Source: Octopus vulgaris
Lineage: Eukaryota
Reading direction: 5' to 3'
Assembly: GCA_951406725.2 (NCBI GenBank)
Contig: OX597823.1
Coordinates: 47,740,001-47,804,000, forward strand
DNA: 64,000 bases
This document shows, one piece after another, positions 1 to 64,000 of the stretch. The notes beneath the pieces were generated by a model. That model was given only the letters and a program-made list of their open reading frames with translations. It was not told the origin of the DNA and did not search any database. The translations under genes were made by a program, and so were the position numbers. Positions within the stretch are counted from its first letter, which is position 1. Each line of letters opens with the position of its first letter.

Positions 1-39
1 CCCTTAAAATCTGATATTGCGAGAATTTGTAATATGGAA

Positions 40-175
40 TCTGTAAATGTCGAGCTTGTAATAATGGACACATTTGAGACTGTGTGTAATGATATAGACA
101 AATAGTTAAAAGCAATTGGAATAGAATGTTTTGTAGACCTACAGAATGTTTGCCTCTTACCAACATAAAATCTAC
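40..175 (+). mobile_element. Degraded C-terminus of an R4/Dong-clade non-LTR retrotransposon
   Basis: Manual translation VELVIMDTFETVCNDIDK*LKAIGIECFVDLQNVCLL resembles the R4/Dong end (V.PVVIGALG.V...L..IGI...LQK..LL). Confidence 0.5.
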
Positions 176-231
176 CAGGAATAAGACCAAACATGAGTCA
201 AGTTGAATAATAATGATAAAAATAATAATAA

Positions 232-445
232 TGCTTTCAAACTTTGGCACAAGGCCAGTAATTTCAGTGTAAGGGGTAAGTCAATTGCATCAACCCCAGG
301 GTTCAACTGGTACTTATTTTATTGACCCTGAACAGATGAAAGGCAAAGTCAACCTTGGTGGCATTTAAACTCGGAGTATAAACTCAGAAGAAATGCTGTG
401 AGCATTTTGTCTGGTGTGGAAATAATTCTGCCGGCTCACCACCTT
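232..445 (-). mobile_element. SINE family A (tRNA-derived head, Meta-like central domain)
   Basis: Reverse complement matches the other A copies (ggtgagc.ggcagaat...gactttgcctttcatc...aataagtaccag...ggccttgtgccaaagtttgaaa). Flanked by (AAT)n. Confidence 0.85.
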
Positions 446-612
446 ATTAATGATGATGATGATGTATATAGGGGATCCTTCCTTTATTAGATTCAAGGGC
501 TTGATGAAACTCTACTTCTAAAAAGTTACTGGACCTTGTTCCCCAAATTCTGACACTTCTCATAACAAATCTGTCTAATGTTTGTGTTCGTATTCTGTCC
601 TTTTCATGCTGT

Positions 613-1185
613 TTAACCCTTTTGAGACCAAGCCACCTGAAACAGACCCTAGTTCTGGGATACCACTCCTTGTTTAAAGTAACCTAAATAAGTCTTCCAT
701 TAAAATTTCCTGTTAATTTATGTTCCAAACACCACCTAAGAATGACAAAGTTATTTTACTAAATTTTGCCCAAAGTCCTATTGCATAGCACCTTGGGCAA
801 GTTTCTTCTACTATAGCCCCGGGCCAACCAAAGCCTTGTGAGTGGATTTGGTAGATGGAAACTGAAAGAAGCCTGTCGTATATATGTATATGTATGTGTC
901 TATGTGCATGTATCTTTGAGTTTGTCTCCCCATCACTGCTTTATAACTGGTGTTGGTGTGTTTACATCCCCTATAAATTAGTGGTTCAGCAAAAGAGACC
1001 GATAGAATAAGTACTTGGCTTAAGAAATAAGTCTTGAAGTCGATTTGTTTGACCAAAACCCTTCATGGTGGTGCTCCAGCATGGCTACAGTCAAATGACT
1101 GAAACAAGTAAAAGAAAATTATTTTCAAAATTAATTGAGACAAAGATAGTATTTTTCAGCAGAAATATAGTAACAAAAGGATTAA
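613..1185. mobile_element. piggyBac-type MITE interrupted by a SINE B copy (~770-1115)
   Basis: Ends ttaa-cccttt...aaagga-ttaa. Internal sequence is the reverse complement of the 51662-51883 element. Confidence 0.65.
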
Positions 1186-1564
1186 AATGTTATCGTATTT
1201 CATTCTCATTCTTCACATCTTCCAATAATTTTTTGTGTATGCTATATTAGTATCTTTTTAGAGCTTTGTTTTTCATGTGGATGATTGTGAATTTCATATC
1301 ATTTGAAATGGATGATGGTTCTTTCACCACTTCATAATGAAATAGTACTTCCTCAACAAAGAATGTCTTCTCTTACCATGAAGCCTCACAGTTTTAATAG
1401 CACCTTTTTTTTTCACTCAGGTTTATTTTCATTGGGTCTTTTGCTGCTGGTATTGAGGATGGTTTATTTTTATTTACTATCTCATGAGTTATGCCTAGTA
1501 ATGCCTTAAAATCAACTACCTCTGTGTCTTGGTTGTTAAGTTTTACTTTTGCTTTTAAGGTTTC

Positions 1565-1830
1565 TCATCATCATCAACATTATCATTTAACATCTGTTGT
1601 CCATGCTAGCATGAGTTGGACAGCTTGACCAGAGCTGGCAAGCTGGGGAGCTGCATCAGACCCCAGTCTGATTTGGCATGGTTTCTATGGCTGGATGCCC
1701 TTCTTAATGCCAACCACTTTACAGGGTGTGCTGGGTGTTTTTACGTGGCACCACGCAGGTGCTTTTATGCAATTCCACAAGGGCACTTTTATGTGACACT
1801 GTACAGGCACTTTCATGTGGAACCACATGG
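1565..1830 (-). mobile_element. Family C retroposon (RTE-type tail)
   Basis: (CAT)n...ccatgctagcatgagttggac...ggatgcccttcttaatgccaaccac motif shared with many copies in the window. Confidence 0.8.
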
Positions 1831-3089
1831 GTGCCTTTACATGTATATAAAGCCCTTAAGTGCCAGATTGTTTATGTTGTATGTTTGAGTTTTAAGGTCT
1901 TCCTCTCAGTTCCATTTACAAAACGTAATTCCGATTTTGTTTTGTGATCATATTCACACAAAAGATAGACATGCAAGCCACAGACTACATCCTACGTACA
2001 AAAAAAGAAATGAAAAAAATTTTCGATTAAATGTCACTAGTAAAATACAAGAAAAAAAAATAGAATACAATATCTGTCTCAGTTGGAGCTGAAAGAGTTT
2101 GTTAGAGCAGTGAATGATGAAGAATTTGGTTACATAGGAAAGGAAATTGAATGAGAAATAGCAGAAAGATTAATGAATCATCAGCAGGAAAGAAGTAGTA
2201 ATAAGAATAAAAATAAGTTTTACTTCATAAAGGAAACGGATATTATAGAGGAGGAAAGGAGCTTACTTCAGTATTTGAATGAGACAAGAAATATGGATGA
2301 AACAAGATTACAAGATTTAAAAGTGAAAAGCTATGAAAATTAGTAAAGTAACTGGATATAAACCATTAACAAAAATCAAAGTGGAGAATTTAACAGAAGT
2401 TAATGACCTCGTATATTGTGCATCTTCTGTTGCAGTAACACTCATTGGAGTAAAAAGTCAAGTAGAAAAAAAAAAGTTGAAGATTCATTGTAGAAAAGGA
2501 GACTTGAGAAGCAAGTTAAGCAACTCATTAAAGATCTTGGATAAATGCTATAAATGAAAAGGTGAAGGAAAGACATAAGGACAAGCTTCAAAGAAAGTAC
2601 AACATCAGATAAAGCAGAAAAAATTCAAAATGAAGCCGAGTGAAAATATTAGATATAAACAATGTAACAGTTCGTATCAACAGAATGAGAAATTTTAGCA
2701 ATAACTGCACAATTAGAATAAGCAACAGGAAAATGAATTACTAAATTCTGAAGCAGTAAGGATCTTTGGGTTAAATACTTAGAGCAAGGAAGTTCAGCAG
2801 TGATGGGTCCTGATAGTAAAGGTTTAAAAGTGATGCTAAAAAATAGGCCAAGACAAGAATATATAAACCTTACAGAAGAGAGAAAAAAAATGATGCTTCA
2901 AAAGAAACCAAACAACAGATCTTCCTGATGTTGATGGCTTAAAAGTTTCACAAGCATGCCCAGTTGTATGTAATAGTTCCTTACTGGTTGCGTAGGAGAC
3001 GGTGCACATGTATGACTCAACAATAGCTGTCTGTAACTGAACTTAAATCTGAAAGAGTGAGCCTTCATTATTGCAGCTCAGAATCAGTA

Positions 3090-3550
3090 TTTGTCCATGA
3101 AATCAAACTCAGTGACTGACATCCGTTGCTAGTGGAGCGCTAAGAGTACCATACGAGTGAGTTCATTGCCAGAGCAACAAGCTGGCCTTCATGCCGATGG
3201 CATGTTAAACACCATTCGAGCGTGATTGTTACCGCATTGCCTTACTAGCACTTGTGGTGGTGGCATGTAAAATATTTGAGTGAGGTTATCGCCAGTGCTG
3301 CTGGACTGGCTCCTGTGCAGGTGGCACATAAAAAGCACCATTTGGGTGTGGGTGTTGCCAGTTCCACCAAACTGGCCCTCATGCTGGTGGAACGTAAAAG
3401 CACCCACTACACTCTCGGGGTGGTTGGCATTAGGAAGGGCATCCAGCTGTAGAAACTCTGCCAGATCAGATTGGAGTTTGGTTCGCCAGACCTCAGTCAA
3501 ATCATCCAACCTATGCTAGCATGGAAAGCGGATGTTAAATAATGATGATG
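3090..3550 (+). mobile_element. Family C retroposon with internal repeat array
   Basis: Several ggtggcac.taaaaagcacc units, then ggttggcattaggaagggcatccagctgtagaaac and a (GAT)n tail. Confidence 0.85.
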
Positions 3551-3838
3551 AAATTACCAAGTCAACCTTCTTTAAAACGGTGATGATCTCTCTTCTCCCT
3601 TTTGTGGTGCAACCAGAGAAACATTTGATCACCTCATCTCTGAATGCTCTGTGTTAACCTCAACTGAGTATACCTATTGTCATGATGGCCTTGGTCATTA
3701 TTTGCACTGGATCATATGCCATCAGTTTGAACTTTTATATGAGAAAAGCATAAGTCAGGCATAGTAGAAATTAAAGACCCAACCATTCTTTAGAAATTTT
3801 AGTATAGAAATTAATCGAGCTATGATATCATCCCCTGT

Positions 3839-4062
3839 TTTAACACTTTAGTATTCAAACCAATCGTATCTGGCCATAATATTTTACATGTTTTATGTTC
3901 AAATCAGCCATATCTGGCTTGTCACACCTACCCTACAATGTCCTAAAAATAAGCAATCACATTATGAAAATCTCAAAGCTACAAGATAATCTATGATTAA
4001 TTCAAAACAATATGAAAAAAATCATTACATTTGACAGAATGATCTGAATGCTAAAGGGTTAA
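3839..4062. mobile_element. piggyBac-type MITE
   Basis: ttaa-cacttt...aaaggg-ttaa ends. Homologous in the opposite orientation to 55495-55714. Confidence 0.65.
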
Positions 4063-4149
4063 AGTGATTTAAATTACAGCTGTCTTCTATTAATATTTCA
4101 TGTTAATCTGTTCCAAACAAGTTAATAACGACAATGGCTAAGAGGTAAA

Positions 4150-4470
4150 GAGCTCCTTCAGTCATGAATGACCATGGGATTGTACCTAGAAAGTTTCCCT
4201 CCAAGGCACAAATCTAGGCAAGATCGTTTATGGAAGACTAGCGGTTGCTCATGCATACCAACCTCCCCTCTCCATGCCACCAATATAATCCAAGGGAAAG
4301 GCAAAAGCCAATGCAGCTTGGCACCAGTTATGCTGCAATTCATTTCTACAGCTGAGTGAACTGGAGCAATGTGAAATAGAGTTTCTTGCTCAAGAACACA
4401 GCACACAGAATCGAACTCACTACTTCATGATTATGAGCCTGGCACTTTAACCACTGAGCCATGTACCTTC
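4150..4470 (-). mobile_element. SINE family E (tRNA-derived head)
   Basis: Minus strand has A box tggctcagtgg, B box gagttcgattc, then tgtgttcttgagcaag...cactcagctgtagaaatg. Second copy at 44638-44918. Confidence 0.8.
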
Positions 4471-4562
4471 ACTTTAACAACCTTGATTTACTAAATTCTT
4501 TATTGTTTTCAGAATTAATTGGGACAAGTCAGTGCATTTAAATAGAGATATAGTAACAAAGT

Positions 4563-4871
4563 GGAGGTGCAATGGCCCAGTGTTTAGGGCAGTGGACTTG
4601 CGGTTGTAGGATCGTGGTTTTGGTTCCCAGACCAAGCGTTGTGAGTGTTTATTGAGCGAAAACACCTAAAGCTCCACAAGGCTCCGGCAGGGGGTGGTGG
4701 CGATCCCTGCTGTACTCTTTTGCCACAACTTTCTCTCTCTTTCTTCTATTGGCCTGCTCGCTTAGCCAGCGAGGTGGCATCATTTGAAGGCCAAAACAAT
4801 GTGAAGTACATTGTGACCAGCGATGTGAGCAACATCTGATAGCCTGGTCGGTGATCATGGTGATCATGGTG
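4563..4871 (+). mobile_element. SINE family D, tail type 1
   Basis: tRNA-like head (tggcccagtg...ggttttggttccc) and (tgatcatgg)n tail. Flanking direct repeat atagtaacaaa at ~4550-4560 and ~4872-4882. Confidence 0.85.
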
Positions 4872-5014
4872 ATAGTAACAAAAGTGTTAAAATGTGATGT
4901 CATTTCCCTCTCATTCTGGATTTTCTGGTAAATAATCAGACAAAACATGTTTGCTCATAGAAATGTCAATCCGAGAAAATGGCAATATCTCAGTGTAAAT
5001 GTCCAAAAAGTTAT

Positions 5015-5225
5015 ATGAGAGCAAGGCCCAAAATTTTGGGGGAGGGTGAGGGGCAGTTGTTTAGATCAACTCCAGTATGCAACTGTTACTTAATTTATCA
5101 ATCCTGAAAGGATGAAAGGCAAAGCCGACCTCGGAGGAATTTGAACTCAGAGCATAAATACAAACAAAATACCTCTAAGAATTTCACCCAGCATGCTAAC
5201 TTTTCTGCCAGCTCGCCACCTTATG
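5015..5225 (-). mobile_element. SINE family A
   Basis: gaaaggatgaaaggcaaagccgacctcggaggaatttgaactcag...ctgccagctcgccacc. Confidence 0.85.
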
Positions 5226-5305
5226 GCCTTCCAAATATCAGTCTCAAAAATGTGGTATCTAAGAACAACAACTGTGTCTGTGATCACTGGTACTTTGGGG
5301 GATAA

Positions 5306-5528
5306 CATTGGTTTCAAATTTTGGTACAGGGCCAGCAATTTCCAGGAAGGGAGTAAGTTGATTAAATTGAGCCTTGCGCTCATTTGATACTTATTTTATT
5401 GCCCCCCCCCCCCCGGAAGGATGAAAGGTAAGTCAGCCTCAGTGGAATTTGAACTCTGAACATTAGGATGAATGAAATGCCACTAACTATTTTGTCTGGT
5501 GTGCTAATGATTCTGTCAGTTCGCCGCC
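5306..5528 (-). mobile_element. SINE family A with target-site duplication
   Basis: Family A sequence flanked by the direct repeat ttgggggataa (5295-5305 and 5529-5539). Confidence 0.85.
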
Positions 5529-5554
5529 TTGGGGGATAATATCAAATGACACTC

Positions 5555-5711
5555 TTTCTTCCTAACCACATGGTTCCAGGTTCAGTCCCATTGCATGGCA
5601 AGTGTCTTCTACTATTGGGCTAGTGTCTTGGGCATGTGTCTTCTACTATTGCCTCGGGCCAGCCAAATCCCTGCGAGTGGATTTGGTAGATGGAAACTGA
5701 AAGAAGCCTGT

Positions 5712-5769
<58 letters not shown>

Positions 5770-6118
5770 CTGATGTGTATATATGCATGTATATACATAC
5801 ACACACACATATATATGTATATTTATATGTGTGTATGTGTGTGTGTATGTGTGTATGTATGTATGTATGTATGTATGTATGTATGCATGTATGTATTATC
5901 TATGTGTCTGTGTTTGTCCCCCATATCATCACCTGACAATGGATGTCGGTGTGTTTACATCCCTGTAACTTAGCAGTTTGGCAAAAAAAGACCAGTAGAG
6001 TACTAGGCTTCAAAAAAGTAAATCCTGGGTCATTTTGTTTGACTAAGATCCTTCAATGTGGTGTTTCAGCATAGCCACAGTCAAATGACTGAAAAAAAAG
6101 TAAAAGAATAAAAGAATA
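5555..6118 (+). mobile_element. SINE family B with expanded internal microsatellite
   Basis: ccacatggttccaggttcagtccc...gagtggatttggtagatggaaactgaaagaagcc-(TA)n/(TG)n...cagtcaaatgactgaaa tail. Confidence 0.85.
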
Positions 6119-6436
6119 TCAGGAAAGCCAAAAGTGTCGGAACTACAAAATCTTATTCTCCTGGGTACAGCCAACATCCTAAGGTAAAACAGAGTCAGCC
6201 TGAGAGTACATGAATTTTGTAAAATCCTTAAAAATCTTTTAAAATTGCAAATATTCCAACAAATTTTTAACAGAATCCTAATTCTTAATGTTTGGTCTCC
6301 TTTCTCAGAAATATATCATTGCTTCTCACAAATAACAGCCACATTATAAAGTCTGCCTTACCATTTCTTAAGGTCTCTAGTTGAAACTTGGAACAACTAG
6401 TCTAAAACAAAGCAACAACAATGGAAATACAATAAT

Positions 6437-6830
6437 GGTTTCAAATTTTGGCACAAGGCCAGCAATTTCAGGGGAAGGCGATAAGTCAATTACATTACCC
6501 CCAGGGCTCAACTGGTACTTATTTTATCGACCTTGTGAGATTGAAAGGCAGAGTCAACTTTGGCAGAATTTGAACTCAGAACGCGAAGACAAGAAATATC
6601 ACTAAGCATTTTCCCCGGTTTGCTAAGGATTCAGCCACCTTGCTACCTTACAATAGAAATATAATAATAATAATGGTTTCTAATTTTAGGCACTAGGGCA
6701 GCAACTTCAAGGGAAGGGACTGAGCCAGTCCTGTCAAGTTTGATATTTAATTTGTAGTTTTTTTTTTTACCCAGTGGGGATGAAAGGTAAAGCTGTCCTC
6801 AGTGGGTTTAGAATTCAGAACATGAAGAAG
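6437..6830 (-). mobile_element. Two adjacent SINE family A copies
   Basis: Both begin ggtttc(a/t)aatttt.ggcac after (AAT)n tracts. Confidence 0.75.
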
Positions 6831-6889
6831 AACTGGAAAAAATACTGCCTCGCACACTTTACACAGAATTATCTAAGTTGTATCATTAT

Positions 6890-7140
6890 GCATATCATAA
6901 GAGAATTAGATCAAATACAGACTCACAATTCTTAGGAATCATTGAATTAGAAGAAGTACATCTCCTACAAACGAAAGGAAAGATTAAGAAGGAATATTAT
7001 AGATGCATTAGATTAACACTTAGAGAGTTAAGCACATATGTAATGGTGTAGGCATCATTACTCTTGCTGTATCAGTAACAAGTTGTTGTAACATTCTCCG
7101 TTTGATGCTAAATAGATTAGAAAGACTAGATAGAAGAAGA
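6890..7140 (+). mobile_element. R4/Dong RT-thumb remnant
   Basis: IIRELDQ...FLGIIE...KIKKEYYRCIRL...RLERLDRR resembles R4/Dong YLGI.E...KKEY.RR.R...L..LDRKTRK. Confidence 0.6.
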
Positions 7141-7149
7141 AAAATAGTG

Positions 7150-7360
7150 CTTTCAAGTTTCAACACAAGGCCAGCAATTTCAGGAGAGGAATAGGTTGAT
7201 TAGATCAAGCCCTGGTGTTCAAACGGTACTTATTTTATTGAACCTGAAAGGATGATAGACAAAGCCAACTGCAGCCGATTTTGAACTCAGAACATAAAAG
7301 TGGATGAAATACTGCTTAGCATTTTGCCTGGTGTGCTAATGATTCTGCCAGCTCACAGCT
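7150..7360 (-). mobile_element. SINE family A
   Basis: Same head, core and tail as the other A copies. Confidence 0.8.
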
Positions 7361-7394
7361 TTAAGAACAACAACAACAAATATTGACAGCATAT

Positions 7395-7825
7395 AGGCGT
7401 AGGCGTGGCTGTGTGGTAAGTAGCTTGCTTATGAACCACATAGTTCCGGGTTCAGTCTCACTGCATGGCACCTTGGACAAGTGTCTTCTACTATAGCGTC
7501 GGGCTGACCAAAGCCTTGTGAGTGGATTTGGTAGACCGAAACTGAAAGAAGCCCATTGTATATATGTATATATATATATATGTGTGTGTGTATGTGTGTG
7601 CATATGTTTGTGTGTCTGTGCTTGTCCCCCCAACATCTCTTGACAACCGATGCTGGTGTGTTTACGTCCCCGTAACTTAGCGATTTGGCAAAAGAGACCA
7701 ATAGAATAAGTACTACGCTTACAAAGAATAAGTCCTGGGGTCGATTTGCTCAACTAAAGGCGGTGCTCCAGCATGGCTGCAATCAAATGACTGAAGCAAG
7801 TAAAAGAGTAAAAGAGTAAAAGAGA
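7395..7825 (+). mobile_element. SINE family B, most complete copy
   Basis: A box tggctgtgtgg, B-box-like gggttcagtct, CORE-like ccttggacaagtgtctt, internal (TA)/(TG) tract, tail ggcggtgctccagcatgg...aatgactgaa and (gtaaaaga)n. Confidence 0.9.
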
Positions 7826-8144
7826 CAGCATTTAGAATAAATATATAAAAAAAAGTACTTGTGAATATAGGGGTGTAGTGACCCTGAGTAACAACTGTGA
7901 ACTTATAAAATATCCGTTGGATGGCTACAAATATGTAAAGAAAAATAGTAAACTAATATAAATAACTAAAAAGTACATATGCAATAAAAAGATGAGAAAA
8001 TTAAAAGGGAGAAACAACAAGAGAAAGTGAAAGAAGATGAACTTATAAAATATCCATTAGATGGCTACAAAGGTATAAAAATAATATATACAAACTAATG
8101 TAAATAACTAAAAATCATACACACAATATAGAATATTATAATAA

Positions 8145-8445
8145 AAAAGCACCATCCGTTCGTGTCCGTTGCCAGCCTTGCTTGGCCCCCGTGCCGGTGG
8201 CACATAAAAAGCGCCATCCGTTTGTGGCCATTTGCTAGCTCTGTCTGGCACCTGTGCGGGTGGCACGTAAAAAGCACCCACTACACTCACGGAGTGGTTG
8301 GCGTTAGGAAGGGCATCCAGCCGTAGAAACACTGCCAGATTTGACTGGGACTGATGAAGCCTTCTGGCTTCACAGACCCCAGTTGAACCGTCCAACCCAT
8401 GCTAGCATGGAAAACGGACGCTAAACGATGATGATGATGATGATG
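8145..8445 (+). mobile_element. Family C retroposon
   Basis: Three aaaaagc(a/g)cc units, family C body and (GAT)n tail. Confidence 0.9.
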
Positions 8446-8789
8446 AAAATGGAGGGAATAACAAGAGAAATTGTGAGAAAAGGGAAAATAATCCTTCAGA
8501 AGGCCACACTGAAGCAAGGACAAGAAAATACCTCCCTGTATCTAATAACTGAAAAAAAAAACCTGAACAGAGTGGAAATAGACAAATATACAGCAGCAAA
8601 GTTTCAGAAAATGACCAAGGTGTGCACATTCATGGAGAGTCGTAGGTAAACTGTGGATGCCTATCAAGAAATTACTTTGAATCTTCTTTTTTATATGGTC
8701 TGGTTCATCTGATAACGATATATCTCATGTGGCCCAATTCTTGGAAAACGTTGCCCATATCTATTCTTGGATTTGTCAGTTCAAATGGA

Positions 8790-8930
8790 TAGGTGGAAGA
8801 GTAAGGAAAATTTGATAGATGTTATTGTCAAGAACCACCCAGAAAGAAACTGTTTCCTGATTGAAATTTCGGTGCCAACTGATGCTGATGCAACTCAAAA
8901 GGAAATAGAGAAATTATTCAAATAGCCAGA
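8790..8930 (+). mobile_element. R4/Dong restriction-like endonuclease remnant
   Basis: DVIVKNHPERNCFLIEISVPTDADATQKEIEKLFK* matches the pattern PDIV.....C.LID.AVP.D.....KE.EK..KY. Confidence 0.7.
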
Positions 8931-9208
8931 AAGTGGGGGTGTCAAAAATAGATGCAGGTTCCTCAATAGTACATATCTTAGGTTTGACTCAAATAATACA
9001 TAACCAAATAATACATAACCAAACCCCAGAGCACGTAGGTGAAGGTGTGTCCATGTGGTAAGAAGTTTGCTTCCCAACAACATAGATCTAAAGTCAGTTG
9101 CACTGCATGGCAATTTGAGTCATGCAAATTATTGTAGTCTTCTACTATAGCTTCAGGCCAGCCAAAGTCTTGTGACTGGATTCGGTAGATGGAAACTGAA
9201 AGAAGCCA

Positions 9209-9245
<37 letters not shown>

Positions 9246-9247
9246 CA

Positions 9248-10345
9248 TTAGGTTGGCAACTAAGTTCCTGCCGTCTTTTTCAATTTAAGCTTTTTTAAAG
9301 GTTTAATAAAAAATAACAACTAATTAATCAATAATGTATTCACCCTTGTTGTTTACAACTGCTTCCCAACATTCAACAAGATATTCAATATCTCTTTGGT
9401 AGAAATCACCTGATTTCAACTCGAAAAATTGATCCAACCAAGCTCTCAATCCTGCATCAGTACTGATTGAAACTGTGCGCATAGCATTTGAAAGAGATCG
9501 AAAGAGGTGGAAATCCGTTGGTGTCAAATCAGGAGAGTACGGTGGATGTGGCAGCACTTCCCAGCCATGCATTTGAATGGCTGCCTTGGTCATATTGGTG
9601 ATATGAGGGTGGGTGCTGTCGTGCAGCAGAAGAACTCCATGCTGCCGATTAGATCTTTTCTCTTCAATAGCCATGTTGAGTTGTTCCATCTGTTGAACAT
9701 AGAGTCCCGCATTGACCATTTGGTTCTGTTCAAGTAATTCATAATGGATAATCCCTTCCCAGTCCCACCATACACACAAAATTGTTTTACGTGGAAGATC
9801 TTCTTTCACGTGCGGTGTTGCTTGTTTACAAGGGCTAAGCCTTTCCTTACACTGCTTCATATTGATGTACAGGCACCATTTTTCATCCCCAGTAATGATT
9901 TGGTAAAGAAATCGTTGCTTGTGTCCATGAGTTGAGCGGCGATGAGCAAGCAAACCAGCAGAGATTGTGGCTTGTTAATTTTTGTTGTTGTCACTTAAAG
10001 CATGTGGAACCCATGTTCCATACTTCTGAACCTTTCCCATCGATTGAAGATGCTTCTCTATAGCAGTGTGGGAGCATTCCATTTTCTCTGCCAGTGCCCT
10101 TGTCATTTGATGAGAATTTTCGGGCAAAAGTTGGTTTAATCACTCTTCATCAAACTCAACTAGACAGCCAGAATGCGATGTGTCTTTCAGGTCAAAATTT
10201 CCATTTTTGAACTTGGCTTACCAATCACAAGTGGTTCTTTTGGCTATGGCACCCTCTCCATACACAGCCCAAATGTTGCGAGCAGCTTTTGTGGCCTTAG
10301 AAACTTGATTAAAAGCAAAAAGGATGTATTGAAAATGTTTATTTT
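9248..10345 (-). mobile_element. mariner (DD34D) transposon, transposase pseudogene; ORF 9324-9953 is the catalytic domain
   Basis: Motifs TGDEKW, HDSTHPH and HPPYSPDLTPTDFHLF, with 34 residues between the second and third D. WVPHAL upstream is cut off by a stop. One TIR ttaggttggcaactaagttcc. Confidence 0.95.
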
Positions 10346-11214
10346 TCCATTTTCCTTTTTCCATGTTGCAGTTATTAGACTGCGACCATGCTGGGGCACC
10401 ACCTTGTAGTATTTTTAGATGACTGTATGGAAGCCAGAATTTTTTTATAAGTCAAGTCAAAACCATCTCAGTGATAAATTTCGTTTTTTTGTAGGTTTTA
10501 TTTTCCTTTGTACTTGTTAAATCATTAGACTGTGGTAATGCTGGGGCATAGTTTTGAAGAATGTTTAGTCAAATGTATTGATCCCAAGAATTTTTGATAG
10601 GTGATTTTCAACCAGCGCATGAAGTTAACTGTGTGCATGTGTTCTTATGTTTGTGCCTGCAGCCCCACCTCTTCCACTTGACAACCAATGCTGGTTTGTT
10701 TATATCTATGTAACTTAGTGGTCTGGCAAAAGAGGCCGATAGGATAAGTATGAAGCTTTAAATGTAAGTGCTTAAGTCAATTTGTTCAGCAAAAACCCTT
10801 CAAGGCAAAAAGCCTCACATGGCCACAATCCAATGACTTGAATAAACAAAAGAGAAATAAAACAAAATGCTGTTAACACTCCTCAACAAACAACGAACAT
10901 CTAAATAAAAGACGAGTAAGAAATTCTTCAAACAGTGTTATTTTTATTTGTTTACAATAGTTTGCAAAGAATTGACTTCAGAGAAAGCAAAACGAAAGAC
11001 TAATTATAATATATGAAGAAAATGGTACTTTCCTATGGAAACAATCTTCTGTTTAATTCAACAAGATAATTAATTATTTTTAGCTTCTGTCTTTCTTTAA
11101 CTCTGGATAGACCATTTTTATTTATTTATTTAAATATTTATTTATTTATAGTTATTGATTTTTCTTTTTTATTTTCTATCTTTTATTTTCTATTTATTAT
11201 TCTTTTTCTTCTTT

Positions 11215-11436
11215 TTCTTTTTTTATTTGTTTCAGTCATTTGACTGTGGCCATGCTAGAGCACTGCCTTGTAGGGTTTTAGTCAAAAATATCGACCCCAT
11301 GACTTATTCTTTGTAAGCCTAGTACTTATTCTGTCAGTCTTTTTTGCTGAACCTCTATGTTACAGGGACATAAACACACCAGCATCAGTTGTCAAGTGAT
11401 AGTGGGGAACAACACAGACACTCACACACACATAAA

Positions 11437-11492
<56 letters not shown>

Positions 11493-12343
11493 GATGATAC
11501 AAAAGTTTCACAGGCAATACAGAACCCTGAAGACACTAAGCACCTGCAATGTGAGCTGGACAAAATATACAAGTGGGCTGAAAAGAATAGCATGCAGTTC
11601 AATGCTGAAAAGTTTCAAGCTTTATGCTATCAGCATGCAAAACTGAATGCAATACCCAATGAATACACTGGACCCGGAGGGATTGCAATCCCAGAGGTAC
11701 AATCAGTGCGTGACCTGGGTATTCACATGAGTGATGACGTGACCTTTCATGTACATGTTGCTAAACTGGCAATGAAATGTAGACGGCTGGCCGGATGGAT
11801 TCTTAGAACCTTTAGAACAAGAGAACAAGAAACCATGATGGTCCTCTGGAAGACACTTGTCCTAAGCCACTTTGACTATTGCTCTCAGCTATGGTCACCA
11901 TCCAGTGTCAAGTTGATCACAGAACTTGAGGCGATCCAACGAAGCTACACAAAGAAGATAGCCTCTGTGCAGCATATAAGCTACTGGGAAAGACTCAAGA
12001 GATTAAAGCTCTATTCCCTGGAGCGTAGGCGAGAAAGATATGCCATAATATATATCTGGAAGATCCTGGAAGGACTTGTCCCAAACTTTGGCATCGAGAG
12101 TCACACAAATGCCAGAACCGGGCGCCACTGCGTAGTACCAAGGACTCCAAATTTGCCATCAAGATGTAGGACAAGATACGATAGGAGGTGCAGATGAGGG
12201 CAGCTGCATCAAACTCTCTCATGCACCAAATGGCAGTTGCTAAAAAGCATTCGTGAGGTAAAATCATGTAGCAAACCAAATGGCGGTGCCCCAGCATGGC
12301 CACAGCTCATTAGCTGAAACTGGAAAAATCAAAAATCAAAATC

Positions 12344-12377
<34 letters not shown>

Positions 12378-12386
12378 ATATATATG

Positions 12387-12445
<59 letters not shown>

Positions 12446-12446
12446 G

Positions 12447-12489
<43 letters not shown>

Positions 12490-12620
12490 CAGGCTTCTTT
12501 CAGTTTCCATCTACTAAATCCACTCACAAGGCTTTGATTGGCCTGAGGCAACAATAGAAGACACTTGCCAAATGTGCTATGCAGTGGGACTGAACCTGGA
12601 ACCATGTGGTTGAGAAGTAT
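11215..12620 (-). mobile_element. SINE family B split by a CR1-group LINE insertion
   Basis: 3' half at ~11215-11450 and 5' half at ~12485-12620, with (TA)n on both sides of the LINE. Confidence 0.85.
11487..12342 (+). mobile_element. 5'-truncated CR1-group LINE (RT C-terminal half plus 3' UTR)
   Basis: YADDTK...KWAEKNSMQFNAEK...RDLGI...DYCSQLWSP...SYWERLKRLKLYSLERRRER, open to 12197. Ends in (aaaatc)n. The ORF N-terminus in the track is microsatellite. Confidence 0.92.
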
Positions 12621-12657
12621 ATTTTGCTTTTATGTCAGGATCAGTATCCTATAAGTA

Positions 12658-12882
12658 CAGTAATCCCTGCCCATATTGTGGTTTACCTGTCGCAGTTTAT
12701 TATTTAAGCTTATGTTGATTCCTCCACGGTGTTGCTTTGTATTTATAATAAAATTAAATATATACAAATTACAAAAATATTTTTAAGAAAATATACAGTA
12801 CAGTACTGTTTCTACTTAGCAAATTTTCACATAATGTGGGGGGTTTTGGAATGTAACACCCATGGTAGTTGAGGGATTATTG
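12658..12882. mobile_element. Tigger/pogo-type MITE
   Basis: ta-cagtaatccct...agggattattg-ta: inverted ends with TA flanks. Confidence 0.7.
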
Positions 12883-12954
12883 TACCTTTAAAACACAAAT
12901 AAACTGATATTTATATTAACACACATATATATGTACGCATACACACATAGATAT

Positions 12955-13470
12955 ATATTTCCTTACTACCCACAAGAGGCTAAACATAGAGGGGACAAAC
13001 AAGGACAGACAAAGAGATTAAGTCGATTACATCGACCCCAGTGTGTAACTGGTACCTAATTTATCCACCCCGAAAGGATGAAAGGCAAAGTCGACCTCAG
13101 CGGAATTTGAACTTGGAACGTACATACAGACGAAATACAGCTACGTATTTCGCCCAGCGTGCTAACGATTCTGCCAGCTCGCCAAAATACACACATAGAT
13201 ATAGACACACTGATGCACACATACATGCATAATATATATATGTGGGTATAAGGTGATGAGCTGGCTGCATTGTCAGCATGCCGGGCAAAAAGGTTAGTAG
13301 AATTTCATTCATGTTTATGTTCTGAGGTCAAATTCTGCTGAGGTTGATTTTGCTTTCCATCCTTATAGGGGTCAATAAAAATGAGAACCTATTGAGCACT
13401 GGGTGGTTAATGAAATTGACTTAGTACCTCCCCCGAAGTCGGTGGGCTTGTGACAAAATTTGAAACCAAT
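12955..13470. mobile_element. Two divergent SINE A copies (12955-13185 minus, 13250-13470 plus)
   Basis: Both have the A head and core; their 3' tails differ. Confidence 0.8.
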
Positions 13471-13649
13471 ACATTTGAGTGCTGCAAAAGAGACCGATAG
13501 AATAAGTACTAGGCTAACAAAGAATAAGTCCTGGAATCAATTTGTTCCACTAAAGGTGGTGCTCGAGCATGGCCACAGTCAAATGACTGAAACAAGATAA
13601 GAATAAAAGAAAAAGAAAAAAGAATGTATGCATACATATATATATGTTT

Positions 13650-13976
13650 ATAGTCTATACCAAGTTCTACAGTCTACTTTAACATGATTTTCATGGCTGG
13701 TTGCCTTTCTTAACACCAACCACTTTACAGGGTGCGCTGGGTGCTTTTTATGTAGCATAAATACCAGCGAGGTCACCAAGTGAGTTGCAAGACAAAGCCT
13801 CTCAACTGAATGGGGTTGGAGATAGTGTTGTAATGGGTGACTTTGTGTCAGGTAATGAGACATTAAAGTATGATGGAGGGACAGATATGGGTATCTCACA
13901 CTAGAAGAGATATGCCAGTTGAAAAGAGAGCAAATGACAGAGAAAGGAGAGAAAAGATAAAGAGAAAGAGTGAGAA

Positions 13977-14022
<46 letters not shown>

Positions 14023-15460
14023 GATGGTGATGAAGATGTGTCAGGGCATGCCCTTAAGTAATGGAGAAGTGAATATAAAGGAAGTGCTACACAGATTTGG
14101 AGAAGGTTAGTGAGAAGGTAAGTTTAGAGATATGTGAAAGAAGAGTGTGAGACAGAGGAGAGGAGAATAAAATGGATGGTAAATATGAATGGAGGGAGAG
14201 GTGTTAAGAAAGATGAGTTGTGGCGAGGTGGCAGGGTTTCATCAAGACAGAGTGTGCGCAGGGGCATAGACATAAATGACATCCCTTTAGGGCCTCATCT
14301 TTACTTCGATGGATGGGTCTTCTCAAGCACAGCAAATCACCATCAGTTTTGTCCTTTGTCATCTCTATGGAGCTCAACATCTGGAGGTCATTTTTATTAC
14401 TTTGTCCCATGTCTTATGGGTTTCCTTCTTCCACTAGTTCCATCCATATTTAGCAATTAGCACTTCTTTATGCAGCTATCTTCATTCATATGCATCATAT
14501 GACCATACAAGCAATGACTTCTCTCTTGCACTCTACAACTGATCCCTGTTATGCCCAATTTTTCTTGTACACTGATGCTGCACATCTGGTGGGGCAAACA
14601 AGCTTTGTTTCTTCCAGCCCTTCACATTTCTTCTTCATTTACAGCCCATGTTTCATTCACTAATAAGTTGTATACACAAGCATCATGCAATCTTACCCAC
14701 AGAAATAGAAGCTGTCTATCCAATTCTTATTCTGGCAACTATGCTTTCAGAACATCCTTTTCTACTGCTAATTAGATGACCTTAGTAACACAAAACTACT
14801 ACCACTAAGGATCCTCTAGGGGTATTCAAGGAAATCTATTTCTTGCATGCTTTTAGTGTTCATTGTTCCTGTGCATCTGCAACACAGTCAATTTTTTACT
14901 GTTTCCTTACTGCAACTGTGACACATCCACAGTTTACGGTGGGTCCACTATATGGAAATTCTACCAACTCCGTTTCTACATATCAAGCAGAGCTATTTTT
15001 CTGAAAGGGATTTGTGGTTTGACTGTTTTCTTGCTCACCATAACTTTGGTCTTTGCTAAGTTATCTCTTTAAGGTCCTTTGATTTCAAGTTTTGTTTCCA
15101 TCCCAGGAATTTCTTCACTAATTCCTACGATGGCTTAAGCTATAACAACACAGTCATAAGCATAGAGAAGCTTCCATGGGCAATTAATCTTAAATTCTGT
15201 TTTAGCCTAGGGTACTAAGACAAATAAGAACCGAACTCTGGTGAACTCCTGCCTGCACACTCCTTTCGTTACTATATTTATTACTAACTCCCACTTTACT
15301 GGCAGCCCCTCTCTCCATGGCTTGGATGGCTCTCATCAGCCATTCCTCTATCCTTAGCTTCAGCAATGATCACCAGATGAATGAGTGTGGAACCCTGTCA
15401 AAGACTTTCTCCATGCTAACAAATGCCAAGTACAGTGGTTTACATTTGACTCTCAATTTT
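13650..15460 (-). mobile_element. Degraded RTE-clade LINE (RT plus probable 3' region)
   Basis: Minus-strand translation KPLYLAFVSMEKVFDRVPHSFIWWSLLKLRIEEWLMRAIQAM (~15315-15445), CPWKLLYAYD (~15155-15185), LVWSYDA/YGHMM-like C-terminal motif (~14490-14520). Confidence 0.75.
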
Positions 15461-15540
15461 GCTCAACTTGCACCGCAGGGTCTCGGAGGAGATAGTGTTA
15501 GTTGAAGGCTACCAAACCTGCCACACACAGAGAACTTCAC

Positions 15541-15575
<35 letters not shown>

Positions 15576-15996
15576 CATACAAACAAACAAACATACATAC
15601 ATACATACATACATACATACATACATACATACATACACATATATATGTGCATGTGTGTGTATGCATTTATGTATGTATGTATATATGTATGTATGTATGT
15701 ACGTATATACATGTGTATCTATGATGTGAACTATTTTTCAGTATATGCAACATTGTTCACAGATATGCATTTAATATGAATTTTCAGAGTTTAATGCAAT
15801 GTAATATATTGAGTTCTAATATTTCTAGTTATTTGTCATGCTTAAGTACCATATCATAAACTTCTACACGCATACACACACACACACACACTTAGGCATT
15901 GCTATACTAATAATGAGTTGGCAGAATTCAATATACTTATGATTCTGAGTGAAACATCAGGTGAGAAGCAAGTGTAATACCAATTATACATGCATA

Positions 15997-15999
<3 letters not shown>

Positions 16000-16064
<65 letters not shown>

Positions 16065-16065
16065 G

Positions 16066-16132
<67 letters not shown>

Positions 16133-16165
16133 GTCTGTCTGTCTATCTTTCTCTCTCTCTCTCTA
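16000..16165. repeat. (TATC)n compound microsatellite
   Basis: Direct inspection. Confidence 0.95.
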
Positions 16166-16804
16166 TATATATATATACACACACACATATATATATACAT
16201 GTGTGTATGTGTATACTTACATATGTATGTATGTATGTATTCAAAATGAAATACAATCCGTTTTTATTAATCATCAAATATTTTTTTTCACTAAAGAAAA
16301 TAATAAAGGTAACTGGAAAAATCTTTTGCTTTAACTACTGATGCAAATATTTAGTCAAAGTAAAAACGATATCTGATAAATCAGTCTTTAATTAATTTAA
16401 ATTTCATTATATAAGTATATTTTAATTGTTAGTTTCTTCATTTCTTATATGTAGGAGAAAAGCATATGAAAATTATTTTCTTTATTTTTCCTTTCTGCTT
16501 CCTCTCAAAAATATCATTTATAAGAATATGCCTCAAGATGTGATATTGTTTATGTACTTGATATAAACATGTCTAATGATGGAATTTTTCTGTGATACTC
16601 TCTAATTCAAATTTGAACCCTGTTGTTTGAAAGAGAATCTTTTCTGTCATTTTATTTTACTTGTTTCAAGCATAGGACTATGGCTATATTGGCTGCAATC
16701 TTGTGTCTTGAAGGATTTAGTTCAGGACTTCTTAACCATTTTTTTAATCTATGGACCCCTTTGATTACTATTTTATTCTGGTGGACCCTGTAACCATTTG
16801 ATTA

Positions 16805-17048
16805 TCATCATCATCATCATCATCGTTTAACGTCCGTTTTCCGCGCTAGCACGGGTTGGACGGTTTCGACCGGGGTCTGGGGAGCTTGGGACTGCCCCAG
16901 GCTCCAGTCTAGTCTGGCAGTGTTTCTACAGCTGGATGCCCTTCCTAACGCCAACCACTCCGCGAGTGTAGTGGGTGTTTTTTTACGTGCCACCTGCACA
17001 GGTGCCAGAGGGGTCTGGCATCGGCCACGTTCGGATGGTGCTTTTTAT
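16805..17048 (-). mobile_element. Family C retroposon
   Basis: (CAT)n gtttaacgtccgttttcc...ggatgcccttcctaacgccaaccactcc. Confidence 0.9.
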
Positions 17049-17049
17049 G

Positions 17050-17592
17050 GGGGAGTGCAGAAATATAGGGGAGCACCAGTGGGAGGGGTGGTTCAGAGGA
17101 CAGGTACTAGGCAAGTAGAACGTAGGATATCGAGAGAGGGGTAATGCATGGTGAAATAGCGTATTGAAGATGGGGGTTCAAAGAGTAGACACCTATAATG
17201 GTGGTGGGGGGTGCAGAAATATAGGGGAGCACCAGTGGGAGGGGTGGTTCAGAGGACAGGTTCTAGGCAAGTAGAACGTAGGATATCGAGAGAGGGGTAA
17301 TGCATGGTGAAATAGCGTATTGAAGAGGGGGTTCAAAGAGTAGACACCTATAATGGTGGTGGGGGTGTGCAGAAATATAGGGGAGCACCAGTGGGAGGGG
17401 TGGTTCAGAGGACAGGTTCTAGGCAAGTAGAACGTAGGATATCGAGAGAGGGGTAATGCATGGTGAAATAGCATATTGAAGAGGGGGGTTCAAAGAGTAG
17501 ACACCTATAATGGTGGTGGGGGGTGCAGAAATATAGGGGAGCACCAGTGGGAGGGGTGGTTCAGAGGACAGGTTCTAGGCAAGTAGAACGTA
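17050..17592. repeat. 156-bp tandem repeat, about 3.4 copies
   Basis: gtgcagaaat recurs at 17055, 17211, 17367 and 17523. Units are nearly identical and G-rich on plus. Confidence 0.97.
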
Positions 17593-17602
17593 ATAATATA
17601 TA

Positions 17603-17692
<90 letters not shown>

Positions 17693-17694
17693 CA

Positions 17695-18034
17695 TGGTAC
17701 TCCATTGGTTACAATGATGAGGATTCCAGTTGATTCAATCATGAAATTAATGTGCAAGTGGATGAGGACTCCTTAGACATGTGTCCTCTTGACGTTGTTC
17801 TCAGGGAGATTCAGCGTGACACAGTGTGTGCAAAGGCTGGCCCTTTGAAATAGATGTACAACAGAAACAGGAAGAAAGCATGAGAAAAAGTTGTGGTGAA
17901 AGAGTACAGCAGGGTTTGCCACCACCCTTGTTGGAGCCTCATGGAGCTTTAGGTGTTTTCACTTAATAAACACTCACAATGGCTGGTCTGGGAATTGAAA
18001 CTGCAATCCTACAACCATAAGTCCACTGCCCTAA

Positions 18035-18037
<3 letters not shown>
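17695..18037 (-). mobile_element. SINE family D, tail type 2
   Basis: Reverse-complement homologue of 47508-47882. Confidence 0.85.
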
Positions 18038-18083
<46 letters not shown>

Positions 18084-18086
<3 letters not shown>

Positions 18087-18212
18087 AGGTGTCATGGCCA
18101 AGTGGTTAGGGCAGTGGACTTATGGTTGTAGGATTGCAGTTTCAATTCCCAGACCAGCCATTGTGAATGTTTATTAAGTGAAAACACCTAAAGCTCCATG
18201 AGGCTCCAACAA
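18084..18212 (+). mobile_element. SINE D head, inverted copy of the adjacent element
   Basis: Near-perfect reverse complement of 17926-18037. Confidence 0.85.
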
Positions 18213-18216
18213 GAAG

Positions 18217-18564
18217 GTCCTTTTTAAACAAGGACAACGTTTCACAGTAAAACACAACTTCACATGCGCATCAGAAAACCTAGTATATGTCTTAACTTGC
18301 TCGGGCTGTAATGAACACTACATAGGCCAAACTAAAAATAGCCTCCGCCAACGCATGACTGTCCACAGATCCCAAATAAAAATACAGGAATACAGAAAAA
18401 TAGCACTTAGTGCACATATTGATACCTGTGCCGCACAACTTCATCCCAATTTTAGAATCTTTCCCCGCTACAAATTTAAAGACAATGCCACTCATACCCA
18501 GCGAATAACCATGGAATCCCACCTTATTAATAAATACAGACCTCTTCTAAACACATCCCCCTAA
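18217..18564 (+). mobile_element. GIY-YIG endonuclease domain of a 5'-truncated Penelope-like element
   Basis: Open frame VLFKQGQRFTVKHNFTCASENLVYVLTCSGCNEHYIGQTKNSLRQRMTVHRSQI...ALSAHIDTC...RITMESHLINKYRPLLN*, extending ORF 18355-18564 upstream. Confidence 0.92.
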
Positions 18565-19427
18565 CACGAACCCACAACAAACACACTTACACCTGCACAC
18601 ACCCTAAACACACTTTTACCCAGATATTAACACCATGACACACGCAAATATATGGTTCCACACATACACATAATTTGATACGGGTGCAAAACATCCAACA
18701 CTATTTTTTGGAAATGACTGTAAATATTGACTTCACACAAACACGTTGCTTCCCGATACAGGCACAAGGCCAGCAGAACTATAAATATTGAAAATTGTAT
18801 CCACACACGCACACATATATACACGTGCGCGCGCCCCAACATACATATAAACACACACACACACACACACGCGCGAGCGCACACATACATACATATAGCT
18901 CTTCCTGTCCTAAACGAACTTACTTATCCAACTCAAATTCAGTCAAGCGGAAAATACACTCCTTAACTACGCTCTAAAAAGCTATTTAAAATATCCACAT
19001 GACGTCTACTGACCAGCCTGAACAATAAGAATTTTCAACAACGCTATTTTCGAAAACTCCATACACCACCCCACCAACATTCATTCTAAACATTCACGTG
19101 ACCTCTCTATTATGACCACATCCACGTGACCTCTTTATTATGACCAATAAGAAATTTTAGGCACAACACTAGCCAAATTTTAACATCTCTGGAGCCTATT
19201 TTCTTACCCCAACACCAACTTCCATTCAAACATTCACGTGACCCCTTTATAATGACCAATCAAAATTGTATTGACCATTGTCCACAAGAAATTTTAGGCG
19301 CGAAACCAAGCAAATCTTAAACAACTCTGGAGCCTCTTTTTTCACATATAAGAGACAACAAACCCAACATAAAGTCAGATAAGAGAAAAAATCTATCAGA
19401 AAGGTCTCTATCTCTCTTAAAAATATA

Positions 19428-19465
19428 TCTTTTGATAAGCATAACAAATGCGCAACCGGTAAAGA
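19428..19465 (+). ncRNA. Minimal type I hammerhead ribozyme-like fold, U3-A8 core, A13C lesion
   Basis: tctt|TTGATAA|gcat-aacaa-atgc|GCAA|ccgg|TA|aaga. Stem I tctt/aaga, stem II gcat/atgc, palindromic stem III accggt. Lies downstream of the GIY-YIG ORF on the same strand. Confidence 0.7.
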
Positions 19466-20687
19466 ACTTTCACCTAATTAAATACACTCTCCCTTACTTA
19501 AATTATTTTGTCAGCATTTTCTTCATTTCCTTTTTTTATATATCACAACTCGTGTTCCACATCACTTTTTTAAATATATATATATTTATATGAGACAGGG
19601 TATCACACTGTTTCCATTCTCCAAATTCACTTGCAAGGCATTAATTGGCCAGGAGCTATAGTTGCAGACACTTGCCTAAGGTGACATGTTTTGCTGCTTG
19701 TTTATCATGCAGTAGGCATCCTCAGGTATCTCAATCCAGTTTTTCTTTTAAGGTTTCTTCCAATTTATTATGTATTTACTGATATTTTATATATCTTTCT
19801 AAGTTGTCTTAAGACTGAACCCTCTCCTTATCATTTTCCTCCGTCCCCTCCGTCCCCTCCGTCCCCTCTATATCACTTTTTCTTTTTGCTTTGCATGAAG
19901 CTTTGGCACTTGCTACCCTCTCTCTCTTCCCTACCTGTCTTTATCTAAGTCATTCTCCACATCTTAGATCTCTGATGCTCTCATATCACTTCTCTCTTTT
20001 GGTTCCCCTTCTCTCTCTCCCCCCTCTCTCTCTCTCTCTCTGCAGCACTCTTTTACTGCAATTCCTTCGCCATTTACTTCCTACAACATAACTTCCTCAT
20101 GCTCTAACAAAGGACAGATGTCCAGAACGTCAGATTCCTGACTGAACTTGCCTGTCAAACTCTTCTATAGACTAAGTGTTGCTGCCAAAGACTCATTGCT
20201 TTGTTTCCTGGATTTTATTCGCCAAAGGACAGAGTCATGTATACCATGCTCTTAACATGCAACTAAAAATGTCAGTTTTACTCTTGTCATCCTCTAAATA
20301 CTTTTACCTATTCATGTCTAGAACGCCACCTATCTGAATTTCCTTTTCCAGCTATGTTTTTCTCACAGGCATTAACATGAAGATGGTCAAAACAAACCAT
20401 AGGAACCTCAATGTTACAAGTCTTCTCTCTGCAATAACTTTCAAAAAGAGAGTCTCTAAAGGAACCTTTGTTTTATCACTTGGCCAACAACAAGTGGTAA
20501 TCAGATGTCTCTCATACTCCCCTACATTTTTTCCATGATTTTGTCAGATGAAAATGAGTGACACTCATGACCATATTTAGGGCCCTTAAGACTAGTGGGG
20601 TGGGGGAATTATTTTCACCTCAGACACCTGAAGCTGAGTGTACTCTGTTAAAAGGCAAATGGTGGCATTAAGCTTGATGACAAATTA

Positions 20688-20851
20688 TCATATTTTAACA
20701 TGTATAAGGAACCCATTTTTGTTACAAATTAGGTTTAAAGAATATGGGAGTTTCTTATACATGGATAGTTTTATAGATATTAATCAATTACTTAATTCCT
20801 TGAACCTCAAATCTCCAAATTAGGTGGTTCCTTATACACATTAAAATACAG
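20688..20851. mobile_element. Tc1/pogo-type MITE
   Basis: TIRs tcatattttaacatgtataaggaacc / ggttccttatacacattaaaatacag with TA flanks. Confidence 0.75.
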
Positions 20852-22049
20852 TAACTCTAAAACAAAAAGAAAGGCAACCAAAGGCCAGGTGGTGGCATTA
20901 AACTGGATGACAAATTAGCTCTAAAACAAAAGCTGAGGAAATGGGTAATGTAAATGTAGAAGTTCGTAAAAAAAAATAATAATTTACCAAAAGCAATCCC
21001 TAAAGTCATTTTTACCTTGTTTTAGCTGTCTTTCATATCAATCGTGGTTACCATGGTGAATTGAAATTACTTTTCGTCCAGTCCTTGACTTCATGCTGCA
21101 ATAAGTTTGATGGTAGTTTATTGCCTCAGTGAAGAGGTCAGAAATCATCTTGAGTGGATGGATAACAGAGATATATTGAAGGTTTTTCTAAGAAGCCTAT
21201 GATTTACATTTTGTTTCAAGAACATTAAATCATTGTTTAGATAACAGGTGCATTAAGTGGTGTTTTATGATTCTGCTATATCTGTGTAGTTTGCAATGAC
21301 TGCTGCTACTGCTGCTGTTGCTGTTGCAGCTGATTATGATGATGAGGATGATGATGATGACGATGGTATTGCAGAAATGTACGATGAAAATGCTTATTGT
21401 TAATATACGTGGGAAATGTTATTTGATGTTTGTAAATCAGTGTGTATGATATATAAGCGATACAGTAAGGTCACTATTGCAGTTATTGATGCTGCTAATT
21501 GTTTTCTATAATACTTACAATAGTTTTCAATTGGATTTTTGAGGTCTAAGGTGGTTATAAAAGGATTGCTGGTTCTCTCTGTTTCACTGCTATTGTTATT
21601 ATAACTGTAGTTAGTGTCGGTGGTAAGCAGTGATTCATATTGAGAGATACTTGCCATTTAAAAAAAGAAAAAAAATCTTTATTTTGTTTATTAATTAAGA
21701 TCTCCAACAGAACATATATGAAATAGATTCATGCTATACTATTATTCTATTGTTCTAGAAAAGTCTTGTCTTCACTGATTTTTCTCTAGCTATATAACAC
21801 TTGAGATTTATTATTTGATATATTTGATTTTCACTGCTTTGTTCTTCTGCTCCATTTCTCTGTGCTTGTCACAAAAATTCATGATTGTTTTCAAGTGCAC
21901 TCAAACTATCTGAGAAGCATCACAAGTTTTCGTCTAATTAAAATAAGTTACTCATTGATTTTTACAAAAATTCTTCCTAATTATTGATATTGCTTTATTC
22001 CTTTTGCTTAACTTTAAACTGTTGTTGCTGCTACTGTTATATCAGCAGT

Positions 22050-22277
<228 letters not shown>

Positions 22278-22565
22278 TGCTGCTTTATTTATTATTTTTT
22301 TTACCATGGTTGTAATGGCAGATCTTGCTGCTGCAGCTACGGTCGTTATCCCTAATGCTATTTTTTTTGTGTGTGTGTGTTTTGTTGTCAGTCTTTTTTT
22401 TTTGATTTTTATATGTATATGTGTGTGAAATATTAGTTATAGTTGTTGTTATTGTTAATGATGATGACGTTGATGATGGTAGAAAGTAGCCAGTCAGACC
22501 ACAGTAACCTTTCTTGTAAAATAACTAAACACTCACACACATATATATATGTATATATATGTATA

Positions 22566-22659
<94 letters not shown>

Positions 22660-22765
22660 TATATATATATAGACACACACATAGATACATATACATATAT
22701 GTATGTATGTATATATATGTGTGTGTGTGCATGTGTGTGTATGCATGCATGTATATATGTGTGTA

Positions 22766-22826
<61 letters not shown>

Positions 22827-23291
22827 ACCACAAAAGCTTATGAATAAAAAGAAAGCATACTTGAAGAAAGAAAGAGCTAATAAAGAACTGCAACAACAAC
22901 TAAATATGTTACTGCTACTGTTGGTAATACTTCTACTGTTACTACTATTGCTGCTGCTATTACTTCTACTTTACTTCCATCCCCACCATTTGCAAAGTTA
23001 ATCCAAGATTTGAAGCAAAACTTTGACTACCACTTCACAAAGTCATTATTTATTTTTGCTTGTGTTTTCATATTGTTATTTTCTTGTTTATTTTCCTCCC
23101 CTCTCCTTGATAATTGCCAAGTGGAGAATGCAAACTTGCTGAGCAGTTCTAACAATACTCTTCTAGCCAAGATTACTGGAAAAGAGAAAAGAAAAAAAAA
23201 AGAAAAAGAAGGAACTTGATAAAAAAAAAAAGGAATAAAGTTGAAAAATATAAAAAAATATGTTCAAAAGAATAGAAACAACTAGCTAGGA

Positions 23292-23349
<58 letters not shown>

Positions 23350-24279
23350 TTCTTATTAGTCACAAGGGCTTCAAGAAATATAAAAAATTATGAAACTTTC
23401 ACTAAGGGTTACAAAGAAAGGAAAAATGAACTGAAAATCAAGTTCACAAATACAAAACTGAGGAGTAGAGATGTTATACAATGTATGGATGAATGTACTG
23501 AGATTTAAAAATCACATAACTTTGCACAGAAATAAGCAAAATTTGGGTAAAAGATAAAATTACAAGGAAGTAATACATGGAATATTACTGGTTGGGTTGG
23601 ATTATAGAACTCCATGATCCTTCATGATTCACTAGCCCTTTCTCAAATAGGGCACAAGTGCAACCAAATGCACCAGTAAGCATTTTTTGAGATATTTGGT
23701 ATGGAAAAATTCTGTTCTTTTCAGAGTATGTTCTTTGAAGTTAATTGTAATGTCTTAGTTTTATTTTTATTTATCTATCTTTTGCATGTTGTTTATATTC
23801 TGAAACTAACTTTTTCTTCTCATTCTAACTTCTTTGGAAAGTTTGTGGCATCACAGATGTGTAAGTTGTTTCTGTTAATTGTCTGCCTAATTTTTGAAGA
23901 GCAGTAAATCTTAGTTCATGTTCAACCTCTTCATTTTCCTTGTTATTTTTCTGTGGAGTGGCATCATTGTTGCTTTGAAGACATTGTTTCTTTTCATTCA
24001 TTTAACTTGTTTTATCTCAAACCTTCATTATTTCAGACTTATATTTTTTCCTTCCATGATTTTACTGAAAATTTGTACATTTTCATTTGCAGCTATCATT
24101 CCTTCTCAATGACACGATGATGGTGTGGTATTACTAGTAAGTACTGTAAGGGCACAAGATTTTGTCTGGGCATAAAGCAATTTATCTTGTCATCTCCAAG
24201 GGTTTGGTCATTGGGGTCTGATACTTAAGGTCTGTTGTCTTTTTGCTATTACACTTGATGATCATTTTTACCTATTCTT

Positions 24280-24685
24280 TTATTCTTTTGCTTGTTTTCA
24301 GTCATTTGACTGTGGCTATGCTGGAACACCATCTTGGATGGTTTTAGTTGAACAAATTGAACCTAGGCCTTATTTTTTTAAAGCCTAGTACTGATTCTAT
24401 TGGTCCCTTTTGCTGAACTGCTACGTTATGGGGGCATAAACAAACCCGCATCAGTTGTCAAGTGGTGATGAGAGGACAAACACAGACACAAAGGCACACA
24501 CACACACATAAATATATACATATATATACATAACAAGCTTCTTTCAGTTTCCATCTACCAAATCCACTCACAAGGCTTTGGTTAGCCCAAGGCTAAAGTG
24601 TCTTCTATTATTGTCAAGCATGGGACAAAATCCACACCATGTGGTTGAGAAGCAAGTTTCTTACTACACAGCCATGCCTACACCT
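24280..24685 (-). mobile_element. SINE family B
   Basis: Full reverse-complement copy (cagtcatttgactg...tttcagtttccatctaccaaatccactcac...cacagccatgcctacacc). Confidence 0.88.
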
Positions 24686-25111
24686 ATTCATTTTTGTTGC
24701 TTTGAGGTGATTTTTACTATGATTTTTACAACAAGGTGATTTTTACTAGGCAGGATTTCTCTCTTGCATCATTAACCTCATGTCCTTTGTTTAAGCACCT
24801 TTGACTGGACACAGTTCTGTATGGTCTTTGACCTTCAAGGGTCATTTGAACTTGCAAATCCATTTAGACACCACTGACTATAGGCCTTGCTTTGTTCACT
24901 CACCAACATGTGATACATAAATGATTATTAGCCATGAATTTACATTGTTTTCAGTGTCTTTTGTCATCATCATTCTTGTATTTCTTTGACCCATGTCCTG
25001 GGGCAGTTGATGGTATGTCTGTCAACTTCAGCCTGTGTTTTGGCTAAATCTTCAGTTTTCAAAAAACAGCATTTAGTGCTATAACTTTTGCTTTTTTTCA
25101 ATCAAAAAAAT

Positions 25112-25285
25112 TTACCCACTACACTCACGGAGTGGTTGGTGTTAGGAAGGGCATCCAGCTGTAGAAACACTGCCAGATCAGACTGGAGCCTGGTGCAGCC
25201 TCCTGGCTTCCCAGACCCCAGTCAAACCGTCCAACCCATTCTAGCATGGAAAACGGACGTTAAACGATGATGATGATGATGATTA
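25112..25285 (+). mobile_element. Family C retroposon 3' part
   Basis: cccactacactcacggagtggttgg...ggacgttaaac(gat)n. Confidence 0.9.
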
Positions 25286-25612
25286 TGATGATGATGATAA
25301 TGATGGAGATGATATCCTCTTGTATTTACTTGGCATGAAGGGAGATCTAGTCCATTTCTGACTCTTTACAAGTATAGTTTCTGTATTGTTTTGTGTTCCT
25401 GCAGGATGATAAAGTCATATAATGTCTATGGGGAAACAATGCAACCACAAATCATAGGAAGTCATGACTGCACTGATTACTTTCCCATATTGTTCAATGA
25501 AGGAGAAACTAAACAAGAAGTGGATATCATCATCGATGTTCCTGATGGTGATTCTTGTATTTCCTCTTTCACAAATACTGCAGAACTGGCTTTTGAATTG
25601 TTATATCATATA

Positions 25613-25879
25613 TTAGGTCATCCCATAAGTTCTGTCCGAATTTTGAATAAAGAAAACAAGTGTTCAAATCCAAATATTCTTTGGATACTTCCATGTTAGA
25701 AAGGGTTTTAATCAAAGAAATTTTAATTCTATTATTCTGTAAAATAATATTTAATTAGTTTAAATGTACACAAATGCATAAAAATAAGTTTTAATTCCAT
25801 TAGACATTCTAAAATACTATTAAATTTCATTCAGTTTTAAAAAAAGGTAAAATCGGACAGAACTTATGGGATGACCTGA
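25613..25879. mobile_element. mariner-type MITE
   Basis: 27-bp TIRs ttaggtcatcccataagttctgtccga / tcggacagaacttatgggatgacctga with one mismatch and TA flanks. Confidence 0.9.
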
Positions 25880-26302
25880 TATAATTTTGGCTTGCACTTT
25901 CATGGAATCTAATAACAAGCAAATCACATACAAAATCTCCCCCTAAATAGGGCATCAGTCTATGAAAAGGTTAACCCCAGCTGTTGGCTGGCATTCATTT
26001 GTAGGTGTGTGGATTAGGGCAATGTGAAATCAAATGCTTTGCTTAAGGATGCAATTCATAGCTTGGTCTTGTAATGAAATGCACTTCCTTACAAATGCAA
26101 GCCTCACACCCTAACAATTAAGTTTAATTAACAATATGAAACAGATTGATATAATGAGATAGTACAATCTAACTATACAACCTTGACTATTAATATAACA
26201 GAATCATTGGTAACACATGATTTAGACTATTCCACAGCCACATAGAGGGAATTCCATATTGTGATGTTTCTATTTCACTTTGCTATGTCAGTGTGAAGTT
26301 GA

Positions 26303-26490
26303 TTAAGTCATTTCCATTTGTTCCATGCTGATTTGAAGCCCTTTAACGAATTTTCTGCTTGTTCCATCTTCATATCTGTTATTGGCAGAATGTGCACAAA
26401 TTATATTTAATCTTGAAAACCAAAGCTTTCTTTGTATTAAACCAATTCTCTTGAGAAAGAAAGTAGACTGACCATAATTTAGAAACAACA
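26303..26490 (-). mobile_element. Possible LINE apurinic endonuclease remnant
   Basis: LNIICAHSANNRYEDGTSRKFVKGLQ weakly resembles I.IIQ.YAPT.......E.FY..LQ. Confidence 0.35.
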
Positions 26491-28498
26491 CCGTTATATT
26501 AATGGCCGGAGTTCTATAGTTGAATTCCATTACTACAGTATATTAGTCTATTTCTTATAGTTAATTAAATGTAATTGTTCATGTATTGGGTCTTTGAGCA
26601 TCTGATTATGGGACCAAGCAATGTGCTGTATCCTCGAGCAAGTCACTTGATTTCCCATTGCTCTAATCCACTCATTTAAAAAAAATGAATGCCAGTAGCT
26701 AAGGTTAACCTTGTCATGGACTGATGTCCTATTTAGGAGGCGCTTTCATATGTGATTTGCTCATTATTAGATTCCATGAAAATGCAAGCCAAAATTATAC
26801 ATGGCACACCTGTTCAAAATCCAGTATACACTTTATTGTATTTTGTTATGCACTTGATTCTTTGGTTTGTGGTAAAATTGTCTTGCATGAAACTAGCTCA
26901 TGATGGGGGCAGCTACTTTAGGAAACAGTTACCCTTAAAAATAAATCTTTATCCTTATGATTACATCTACATTTGTAAGCACATCTACTTTTGTAAGTAT
27001 ATCTACCTCGGGAATGCAACTATACTTAAGAGTACATCAACTCACTTTTGCAAGTACATCTGTTCTTGTGAATGAATTTCCCCTTGACAGAACACTTACA
27101 TTTGAAAGTATATTTAACTTTGTAAGCACAGATACCATTGTAGGCATCACTGCCTTTCTTCATATGTATACCATTCCCAATACTTTTATTCTCTAAATTC
27201 CAAGTCAATAGACCTGCAAGCACAAGTAGTTTTATTTAGTTCCATGATACTTTTATTGTCTTTCTTCAACATTGCCAGGAGCTTTCAGCATGCTTCCATT
27301 ATAATCTTTGTATCTTACCATTACTTTGTGGCACTAACAGGTAACATTAAAGGTGAAGTTCACTGAAAAGGTGAGGATAAGCACAGTTTTAACAGTGAAG
27401 AAGTGTTAATATATGATAACAGGTATAAACAACAAAGAGGAAGTGTCAACTGTTGTGAGGTGGTTTATCACAGATAAAAGATGGTGTTAACAGATGAGAA
27501 GTAATTAACTGGTGTGATCTGATATTTACAGATGGGATGTGAACAAGCAAGAGATATTGTTAACTGGTAGGGGGTAACCCTGGCAAGAGGAGTGATGTGC
27601 TGTTAACTGTTAATATGTAGCAATAAAATGTAGGAAGTAATGTTAACAAGTGTGAAGGGATAGTATGTGCCAATAACAGGTAGGAGATTGTATTAAAAAG
27701 AGCAAGTAGGTGCTATATGGCAATAACTGGTATGAGGTAGTGTTAGCAAGTGTGAGGTTGTGGTATATGGCAATAAAAAGCGGGAGATTGTAATAACAAG
27801 AGTAAGGACATGGTATGTGGCAATAAAAGGCAGAGATTTTATAAATAACAGTGAGGTGAGAGTGTAATATGGCAATAACAGGTACTTTGTATTAACGAGA
27901 GTAGTGGGGAGTTAGCAGAGAGCAAACGATGTTTATTGATCACAGTTAGTTTCAGCAGGTAGGAAATGGTGTTAACAAGAGGAAATTGATGTTAACACAA
28001 AGAAGTTGTTAACAGGTGGAAAATGGTGTTGAAAGCGGGAAAGTGTTGTTTACAAATAAGATGTGTTTCTAACAAATAAATAAATAAAAAAAAGAAATGA
28101 ATTTGTTTACGTCACCCCTCACCTCTTTAGTATATGACATGTTCTTAACATGAAGAATGCTTGTCTTAACTATTAGGACATCACACAGCAGAAAGGATTA
28201 GGAAGAAATTTCTAGATGACAAAATAGATGTGAAGAAACTTCTTTAGATTACCAAGAATAAAAACTGAAGTCCTTCCTCCACTAAAATACACAATAAAAG
28301 CCATATATACCCTCTTTGGTGTAATCTAGATATTTAATCTCATTTCTATACAATTTTCTGAAAAGTATAAATTTTTGGCATTAAAATGAAAGCCTTTCTA
28401 GTTAATTGGATTGAGTTTGAATTAGTTTGTTCTTGTTCAAAATTACTCAGTTTCTCTCTTGCTCTCTCACTCTCTCTCTCTCTCTCTCTTTCTCTCTC

Positions 28499-28546
<48 letters not shown>

Positions 28547-30065
28547 CCTAACACACATGCACACACATACACATAGACAGGTACACACTCAGGCACAGCT
28601 TGCCTTCTTATCAGAAATTTTAAGTTTTATATTCACAGAATAAGATATAAGAGCAGCACAGTCTATAGGTATTGTTTTTTGCGTTTTCTTTATACATTTA
28701 TGAGTGTTTATGCATGTATATATGTAGGTGTGCTTATATTTAGTTATGTGTAATATATATGTATTGATATTTACATCTATGAAGATTTTGTGCTGTTTAT
28801 GTGTGTGCATATATGCATATATGTGTGTATGGGTGTGTGTATGAATGTGTGATAATTTATTTGTATCATATTTATACACACAAAAAAAATATTTGTATTA
28901 GGTTGCCAAGAGGAAAGGAAATATCTAAGGTTTCTAGCAGATATCATCATAGAAGAATAAATTTATGTATTTGGATAGTTGTGTGTGTGTGTGTGCGTGC
29001 GCATGCGCACGTGCACGTGCATGTGTGTGTGTGTGCATGTGCACACATGCATGTGTGTGTACACGTCTTTACCATTTCTATTTAGTTAATTTCATTCATG
29101 AAGCTTTGGTTAACCCAAGGCTAGTTTAGAAAATATTTGCCTGAAGTGCCTTGTGGGAGGATTGAACCTGGATATTGGTGGCTGTGGAACAAATTTCTAG
29201 ACTTTGATACCATGCTTTTAAATATTTTTCAAAGCACAATAAAAGCTGGCTAACCACTGACCAAAATATGAATATCTTGATTTTTGGTGCTGGAACATTT
29301 CCTGATGTTTATGTTCAGATACTGGCAGGTGTGGCTGGGTGGTAAGAAGCTTGCTTCTGAACCACATGGTTCTGGGTTCAGTCTCACTGCATGGCGTCTT
29401 GGGCAAGTATCTTCTACTATAACCCCGGACCAACCAAAGATTTGTCCATTGTATATGTATAATATGTATATTGTATATGTATAATTTCATTTCATATGTT
29501 ATGTTCGTTTGATAGCCGAAAGACCCTTTCTGTTGTTTATTTATTTGTTTTCATATGTGAACATTTGTTTGCCTTGCCCAGTAGCTTTATGCTTTTAGCT
29601 TAAGTCCTTGGCCCTGCCAGTTTCGAGTAGTATCAGAGATAAGTGGGTGAAACTATGTGGACATTCCGAACTCTGACTGAAGAGGCAATTGACTGTGAAT
29701 GATCCGTGTATCTTGTTTTGTCCTGTTTGCAGTTGTCATGCTATCATTCTTTTTTTTTCTGCATGTTGTATTTTGATGGGTTCCGTTCTTTGTGTTTTTC
29801 TGTTCTACCTTTGATATATATATTACATATTTAAATACAAACAAATGACTACAAAATGATGAGCTAACCTTAGCCAGAATCGAACCCACAAATCAACACT
29901 AACATGACTCCTAGCACATTTGATTGGGCCAAGTGCTCAGCCAACAAATTCAGTCAAATTTAATGAATATATACTTAAACTGTCTAATACTACATATAAT
30001 ATTTGTAAACAAACCAAAAAGGTTCTCTAAGTTATAGAGAGAAAGCTACTATGGAAAATTCATAG

Positions 30066-30102
<37 letters not shown>

Positions 30103-30104
<2 letters not shown>

Positions 30105-30535
30105 GAGGGGTATTCATTAAAGTTTCCCTTGACCCTGTTCCCAAGGACAAGGATAAACAAAACTTGATATAATTATTAGTCCTTCTCTACATAACCACCA
30201 CCAATGGTGACACACTTCTCTCATTGCTTAAAGCAGCTGTGAAGACCTCATCTGTAGAAGTTAGTAGGTTGTGTCTGGAGTCAGGACTTTACTGCAGAAA
30301 TAAGTTCATAGTTTACCTCGGACAAAAACTTCATGGCTGAAAAGAGGTGGAAGTCAGATGACGTGAGATCAGGACAGTAAGGGGGATGAGAAAGGATTTC
30401 ATAGCCACAGGAATGTGCTTTTATATGGACAACATGTGCATTGTGAACTGGGATGTTGTCTAGGAGGAGGTGGACTCCTTTGGTCAGTATGCCATGCCTC
30501 TTTACTTTGATGGTGTCCTGCAATTTCTGCAGTGG
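30103..30535 (-). mobile_element. mariner 3' remnant
   Basis: LLLDNIPVH...HPPYCPDLTSSDFHLF. TIR-like cgaggggtattcattaaagttt at ~30104. Confidence 0.85.
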
Positions 30536-30744
30536 CAGTATTTTATGTGCCACTGCATGAGTGTATTTATGCAGCACCAGCCCAAGTGTAGTTTACATGG
30601 CACTAGCATGATGTATATCTGAGTGTGTGTTTGTGCGTTGGGATGTCTTTATTTCTGTGCTTGTACCCCACCACTACTTGGCAATGGGTGTTGCTGTATT
30701 TACATACCTGGCAGAATAAGTACCAGGGTAGAATAAGTATAATA

Positions 30745-30975
30745 GGGCAGCAAGCTGGCAGAAACATAAGCATGCCAGGTGAAATGCTTAGTGGTATTTC
30801 GTCTGCCGTTACATTCTGAGTTCAAATTACACCGAGGTCAACTTTGCCTTTCATCCTTTCAGGGTCAATAAATTAAGTACCAGTTATGCAATGGGGTCGA
30901 TGTAATCGACTTAGTCCCTTTGTCTGTCCTTGTTTGTCCCCTCAATGGTTAGCCCCTTGAGGGCAATAAAGAAAT
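30745..30975 (+). mobile_element. SINE family A inserted in a SINE B 3' part
   Basis: gctggcagaaac...gagttcaaatt...gcctttcatcctttcagggtcaataaattaagtaccag, flanked on both sides by agaataagta. Confidence 0.85.
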
Positions 30976-32089
30976 AAGAATAAGTACCAGGATTAAAAAA
31001 AAAAAAACAAGTTCTGAGATTCAATTAAAAGTTCTTCAAGGCAATGCCCCACCTCATAACCACAGGTTTAAGGACTGAAACAAGTAAAAAGACAAGAAAT
31101 AAAAAAAGATAAATAAAGCTTATATATCCTAACAACTTTTGTATTAAACATTTTGTTAAATATCTTTTGCATGAAGAAGATGATTGTAACTATCTGTCTT
31201 ATATTATTTCTATGTGTTTTCTTCTATTAATTTGATTTATGTTTTTGGTTTCATTTGCTGTTGTTTCTCATTGAAATTGAAACTAAATCATTGAAACACA
31301 TGAAGCTTTGCAATATTGGAAATATTTCTTTAATTAGAAATCTATAGTTTCAGTTAATTTCATTTCCACGTCTTTTGGTTTGTTTTATAGTTTTCTGCTT
31401 TTATTAGTTTTTTAATAATTTATACTCTTTTAATTCTTTTATTTTTTTAATATTAATTTTTCAGTTATTTAATAATTATTTTTTTCTTTCTATTTTTTAT
31501 TATAGATATTTTTCTCCCTATTCTATATTTATTATTTTTATTCATTTCATATTTATCCTGCTTTTTTTTTTTCATATATTTGTCTGCATGTTTTATATCT
31601 GCATTTTTTTTAATTTCTAATTTTTTTTATTAATTTTTTTCTTGCATTAGATTTAATTTTTTTCTTGTTAATGTAAATTGTAGTGTTTTTCTTTTGTTTG
31701 TTTGGAATAATAGAATTAAGTCATTCAGCGATGAAGTTGGAGCAGAATATGTTGTCAGTGGAGGCTAATTTCAGCAAACAGAATTATATACCTTCTTCCA
31801 GAATACAACAGTGGTTATAATAAGGTTTCAAAGCAATGCCATGTGGGTCACTGGTTCCAGTACCTTAATTTAACTTTGCCAATATTTTGAAATCCAAACA
31901 AAATGCAGAAGACTAAAAACAAAAATAAACATAAGATGGTTGGGTGGTAAGAAGTTTGATTCCCAACAACATGGTTCCAGGATCAGTCCCACTGTGTGGT
32001 GCCTTGGGCAAATATCTTCATACTATAGCGTTGGCCTGACCAAAGCCTTGTGAGTGGATCTGGTAGATGAAAACTGAAAAGAGCTTGTC

Positions 32090-32127
<38 letters not shown>

Positions 32128-32235
32128 TGTATGTATGTATGTATGCATGCATGCATGTATATGTATGTATGTATATCAATCTATCTATCTAAAATGCAAT
32201 TTAATAGCACTGCTAACACAGTAAGACACAGGATA

Positions 32236-32606
32236 TCTCTCTATATATAAACGGCAGTTTGTCTGTGTGTGTTTCTGTGTGTCTGTTAGGTTGTACCCTC
32301 ACCCTGACCACGGCTTTCAACCGATTCTGATGAAACTTGACACACACATAGCCCAATGTCATAATTCAAAACTAACGCAGAGAAAATTTTGAAAAGTTCC
32401 CCCAGTTCTGAAAAATCGATAAATTCGACATGGGGTCGAGAATTAGAAACACAAACCACAGACTGTCTAGGGGACGCAACTCGACCTTTTTAACTAAAAA
32501 AAAAAATTTACCATCATTTTTTTCCCATTTTTTGGCTATAACTCTCTAAAAATGCTTTATAGTTATTTCCCTTACAAACCCGAGCAACGCCGGGCGATAC
32601 TGCTAG
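32236..32606 (+). mobile_element. Non-autonomous Helitron
   Basis: 5' a|TCTCTCTATATATAAA, 3' hairpin cccgagcaacgccggg then CTAG|t. Sits between A and T with no target-site duplication. Confidence 0.88.
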
Positions 32607-32774
32607 TAGCCTTATAAATTGTTTAATGTACTTTGTAGCATATTATAGGTGCATGATGAAATATGGTATCCCTACAATTAATATATATATGTATATATAT
32701 ATATATACATATATATACATAAGGAAAATATGACAAGGTAGAAAATGCTAAAATAATTTTAGCATGAAGAATAT

Positions 32775-32814
32775 TTAAGTACCAGTTTCAGTCTTTGCAA
32801 CTTATTCAACTTAG
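32775..32814 (-). ncRNA. Decayed hammerhead-like fold in a Penelope-like terminal remnant (~32720-32870)
   Basis: Minus strand: taag|TTGAATA|a-gtt-gcaaa-gac-t|GAAA|ctgg|TA|ctta. Homologous to 37427-37468. Confidence 0.55.
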
Positions 32815-33054
32815 AGTGAAGTCTGAAAAACAATTAAATTGTGAAAAAATTAAATGAAATGTTTTTTAAGATATTTCCATATTTTTCAAATACAAGGGAC
32901 ATTTTCGTTTTTTTTGTCTGTCTCTCTCTCTTTTTTACTCTTGTGAAGGCTTGGTAATAGGTAGTATGTAGTAGCAGTCCTAAAAGAATATTTGATATGG
33001 GTTCTTGGTTTTGACTATTTAAGCAGCAGTAGTAGCCGAGGAAGGGGATGAAAA

Positions 33055-33650
33055 AGAAGATCTTGTTTCACGCATGGTGTTGCTTGTTTACCAAGGCTAA
33101 GCCATTCCTTATGTTGCTTCATATTGATGTACAGGTACCATTTTTTGTTGCCAGTAATGATTCGGTAAAGAAATCATTGCTTGTGTCCATGAGTTGAGCA
33201 GTGACAAGCAAGCAAACTAGCAGAGATTGTGGCTTGTTGATTTTTGTTGTTGTCACTTAAAGTATGCAGAACCCATGTTCCATACTTCTGAACTTTTCCC
33301 ATCGAGTGAAGATGCTTCTCTATAGCAGTGTGGGAGCATTCTATTTTCTCTGCCAGTTCCCTTGTCATTTGATGAAAATTTTCGTGCAAAAGTTGGTTTA
33401 ATCACTCTTCATTGAACTCAACTGGACAACCAGAACAAGGTGTGTCTTAGAGGTCAAAATTTCCATTTATGAACTTGGCATACCAATCACGAGTGGTTCT
33501 TTCAGCTATGGCACCCACTCCATACACAGCAAAAAGAAAGAGATGTCGAAAATGCTTGGTTTTCTTAACTTGACATTCTATTTTAATGATCTGTTTCTTT
33601 AAACCTCTAGTTTCATTATTACAATTAAAAAGCATTTCAGAATCGTTTAT
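33055..33650 (-). mobile_element. mariner N-terminal half (same family as 9248-10345)
   Basis: Collinear with ~9795-10330. TRELAEKIECSHTAIEKHLHSMGKVQKYGTWVLH. Confidence 0.9.
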
Positions 33651-33777
33651 CTTTAAACCAAAAACAAAAAAAACAAAACCAATGTAATTTCCAGACAGCC
33701 AAATTTAGTACAGATTGATCCAGCGGTTTGGCTGTGCATAGAGGAAACCCACACACACAGGATTTTTTTAATATATA

Positions 33778-34221
33778 ACTCTATGTTCAACAGATGGAAC
33801 GACTCAACATGGCTTTTTAAGAGAAAAGACCTAATTGGCAGCATGGAGTTCTTCTGCTGCACAACAACACCTGCCCTCATATCGCCAATATGACCAAGGA
33901 AGCCATTCAAATGCATGGCTGGAAAGTGCTGCCACACCATCTGTACTCTCCTGATTTGGCACCAAGGATTTCCACCTCTTTCGATCTCTTTCAAATGCTA
34001 TGCATGGAGTTTCGTTCAATGCTGATGCAGAATTGAGAGCATGGTTGGATCAATTTTTTGAGTCGAAATTGAGTGATTTCTACTAACGAGGTATTGAAAA
34101 TCTTGTTGAACATTGGGAAGAAGTTGTAAACAACAAGGGTGAATACATTATTGCTTAATTAGTTGTTATTTTTATTAAACCTTTTAAAAAATTTAAAACG
34201 ATGGGAACTTAGTTGCTAACC

Positions 34222-34224
<3 letters not shown>
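33778..34224 (+). mobile_element. mariner C-terminal half with TIR (same family as 9248-10345)
   Basis: Reverse complement of ~9248-9705. Ends ggaacttagttgctaaccc. Confidence 0.9.
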
Positions 34225-34278
<54 letters not shown>

Positions 34279-34797
34279 ACAATGAGGGTCTTTGCAACAG
34301 GTTGCTAGACCACATACCGAAAGTATTAGAAATAGCAGCCAGATTACTGTTATTTCTTTTACTACAAAAATATGTCCCACAAACAACAGTATTTGTAACT
34401 CACTATGGCAAAAAAACGAAGAAAAACAATGAAATCAAACAATGTCTGGTCAATTATGGACGCATGTTTCTGGATTAAAATCAGAGATTCATTTCCTTTA
34501 TCAACATAATATTCCAATAAATAAATCTGAAAATGCTAGAAAAATCTTACCACCATATTCCAAACAAGCAACATCGGACATATAGAAGCCCACTAGCATA
34601 TCCACATTTATATTGACAAGTGAATTCGTATCTCCCTCCAGAGTTTCTCCCACGTGAGTCACAAATAATACAGTGGGGTGTGGTGATCTTTCTGGCTGGG
34701 GAGGCACTGACCAAAATTTTCTGTCACAAATTGACATGTTCATATTATACAGCAATTTTTAAAATAAAAAAACAATCACAATTAAAAATTAACTATC

Positions 34798-35030
34798 TTA
34801 TTTAAATGTTGATTCAATCCATCTCCCTTTCTTGTTGAAATTGTTGATAACATCATTGTAGGAAGTATTGTTCTTAATGCTTTTTAAAATGGCTCTTTCT
34901 ATGCCAGTTAGAGCTAAACTGCTCAGCCTCTCTTGTCCCTGCAAATTTCTTGTATAATTATGAATTCTCCTTAGATATGAAAAGGAACATTCCACTGTAG
35001 CACTAGTTGCTGGTAGTGTTAATATTAATT
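34798..35030 (-). mobile_element. hAT transposase C-terminal dimerisation domain remnant
   Basis: ATVECSFSYLRRIHNYTRNLQGQERLSSLALTGIE matches ERSFS.L.RIK.YLR..M.QERL..LA.L.IE. Confidence 0.85.
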
Positions 35031-35279
35031 CATGAAGGTATTTCTATAATTCTTAAGAGAAGTATTGCTTCCCTTGCTTCCAAGAACCACACTTCTTTTG
35101 GAAAATATATTGATCACTTCTGGCCTTCAAAAGAATCTATTTGTGGTATGCTTGCTGTATCATATAAAAAGCCTACTTTCTATGTTAGTCTGCTTGTGAT
35201 TCTCCTACGCCTCTTAAGTGTCCTTTAGCTTACATTAATTACAAATATGGAGTTTATACCTATTCCTTTTCTGCTTATG

Positions 35280-35470
35280 AGTTCCTATGGCTAGCCAATC
35301 TTAACCTCATCTGTGTTGCCTGTAGGACTATGATGCATAGAAAAGCACTGAGAACTGAACATTGATGAACTCCTACCTTCATGCTAAATATGTCACTGAA
35401 ATCATTGTTGACTTTCACATTATTTCCTGTATCTTTATACTTTTTTAATACAGCTTTTACATGCCATTCA
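35280..35470 (-). mobile_element. RTE RT fragment
   Basis: VKVNNDFSDIFSMKVGVHQCSVLSAFLCIIVLQA resembles VGVHQGSVLSPLLFIIV.EA. Confidence 0.75.
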
Positions 35471-35499
35471 TATATATATTTGGTTTGCAGGTACAAATT

Positions 35500-36310
35500 T
35501 TTCAAGAAACCAAGAGGAAAAAAGTGGATTTGTTATCCCTGCCTTGTTTTGTGATTTATACTTCACAGGAAGCAAGTTTTTGCTGCGAGTTCTTGAAGCA
35601 ACATGTATTAGCATAATGCCTGATGCAAGCAAATGATAGTCTATGAGTTCTTGTGGTTTTGACACTGGGGAAATTTGTGATGTGGTTCTTGTGTAATTTA
35701 TGTATTGATTCCTACTTTTCCTTAGTGGACACAAGTGTTTTGTCTTGAATTGCATGCAAATACAATTCAGTTTCATCAGCATTGTATATTTGATGAACTT
35801 CATAGTTTTCTTCATGGATGATGGGTTGCAGTTTCTATCTGAATTCTTCTGCAATCTTGTTATCTACAGACTTCTGCTCTCCAAGAGTTCAGAGTTGCCT
35901 AATGCCAGTATGATCTTTGAAACTTTGTAGCCAGATGGATGTCATGCTGTAATTGGACTCATATGGTGTTTCACTGGTGTGGATTCGTTGACAGAGACCT
36001 GCTGCTTTCTCTTGTAACATTGGTCCTGATACAGGTATACTCTTTTCACATTGCTGTGAAAACCACAAAACCATGGCCTGGTTGAGATGTTCATCTTTTA
36101 CTGGCTTTATGGATTTTCATTTTAATGCATGGAAAGTGTCGCTTTGGTTGCTAAATTCTTCAATCACCAGTCTTGCTTTCTTGATGTTGGACACTGCTGC
36201 TTTTTCAATGTTGTATTCTTGTGCAATCTTTGATGCCTTTTACCTACGAACCAGACAGTAAAATTTCCCTTTTCTGTTCAATATTGTTTGTTTTTTCTTC
36301 ACAGACATGG
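35500..36310 (-). mobile_element. pogo/Tigger (CENP-B-type) transposase remnant
   Basis: WFSQQCEKSIPVSGPMLQEKA...WLQSFKDHTGIRQL (CENP-B HTH). A YNADET-like motif lies downstream. Frameshifted. Confidence 0.85.
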
Positions 36311-37296
36311 CAATGGCAATAAGTACGATCACTTGCAAAAGATATGTTGCCAGGAAAAGTGTCGTTGAAGAAATGAAGAAAGCAATACTCTTCTCATAAT
36401 CTTAGTCTTTTAGTATGTCAATCACTTCTACATTAAATCATTCTAACACTGTTTCAAATAACCAAGTGAAATCAAACTAGGCCACTGACTAACATGTGGA
36501 TACTTTTTGATAACTGTAAACTCAAGACAAGACCATGGCATTATAAATGTTGATTGGTAACATCTTTGATGTACCACTTTTTACATGTTCTGTATATTTT
36601 ATCAATATTGAACGCTACTCTTTGAGTCCAATTAGCAGCAGTTGACATACACTCACTTTTAATCATTCTAAATGAAAGAGGCAATGGACAAACCAATGTT
36701 ATTTTTGAGTGCCTAATTTATGCACAGTATGCCTCATTAAATATTCATGGAACCTGCAGATCTTGTTCAGATAAACCAAAATTCACATGATTGATGCTTG
36801 CATAACCAAGGTTTAACTGTAATCTGAAGGCACTATCGCTGTTGTCTTTGCTGTCATCATCATCGTCAACATTTAACGTCTGCTTTCCATGCTGGCATGG
36901 GTTGGACAGCTTGAGAGGAACTTGCAAGGGCATGGGATGCACCAAGTTCCATAGTCTGTTTTAGCTTGGCTTCTACAGCTACCTGTCCTTCTTAATGCCA
37001 ACCATTTTACAGATGTACAGGATGCTTATTATGTGGTGCCAGTACCCACACCAATGCTGATATATATATATATATATATATCTTCTTTCATTCTTTTACT
37101 TGTTACAGTCATTTGACAGCAGCCATGCTGGAGTACTGTCTAAAGGGTTATAGTTGAAGAAATTGACCCTAGGGCTTATTCTTTGTAAGCCTAGTACTTC
37201 TTCTATTAGTTTATTTTGCTGAACTACTAAGTTACAGGGTTGTCAAGTGATGGCAGGGGACAAACACAAACACTCACACATGCACATATGTATATG

Positions 37297-37342
<46 letters not shown>

Positions 37343-37426
37343 AGGTTGAAAAGGAACACACAAATTGATATATATGTATGGAAAAAAGTCAAGGTAGAAA
37401 GTGCTAAAATAATTTTATAAAAAACA

Positions 37427-37468
37427 TTTCAGTACCGGTTTCGGTCATTGAGACTTTTTCAACTGTAA
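37427..37468 (-). ncRNA. Minimal type I hammerhead ribozyme-like fold, U3-A8 core
   Basis: Minus strand: ttacag|TTGAAAA|a-gtc-tcaat-gac-c|GAAA|ccgg|TA|ctgaaa. Confidence 0.7.
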
Positions 37469-37689
37469 GTAAAGGAAACAATTAAATTTTAAAAAAAAAA
37501 TTTCAGAAGAAGAAGAAGAAGAAGAAGAAGAAGAAGAAGAAGAAGAAGAAGAAGAAGGAGGAGGAGGAGGAGGAGGATGCATGAGTACTATGATCGTAGT
37601 AGGATGTTAAATGGTCAAGTGCACTGAAAGTGACTTTTTGTGGATGGCAGTAGTGATTGAATTCTTGAGATATCTCTTTTGAATACATT

Positions 37690-38600
37690 GTTCATAATAT
37701 TTTTCTAAAATTTCCTCAAAAAATTTTTCACCGAAAATTTTACCCAAAGATTTTCGAAAATATTCACCGAAAATTTTCACCAACAATTTTTCGAAAATTT
37801 TCACTGAAAATTTTACCCAAAAATCTTTTGAAAATTTTGTGTAAAATTTTCACCAAAAATTTTTCGAAAATTTTATCCAAAAATTTTTCGAAAATTTTAC
37901 ACAAAATTTTTCGGGGAAAATTTTAACCAAAAATATTACGAAAATTTTCCCCGAAAATTTTTCTCGAAAAATTTCCCCAAAAATTTTTCACCGAAAATTT
38001 TTCCCAAAATTTGCGGTGAAAATTTTCGAAAAACTTTTGGGGAAAATTTTCGAAAAATTTTTGGGGAAAACTTTAGGCAAAAATTTTCTAAAAATTTTTG
38101 TTGAAAACTTTGACCTTTCGAAAATTTTGGGGAAAATTTTCAGTGAAAATTTTGGGGAAAATTTTCGGTGAAAATTTTCGAAAAATCTTTGGGAAATATT
38201 ATCGAAAAATTTTTGGGCAAAATTTTTGGTGAAAATTTTCGAAAAATTTTTGGTTAAAACTTTCGAGGAAAAGTTTGGAAAAATTTTTGGGTAAAATTTT
38301 CGAAAAATTTTTGTGTAAATTTTCGGTGAAAATTTTTCAAAAAGTTTTTGGTGAAAATTATCGAAAAATTTTTGTTAAAATTTTCACTGAAAATTTTCGA
38401 AAAATTTTTGGTGAAAACTTTCGGTGAAAAGTTTCGAAAAATTTTTTGTGATTTTGGCACCGATAGCTTTCCATACTTTGTGATTTCGGCACCGCTGACC
38501 TTCCATACTTTTCCCAATTTTTTTCCCAAGAGTTTTTCGAAAAATTTCACCGAAAATTTTCCCCCAAAATTTTTCGAAAATTTTAGCCAAAATTTCCCTC
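37690..38600. repeat. A/T-tract minisatellite of ttttcgaaaa / gaaaattttc units with internal polarity switches
   Basis: Dozens of 10-13 bp self-complementary units, c-rich on the left and g-rich after ~38010. Confidence 0.9.
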
Positions 38601-38935
38601 TTTACACGTCAAGACGTTGCCTCAGCATGGCCGCGGTCTGTTAAAGTGAAACAAGTAAAAGACGAAAAGAACATATACACGGTGAAAAGTTTCGAAAAAA
38701 TTTTGGTGATCTTGGCACCGATAGCTTTCCATACTTTGTGATTTCGGCACCGCTGACCTTCCATACTTTTCCCAATTTTTCCCAAGAGTTTTTCGAAAAA
38801 TTTCACCGAAAATTTCCCCCCAAAATTTTTCGTAAATTTTAGCCAAAATTTCCCTCTTTACACGTCAAGATGTTGCCTTACCATGGTCGCGGTCTGTTAA
38901 AGTGAAACAAGTAAAAGACGAAAAGAACATATACA
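38421..38935 (+). repeat. ~258-bp tandem duplication ending in a SINE B/CR1-like tail
   Basis: cggtgaaaagtttcgaaaa at ~38421 and ~38680. Both copies end tgaaacaagtaaaagacgaaaagaacatataca. Confidence 0.92.
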
Positions 38936-39055
38936 CACAATCTAAGTTTTTCTTAGGCATGACAATACTAATGACCAGTTGTTAGAATTCAGTATCCGCT
39001 GACTACAGAGCGTTATGTTACTTATTGAAGGACAGGGAAGAGGAACTACGTTATA

Positions 39056-39133
<78 letters not shown>

Positions 39134-39347
39134 TGTGTGTGTTTATGTATATATCAACATACACACACTCACACGTCAAGGTCACCAGCCCTCTTCCACA
39201 CGTACATACATACTCTTATACACACGCACTTTATTATTTCCCCTTCTTCCTAGCTCTCTTGTGTTACCCTTTTGTCCGGCATTCGCCATGATAGATCGCT
39301 AGCCACTACACATTCTTTACTTTCTCTCCTTGCTTCTTTCTGTGTTC

Positions 39348-39383
39348 CTTTCTGCGGAAGAGCACAGACTCGAAACGTTAAAG
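39348..39383 (+). ncRNA. Minimal hammerhead-like fold (A6C) in a Penelope-like terminal remnant (~39170-39470)
   Basis: cttt|CTGCGGA|a-gag-cacaga-ctc|GAAA|cg|TT|aaag. Confidence 0.6.
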
Positions 39384-39469
39384 ACTTTTTGACTTCCCGA
39401 GCGTTATACTAATACATCTGTTTGTTGTTTACACCACCTATCTTCGTCTTTTGTTTTTTTATGAATTCT

Positions 39470-39511
<42 letters not shown>

Positions 39512-40281
39512 GTGTGTGTATATGTATATATATATATATAGAAAAATTTATTCGTAATCATATGAAAATATGATAAGCCATTTAACTTTGAATGATTACC
39601 AAACAACGTTGCAAAATATGTCACACATATTTTCAGTCCATATATACAGATCAAGAGACATATTCGTCTATTCACATGAAAAATACGTAATATTTTCCTG
39701 TCTTCAGTATTATGAGTGTAAAACATACTCGTCACTGTGGGTAAGCATGGGCATACGTTTTAGAAGTGGGCCGCACTACTAAAAGGCATTTTTTATTAGA
39801 TGTGCGGTTCAGAAAATCCCGCAGGCTGCAGTTTACCCATGACTAGCCTAGGGAACAATGCTTTGTTGCCCTTTCTAGTATATAGTAGTATAAGTATTAA
39901 AGTGTCGGCAGAAGCTGCTCTGCATTTGATTGAAACATTTTGAAGTTGGCCGATCTGTGATTCTATAGGTAACATCTTGGTATCTAAATGTATAAGTGGA
40001 GTCACAACTGCGTAGAAGGTACAGTGTTCATTATTGCTGTTTTTAATTGAAACATAAATTGAAGCCAATGTCTTGAATTTTTTAAATTAGATAAAATCAG
40101 CTAAAGGATTGTGTATGCATTTACGCATATATGTATATATGTACGTAGGTGTGTGTGTATGTATGTATGTATGCATGTATGTATGTATGTATGTACGTAT
40201 GTAGGTGTATGTATGTATGTATGCATGCATGCATGTATGCATGTATGCATGCATGTATGTATGTATTTATGTATGTATGTC

Positions 40282-40433
40282 AGGCCTCTCTTAGTGCCAC
40301 TAGGAACTTGTAACCTGGTACAAACTGTTGCATGGTCGAACCGTCGGCGACTAAACCGACAGCCCTACCAATCCCTACAAACGGATCAAGTCGATTACAT
40401 CGACCCCAGTGCGTAACTGGTGCTTATTTAATC
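40282..40433 (-). mobile_element. SINE A 3' part, (CATA)n-tail variant
   Basis: Reverse complement of ~40750-40905. Confidence 0.85.
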
Positions 40434-40627
40434 GAAAATTTTCACTGAAAATTTTACCAATAATTTTTCCGGAAATTTTTCCACGTAACTAAACACATTT
40501 AAATTTCGTATACTGGTAGAGGGTGTTTATAAAACATCTTTTTCTCCTGGCATTATTGAGAATATTCTGTCGTAACAAGGAATACATTTTTTTAATATAT
40601 AAAATTGCTAAGGTATCAAAATGTCCC

Positions 40628-40905
40628 AAGGCGGCGAGCTAGCAGAATCGTTAGCACGCCAGGTGAAATGACTAGCAGTATTTCGTCTTTCGCTACGTTC
40701 TAAGTTCAAATTCCGCCGAGGTCGACTTTGCCTTTCATCCTTTCGAGGTCGATTAAATAAGCACCAGTTACGCACTGGGGTCGATGTAATCGACTTGATC
40801 CGTTTGCAGGGATTGGTGGGGCTATCGGTTTAGTCGCCGACGGTTCGACCATGCAACAGTTTGTACTGGATTACAAGTTCCTAGTGGCACTAAGATAGGC
40901 CTGAC
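40628..40905 (+). mobile_element. SINE family A, young CpG-rich full copy
   Basis: ggcggcgagctagcagaatcgttagc...aagttcaaattccgcc...gcctttcatcctttcgaggtcg...cctgacatacatac. Confidence 0.9.
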
Positions 40906-40974
40906 ATACATACATAAATACATACATACATACATACATACAATAAATACATGCATACATGCATACATACTTTT

Positions 40975-41440
40975 GAATAATATTTTTGGTCAAATTATTG
41001 AGGTGGAATAAACATTATTGTGTTGAAGAACCAAACCAAGACAGTCAGGTTGGTGATGCTCAATGATATTATGGGAGCAGCCTCAGTAGATTGACATGAG
41101 TTCTTGTGAATGAGCTTCTTCAATTGATTTTCATTGAACTGAACAGGTTGGCCATAATGTGGAGGGTCTGTGAGGTTCAATTTCCCCCTCATTGAAGTGT
41201 GGAAATCATACTTGCATCCTTCTTTCAGTTAACAGTAACTTCTCCATACACAAGAGAATGACTTTGACAGCTTTTGAACCTTGGATGAAAGCAAAGAGAA
41301 GCAGGAGTTGAAAATACTTTTTGTATCCTACTTGGCATTCCATCATCATCATACATCTGAAAAGCAGTGTAATTTGTTCAAATTTCAAAAATGAGATGAA
41401 GTTGTGGAAGAAAAGAGCTACAAAAAATGTCATAAGACAT
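40975..41440 (-). mobile_element. Degraded mariner N-terminal remnant
   Basis: NLTDPPHYGQPVQFNENQLKKLIHKNSCQST resembles L.D.PRSGRP..F....LK.L...NP.QT. Confidence 0.7.
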
Positions 41441-41533
41441 TATGAAAAAAATATTTTTTGTGTTAATTTAAATAACACCAGAGATGAATAAATGAATTTA
41501 TCTGACAACTCTCTCTCTCTCTCTGTTTCTGTC

Positions 41534-41611
<78 letters not shown>

Positions 41612-41634
41612 GATATTAGATATATGTATGTATT

Positions 41635-41668
<34 letters not shown>

Positions 41669-42009
41669 TGTATGTATGTATGTATGTATGTATTAATGTG
41701 TGTGTATGTGGTGTAATGTATTTATGTATGTGTGTTGTATATATACATACACACACACACATATATCATCATCATCACCATCATTTCATGTCCACCTTTC
41801 ATGGTGGCATAGGCTGGACAGTTTTTCAGGATCTGGCCAAGCAGAGGATTGCACCAGACTTCTGTGTCTGTTTAGGCATGTTTTTCTATGGCTAGATGCC
41901 CTTCCTAATACCAGCCACCCTGCAAAGTGGACTGAGTGCTTTTTATGTAGCACCAGCATATGTGAGGTCAGTTTTGGCATGGTTTTTACAGGTGGATGTC
42001 CTTTACATA

Positions 42010-42043
<34 letters not shown>

Positions 42044-42650
42044 TGCACACACATACTCACACATGTATGTATGTATATATACATATCCATATATGTACAT
42101 ATATACATAGCCAACATAGCATATAGAAATGTTCACCCTTTACACATCTATATAATGCCCTCTATATAATATAAATTATTATATTTAAGTGGAAAAATTG
42201 GTGGATTTTTCTCTTATGAGGTTTGTTACGCTAACTACTTGATAAATTCTTATAAAGATTTAATCCTATTTTTAAATTGTAAATTTAACCAGAGTATATT
42301 CAGTACTGAATTTTTATTCCAAATAAGGCAATTCGAAAAAGCCTGCCATTTACATAAATGTGTAAAGGGTGAACATTTCTATATGCTACGTTGGATACAT
42401 TGGTTGTTTGTCTGGTATGTTGATTTTGTTCATTCGTTATAAATCTTGAATTATGCTTGCACTGAGGATTAAAATGTGCTTTACTGCACTAATTATGAAA
42501 TCACGGTGATATGCAGCTAGATTCTGTTTTTAAATGACTTGCTTCGAGAGTTGCATTCAGTACAATGTGTTTATTTATTCTGATAGTTTTGACTTTAAGA
42601 GTCCCTCCTAGCATGTGAAATTTATGTACAGCAATGCCCTCTATATAATG

Positions 42651-42692
<42 letters not shown>

Positions 42693-42708
42693 TAGATATA
42701 TAGATATA

Positions 42709-42748
<40 letters not shown>

Positions 42749-42772
42749 TATAAATATAGATATATAGATATA

Positions 42773-42814
<42 letters not shown>

Positions 42815-42833
42815 TAGATATACACACACACAT

Positions 42834-42878
<45 letters not shown>

Positions 42879-43127
42879 TACATATATATCAAATTTAGAA
42901 TTATGTGCCATGTGTAGTAAAGTTTCTTTTGAATGACAGCAAAGTTTTTAGAAGACATTTTTTTTTTTATTTGGTTCTAATATATATTCATTAGTTTCAT
43001 TTTAGCAATTTCTATCAAAAGTGTATATAGGTTTAGGCATACACCTGCTTACAAACACACACACACACACACACACCACACTCAGACATACTCAGAGATG
43101 AACCAACTCGCACACTATGAACGTGTG

Positions 43128-43178
<51 letters not shown>

Positions 43179-43654
43179 ATTGGTCTTGCATTTGCTTCTG
43201 CCTGTTTGAAGTTTGTGTGTATACTTTAGACTTGTTAAGTGTGAAATATGTCATGTATAAGACAGCATTTATTCAAGTATTGTCATCTGTCAGCCATCAG
43301 TAGAGATAGCCACAGAAGCTTCACTATAAATACTTTGTGTAAGTTTTCATTCGGTAAAAAATTAGCCTGGTAGAATCCAGCTTATTTCAAGCCATTGTAA
43401 TATATGCCACATAGAGAATTGCAGCATATTACTGTTGCCTGTTAGTTTTTTTGGGGTTTTTTTTTTTGGCATCACCTCTCCTTGAAGGGAATGAATTTGT
43501 TGTTTTGGTCAAGCAATATGGGATAGACCAAAATCAAATGATACGGGAATTCCAGCACCCATGACAGACGAATTTTGTCTGCTATGATCTATGTGTGTGC
43601 TTATATATACCAAGTACTTATATGAGAGGATCTTTCAAGGCTAAAAACACAGTA

Positions 43655-44514
43655 TGAGGTCTGATCAATAAGTCCTTGGACTGCTGCTCTAAAAACAAAA
43701 CTGCAACATGTACCAATTTGGCATTTAATCTCCTTCAAAGTAGTCCCCTTTCAAAGCCACACATTTAATTCAGCACTACTTCCAATGATGGAAGTATTCC
43801 TAGAATACGTTTTCTGGGATAATCAGCAGCTGCCACATCAAATTCACTTTGATTTCTTTGGTGTCTTGAAATCTTCTTCCTTTCAAGCGGGATTTGATTT
43901 TTGGAAAGAAGAAAAAGTTGCAAGGGACAAGATCTAGGGAATACGGTGGCTGTTGGATCTGGGGATTACTGTGCTTAGCCAGAAACTGCTGCACTGATTG
44001 GGCAGGTGCATTGTCAGCTGGAATTAGTTTTGGCATAAACTTGGCAGACATGCATCTCATGCCCAAATCTTCAGTGATAATGGACTGAATGGAACCGTAA
44101 CTAATCTGCACATTCTCTGATAACTCAGTGATGGTGATTCAACGATTTCCCTTCACAGCTGCATGCACATCTGCGATGTTTTTCTCAGCTCTATCAGTTG
44201 CGGGTCTCCCAGAACATTCATCATTATTAACATTTTTTCAGCTAATACACTTTCTGCAACTTTGCATAGGCCTCTGAGCAGGTATTCTGAACCTTTTGGC
44301 AAAATTTAATGCAGATTCATGGTCAATGCCACGATTTCATGCTACACATGTTCCTTCCAAGCACAGCTGTAAACAGTGGAAGTGAGCTAGAATGTTAAAA
44401 CTTTGTGCACATGCACAGCAGAGTTCAATGTCAATCTGTGCCAAGCAGCTTCACTCAGCATGCTTTAGTTTCATTATTCTAGCAACAGTCCAAATACTTA
44501 TTGATCAGACCACG
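43655..44514 (-). mobile_element. Internally deleted mariner with both TIRs
   Basis: TIRs tgaggtctgatcaataagtccttggactgctgct and its reverse complement, TA flanks. AKFMPKL is joined to DNAPA...PPYSLDLVPCNFFFFPKIK, so the first catalytic D region is lost. Confidence 0.92.
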
Positions 44515-44637
44515 TATATGGTGATCTAACAAGACATCCATATTAAGTTGGATATAATGATTACATTTTTGTATTAATACTGCTTCCATCACTAATAATT
44601 AAAATATATGTAAGTGTGTACAAAAAAATGGGGAAAA

Positions 44638-44918
44638 ACTCCTTTGGTCATGAATGACCATGGGATTGAACCTAGAAAGTTACCTGCCAAGGCACAAGTT
44701 CAGTCAAGGTGGTTTATGGAAGACCAGCAGTCACCCATGCATATCAGCCTCCTCTCTCCATGCCACCGATATTATCCAAGGGAAAGGCAAAGGCTGATAC
44801 TGCAACTCATTTCTACAGCTGAGTGAACTAGATCAACATGAAATAACAATGCAGAGTCCAATCCAGGAATGAAACTCACTAATTCCTGATTGTGAGCCCG
44901 ATGCTCTAACCACTGAAC
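44638..44918 (-). mobile_element. SINE family E
   Basis: Homologous to 4150-4470. Confidence 0.8.
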
Positions 44919-45949
44919 CACAGATACACACACTCACACACACATATATACATGGTAAAAGAAATATGGTATAGGGAGATGACAAGGGAATTTACAGATA
45001 AACAAAACAAAGAAAAAAGACACACATAAATGCTTCAGAGGAGCTCAATCCCTCATCAGTTGTCAGTCAAATATCATACTAATTTTGACACCGTTTGACA
45101 ATATTGTTTAATTTGTTGGTGTCAGTAATACAAGTTGCTGGGGTACAAGTGAACAGACGTAATAGATGAACAAAGACAGAACAAAATTGTGAGAAGTACA
45201 ATAACAAGAAAAATGAGATTTGTAAACTGAACTTAGTTATGTGTGCTAATGTAAGACTTCCAAACCACTTCTGTTCATGACTGCCACATAAAGATGAGTG
45301 TTGAGTAGAACAGGGTAAAATATATAAGGGAAAATAAATAGGCATGGACAGTTAGCGAGGAAGTACAGAATGACACAGAGATATATGTATATATAAAATG
45401 TCTCTCCATTTAGTGACAAAAATACATTTGGTATGTGCGAAGTAATGCTAGTAGGACATTTCACTTGAGAAAAAAAATTACAAATTTGCAAAACATCAGA
45501 CAAACCTGGAGCTGCAACTAAATTTCAAAAGTTAGATAACTAGAAGCTAGAAATGGAAACTGACTGATTAGTAGAATGGTCAGTTCAAAAAATTATGAGT
45601 AGCTTTAGAAAGAGGGAGAAAGCTTTGGGGTAGGGGGATAGAGAAGGAAAGGCTGCTGGTAAGCTGAGAGAAAGAGTGAAAGAAAAGAAGGGCTGTTACC
45701 TAGATAAAACAGAGTAGGACTGGATGAAATGAAGAGAGGAATAGATAGAAAGACAGAGATAAACAGATAAATAGAAAGGCAAGGTAATAAAAGGATGTAA
45801 TGATAGAAAGATAAATGGATATAAACATTGAAAGGCAGGTACATAAATAGTGAAAAAGATAGAGATAGCAGCTGAAAACAGTAGAGAGGTAAAACAATAG
45901 AATGGTAAGTATAAATGAATAAGAAAGAACTGGTAGGCAGATAGATAAA

Positions 45950-45960
45950 AAGAGATAGAC

Positions 45961-45999
<39 letters not shown>

Positions 46000-46047
46000 C
46001 AGATAGACAGATAGATAGATAGATAGATAGATAGACAGACAGATAGT

Positions 46048-46112
<65 letters not shown>
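45950..46112. repeat. (GATA)n microsatellite
   Basis: Direct inspection. Confidence 0.95.
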
Positions 46113-46113
<1 letters not shown>

Positions 46114-46189
46114 CAACGATGGAAGGATGAGAAGAAAGGTATAACAATAGAAAGCTAAATAGATTGAGAGATGGAAAGAAAAGTATGTA

Positions 46190-46746
46190 TTGGGTTGTCC
46201 AGAAAGTTTGTGCTGATTTATAGTAGCTTACCTTTCAACTTATTTTAGAACATGGTTGAGTCCATAAAATAGGATTTGACTACACCTCCGTTTAAAGCAC
46301 AGTTTAAGCTATCTTTTAGTGGAAGAAGATTTATGTTCCTATAACCTGTGTTAATTCTGTAACCCTTTAAAATGGAAGTTCATTTTCGGCACTTGATGCT
46401 TTGGGAACCAGACAAAAATTGCTGCAGCTCGGCTGGGATGTGTTACCCCACCTTCCATATTCACCAGATATTGCTCCTTCGGATTTCCATTTATTGAGGT
46501 CCTTGCAGAATAGTCTTAATGGTAAAAATTTCAATTCCTTGGATGACATAAAAAGATATCTTGATGAATTATTTGCCATGAAACCACCTCAATTCTGGGA
46601 AGAGGGTATTTTCAAGTTAAAGGAAAGATGAAGACACATTGTGCAACAAAATGGTTCATATTTGGTTGATTGAAAATGTAATGGCAAGTATTTATTGACC
46701 TTTTTCTTTCCTTTAAAAATCAGCATGAACTTTCTGGACAACCCAA
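46190..46746 (+). mobile_element. Short non-autonomous mariner with both TIRs
   Basis: ttgggttgtccagaaagtttgtgctgattt / aaatcagcatgaactttctggacaacccaa with TA flanks. LGWDVLPHLPYSPDIAPSDFHLLRSLQN. Confidence 0.93.
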
Positions 46747-47507
46747 TAAATAGAGAAAAAAAGATTAGTAAAAGTGGTAGACAGAGAAGGTGATAGACAG
46801 GTAATTATAAAGGTAGAAGAAAAGATTGATATGCAGAGAGAGAGAGAGAGAGATAAAGAGAGAGGGTGAGAGAGAAAGGCACAATAGAGATAAATAGACA
46901 TGTTATCACATATCACATATATTGGGAAGATGATATGTCTTTTGGCCTTGAGAAAAACAAGTTTTAGACAAACCTGGAAGTGTGTGTATGTATGTATATA
47001 TGTATGTATACGTATATGTATATAAATGTAACCATATAGTGTTAGGTTTAGAACTACTTCAGCAGCATGTTGGGAAAGTTTCTTCAACAATAGCCTCATG
47101 GCAACCTATACTTTGTGAGTGAAACTCCAGAAAGCCTGCAATATATTTTTATCTCTATACACATACAAATTGTTCATTTCTAATCTGGCAATTAGAATCA
47201 GAACGGTTCTATCATTGATCCAGCAATCACCAATCTGGTTCCATCACTATTCTCAAGTGATTTTCAGCTGACCTAATTTTAATCTCAAATTTTCTTATTG
47301 CCACATAACCTGCTTCTAATGGTTGGTGGTGCTAACTGTTACCTATACATACCATCAGCATTGGTAACAAACACAAGTAAGATATTCCAATTTGTATTTT
47401 TATATTTGCTATTATTACAAGTTAGAAACTTGTTTATTTTTAACCCGTCATGTTTCCAATGAATAAAGAACATGATTTATGCTGTGTTAAGTCAAACAGC
47501 CTGAAGG

Positions 47508-47882
47508 CTCAATGGCCCAGTGGTTAGGGCAGTGGACTTGCGGTCGTGGGATCATGGTTTTGATTCCCAGACTGGACGTTGCGAATGTTTATTGAGCAAA
47601 AACACCTAAAGCTCCATGAGGCTCTGGCAGGGGGTGGTGGTGAACCCTGCTTTACTCTTTCACCACAACTTTCTCTCACTCTCTCTTCCTGTTTCTGTTG
47701 TACCTGTATTTCAAAGGGCCTGCCTTGTCACACACTGTGTCACACTGAATCTCCCTGAGAAACACATTAAGTGTACACGTGTCTGTGGAGTGCTCAGCCA
47801 CTTGCATATTAATTTCATGAGCAGGCTGTGCTGTTGACCAGATCAACTGGAACCCTTGTTGTTGTAATCGACGGAGTGCCAT
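47508..47882 (+). mobile_element. SINE family D, tail type 2
   Basis: aatggcccagtggttagggcagtggac...gattcccagac head; tail ends aatcgacggagtgcca. Confidence 0.88.
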
Positions 47883-47904
47883 GAAGTCAAATAGCAGACA
47901 TTGT

Positions 47905-48800
47905 CCATGAAAGATTTGGTTGAAGTTTTGAAAAAAATTGACAGCAGCATGTTTGTAAAATATTTGTATGAGTTATACTGCATAAGCTCTTCAACACTTT
48001 ATGATATTAACAAATTTTTTAAAATGAGGTTTTTTTTTTGGCTAATTCCAAGAAACTGTTGTATAAAAAGTACACAGTGAAAGATGGAAAAAGTTTAAAA
48101 TTTGATCAAGTTCTGAAGGAGTGATTTGGGAATGCATATTATGGAAGGTGTAGTATTGTCTGGAGATCACCTGCAGGAACAATCCAAACCTTTCCTAAAG
48201 AATTAGGTCCTAGATTATGGGTGTGATTATTGTAAGGACTAGCAGTAGTGATTCAAGGATCAGAATAGTCTAATGTGCAGTGTGAAGGAAAAATGTCTAG
48301 CAGGCAAAAGACAGCTGCTAGATTTGTTGATGAGTTCAGCAAGTTAGTTTCAGGTGAAAATTTAAGCCCTGACCAGGTCTATAATTCAGTTGAAATATAC
48401 ACAAAAACACTGACAACTGAGGAGGCAAAATTACCAACAGGCTCTAGGAAATCAAAATATTGTGTCACTGTACTGTGCTGCTCTGATACCACAGGAACAT
48501 ACAGATGTAAGTTACTGGGTATTGGTAAAAGTTTATATATCAGGATTTTTAAAGGTATGTCACAGTGACAAAAGAGGTTGGATAACAACTGACATTATAC
48601 TGAATTGGTTCAAATATTATTTTGTTCACTAAACAAGAGCTCACTGTGACTCTGTTAAAGTGAGCCACAACTGTAAGTTAATGTTTTTTTAAACAACTGT
48701 TCTGCACATTCTAAAACAGAACTCCTGGTAAAAACCAACATTTGGTCTTTCCTCCTATCTTAACCTCACATCATTAATCCCATACCAGGACATTGGCATA
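47905..48800 (+). mobile_element. Tigger/Jerky-like pogo transposase remnant
   Basis: ENLSPDQVYNSVE...KSKYCVTVLCCSDTTGTYRCKLLGIGKS, plus a downstream NNCSAH (DN.SAH-like) motif. Confidence 0.85.
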
Positions 48801-49071
48801 TGATATTCCTTTGAGGTATCTACCCACTACGGTCACCTCTAGCAGACTAGAACATGATTTTCTTGAGGAATTTAATGTTTACTGTGTTGTCAATGCTAGA
48901 AAATCAACAGAAACATCCATATGGAAAAATAGATGGCACAAAATGTGACCAGGGTTGCAGTGTGCATCTGCACCTGATGAAGACACCAGAAATGAGTATA
49001 CAGAATTTAGGGCCTCAAGGACAACCAAATATATGCAATCTTGTTTTTTCATGTTCATTATGTAGCTAATC

Positions 49072-49265
49072 CTACATACATACATACATACATATACATA
49101 CATACATACATACATACATACATACATACATACATACATACATACATACATACATACATACATACATACATACATACATACATACATACATACACACACA
49201 TACATACATACATACATACATACATACATACATACATACATACATACATACATACATACATACAG
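49072..49265. repeat. (CATA)n microsatellite
   Basis: Direct inspection. Confidence 0.97.
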
Positions 49266-49534
49266 ACATACAAACAAAAATACCCTGTTGTTGATGATTC
49301 CAGTGAAGGAGACTTGTATATCGGATAGAAACTGGCTCTTTTGCTATTGGCTAGAAATCTTGAAATAAAACTGAATGGTGACAATCATACAAACATACAT
49401 ACATACATCCTGTAGATGTTATTGAAATTCCAATGATGGAGCCTAAGATCTAGCTTAGAAGCCAACACTTTCTTTATTGGCAAGAAATCACGCACACACA
49501 CACATACACACACACATACACACACACACATACA

Positions 49535-49700
49535 CGCAACAGGCTTCTTTCAGTTTCCATCTACCAAATCCACTCATAAAGCCTTGGTCAGTCTGAGGCA
49601 AAAGTAGAAGACACTTACCCAAGGTGCCACACAGTAGGACTGAACCTGGAACCATGTGGTTGGTAAGCAAGCTACTTATCACACAGTCACTCCTGCACCT
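49535..49700 (-). mobile_element. SINE family B 5' half
   Basis: cttctttcagtttccatctaccaaatccactc...gaacctggaaccatgtggttggtaagcaagctactt. Confidence 0.85.
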
Positions 49701-49709
49701 ATATATATA

Positions 49710-49994
49710 TATCACGTGATCACATGACCGACCAGTCCATCGCTGGTCACAATGCATTCGCATTGTTTTAGCCTTCGAATGACGCCACCCCGTTGGCTAA
49801 GCGAGCAGGCTAACAGAAGAAAGAGTAGGAGAAAGAGTGGTGAAAGAGTACAGCAGGGATCACCACCTCCTGCCGGAGCCTCGTGGAGCTTTTAGGTGTT
49901 TTCGCTCAATAAACACTCACAACGCCCAGTCTGGGAATCGAAACCACGATCCTACAACCGCGAGTCCGCTGCCCTAACCACTGGGCCATTGCCT
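49710..49994 (-). mobile_element. SINE family D, tail type 1
   Basis: Minus strand A box tggcccagtgg and B box ggtttcgattcc. Tail matches 4740-4870. Confidence 0.9.
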
Positions 49995-50007
49995 AATGAT
50001 AACTAAG

Positions 50008-50109
<102 letters not shown>

Positions 50110-50356
50110 TGCTTAAACATATACATCATATGTACACACATTCAATCTACTACTAATACTACCACGACACTACACACACACACTACTTTCAACACATTGG
50201 CACGGGTAACATTACGCCCCCATTCCCCTCCCTCCCTTCCTCCTTCCTCCCTTTTTCACTACTGACCTTTGTCTGAATTCTTATGCTGCATTATATAAAA
50301 GCTGACCACCGTCTCGCCGCATACTGAACTCACACGCCTACAGCACAGACGCACAC

Positions 50357-50850
50357 ATTTCTAATACTTAAAGAAAATCTCTCTCATATATAGTGTTTGC
50401 TTAATTCAACTCACAAAAGTTTGGGGGTAAGGACATTAAAAAATCAAATGCTAAGGTTATTTGAGAACGTACGTTTCAAGATTAGTCAAAACAACATTTC
50501 TATCTTCAGCTCAGAAACTCCTTGGTTTGGATTTGGAAACACTGAAAGTAAGAACATACCCTTTCGCAGATCCGCTCGTAACTAACAGTGCCACTGTTAG
50601 TTACGAGCGGATCTGCGAAAGGGTATGTTCTTACTTTCAGTGTTTCCAAATCTGCGAAAGGGTATGTTCTTACTTTCAGTGTTTCCAAATCCAAACCAAG
50701 GAGTTTCTGAGCTGAAGATAGAAATGTTGTTTTGACTAATCTTGAAACGTACGTTCTCAAATAACCTTAGCATTTGATTTTTTAATGTCCTTCCCCAAAC
50801 TTTGTGAGTTGAATTAAAAACACTATATATATTTTTTTAAGTATAGAAAT
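50357..50850. repeat. Long foldback palindrome centred on 50591
   Basis: ...gtaactaacagtg-c-cactgttagttac... Arms are ~230 bp; the right arm carries a 39-bp tandem duplication (50611-50688). Confidence 0.97.
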
Positions 50851-50937
50851 AGCTTTAAAAGAGTTTTTTAGCTGCTATTTCTAATGAGTTCAGTATATAT
50901 ATAATATATATATATATATACTAAGCCCTTTTATATA

Positions 50938-51021
<84 letters not shown>

Positions 51022-51025
51022 ATGA

Positions 51026-51104
<79 letters not shown>

Positions 51105-51118
51105 CGTATGTATGTATG

Positions 51119-51182
<64 letters not shown>

Positions 51183-51661
51183 ATGTATGTATGTATATAT
51201 ATATATTGCAATGCTGAAATTTTTTGTTGACATTAAGACTTCATTCAACACTTTAAAAGACCTCTGAAATATTGAAACGTCCCTTGCTTGTGTAAACAAC
51301 TAATGGTTATCAACTAAGAGAGAATCTGGCAGTAAAATTCTGTGTCAAACAACTCTTCATCTAACTTATGCTGACATGGAAGTGTGAATACTAAATGAAC
51401 AAATGCACATACACACAGAGTTGTGCATGCATACGCGCACACACACACATGCACGCACGCACACACACACACACCCCCCACACACATGCCTACTCTATCT
51501 GTGGTTTAATATGACTACCTATTGTCTCATGTGAAGGGATCTTCCCAATTGTTCAAGTATGTGACAGGCAACTGTTGGCACTTGACCCATTTTGAAAACC
51601 AACACTTCCATGTGGAATGTGAAGATCTCTTGACATGAAGCCATTGATAGCCTTTTTTTAA

Positions 51662-51883
51662 CCCTTTCGTTACTGTATTTCTCCTGAGATGCTCTGTGTT
51701 TCATTCAATTAATTTTAAATATAACATAGAATTTAGTAAAATAACTTAGTTATCATTAGGCTAGTGTTAGGAACATAAATTGTGACAAAGGTTTGGTGGA
51801 AGATTTTGATTCAGAACTTATGAAAACAAGATATTTGTACTGCAGAGCCAGAGGCGGTTTCAGCCGGGTTGGTATCGAAAGGG
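51662..51883. mobile_element. piggyBac-type MITE
   Basis: ttaa|ccctttcgttac...gtatcgaaaggg|ttaa. Confidence 0.88.
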
Positions 51884-53487
51884 TTAACCCACAAAGTAAG
51901 AATATTTATCCACCAAAGCAGCGTTGAGTCACTCTCCCTTTACTCTGAGTTTTACCAACAAGTGCACAAAATAAAATATGACATTGTATACTCCTATATC
52001 ATTAAAGCACCTCATCATTTCTCCCTTTTAACTGGATATGTTCATTATGATGTATAAAATATCTGCAGTGCTTGAGATACAATATGTAGTTTTAAAACAG
52101 CTTCCTGCCATGGCCTATGCATTCTCAGTACTAGTTGTAATACATTTTACTATAGCTATATGATTACACAGTCCACTTTGCAATTACACCATTATGGATT
52201 TAATTCCATTGTATGACACCTTAAATAAGTATCTTCAGTTATGGGGTTGACCAAATACCTTGTAAGCAAAATTTCAGTATATGAAACAAGGGCAGGTGGT
52301 TCCTGTTTGGGCTCATACACACACTCACACACACACACACCTACATCCATCCAGTTACATACACATATGTGTATATATATATATAATATACTATATAAAT
52401 ATATGCATATATACAACATACATATATGTACATACCTACATATATATGTATATATACATGCATATATAGGTACAGGACATCAAAAAAAATGTTGAACACA
52501 ATGAGAAATGAAAACATAAAAACAAAAACTTAGAAACGAAGTTTTTTTCGAACAACGGAAAAAACAAACAGAGAAACGAGACATGCAACATAAAGAATAT
52601 TCCCCTTCAACAGTTGTCCCTGTTTCATCTACTTCCCGTTTCGATATATATATATTTATATATCCCCATCATAATTTTCCGTGATGGCATAGGTTGGACG
52701 ATTTGGACTAGAACTGGTAAGTTTGAGCACTGCACGCGGCTCCAGCCTGTTTTCGCTTGTTTTCTATGGCTGTTTTCTATAAGTGTGTGTACACTACACA
52801 TTGATCTAATATATATCTATATCTATATATATGTATCTATGTTGATATATAGATATGTAGATATAAATGTGTATATGTTTCTATGCTTATATACATGTTT
52901 GTCTATATTTGTCTCTGTTGTTTATGCTGTTACTGTTTAACCCCAGGTCAGCCTTGCTTGGGAAGAATTTCAGTTATGAACCACTAGCCTTTTTTTTTAG
53001 ATTTATGTCATACAATATTACCTAGAGTGTTATTTTTCATTAAATAAGACGCTATAGGCTTGAGTCTATATCTGTCTATACCAGTGTGAAATGGTGTGTT
53101 GAGTTGTGTCCCTTCAGTACTGAAGTGTAACTCAGTCATTCAATAAATAGAGGTCAAATATATAAGTCCCACACTGCAATAATATTGAAGATAATATGAT
53201 CAGCTACAATCCTTGATGGTGGTGCCCTACACTGGTTCTAGTCTAATGATCGAAACCAATAAAAGAATAATAGGCTATATGTATAATTAATGTTTCTACA
53301 GACTTTACTTATTAATTTAATTGCATCTACTTACAGCTTTCACCCCATTAATATATCTATATTAATTACCTATATATATGCTTGTGTGCGAGTGTGAGTG
53401 TATGTACATATATCTATATATTTACACATATATACATACATATATATGTATACATGTATAGGAATACATACATACATACATGCATGC

Positions 53488-53518
<31 letters not shown>

Positions 53519-54518
53519 CATACATACATACATACATACATACATACATACATGCATACATACATACTTGTAGAAAAAAGTTATGAATCAATTTAATTTT
53601 TGAAGGGACATATAAAATATCGCTCTATTTAATAAACATATACTTTGTTTATTTAATTAATCAACTTTTTTTTTTGTATTTTATCATAGTCATATTTACA
53701 AATTTTTGTCTGGTTATTTATTTAATTTTTTAAAATAGCATTCATTTTAACACTCAAACATGTGCTTATATTCTTATACAAACACTTATCAGGAAAACAA
53801 CTCACACATACTCACTATTTCCATTTATATACAGAACTAAACTAAAATACTTATTTTGATTACCATGGATTTTTTCTTGTTTTCTCATAAAAATAAAGGC
53901 CATCTATCATGGGGGGGAAAAAACCGCCCTACTTTCAAATTTTCTTTGTGTAGAATAAGCAGAAAATTACATCAAAAATTTATAATTTTAATCATACAAC
54001 AAATATTTTATGCATTTTCCAGATATTTATCATAGTGTATAGTTTGAAGAAAGATTGTATAAATTTAGGTACGTTTTACTTATTAACTAACAATTATCTG
54101 AATAGATTACTTTTCAGTTATGAGAAGTATACTTTATCAAATTCTTTTTAAACTATTACTTAGGTTGTGTACTTTCATGTTTAATTTCTTATGCTGTTTC
54201 ATTTTACATGTTAGAGTGCTTGTTTGATGCTTTGTAAGTAATGCTTGTTTAATGTTACTGTTATGTAGAACCTGCCTCTGCCTGTATATATACATACTTA
54301 AGTGGCTGCACTTTCCCTTTCAGTATATACGTATTAGGCATGCCATTGCATTCATAAACTGTACACACACACACACACATGCACACACATATATATATAT
54401 TTATACATATATATGTATGTATACATATACACATAATATTTATATATATGTATGTATGCATGTATGTATGTATGTATGTATGTATGTATGTATGTATGTA
54501 TGTATGTATGTATGTATG

Positions 54519-54579
<61 letters not shown>

Positions 54580-54618
54580 GTCTGTCTATCTATCAGTCTA
54601 TCTACGTATCTATCTATG

Positions 54619-54696
<78 letters not shown>

Positions 54697-55115
54697 GCTA
54701 GCTATCTACCCCTCCTCTCTCTCTCTCTCCCTCCATATATATATATATAGATCTATCTATCTTTCTATCTTTCTATCTTTCTATCTGGATTGAAAAATAG
54801 GGTGTAAAGGTGTGAAGGCGTTAGTGTCATGTACACCTTTTACCCTATCATTTCTCTGGTTACTCTCTCTTTGGTTGTGCGTGTTGTTGTTGTTGTTGTA
54901 ATGGTGGTAGTGGTGGTGATGGTCGTGGTAGTGTTGTCAGTATTATTTGTGTTGATTTGCCTGTTTTCATCATTGTTTTCATTGTTGCAGTTGTCATTAC
55001 TATCCTCGCTATTATCATTATTTTTACAGCTACATCATCATCATCATCGATTGAGTTATCATCAACATCCTCATCATCATCATCATCATCATCATCATTA
55101 TTATTATTAATACTA

Positions 55116-55330
55116 AGGCAATGAGCTGACAGAACTATTAGCACACCGGGCAAAATGCTTAGCAGTATTTTCTCTATCTTTACGTTCTGAGTTCAAATTC
55201 CGCTGAGGTTGACTTTGCCTTTCATCCTTTCAGGGTCAATAAATAAAGTACCGGTGAAACACCGGGGCTGATGTAACCGACTAGTCCCCTCTCTGCAAAA
55301 TTTCAACCCATGTGCTTATAGTAGAAAGGT
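55116..55330 (+). mobile_element. SINE family A in an (ATT)n context
   Basis: Head and core as in other A copies; tail ...tatagtagaaagg-ttatt. Confidence 0.88.
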
Positions 55331-55494
55331 TATTACCATTATTACTACAATTATTATTATCAGTCTTGTTACCATTAGTTTTTTCATTCCTGCAGGTGTG
55401 AGTGTTGTCATTATTTTTATTCCAGCAAGTGGTTGTGGTGGTGTTGTCACTGGTTCTAGTGTTGGGGTTTTTTAATATTTCTAAGTCTCTTTAA

Positions 55495-55714
55495 CCCTTT
55501 CGAATTCAGATTATTTTGTCAAATGTAATGTTTTTTAATTGACATTGTTTATAATTAATCATGCTTTATTTTGTAGCTATAAAGTTTTGATGATGAGATT
55601 GTATATTTCTAGAATGGCATTGAAGGGTAGGTATGATAGGTTGGATCTGACTAGTTAGAACATAATGCAGGTAGAATATTTGGGCCAGATATGGCCTGTT
55701 TTAATACCAAAGGG
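55495..55714. mobile_element. piggyBac-type MITE
   Basis: ttaa|ccctttcgaattcaga...ataccaaaggg|ttaa. Confidence 0.8.
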
Positions 55715-56032
55715 TTAAATGAGACTATGGCAGAGGTACTGGATATATTAATAGCCTGGTTCGGCTGCTCTACATTGATAAGGGGCAAATACCCTGTGAG
55801 CAATAAAGAAATAAATATTTACAACTCTTCAGACATGCTGGCCAGTAGCATATAGCCATTTGTGTTTTTTTATGCTGGAGGTAAGTATACAGTTCTACTT
55901 CAGTTGGTGTTAATGAAAAAGCAACCCAAATGAAAAAGAGGTGAAACGTTATAACATTTTCCAGGAGGGAAAGAGGAATTACGTCCTATGGGATGATGTC
56001 AGCTGTGCAATGTATACAAGATTTTTTGTTAA

Positions 56033-56069
<37 letters not shown>

Positions 56070-56084
56070 GTTATTATTATTATT

Positions 56085-56790
56085 CGGTGGCACGTATAAG
56101 CACCATCCGATCGTGGCCATTTGCCAGCCTTGTCTGGCACCTGTGCCGGTGGCACGCAAAAAGCACCCACTACACTCACGGAGTGGTTGGCGTTAGGAAG
56201 GGCATCCAGCTGTAGAAACACTGCCAGATCAGACTGGGCCTGGTGCAGCCTTCTGGCTTCCCAGACCCCAGTTAAACCATCCAACCCATGGTAGCATGGA
56301 AAGCGGACGTTAAACGATGATAATGATTATTAAGAAGTCAACGAACTGGCAGACTCATTAGCACGCCAGGCAAAATGCTTTGCAGTATTTTGTCTATCTT
56401 CACGTTCTGAGTTTGAATTCCCCCAAGGTCGACTTTACATTTCATCCTTTCAAGGTCAATAAATTAAGTACCAATGAAACACTGGGGTCGATGTAATTAA
56501 CTAGTTCCCATCCCCCACAATTTCAGGCCTTGTGCCTATAGTAGAAAGGAATATTATTATTATTAGGATGGTGAGCTGGCAGAATTGTTAGCACACCGGG
56601 CACAATGCTTAGTAGCATTTCATCCATCTCTTTTGGTTCTGAGTTCAAATTTTGCTAAGGTTGACTTTGCCTTTTATCTTTATGAGGGTCAATAAAATAA
56701 ATATCGGTTTAACAATGGGGTGGCGGGGTGATGTAATCAACTATACTCCTCCCCAAAATTGTTGGCCCTGAGCCAAAATTTGAAACCAAT
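56085..56790 (+). mobile_element. Cluster of family C (56085-56325) and two tandem SINE A copies (56335-56550, 56565-56790)
   Basis: Family motifs as above, separated by (ATT)n. Confidence 0.85.
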
Positions 56791-56793
56791 ATA

Positions 56794-56794
<1 letters not shown>

Positions 56795-56841
<47 letters not shown>

Positions 56842-56925
56842 TGTGTGTGTGTGCGTGTGTGTGTGTGTGTGTGCGACTGTGTATGAGAGCAGTCAAATGA
56901 CTGAAACAAGTAAAAGAATAAAAGA

Positions 56926-56961
<36 letters not shown>

Positions 56962-57256
56962 AGATAGATTAGATAGATATATTTATATATACACACACAA
57001 ATCAAGGTTTGTGTAATCTTTGCTACATGTATGTGAGTGTATTGAAAGGAAGGTAAACACACACACACACACACACTCACACACACACACACATACACTC
57101 ACATACACTCACATGCACATGTTAAAAGAACATTTTAAATATATGCCACACTTTGCATTATGCTTAACACCCTACTGCATAACATGTACATCCATAAATA
57201 TGCACACACACACACATACATGTATGTGTATACATATGTGTGTATGTGTACATATG

Positions 57257-57298
<42 letters not shown>

Positions 57299-57431
57299 GG
57301 TATATATATATGTATATATATAAATATGTATATATGTATATGGATATACATATATATGTATATATATGTGTGCGTGTATGTGCATGCATGTGTATTTATA
57401 TATATATATATATATATATATGCATACATAC

Positions 57432-57485
<54 letters not shown>

Positions 57486-57896
57486 ACATACATATATATA
57501 TATATATGCATATATATAAATATATATATATGTATACATGTATATATATACACACACACACACGTACATGCACACACACATATATATACACGTGTATGTG
57601 TGTGTGTGTATATTTTACAGTAGGGTATAAAGCATGACACAGACTAAGGCATATCTCTAACACACGGTCTCCTTTCTCCTTTCCACCGAAAGTTGAACCT
57701 TTCAAAAAACCCTTTCCAACAACTTATCCAATTGTTTTTTTTTTTTATTTAGTTATTCATTTATTTATCTATTTATTTATTTATTTATTCATTCCCTCTC
57801 CTGTCATATAGACCAATATTGAATTAATCGGTTATTTTTATTATTTTGCCGCCGTTTCTGCATTGTAACCAGTTATTCATTTGAATATAGGAATAC

Positions 57897-57956
<60 letters not shown>

Positions 57957-58168
57957 TACCTAGTTTCTTTCATATATGAAAAATCAAATAAAATTCCAAA
58001 TTTACCTAATTTTACTACTTTCCTGCTTGCCATCTTGTGTAAGTTTACCCCTCCTTTCAATTCACTCACATACATATTGCAAAGATTACACAAACCTTGT
58101 TTTGTTTTGTTTTTGTTTTTTGTTCTGTTTTTTTTTTTATCCTTCTTCTTCCTTTTTTTTCTTCTGCT

Positions 58169-58200
<32 letters not shown>

Positions 58201-58545
58201 TTCTTCTTCTTCTTCTTCTTCTTCTTCTTCTTCTTCTTCTTCTTCTTCTTCTTCTTCTTCTTCTTCTTCTTCTTCTTCTTCTTCGGCTTTACCTAATTTT
58301 TAAAATGGAATCTTGTGTTTCTATTTTGTTATTCCTTTTCTTTTCTTTTTAAAATTTAAATGCAATAACAGAAAATGTATTTCAGAATGTAACTTTTACG
58401 TACATACATACATACATACAGATATATTTACACATACATTCACACATACATATATATATATAAATATATATATATATATGAATGCATACATATATACATA
58501 CATATATATATATGTGCATGTTTGTATATATGTGTGTATATATAT

Positions 58546-58577
<32 letters not shown>

Positions 58578-58889
58578 GTGCATATTTGTATATATGTGTG
58601 TATACACACACACACATATATATATAATATATATAATTGTTAAAGAGAACAACATACATATATATTCATACATATACATACACAAGCACATATACACAAA
58701 TGAACATGGACACAAACACACACACACACACACACACACTCACATACACATACATACATATATATATATATGAGAGAGTGCATAACAAAGATGCAGATAA
58801 ACTTATACACAAATATATGCATAAATAATACCTTGCTTACACACACACACACACACACAAATATTTACATAGACAAATATAATTATGCA

Positions 58890-58956
<67 letters not shown>

Positions 58957-59010
58957 ACAGACATATATACACATACATATATATAAAGATATATTTGTAT
59001 GTGTATAAAG
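56795..59010. repeat. Microsatellite-rich block: (TG)n, (CA)n, (TA)n, and (CTT)n at ~58165-58284
   Basis: Direct inspection. Confidence 0.9.
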
Positions 59011-59897
59011 TCTCTTAAGAATGCAGAAAACTCCAAGAAATGAGAAATATTTTCATTTTCAAATGAAGTTAAATGAAATGTATAACCTTAGCATAAGCTG
59101 CCTGACTCCCTGTTGCCAACCAAAATGTACACAAATGTGAAATTCTGGTTAAACTGTAAAATGTGTCACAGAACAAACAGCATAGATTTTCTTTCAGTAT
59201 CAAACTATTTGACCATTTTAACTGTAATGTGTTTTAGTTACCTAAATGTTTTATCTTGAAACAAGATTTGCAATTCATAATGAGATTTCTCATAAAAAGT
59301 ACCAAAACATTAACATTTCTCAGCAACATGAATTCGCAGACAATATAGAGGATAACCGTTGCTAGAGATTATACCACCATCACAACAACAACAATCATAT
59401 TTGTATGCAGAAATAATTCTGGAGAAATATCACTGAAAGTATATTTATCTACAATATTTTATTGCATTTTAACTTTTTCGTTTCAATGAAATCATTCTAA
59501 ATATTCCGAGAGTGGAAAATATAATAAAAGATCTAATATTAAAATCCTTGTGAAAATTATAAACTTTGTGAGGAAGCATGATATTGGGGCTCTTAGGAAA
59601 CACAGAAAGCAGAAGGAATTTTTCCAAGGAAAAACTGAAGAACTTTTATGGTAAAAGTTAAATAAGGAACTTTTGAGATGGAAACCTAATGTAATAATAC
59701 AAATTGAAAGCTATAAAAGAACTTCAATGAAATATGCTAATCATGAATATCTCTGAGGGACTCTGATGTAAGACATCTCATGAATATTCTAATGTAAGTT
59801 ACCAGGTAACCTTAAATAACCCAGCATTAGGAACTTTCATAGAAAGCTAAATATTGATTTTCTACATTAAGAGAAAGCTTCATATATATATATATAT

Positions 59898-60400
59898 ATC
59901 ATCATCATCATCATCATCATTTAACGTCCGCTTTCCATGCTAGCATGGGTTGGACGGTTCAACTGGGGTCTGGGAAGCCAGAAAGGCTGCACCAGGCCAG
60001 TCAGATCTGGCAGTGTTTCTACAGCTGGATGCCCTTCCTAACGCCAACCACTCCGTGAGTGTAGTGGGTGCTTTTTATGTGCCACCGACACAGGTGCCAG
60101 ACGAGGCTGGCGAACAGCCATGCTCGGATGGTGTTTTTTATGTGCCACCGACACAGGTGCCAGACGAGGCTGGCGAATGGCCACACTCGGATGGTGTTTT
60201 TTACGTGCCACTGGCACGGAGGCCAGGCGGGGCTGGCACGGCCACGATTGGATGGTGTTTGTTACGTGCCCACAGCATGGAGGCCAGTCGATGTGGTACT
60301 GGCTACGGCCATGTTCGGATGGTTTTCTTATGTGCCAACGGCACTGGTACCACAAAATACAAATTCCATTGATGTTCATCGATTTTGATTTGATTTGATT
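59898..60400 (-). mobile_element. Family C retroposon with five internal ~63-bp repeats
   Basis: ggtg(c/t)ttttta(c/t)gtgcc at ~60067, 60130, 60193, 60254 and 60321. Confidence 0.9.
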
Positions 60401-60406
60401 TATATA

Positions 60407-60440
<34 letters not shown>

Positions 60441-61823
60441 CATAAATATATATTATATAGGGGAAATGTATTGCAAATTCAAATTAATAACAGTATATTA
60501 CTGGTATTTATTTCATTGACCTAGGCTAGAATGCTAAGTTGACTGTAGAAGGATATGGAATTGCAGTGTAAAAGAACGAATCTAAATTCAAGGCTCTATT
60601 TTATTTGGCATTTTGGAAACACTTGTTGCAGGTGGTGGTGGTGTTGTTGTTGCTGGTAAAAGAGGATGTATTTCTAGGGCTGTGTGTAGATGTAATTAAC
60701 AATATTCATGAACAATTAACAGAAAATTTTATGACTGCACATAGTGTTTTCTGTGTTGGTCTTTTACAAATACTAACAGCAATAACTACATACTGGGAGA
60801 TTCACGAGAAATTAACTGGCCTATCACATTTGGAAAAGAAATTTTGCAGTATATTCATAATGATAAAATCTCTCTTTTCTATCTGCCACTGGTTGGTGGT
60901 AAGTGAGAATGGTGATGTAAAATGGCTGTCTCAACATTCTGCAATTAGTGTGAAAAATTCACCTTTATGCAGGGCTCAATGAAAAAGTTCCAGAAAGCTG
61001 AATTACATGTTGACTTGATGCTGATTGGTCAGTGAATCAGCCAATCATGTAAAATTACAGTGGTCTTATCATGGCGATCTAGTGATTCACTTTCAAATCT
61101 GCTGCACACTAATATAAATAATCTTCTTAAAATATCTGACAGAGTTCTCTGATTAAAACCTAAACCTCAAAGTAGAGGTGGCATAGAAGCTACAGCAGCA
61201 TATAACATTTGGAGACACTACCTACATTTGATAGATATAAAGAGATAAAGAATAATTCCTTTTGCAGCATATTACCAAGAAACCCAATAACAAATATAAC
61301 AGGAACAACAGTAAAGCAAAAAATCACGTCTTCAATGCTGGCTTTCTTCTTCAGCTCTCAATAGTTACTAACTCTTTGCAAAGCTTGAGTGAGATCCACA
61401 ATGTAACTCTGCTCTGAAATTTGAAACGATGCTACTGATACAACTACAGACATATTAAATTGCTCTATTATAAAAATCACCCAACTGATTGGCATAACAT
61501 TCCTGCCCAAAATAACCTCTAATCCACAACCAAGCTATCTCTTTTTCCTGCCCCTTCAATGATTATTACAGTAACCTCTAATCATTGGAGCTGGTTCCTC
61601 TTCTTCCTCATGTTACTTGTCTCTATTTTGTCACTTAGGTGGCCACCAACATCTACCTAAAATTTTTCCTATAAAGTGTCAATGGCAGTAATCTCTGTCT
61701 ATGAAGAGTATAGGTACAGTCTTTTCCCCCAGAACAAACTATTCATTAAAAAAAACAAATGGGAAAATCAAAACCCTCATAAACATTTGCAGTAAAGTAA
61801 CTAGAATCATTTCATTTTATATC

Positions 61824-62180
61824 AAGAGCACTCAGAGCGCACAAACCTCCGCCAGGCAACATCAATGTCCTCTCAACAATTAGCCAGAGATGATTTTTTA
61901 AATGAGAAATATCTGAAATAAACTCGACTGCTCTCACAAACGGGAATACTAAAAACGAACCTGACCACTCTCAAAAATTAAGTAAAAAACATGGAAAAAT
62001 AATCCAGAATCCTTGTCCAGTACCAGATTGATCCCAAAATCTAATCAGTTTGTGCCGTTCATGAGGCCAAACATCCTTGAAAGTCTCATCTGAATCCATT
62101 CAGCAGTTCTTGAGATATCTCTCCACGGTCTAACAAACAAACAAACAATACCTTTGCCTTCGTTAAAGCAGAGGTAATAA
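61824..62180 (-). mobile_element. Helentron-associated non-autonomous element (HINE/DINE-1-like)
   Basis: Minus strand: 5' ttattacctctgc, (gttt)n, subterminal inverted ggcggaggt, 3' hairpin gcgctctgagtgc. Confidence 0.75.
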
Positions 62181-62999
62181 GCCAAGATAAATATCCATAG
62201 CAAATATAGCTTAACCTTTACATAACATTACCTTCTGTCAACAATGCTATTTCTACCTTACTTTCTGTGCACAGATATTAAGTACATTTTACCTTATTCA
62301 GAACAGCAAGGTTTTCTTCAGCCAACTTATACATAACTTTTCTCTTAGAAAGATGAACAGTGAACAGTAACAGTCTGTGTATGCTGTGTAATTTACTGAA
62401 CAGTACTACATTTCCAGTGCCCTTGAGTCACTTATGACACAAGCTTTCAGCCATCTTTTCTTATTCAAATTAGTGTTAAATAGAGTAATGTTCTTGCTCC
62501 TAAATTGTTCAATCTACACATAACACCTATGTTGCACTCAACATCACAAATTATGGCAGGTACTCTTGGATCTTTTCTGTTTAGCTGCCACTTTTCAGCT
62601 TCTTCAATTTCTGTTACAATTGATTTCATATATGGTGTTATGATATAGTTTTGCACACTAATCATTAACATGAAATTCATTTTCGCCATAAATCAATAAA
62701 TAAAGAGTTAGAATTAACAGCTTTTAAAGTTTGCAAGTTTTGGGTAATTTTAGCTAATCGTAAGCCACAGACGCATTTATGCCTTTCCATAGTAACAAGC
62801 CAAGCTGATACCAAGCTGTTTGTATGTGCAGTCATTTTTCACTTTTTAAGTGGTGGTTGTGGGATGTGCAAAAAATAATAACTAAATAGGCTTTAAATCC
62901 CACACCAAAATTTTTTTCACGGTAGTAGTGGTGGAGAAATATGTACAGTGATGGGTATGTAATCATGAATTAAAATATGTATGGAGATCAAAGTTGGTT

Positions 63000-64000
63000 A
63001 TGCGTGCATATTTAGACGTGTTCTGTATTTTGCGATGAAAAAAATTTCTTTCTTTAAACGTTCTTGTAAAGAAATTGTATCTTTCCACTGGTAGAAGGAG
63101 TAAACTGTGAAATTTAGCTTGATGCTACCTGCACATTTCTCTGTGTTCACTTAAAGGAATTTGTCTGTATTGCAAGAACAAGATCTGCTTTTTATGTAGA
63201 GTTGTTCTCCGTCTCAATGTCATACTCATCTGTCCTATATAGTGATGTCCACAACCCAAGCAGGTTATTACATAAATTAAATTCTCAGAGGTACAATTGA
63301 AGTTGGTTTTAATTGTGAACCTCTCTCCTTGTTTGAAAAGGAAATCCGAGCCTTCAAGTAGGTTGGGGCATGTTCCACAGTTTGGGCGTCCACATTTTTT
63401 AACCGTTAGTTTTGTGGTTCTTGTGTAAAGATTTGCATTTGTTAGAAGTCTCTTTAGCGATTTTAGTTGTTTTTTGCATTTGATGAGTTTATGCGTTTTC
63501 AGGATGTTGTTCATTTTTGGGTCTCCAGTTAGTAAAGAAATATTTTGCACAATAGTGTTGCATGTTTCATTGTTTCTAGGTTTGTGGGTTGATATATACA
63601 ATAGTGTTTTGAGATGAGGTGTGGTGTTATGCTTTGTTGTTCTTAGTGTTTTTATGTCTAATTTCTTGGCATGCTAAATTCCATCGTCTATAATAGATGG
63701 TGGATATTGTCAGTTAGTGTTGTTTTGATGTCTTGAAGACGAAGGTCCCAAGTAGTTCTGTCAGATCCTTTTGCCAAATTAAAGGGGATATTCACTTTGA
63801 TGTATTTCAGGTGGTATGAGTTAAAAAGGAGATATTGTTTCGAGTCCGTTGATTTATGATAGATGTTAATTATAATTTGGTTGTTGACTTTTTTGTTATC
63901 ATAATTTCCAAAAATCGGGGCTGTTTTTTGTTGTATTCCATTGTGAATTGAATTGAATGTTACTATTTATATCATTTAGTGTTGATTTGAAGTCCAAAAG
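63000..64000 (-). mobile_element. Penelope-like element (Neptune-type), RT thumb plus GIY-YIG, disrupted; runs off the window
   Basis: ORF 63125-63601: KCGRPNCGTC linker, NCTSENLIYVITCLGCGHHYIGQ. Upstream IQFTMEY...IYHKSTDSKQYLLFNSYH...NIPFNLAK. Confidence 0.93.

What the first reader, a model, noticed from the sequence alone, without database searches (positions are those of the whole stretch)
32775..37468. Two solo terminal remnants carry the same hammerhead variant with compensatory stem changes
37427-37468 (minus) has core UUGAAAA (U3-A8), intact GAAA, ACCGGU stem III and a GUA site, with an A-C mismatch at the base of stem II. Its homologue at 32775-32814 changes stem I from cag/ctg to aag/ctt and keeps pairing, though its core has decayed. 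The 19428 copy uses tctt/aaga and another stem II. Three different stem sequences around one architecture argue for selected structure. Both remnants lie beside (TA)/(TG) tracts without an ORF, like solo Penelope termini or small ribozyme-bearing retroelements.
Basis: partly seen in the sequence, partly recalled or inferred. Interest (0 to 1): 0.72.

Follow-up and report, generated by a model that had tools for sequence, protein, structure and literature searches.

The report
Penelope retrotransposon ends with U3-A8 hammerhead
The two motifs are decayed end-pieces of an abundant, known kind of jumping gene (Penelope-like) whose ends carry a predicted self-cutting RNA; the claimed compensatory change is a rare one-off mutation, and the only unusual point is that a young sister family has fixed a change at a normally invariant core letter, which likely weakens or abolishes cutting.

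Summary
The motifs are real, and both are 3' pseudo-LTR stubs of older Penelope-like (PLE) families (A, B). Relatives carry a GIY-YIG tail upstream. A close active relative (D) has intact RT-endonuclease frames. The U3-A8 minimal hammerhead in PLE ends is published (PMC4209133), and the scan has noted it on other DNA, including this genome.

Selected structure does hold across families: stem I has 103 of 120 Watson-Crick pairs against 43 expected.

The 19428 copy is not solo. It ends a 1.37-kb truncated PLE with a GIY-YIG frame, from a young family (C) with intact full-length copies. No full-length copy starts at the predicted cut site (0 of 17 informative), and one subfamily spread with ~200 nt inserted there. 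I found A13C in no paper searched, but one key paper was unreadable. Cleavage is untested. Verdict: known kind, with a modest natural-mutant twist.

The parts
37337..37700 (-). Family A stub: end of the PLE 3' UTR (with an internal deletion after the TTC tract), pLTR hammerhead and tail, ending in (CA)n. The 5' end is approximate and abuts a 12-nt satellite.
   Evidence: BLAST coverage by relatives; 81% to both pLTRs of full-length L224
37430..37465 (-). Minimal type I hammerhead motif: U3-A8 core, A10.1·C11.1 mismatch (9 of 30 family-A loci; A-U in 21), ACCGGU palindrome, predicted cut after the A at 37433; stem I cag/cug, 3 bp
32720..33060 (-). Family B stub: PLE 3' UTR end, pLTR hammerhead and short tail, ending in (TA)n
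   Evidence: 74% to the L224 pLTRs
32776..32813 (-). Decayed hammerhead motif with private changes against relatives: A8→U, C10.4→U, CCGG→CUGG, position 1.3 A→U (the 'ctt')
18218..19591 (+). 5'-truncated family C PLE: endonuclease end, 3' UTR/pLTR, hammerhead, tail into (TA)n
   Evidence: 85% to full-length L122 over 1379 nt with indels; 97-98% to the closest copies
18202..18564 (+). GIY-YIG endonuclease C-terminal frame (120 aa stop to stop)
   Evidence: PF01541 E 7.7e-7, above cut-off; 96% to the 784-aa RT-EN frame of L122
19428..19465 (+). Hammerhead motif with U3-A8 and family-wide A13→C (GCAA); stem I ucuu/aaga, stem II GCAU/AUGC

Best explanation
The two remnants are 5'-truncated 3' ends (pseudo-LTR plus tail) of older families of a protein-coding Penelope-like retrotransposon, likely pasted into dinucleotide microsatellites by the element's own RT/GIY-YIG protein, and each carries the lineage's U3-A8 minimal hammerhead, which is predicted to cut only weakly as a dimer and has likely decayed without selection since insertion. 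Shown: homology to the pLTRs of intact elements; ORF1 plus a 784-aa RT-EN frame in families C and D; cross-family pairing in stems I and II; neutral decay of copies; fixed C13 in family C. Inferred: TPRT-type insertion primed at the tail; dimer formation through ACCGGU; selection acting only in source elements; uncut RNA as the usual template; relaxed or lost cleavage in family C.
For: Family A/B relatives carry GIY-YIG tails 500-950 nt upstream (L003, L007, L014, L022, L039, L044). Full-length C copies have RVT_1 and GIY-YIG above cut-off, a C-x4-C-x2-C linker and pLTRs 4,471 nt apart. Family D has 784-aa frames and a tandem of three pLTR hammerheads. Stub 37337-37511 is 81% identical to both D pLTRs. 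Relatives end in (TA)n/(CA)n at recurring tail points and often have inverted 5' arms. U3-A8 with GAAACCGGUH and non-A at 10.1: 8,515 matches against 38 in the control. Stem pairing was not in that pattern, yet in its first 30 hits stem I is 103/120 WC against 43.3 expected and stem II 61/90 against 35.2. Seven lineage representatives: 25/28 and 18/21, with 2 and 1 of 5,040 permutations reaching the observed value. D has G10.1-C11.1 where A/B have A-U. Published: U3-A8 in Schistosoma PLEs, about 1,300 mostly single motifs, low dimer activity (PMC4209133); hammerhead mutants do not block PLE insertion in vitro (PMC11167929).
Against: No cleavage or RNA-end data. Representatives were chosen by me after I had seen the families, and the 30 hits fall into only four families, so n is inflated. 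Stem I is only 2-3 bp next to the core in A, B, D and the youngest C subfamily, so even source elements may cut poorly. No full-length family A or B element was found; the link rests on EN/RT fragments and on D. Neptune versus Nematis was not tested against reference proteins. The C3-G8/U3-A8 correlation is imperfect: a C3·A8 family recurs in the listing.
Confidence: 0.88

Rival explanations
1. The remnants are members of a small non-autonomous ribozyme retroelement (retrozyme or SINE-like) family that spreads as short units.
For: The stubs have no ORF and are short; 359-nt tandem hammerhead arrays exist in this genome.
Against: A/B relatives have ragged 5' ends that run into the endonuclease frame. 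None of the 60 A/B loci showed a same-strand second copy within the ±1.5 kb fetched among the 30 A loci printed; listed second matches were inverted. The tandem arrays are a different family (stem II GAGG/CCUC).
Confidence: 0.05
2. These individual copies are under selection as working ribozymes (host-exapted), and the stem changes are compensations made in place.
For: 37427 keeps all core letters; ctt restores a pair in the 32775 copy.
Against: ctt is one substitution at a family A·A mismatch (3 of 94 genome-wide), and the same copy lost A8 and the palindrome. Core and free positions change at similar rates. The folding minimum of 37427 is not the hammerhead as a monomer. 25 of 30 family-A loci also keep a canonical core, so an intact core is expected.
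Confidence: 0.04
3. In family C the C13 change is tolerated or compensatory (C13 facing A17), so the ribozyme still cuts.
For: C13 is fixed in a young family with intact ORFs, while the rest of the core, a G10.1-C11.1 4-bp stem II and the palindrome are kept (29 of 30). An A13-C17 contact in the solved structure is recalled only; I could not read a source.
Against: A13 is in the strict core consensus (PMC3088659). A17 also occurs with A13 in A, B and D, so there is no covariation. Stem I shrinks to 2 bp in the youngest subfamily, and another subfamily spread with ~200 nt inserted at the cut site. No other C13 family among the 100 listed of 215 hits (that pattern excludes families with C at 10.2).
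Confidence: 0.2

Closest known systems
Minimal type I hammerheads in pLTRs of metazoan PLEs, including the U3-A8 variant of Schistosoma mansoni Cercyon (Cervera & de la Pena 2014, PMC4209133; parts 1-2 of 4 read, supplements searched by term, one file not searchable)
   Same: Position in the pLTR, palindromic minimal stem III, short stem I, many single motifs from truncated copies, inverted pairs, U3-A8 core, covariation between consensus families.
   Different: No unpaired base between 9 and 10.1 in A-D; stem II of 4 bp rather than 7-8; A10.1-U11.1 in A/B; GUA site; C13 fixed in family C (not in the parts read).
C-terminal-EN PLEs with a Zn-finger-like linker (Neptune/Nematis; Craig et al. 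2021, PMC8557442, passages read)
   Same: RT, then CX2-5CxxC linker, then GIY-YIG with internal CxxC and two His; partial tandems, inverted 5'-truncated arms, tail, microsatellite targets; an optional ORF1 is mentioned in its Fig. 1 legend.
   Different: Clade not placed by phylogeny with references; ORF1 here has no Pfam match and overlaps the RT frame start.
PAc (Poseidon of Anolis; Frangieh et al. 2024, PMC11167929; part 1 of 4 and passages read)
   Same: Tail ending at two recurring points; copies made from RNA that still holds the hammerhead; no ends at the cut site.
   Different: PAc has a C3-G8 core that cleaves in vitro and overlaps the start codon; here the ORF1 start lies about 140 nt past the cut site.
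Animal non-LTR retrozymes (bioRxiv 10.64898/2026.07.22.740005, part 1 of 5 read; PMC7229834, search listing only)
   Same: Type I hammerhead with palindromic stem III; present in this genome as 359-nt arrays.
   Different: The three window copies are pieces of coding PLEs, not tandem non-coding monomers.

Membership tests
EN+ Penelope-like element | RT plus C-terminal GIY-YIG in one frame | tested here: met
   Family C; family D; A/B only as decayed RT/EN fragments in relatives
EN+ Penelope-like element | Direct pseudo-LTRs from partial tandems, inverted 5' arms, 3' tail | tested here: met
   (C, D); inverted arms in A/B relatives
EN+ Penelope-like element | Hammerhead motif in the pLTR upstream of the ORF | tested here: met
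   13 of 18 C copies that reach ORF1 and 6 of 6 D loci
EN+ Penelope-like element | Retained 5' UTR intron | tested here: inconclusive
   No GT-AG joint in contigs of guessed-RNA runs; contigs are a weak test
Neptune clade | CX2-5CxxC linker before GIY-YIG | tested here: met
   C-x4-C-x2-C in the L121/L122 translations; shared with Nematis
Neptune clade | RT phylogeny with Neptune references | not tested
   No reference proteins fetched; the tree holds only this genome's copies
Minimal type I hammerhead | Core N3 U4 G5 A6 N7 N8 A9 / G12 A13 A14 A15.1 / U16.1 H17 with a 3-8 pair | tested here: met
   37427 copy (U3-A8)
Minimal type I hammerhead | Same core in the 32775 and 19428 copies | tested here: not met
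   32775 has U8 (private); 19428 has C13 (family-wide)
Minimal type I hammerhead | Stems I and II paired and covarying | tested here: met
   Across families; not for the aag/ctt case
Minimal type I hammerhead | Self-cleavage (as a dimer) | not testable with these tools
   Cofolding pairs the palindromes in all 7 sequences tried, which is not activity
Non-LTR retrozyme | Tandem non-coding monomers with one hammerhead each | tested here: not met
   A, B and C continue 5' into the endonuclease frame

The most novel reading that the evidence does not exclude
A young, ORF-intact Penelope family with at least 1,818 copies has fixed C at hammerhead position 13 on top of U3-A8 and still cuts, with C13 facing A17 as a mirror of the usual A13/C17 arrangement (structure recalled, not checked): a new natural core variant. 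If it does not cut, families C and D form a natural knock-out/intact pair for asking whether PLEs need their ribozyme.
Probability: 0.2. Interest if true: 0.55.

Novelty: new member of a known kind. Interest (0 to 1): 0.28.

Why it matters
The two remnants add nothing new: such stubs occur in the thousands here and the U3-A8 variant is published. The useful by-product bears on an open question, whether PLE hammerheads do anything for the element or just ride along (raised in PMC8557442 and PMC11167929). This genome holds two related families with intact ORFs (71% RT-EN identity). One keeps the full core with G10.1-C11.1 (D). The other has fixed A13C, shortened stem I and tolerated an insertion at the cut site (C). 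Comparing their cleavage is a cheap, direct test.

Tried and rejected
Rfam scan: only microsatellite-driven hits among the 150 listed of 339. Compensatory aag/ctt: rejected. The motif parser was out of register and was replaced by alignment. The fourth PLE fragment at 63010-63885 has no hammerhead found downstream. RNA: no RNA holder listed on record. Contigs of guessed-RNA runs cover family C and D stretches but cannot show ends, strand or level, and gave no GT-AG joint, so they are not used as evidence. The idea that UACAG before the core in A/D is a splice acceptor, as in Drosophila virilis Penelope, stays unsupported. Other C13 families: none among 100 listed of 215 hits, control 156. Cleavage footprint: none, but it is also absent in A13 family D, so it does not discriminate. 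ORF1: no Pfam match; Atlas gave gag/PNMA-like leads at 0.85 or less with low recognition, weak. Literature searches for A13C or C13 natural variants and for cephalopod hammerheads found no report. Lunse et al. 2017 on about 150,000 PLE-linked variants and three structure papers were not held, so novelty of A13C and the A13-C17 contact remain open. No covariance model or R-scape run was made; permutation counts were used instead.
Full report
Observation. The window is G000:C10:47740001-47804000 in a 2.8-Gb animal genome; earlier AI notes call it an octopus, which I did not test. A descriptor scan gave 6 hits in the window, including the three named copies. Only 37433-37462 (minus) has no core mismatch and a perfect ACCGGU palindrome; 20 shuffles gave 0-3 hits each and no perfect palindrome. 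The 32775 copy is homologous (77%, E 1.5e-24) and has U8 and ACUGGU. The 19428 copy has GCAA in place of GAAA, which the finding does not mention. Rfam listed no hammerhead among 150 shown of 339 hits.

Each copy belongs to a dispersed family. Own-genome searches gave 1,391, 2,235 and 1,299 first-look candidates, 40 scored each. I examined the best 30 loci of each, window copy included; these are biased towards the window's own letters. Pairwise identity among the 16 best relatives is 95% (A), 92% (B) and 99% (C).

The compensatory claim fails. In family B, 22 of 30 loci read AAG/CTA, 2 AAG/CTG, and only the window's copy AAG/CTT. Genome-wide exact patterns gave 3 CTT against 91 others (by my count of the listing 66 CTA, 24 CTG, 1 CTC). 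So the change from A to B turns a C-G pair into an A·A mismatch, and ctt is one later substitution, in a copy that also lost A8 and its palindrome. A and B share stem II AGUC/GACU. The A·C mismatch at 37427 occurs in 9 of 30 family-A loci. Core positions change no less often than free ones: A 4/319 vs 2/406, B 8/319 vs 11/406, C 2/319 vs 9/406.

What they are. Longer A and B relatives run 5' into a decayed GIY-YIG frame. The 19428 motif lies 870 nt past a GIY-YIG frame at 18202-18564 and ends a truncated element spanning 18218-19591. A protein search scored 150 of 16,994 candidates, and 10 had 784-aa open frames. All 10 were fetched. The copy scanned (L122) has RVT_1 and GIY-YIG above cut-off; the frame has a C-x4-C-x2-C linker, 5 of the 10 show an upstream ORF1 frame (431 aa from Met in L122), and pLTRs lie 4,471 nt apart in L122. 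Family D (stem II GGUC/GACC, same stem I as A) has 784-aa frames in 3 of 5 loci fetched and a tandem of three pLTR hammerheads. The 37427 stub is 81% and the 32775 stub 74% identical to both pLTRs of D copy L224. Relatives end in (TA)n or (CA)n at recurring tail points and often carry inverted 5' arms, as described for PLEs (PMC8557442 passages; PMC11167929 passages).

Selection at lineage level is real. A pattern with only the U3-A8 core, GAAACCGGUH and non-A at 10.1 gave 8,515 matches against 38 in the reversed control. In its first 30 hits (four families), stem I has 103 of 120 Watson-Crick pairs against 43.3 expected across families, and stem II 61 of 90 against 35.2. Seven lineage representatives, chosen by me, gave 25 of 28 and 18 of 21, reached by 2 and 1 of 5,040 permutations. 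D has G10.1-C11.1 where A/B have A-U. A C3 pattern gave 482 against 83; it includes 359-nt tandem arrays with C3-G8 whose U3-A8 sisters share stem II, but also a recurring C3·A8 family. U3-A8 in PLE termini, mostly as single motifs, and low dimer activity are published (PMC4209133, parts 1-2 of 4); U3-A8 as a natural active covariation is in PMC3088659 (section 8).

Family C and position 13. The exact family-C motif with GCAA occurs 1,818 times and with GAAA 0 times. In loci chosen by protein similarity, all 46 motifs read C13 (some loci overlap). Non-A13 outside this context gave 215 hits against 156 in the control, and the 100 listed are scattered mutants (families with C at 10.2 are excluded by that pattern). 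A tree of 14 natural copies groups C with A, B and D at midpoint rooting (branch to C supported at 100, inner nodes 46-64, one very long branch); all other families have A13, so C13 is likely derived. Stem I next to the core is 4 bp in the window's subfamily and 2 bp in the youngest. Six loci carry about 200 nt inserted right behind the predicted cut site, three of them in front of ORF1, so that form was itself copied. A13 belongs to the strict core consensus (PMC3088659 methods passage). Searches found no report of A13C, but Lunse et al. 2017 was not held and I know it only through a review (PMC6765202 passages).

Footprint of cutting. Of 18 family-C copies that reach ORF1, 13 keep the core in front of it, 4 start further downstream or inside the insertion, and 1 is uninformative; none starts at the cut site, although one inverted arm ends within a base of it. 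All 6 D loci also keep the core, so this does not separate C13 from A13; it agrees with uncut RNA being the usual template (PMC11167929). Eight close inverted pairs, picked by me as the tightest of the 100 listed, fold back 1-6 nt upstream of U3; of the 7 wider pairs fetched, 6 have 60-133 nt between cores and 1 was not parsed. These may mark RNA starts; the pattern cannot see pairs that fold at the cut site.

Mechanism. Shown: anatomy, family links, covariation, neutral decay, fixed C13. Inferred: an RNA from a tandem element is reverse-transcribed from the tail at a nick in a microsatellite, and early termination leaves pLTR stubs such as 37337-37700 and 32720-33060. Hammerhead shape was selected in source elements, probably for weak cleavage as a dimer through ACCGGU (cofolding pairs the palindromes in 7 of 7 sequences). 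In family C that constraint has likely relaxed (about 0.55), against tolerated C13 (0.2) or no activity in any recent family (0.25). RNA data gave nothing usable.

Verdict. The finding as stated is a known kind with a partly wrong argument. Earlier notes of this scan reached the same reading on other DNA; none held the word A13C, and a look-up by the family-C sequence found nothing. Interest 0.28, carried mostly by the C/D natural pair.

Noticed in passing
window 63010-63885 (minus): Decayed fragment of a fourth PLE of the same type, about 52% to the family C RT-EN; no hammerhead found downstream.
   Followed up: partly
window 17938-18202: About 265-nt palindrome around (TA)n whose right arm starts with a tRNA-like, SINE-type head (resemblance by eye); it abuts the 5' truncation point of the family C copy.
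   Followed up: no
window 37690-38470: Degenerate 12-nt AAAATTTT satellite that abuts the 5' side of the family A stub.
   Followed up: no
L165-L171 (G000:C1:20002278-20004542): 359-nt tandem arrays with a C3-G8 hammerhead, retrozyme-like, with U3-A8 sister copies sharing stem II (L174, L176).
   Followed up: partly
L105, L107, L114, L206, L207, L211: Family C subfamily with ~200 nt of AT-rich sequence inserted at the predicted cut site; it ends in a CTAAC plus pyrimidine tract plus AG, like an intron end, untested.
   Followed up: partly
L122:959-2251; L224:985-2322: ORF1 upstream of RT-EN in families C and D, 47% identical, no Pfam match, weak gag-like Atlas lead.
   Followed up: partly
G000 hits (e.g. 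C1:22056242): A recurring family with C3·A8 and no clear stem II before GAAACCGGUC.
   Followed up: no
L137-L149, L185-L192 (family F loci among them): PLE family F with a U10.1·U11.1 mismatch at the base of stem II and 6-7 bp stem I.
   Followed up: partly
window 9327-9974 (-), 11436-12194 (+), 35471-35863 (-): Mariner-type transposase, RT and DDE fragments; no host exon among 12 ORFs scanned.
   Followed up: no
L028:514 (+): A C3-G8 minimal hammerhead with ACGU stem III and long stem II, from another family.
   Followed up: no
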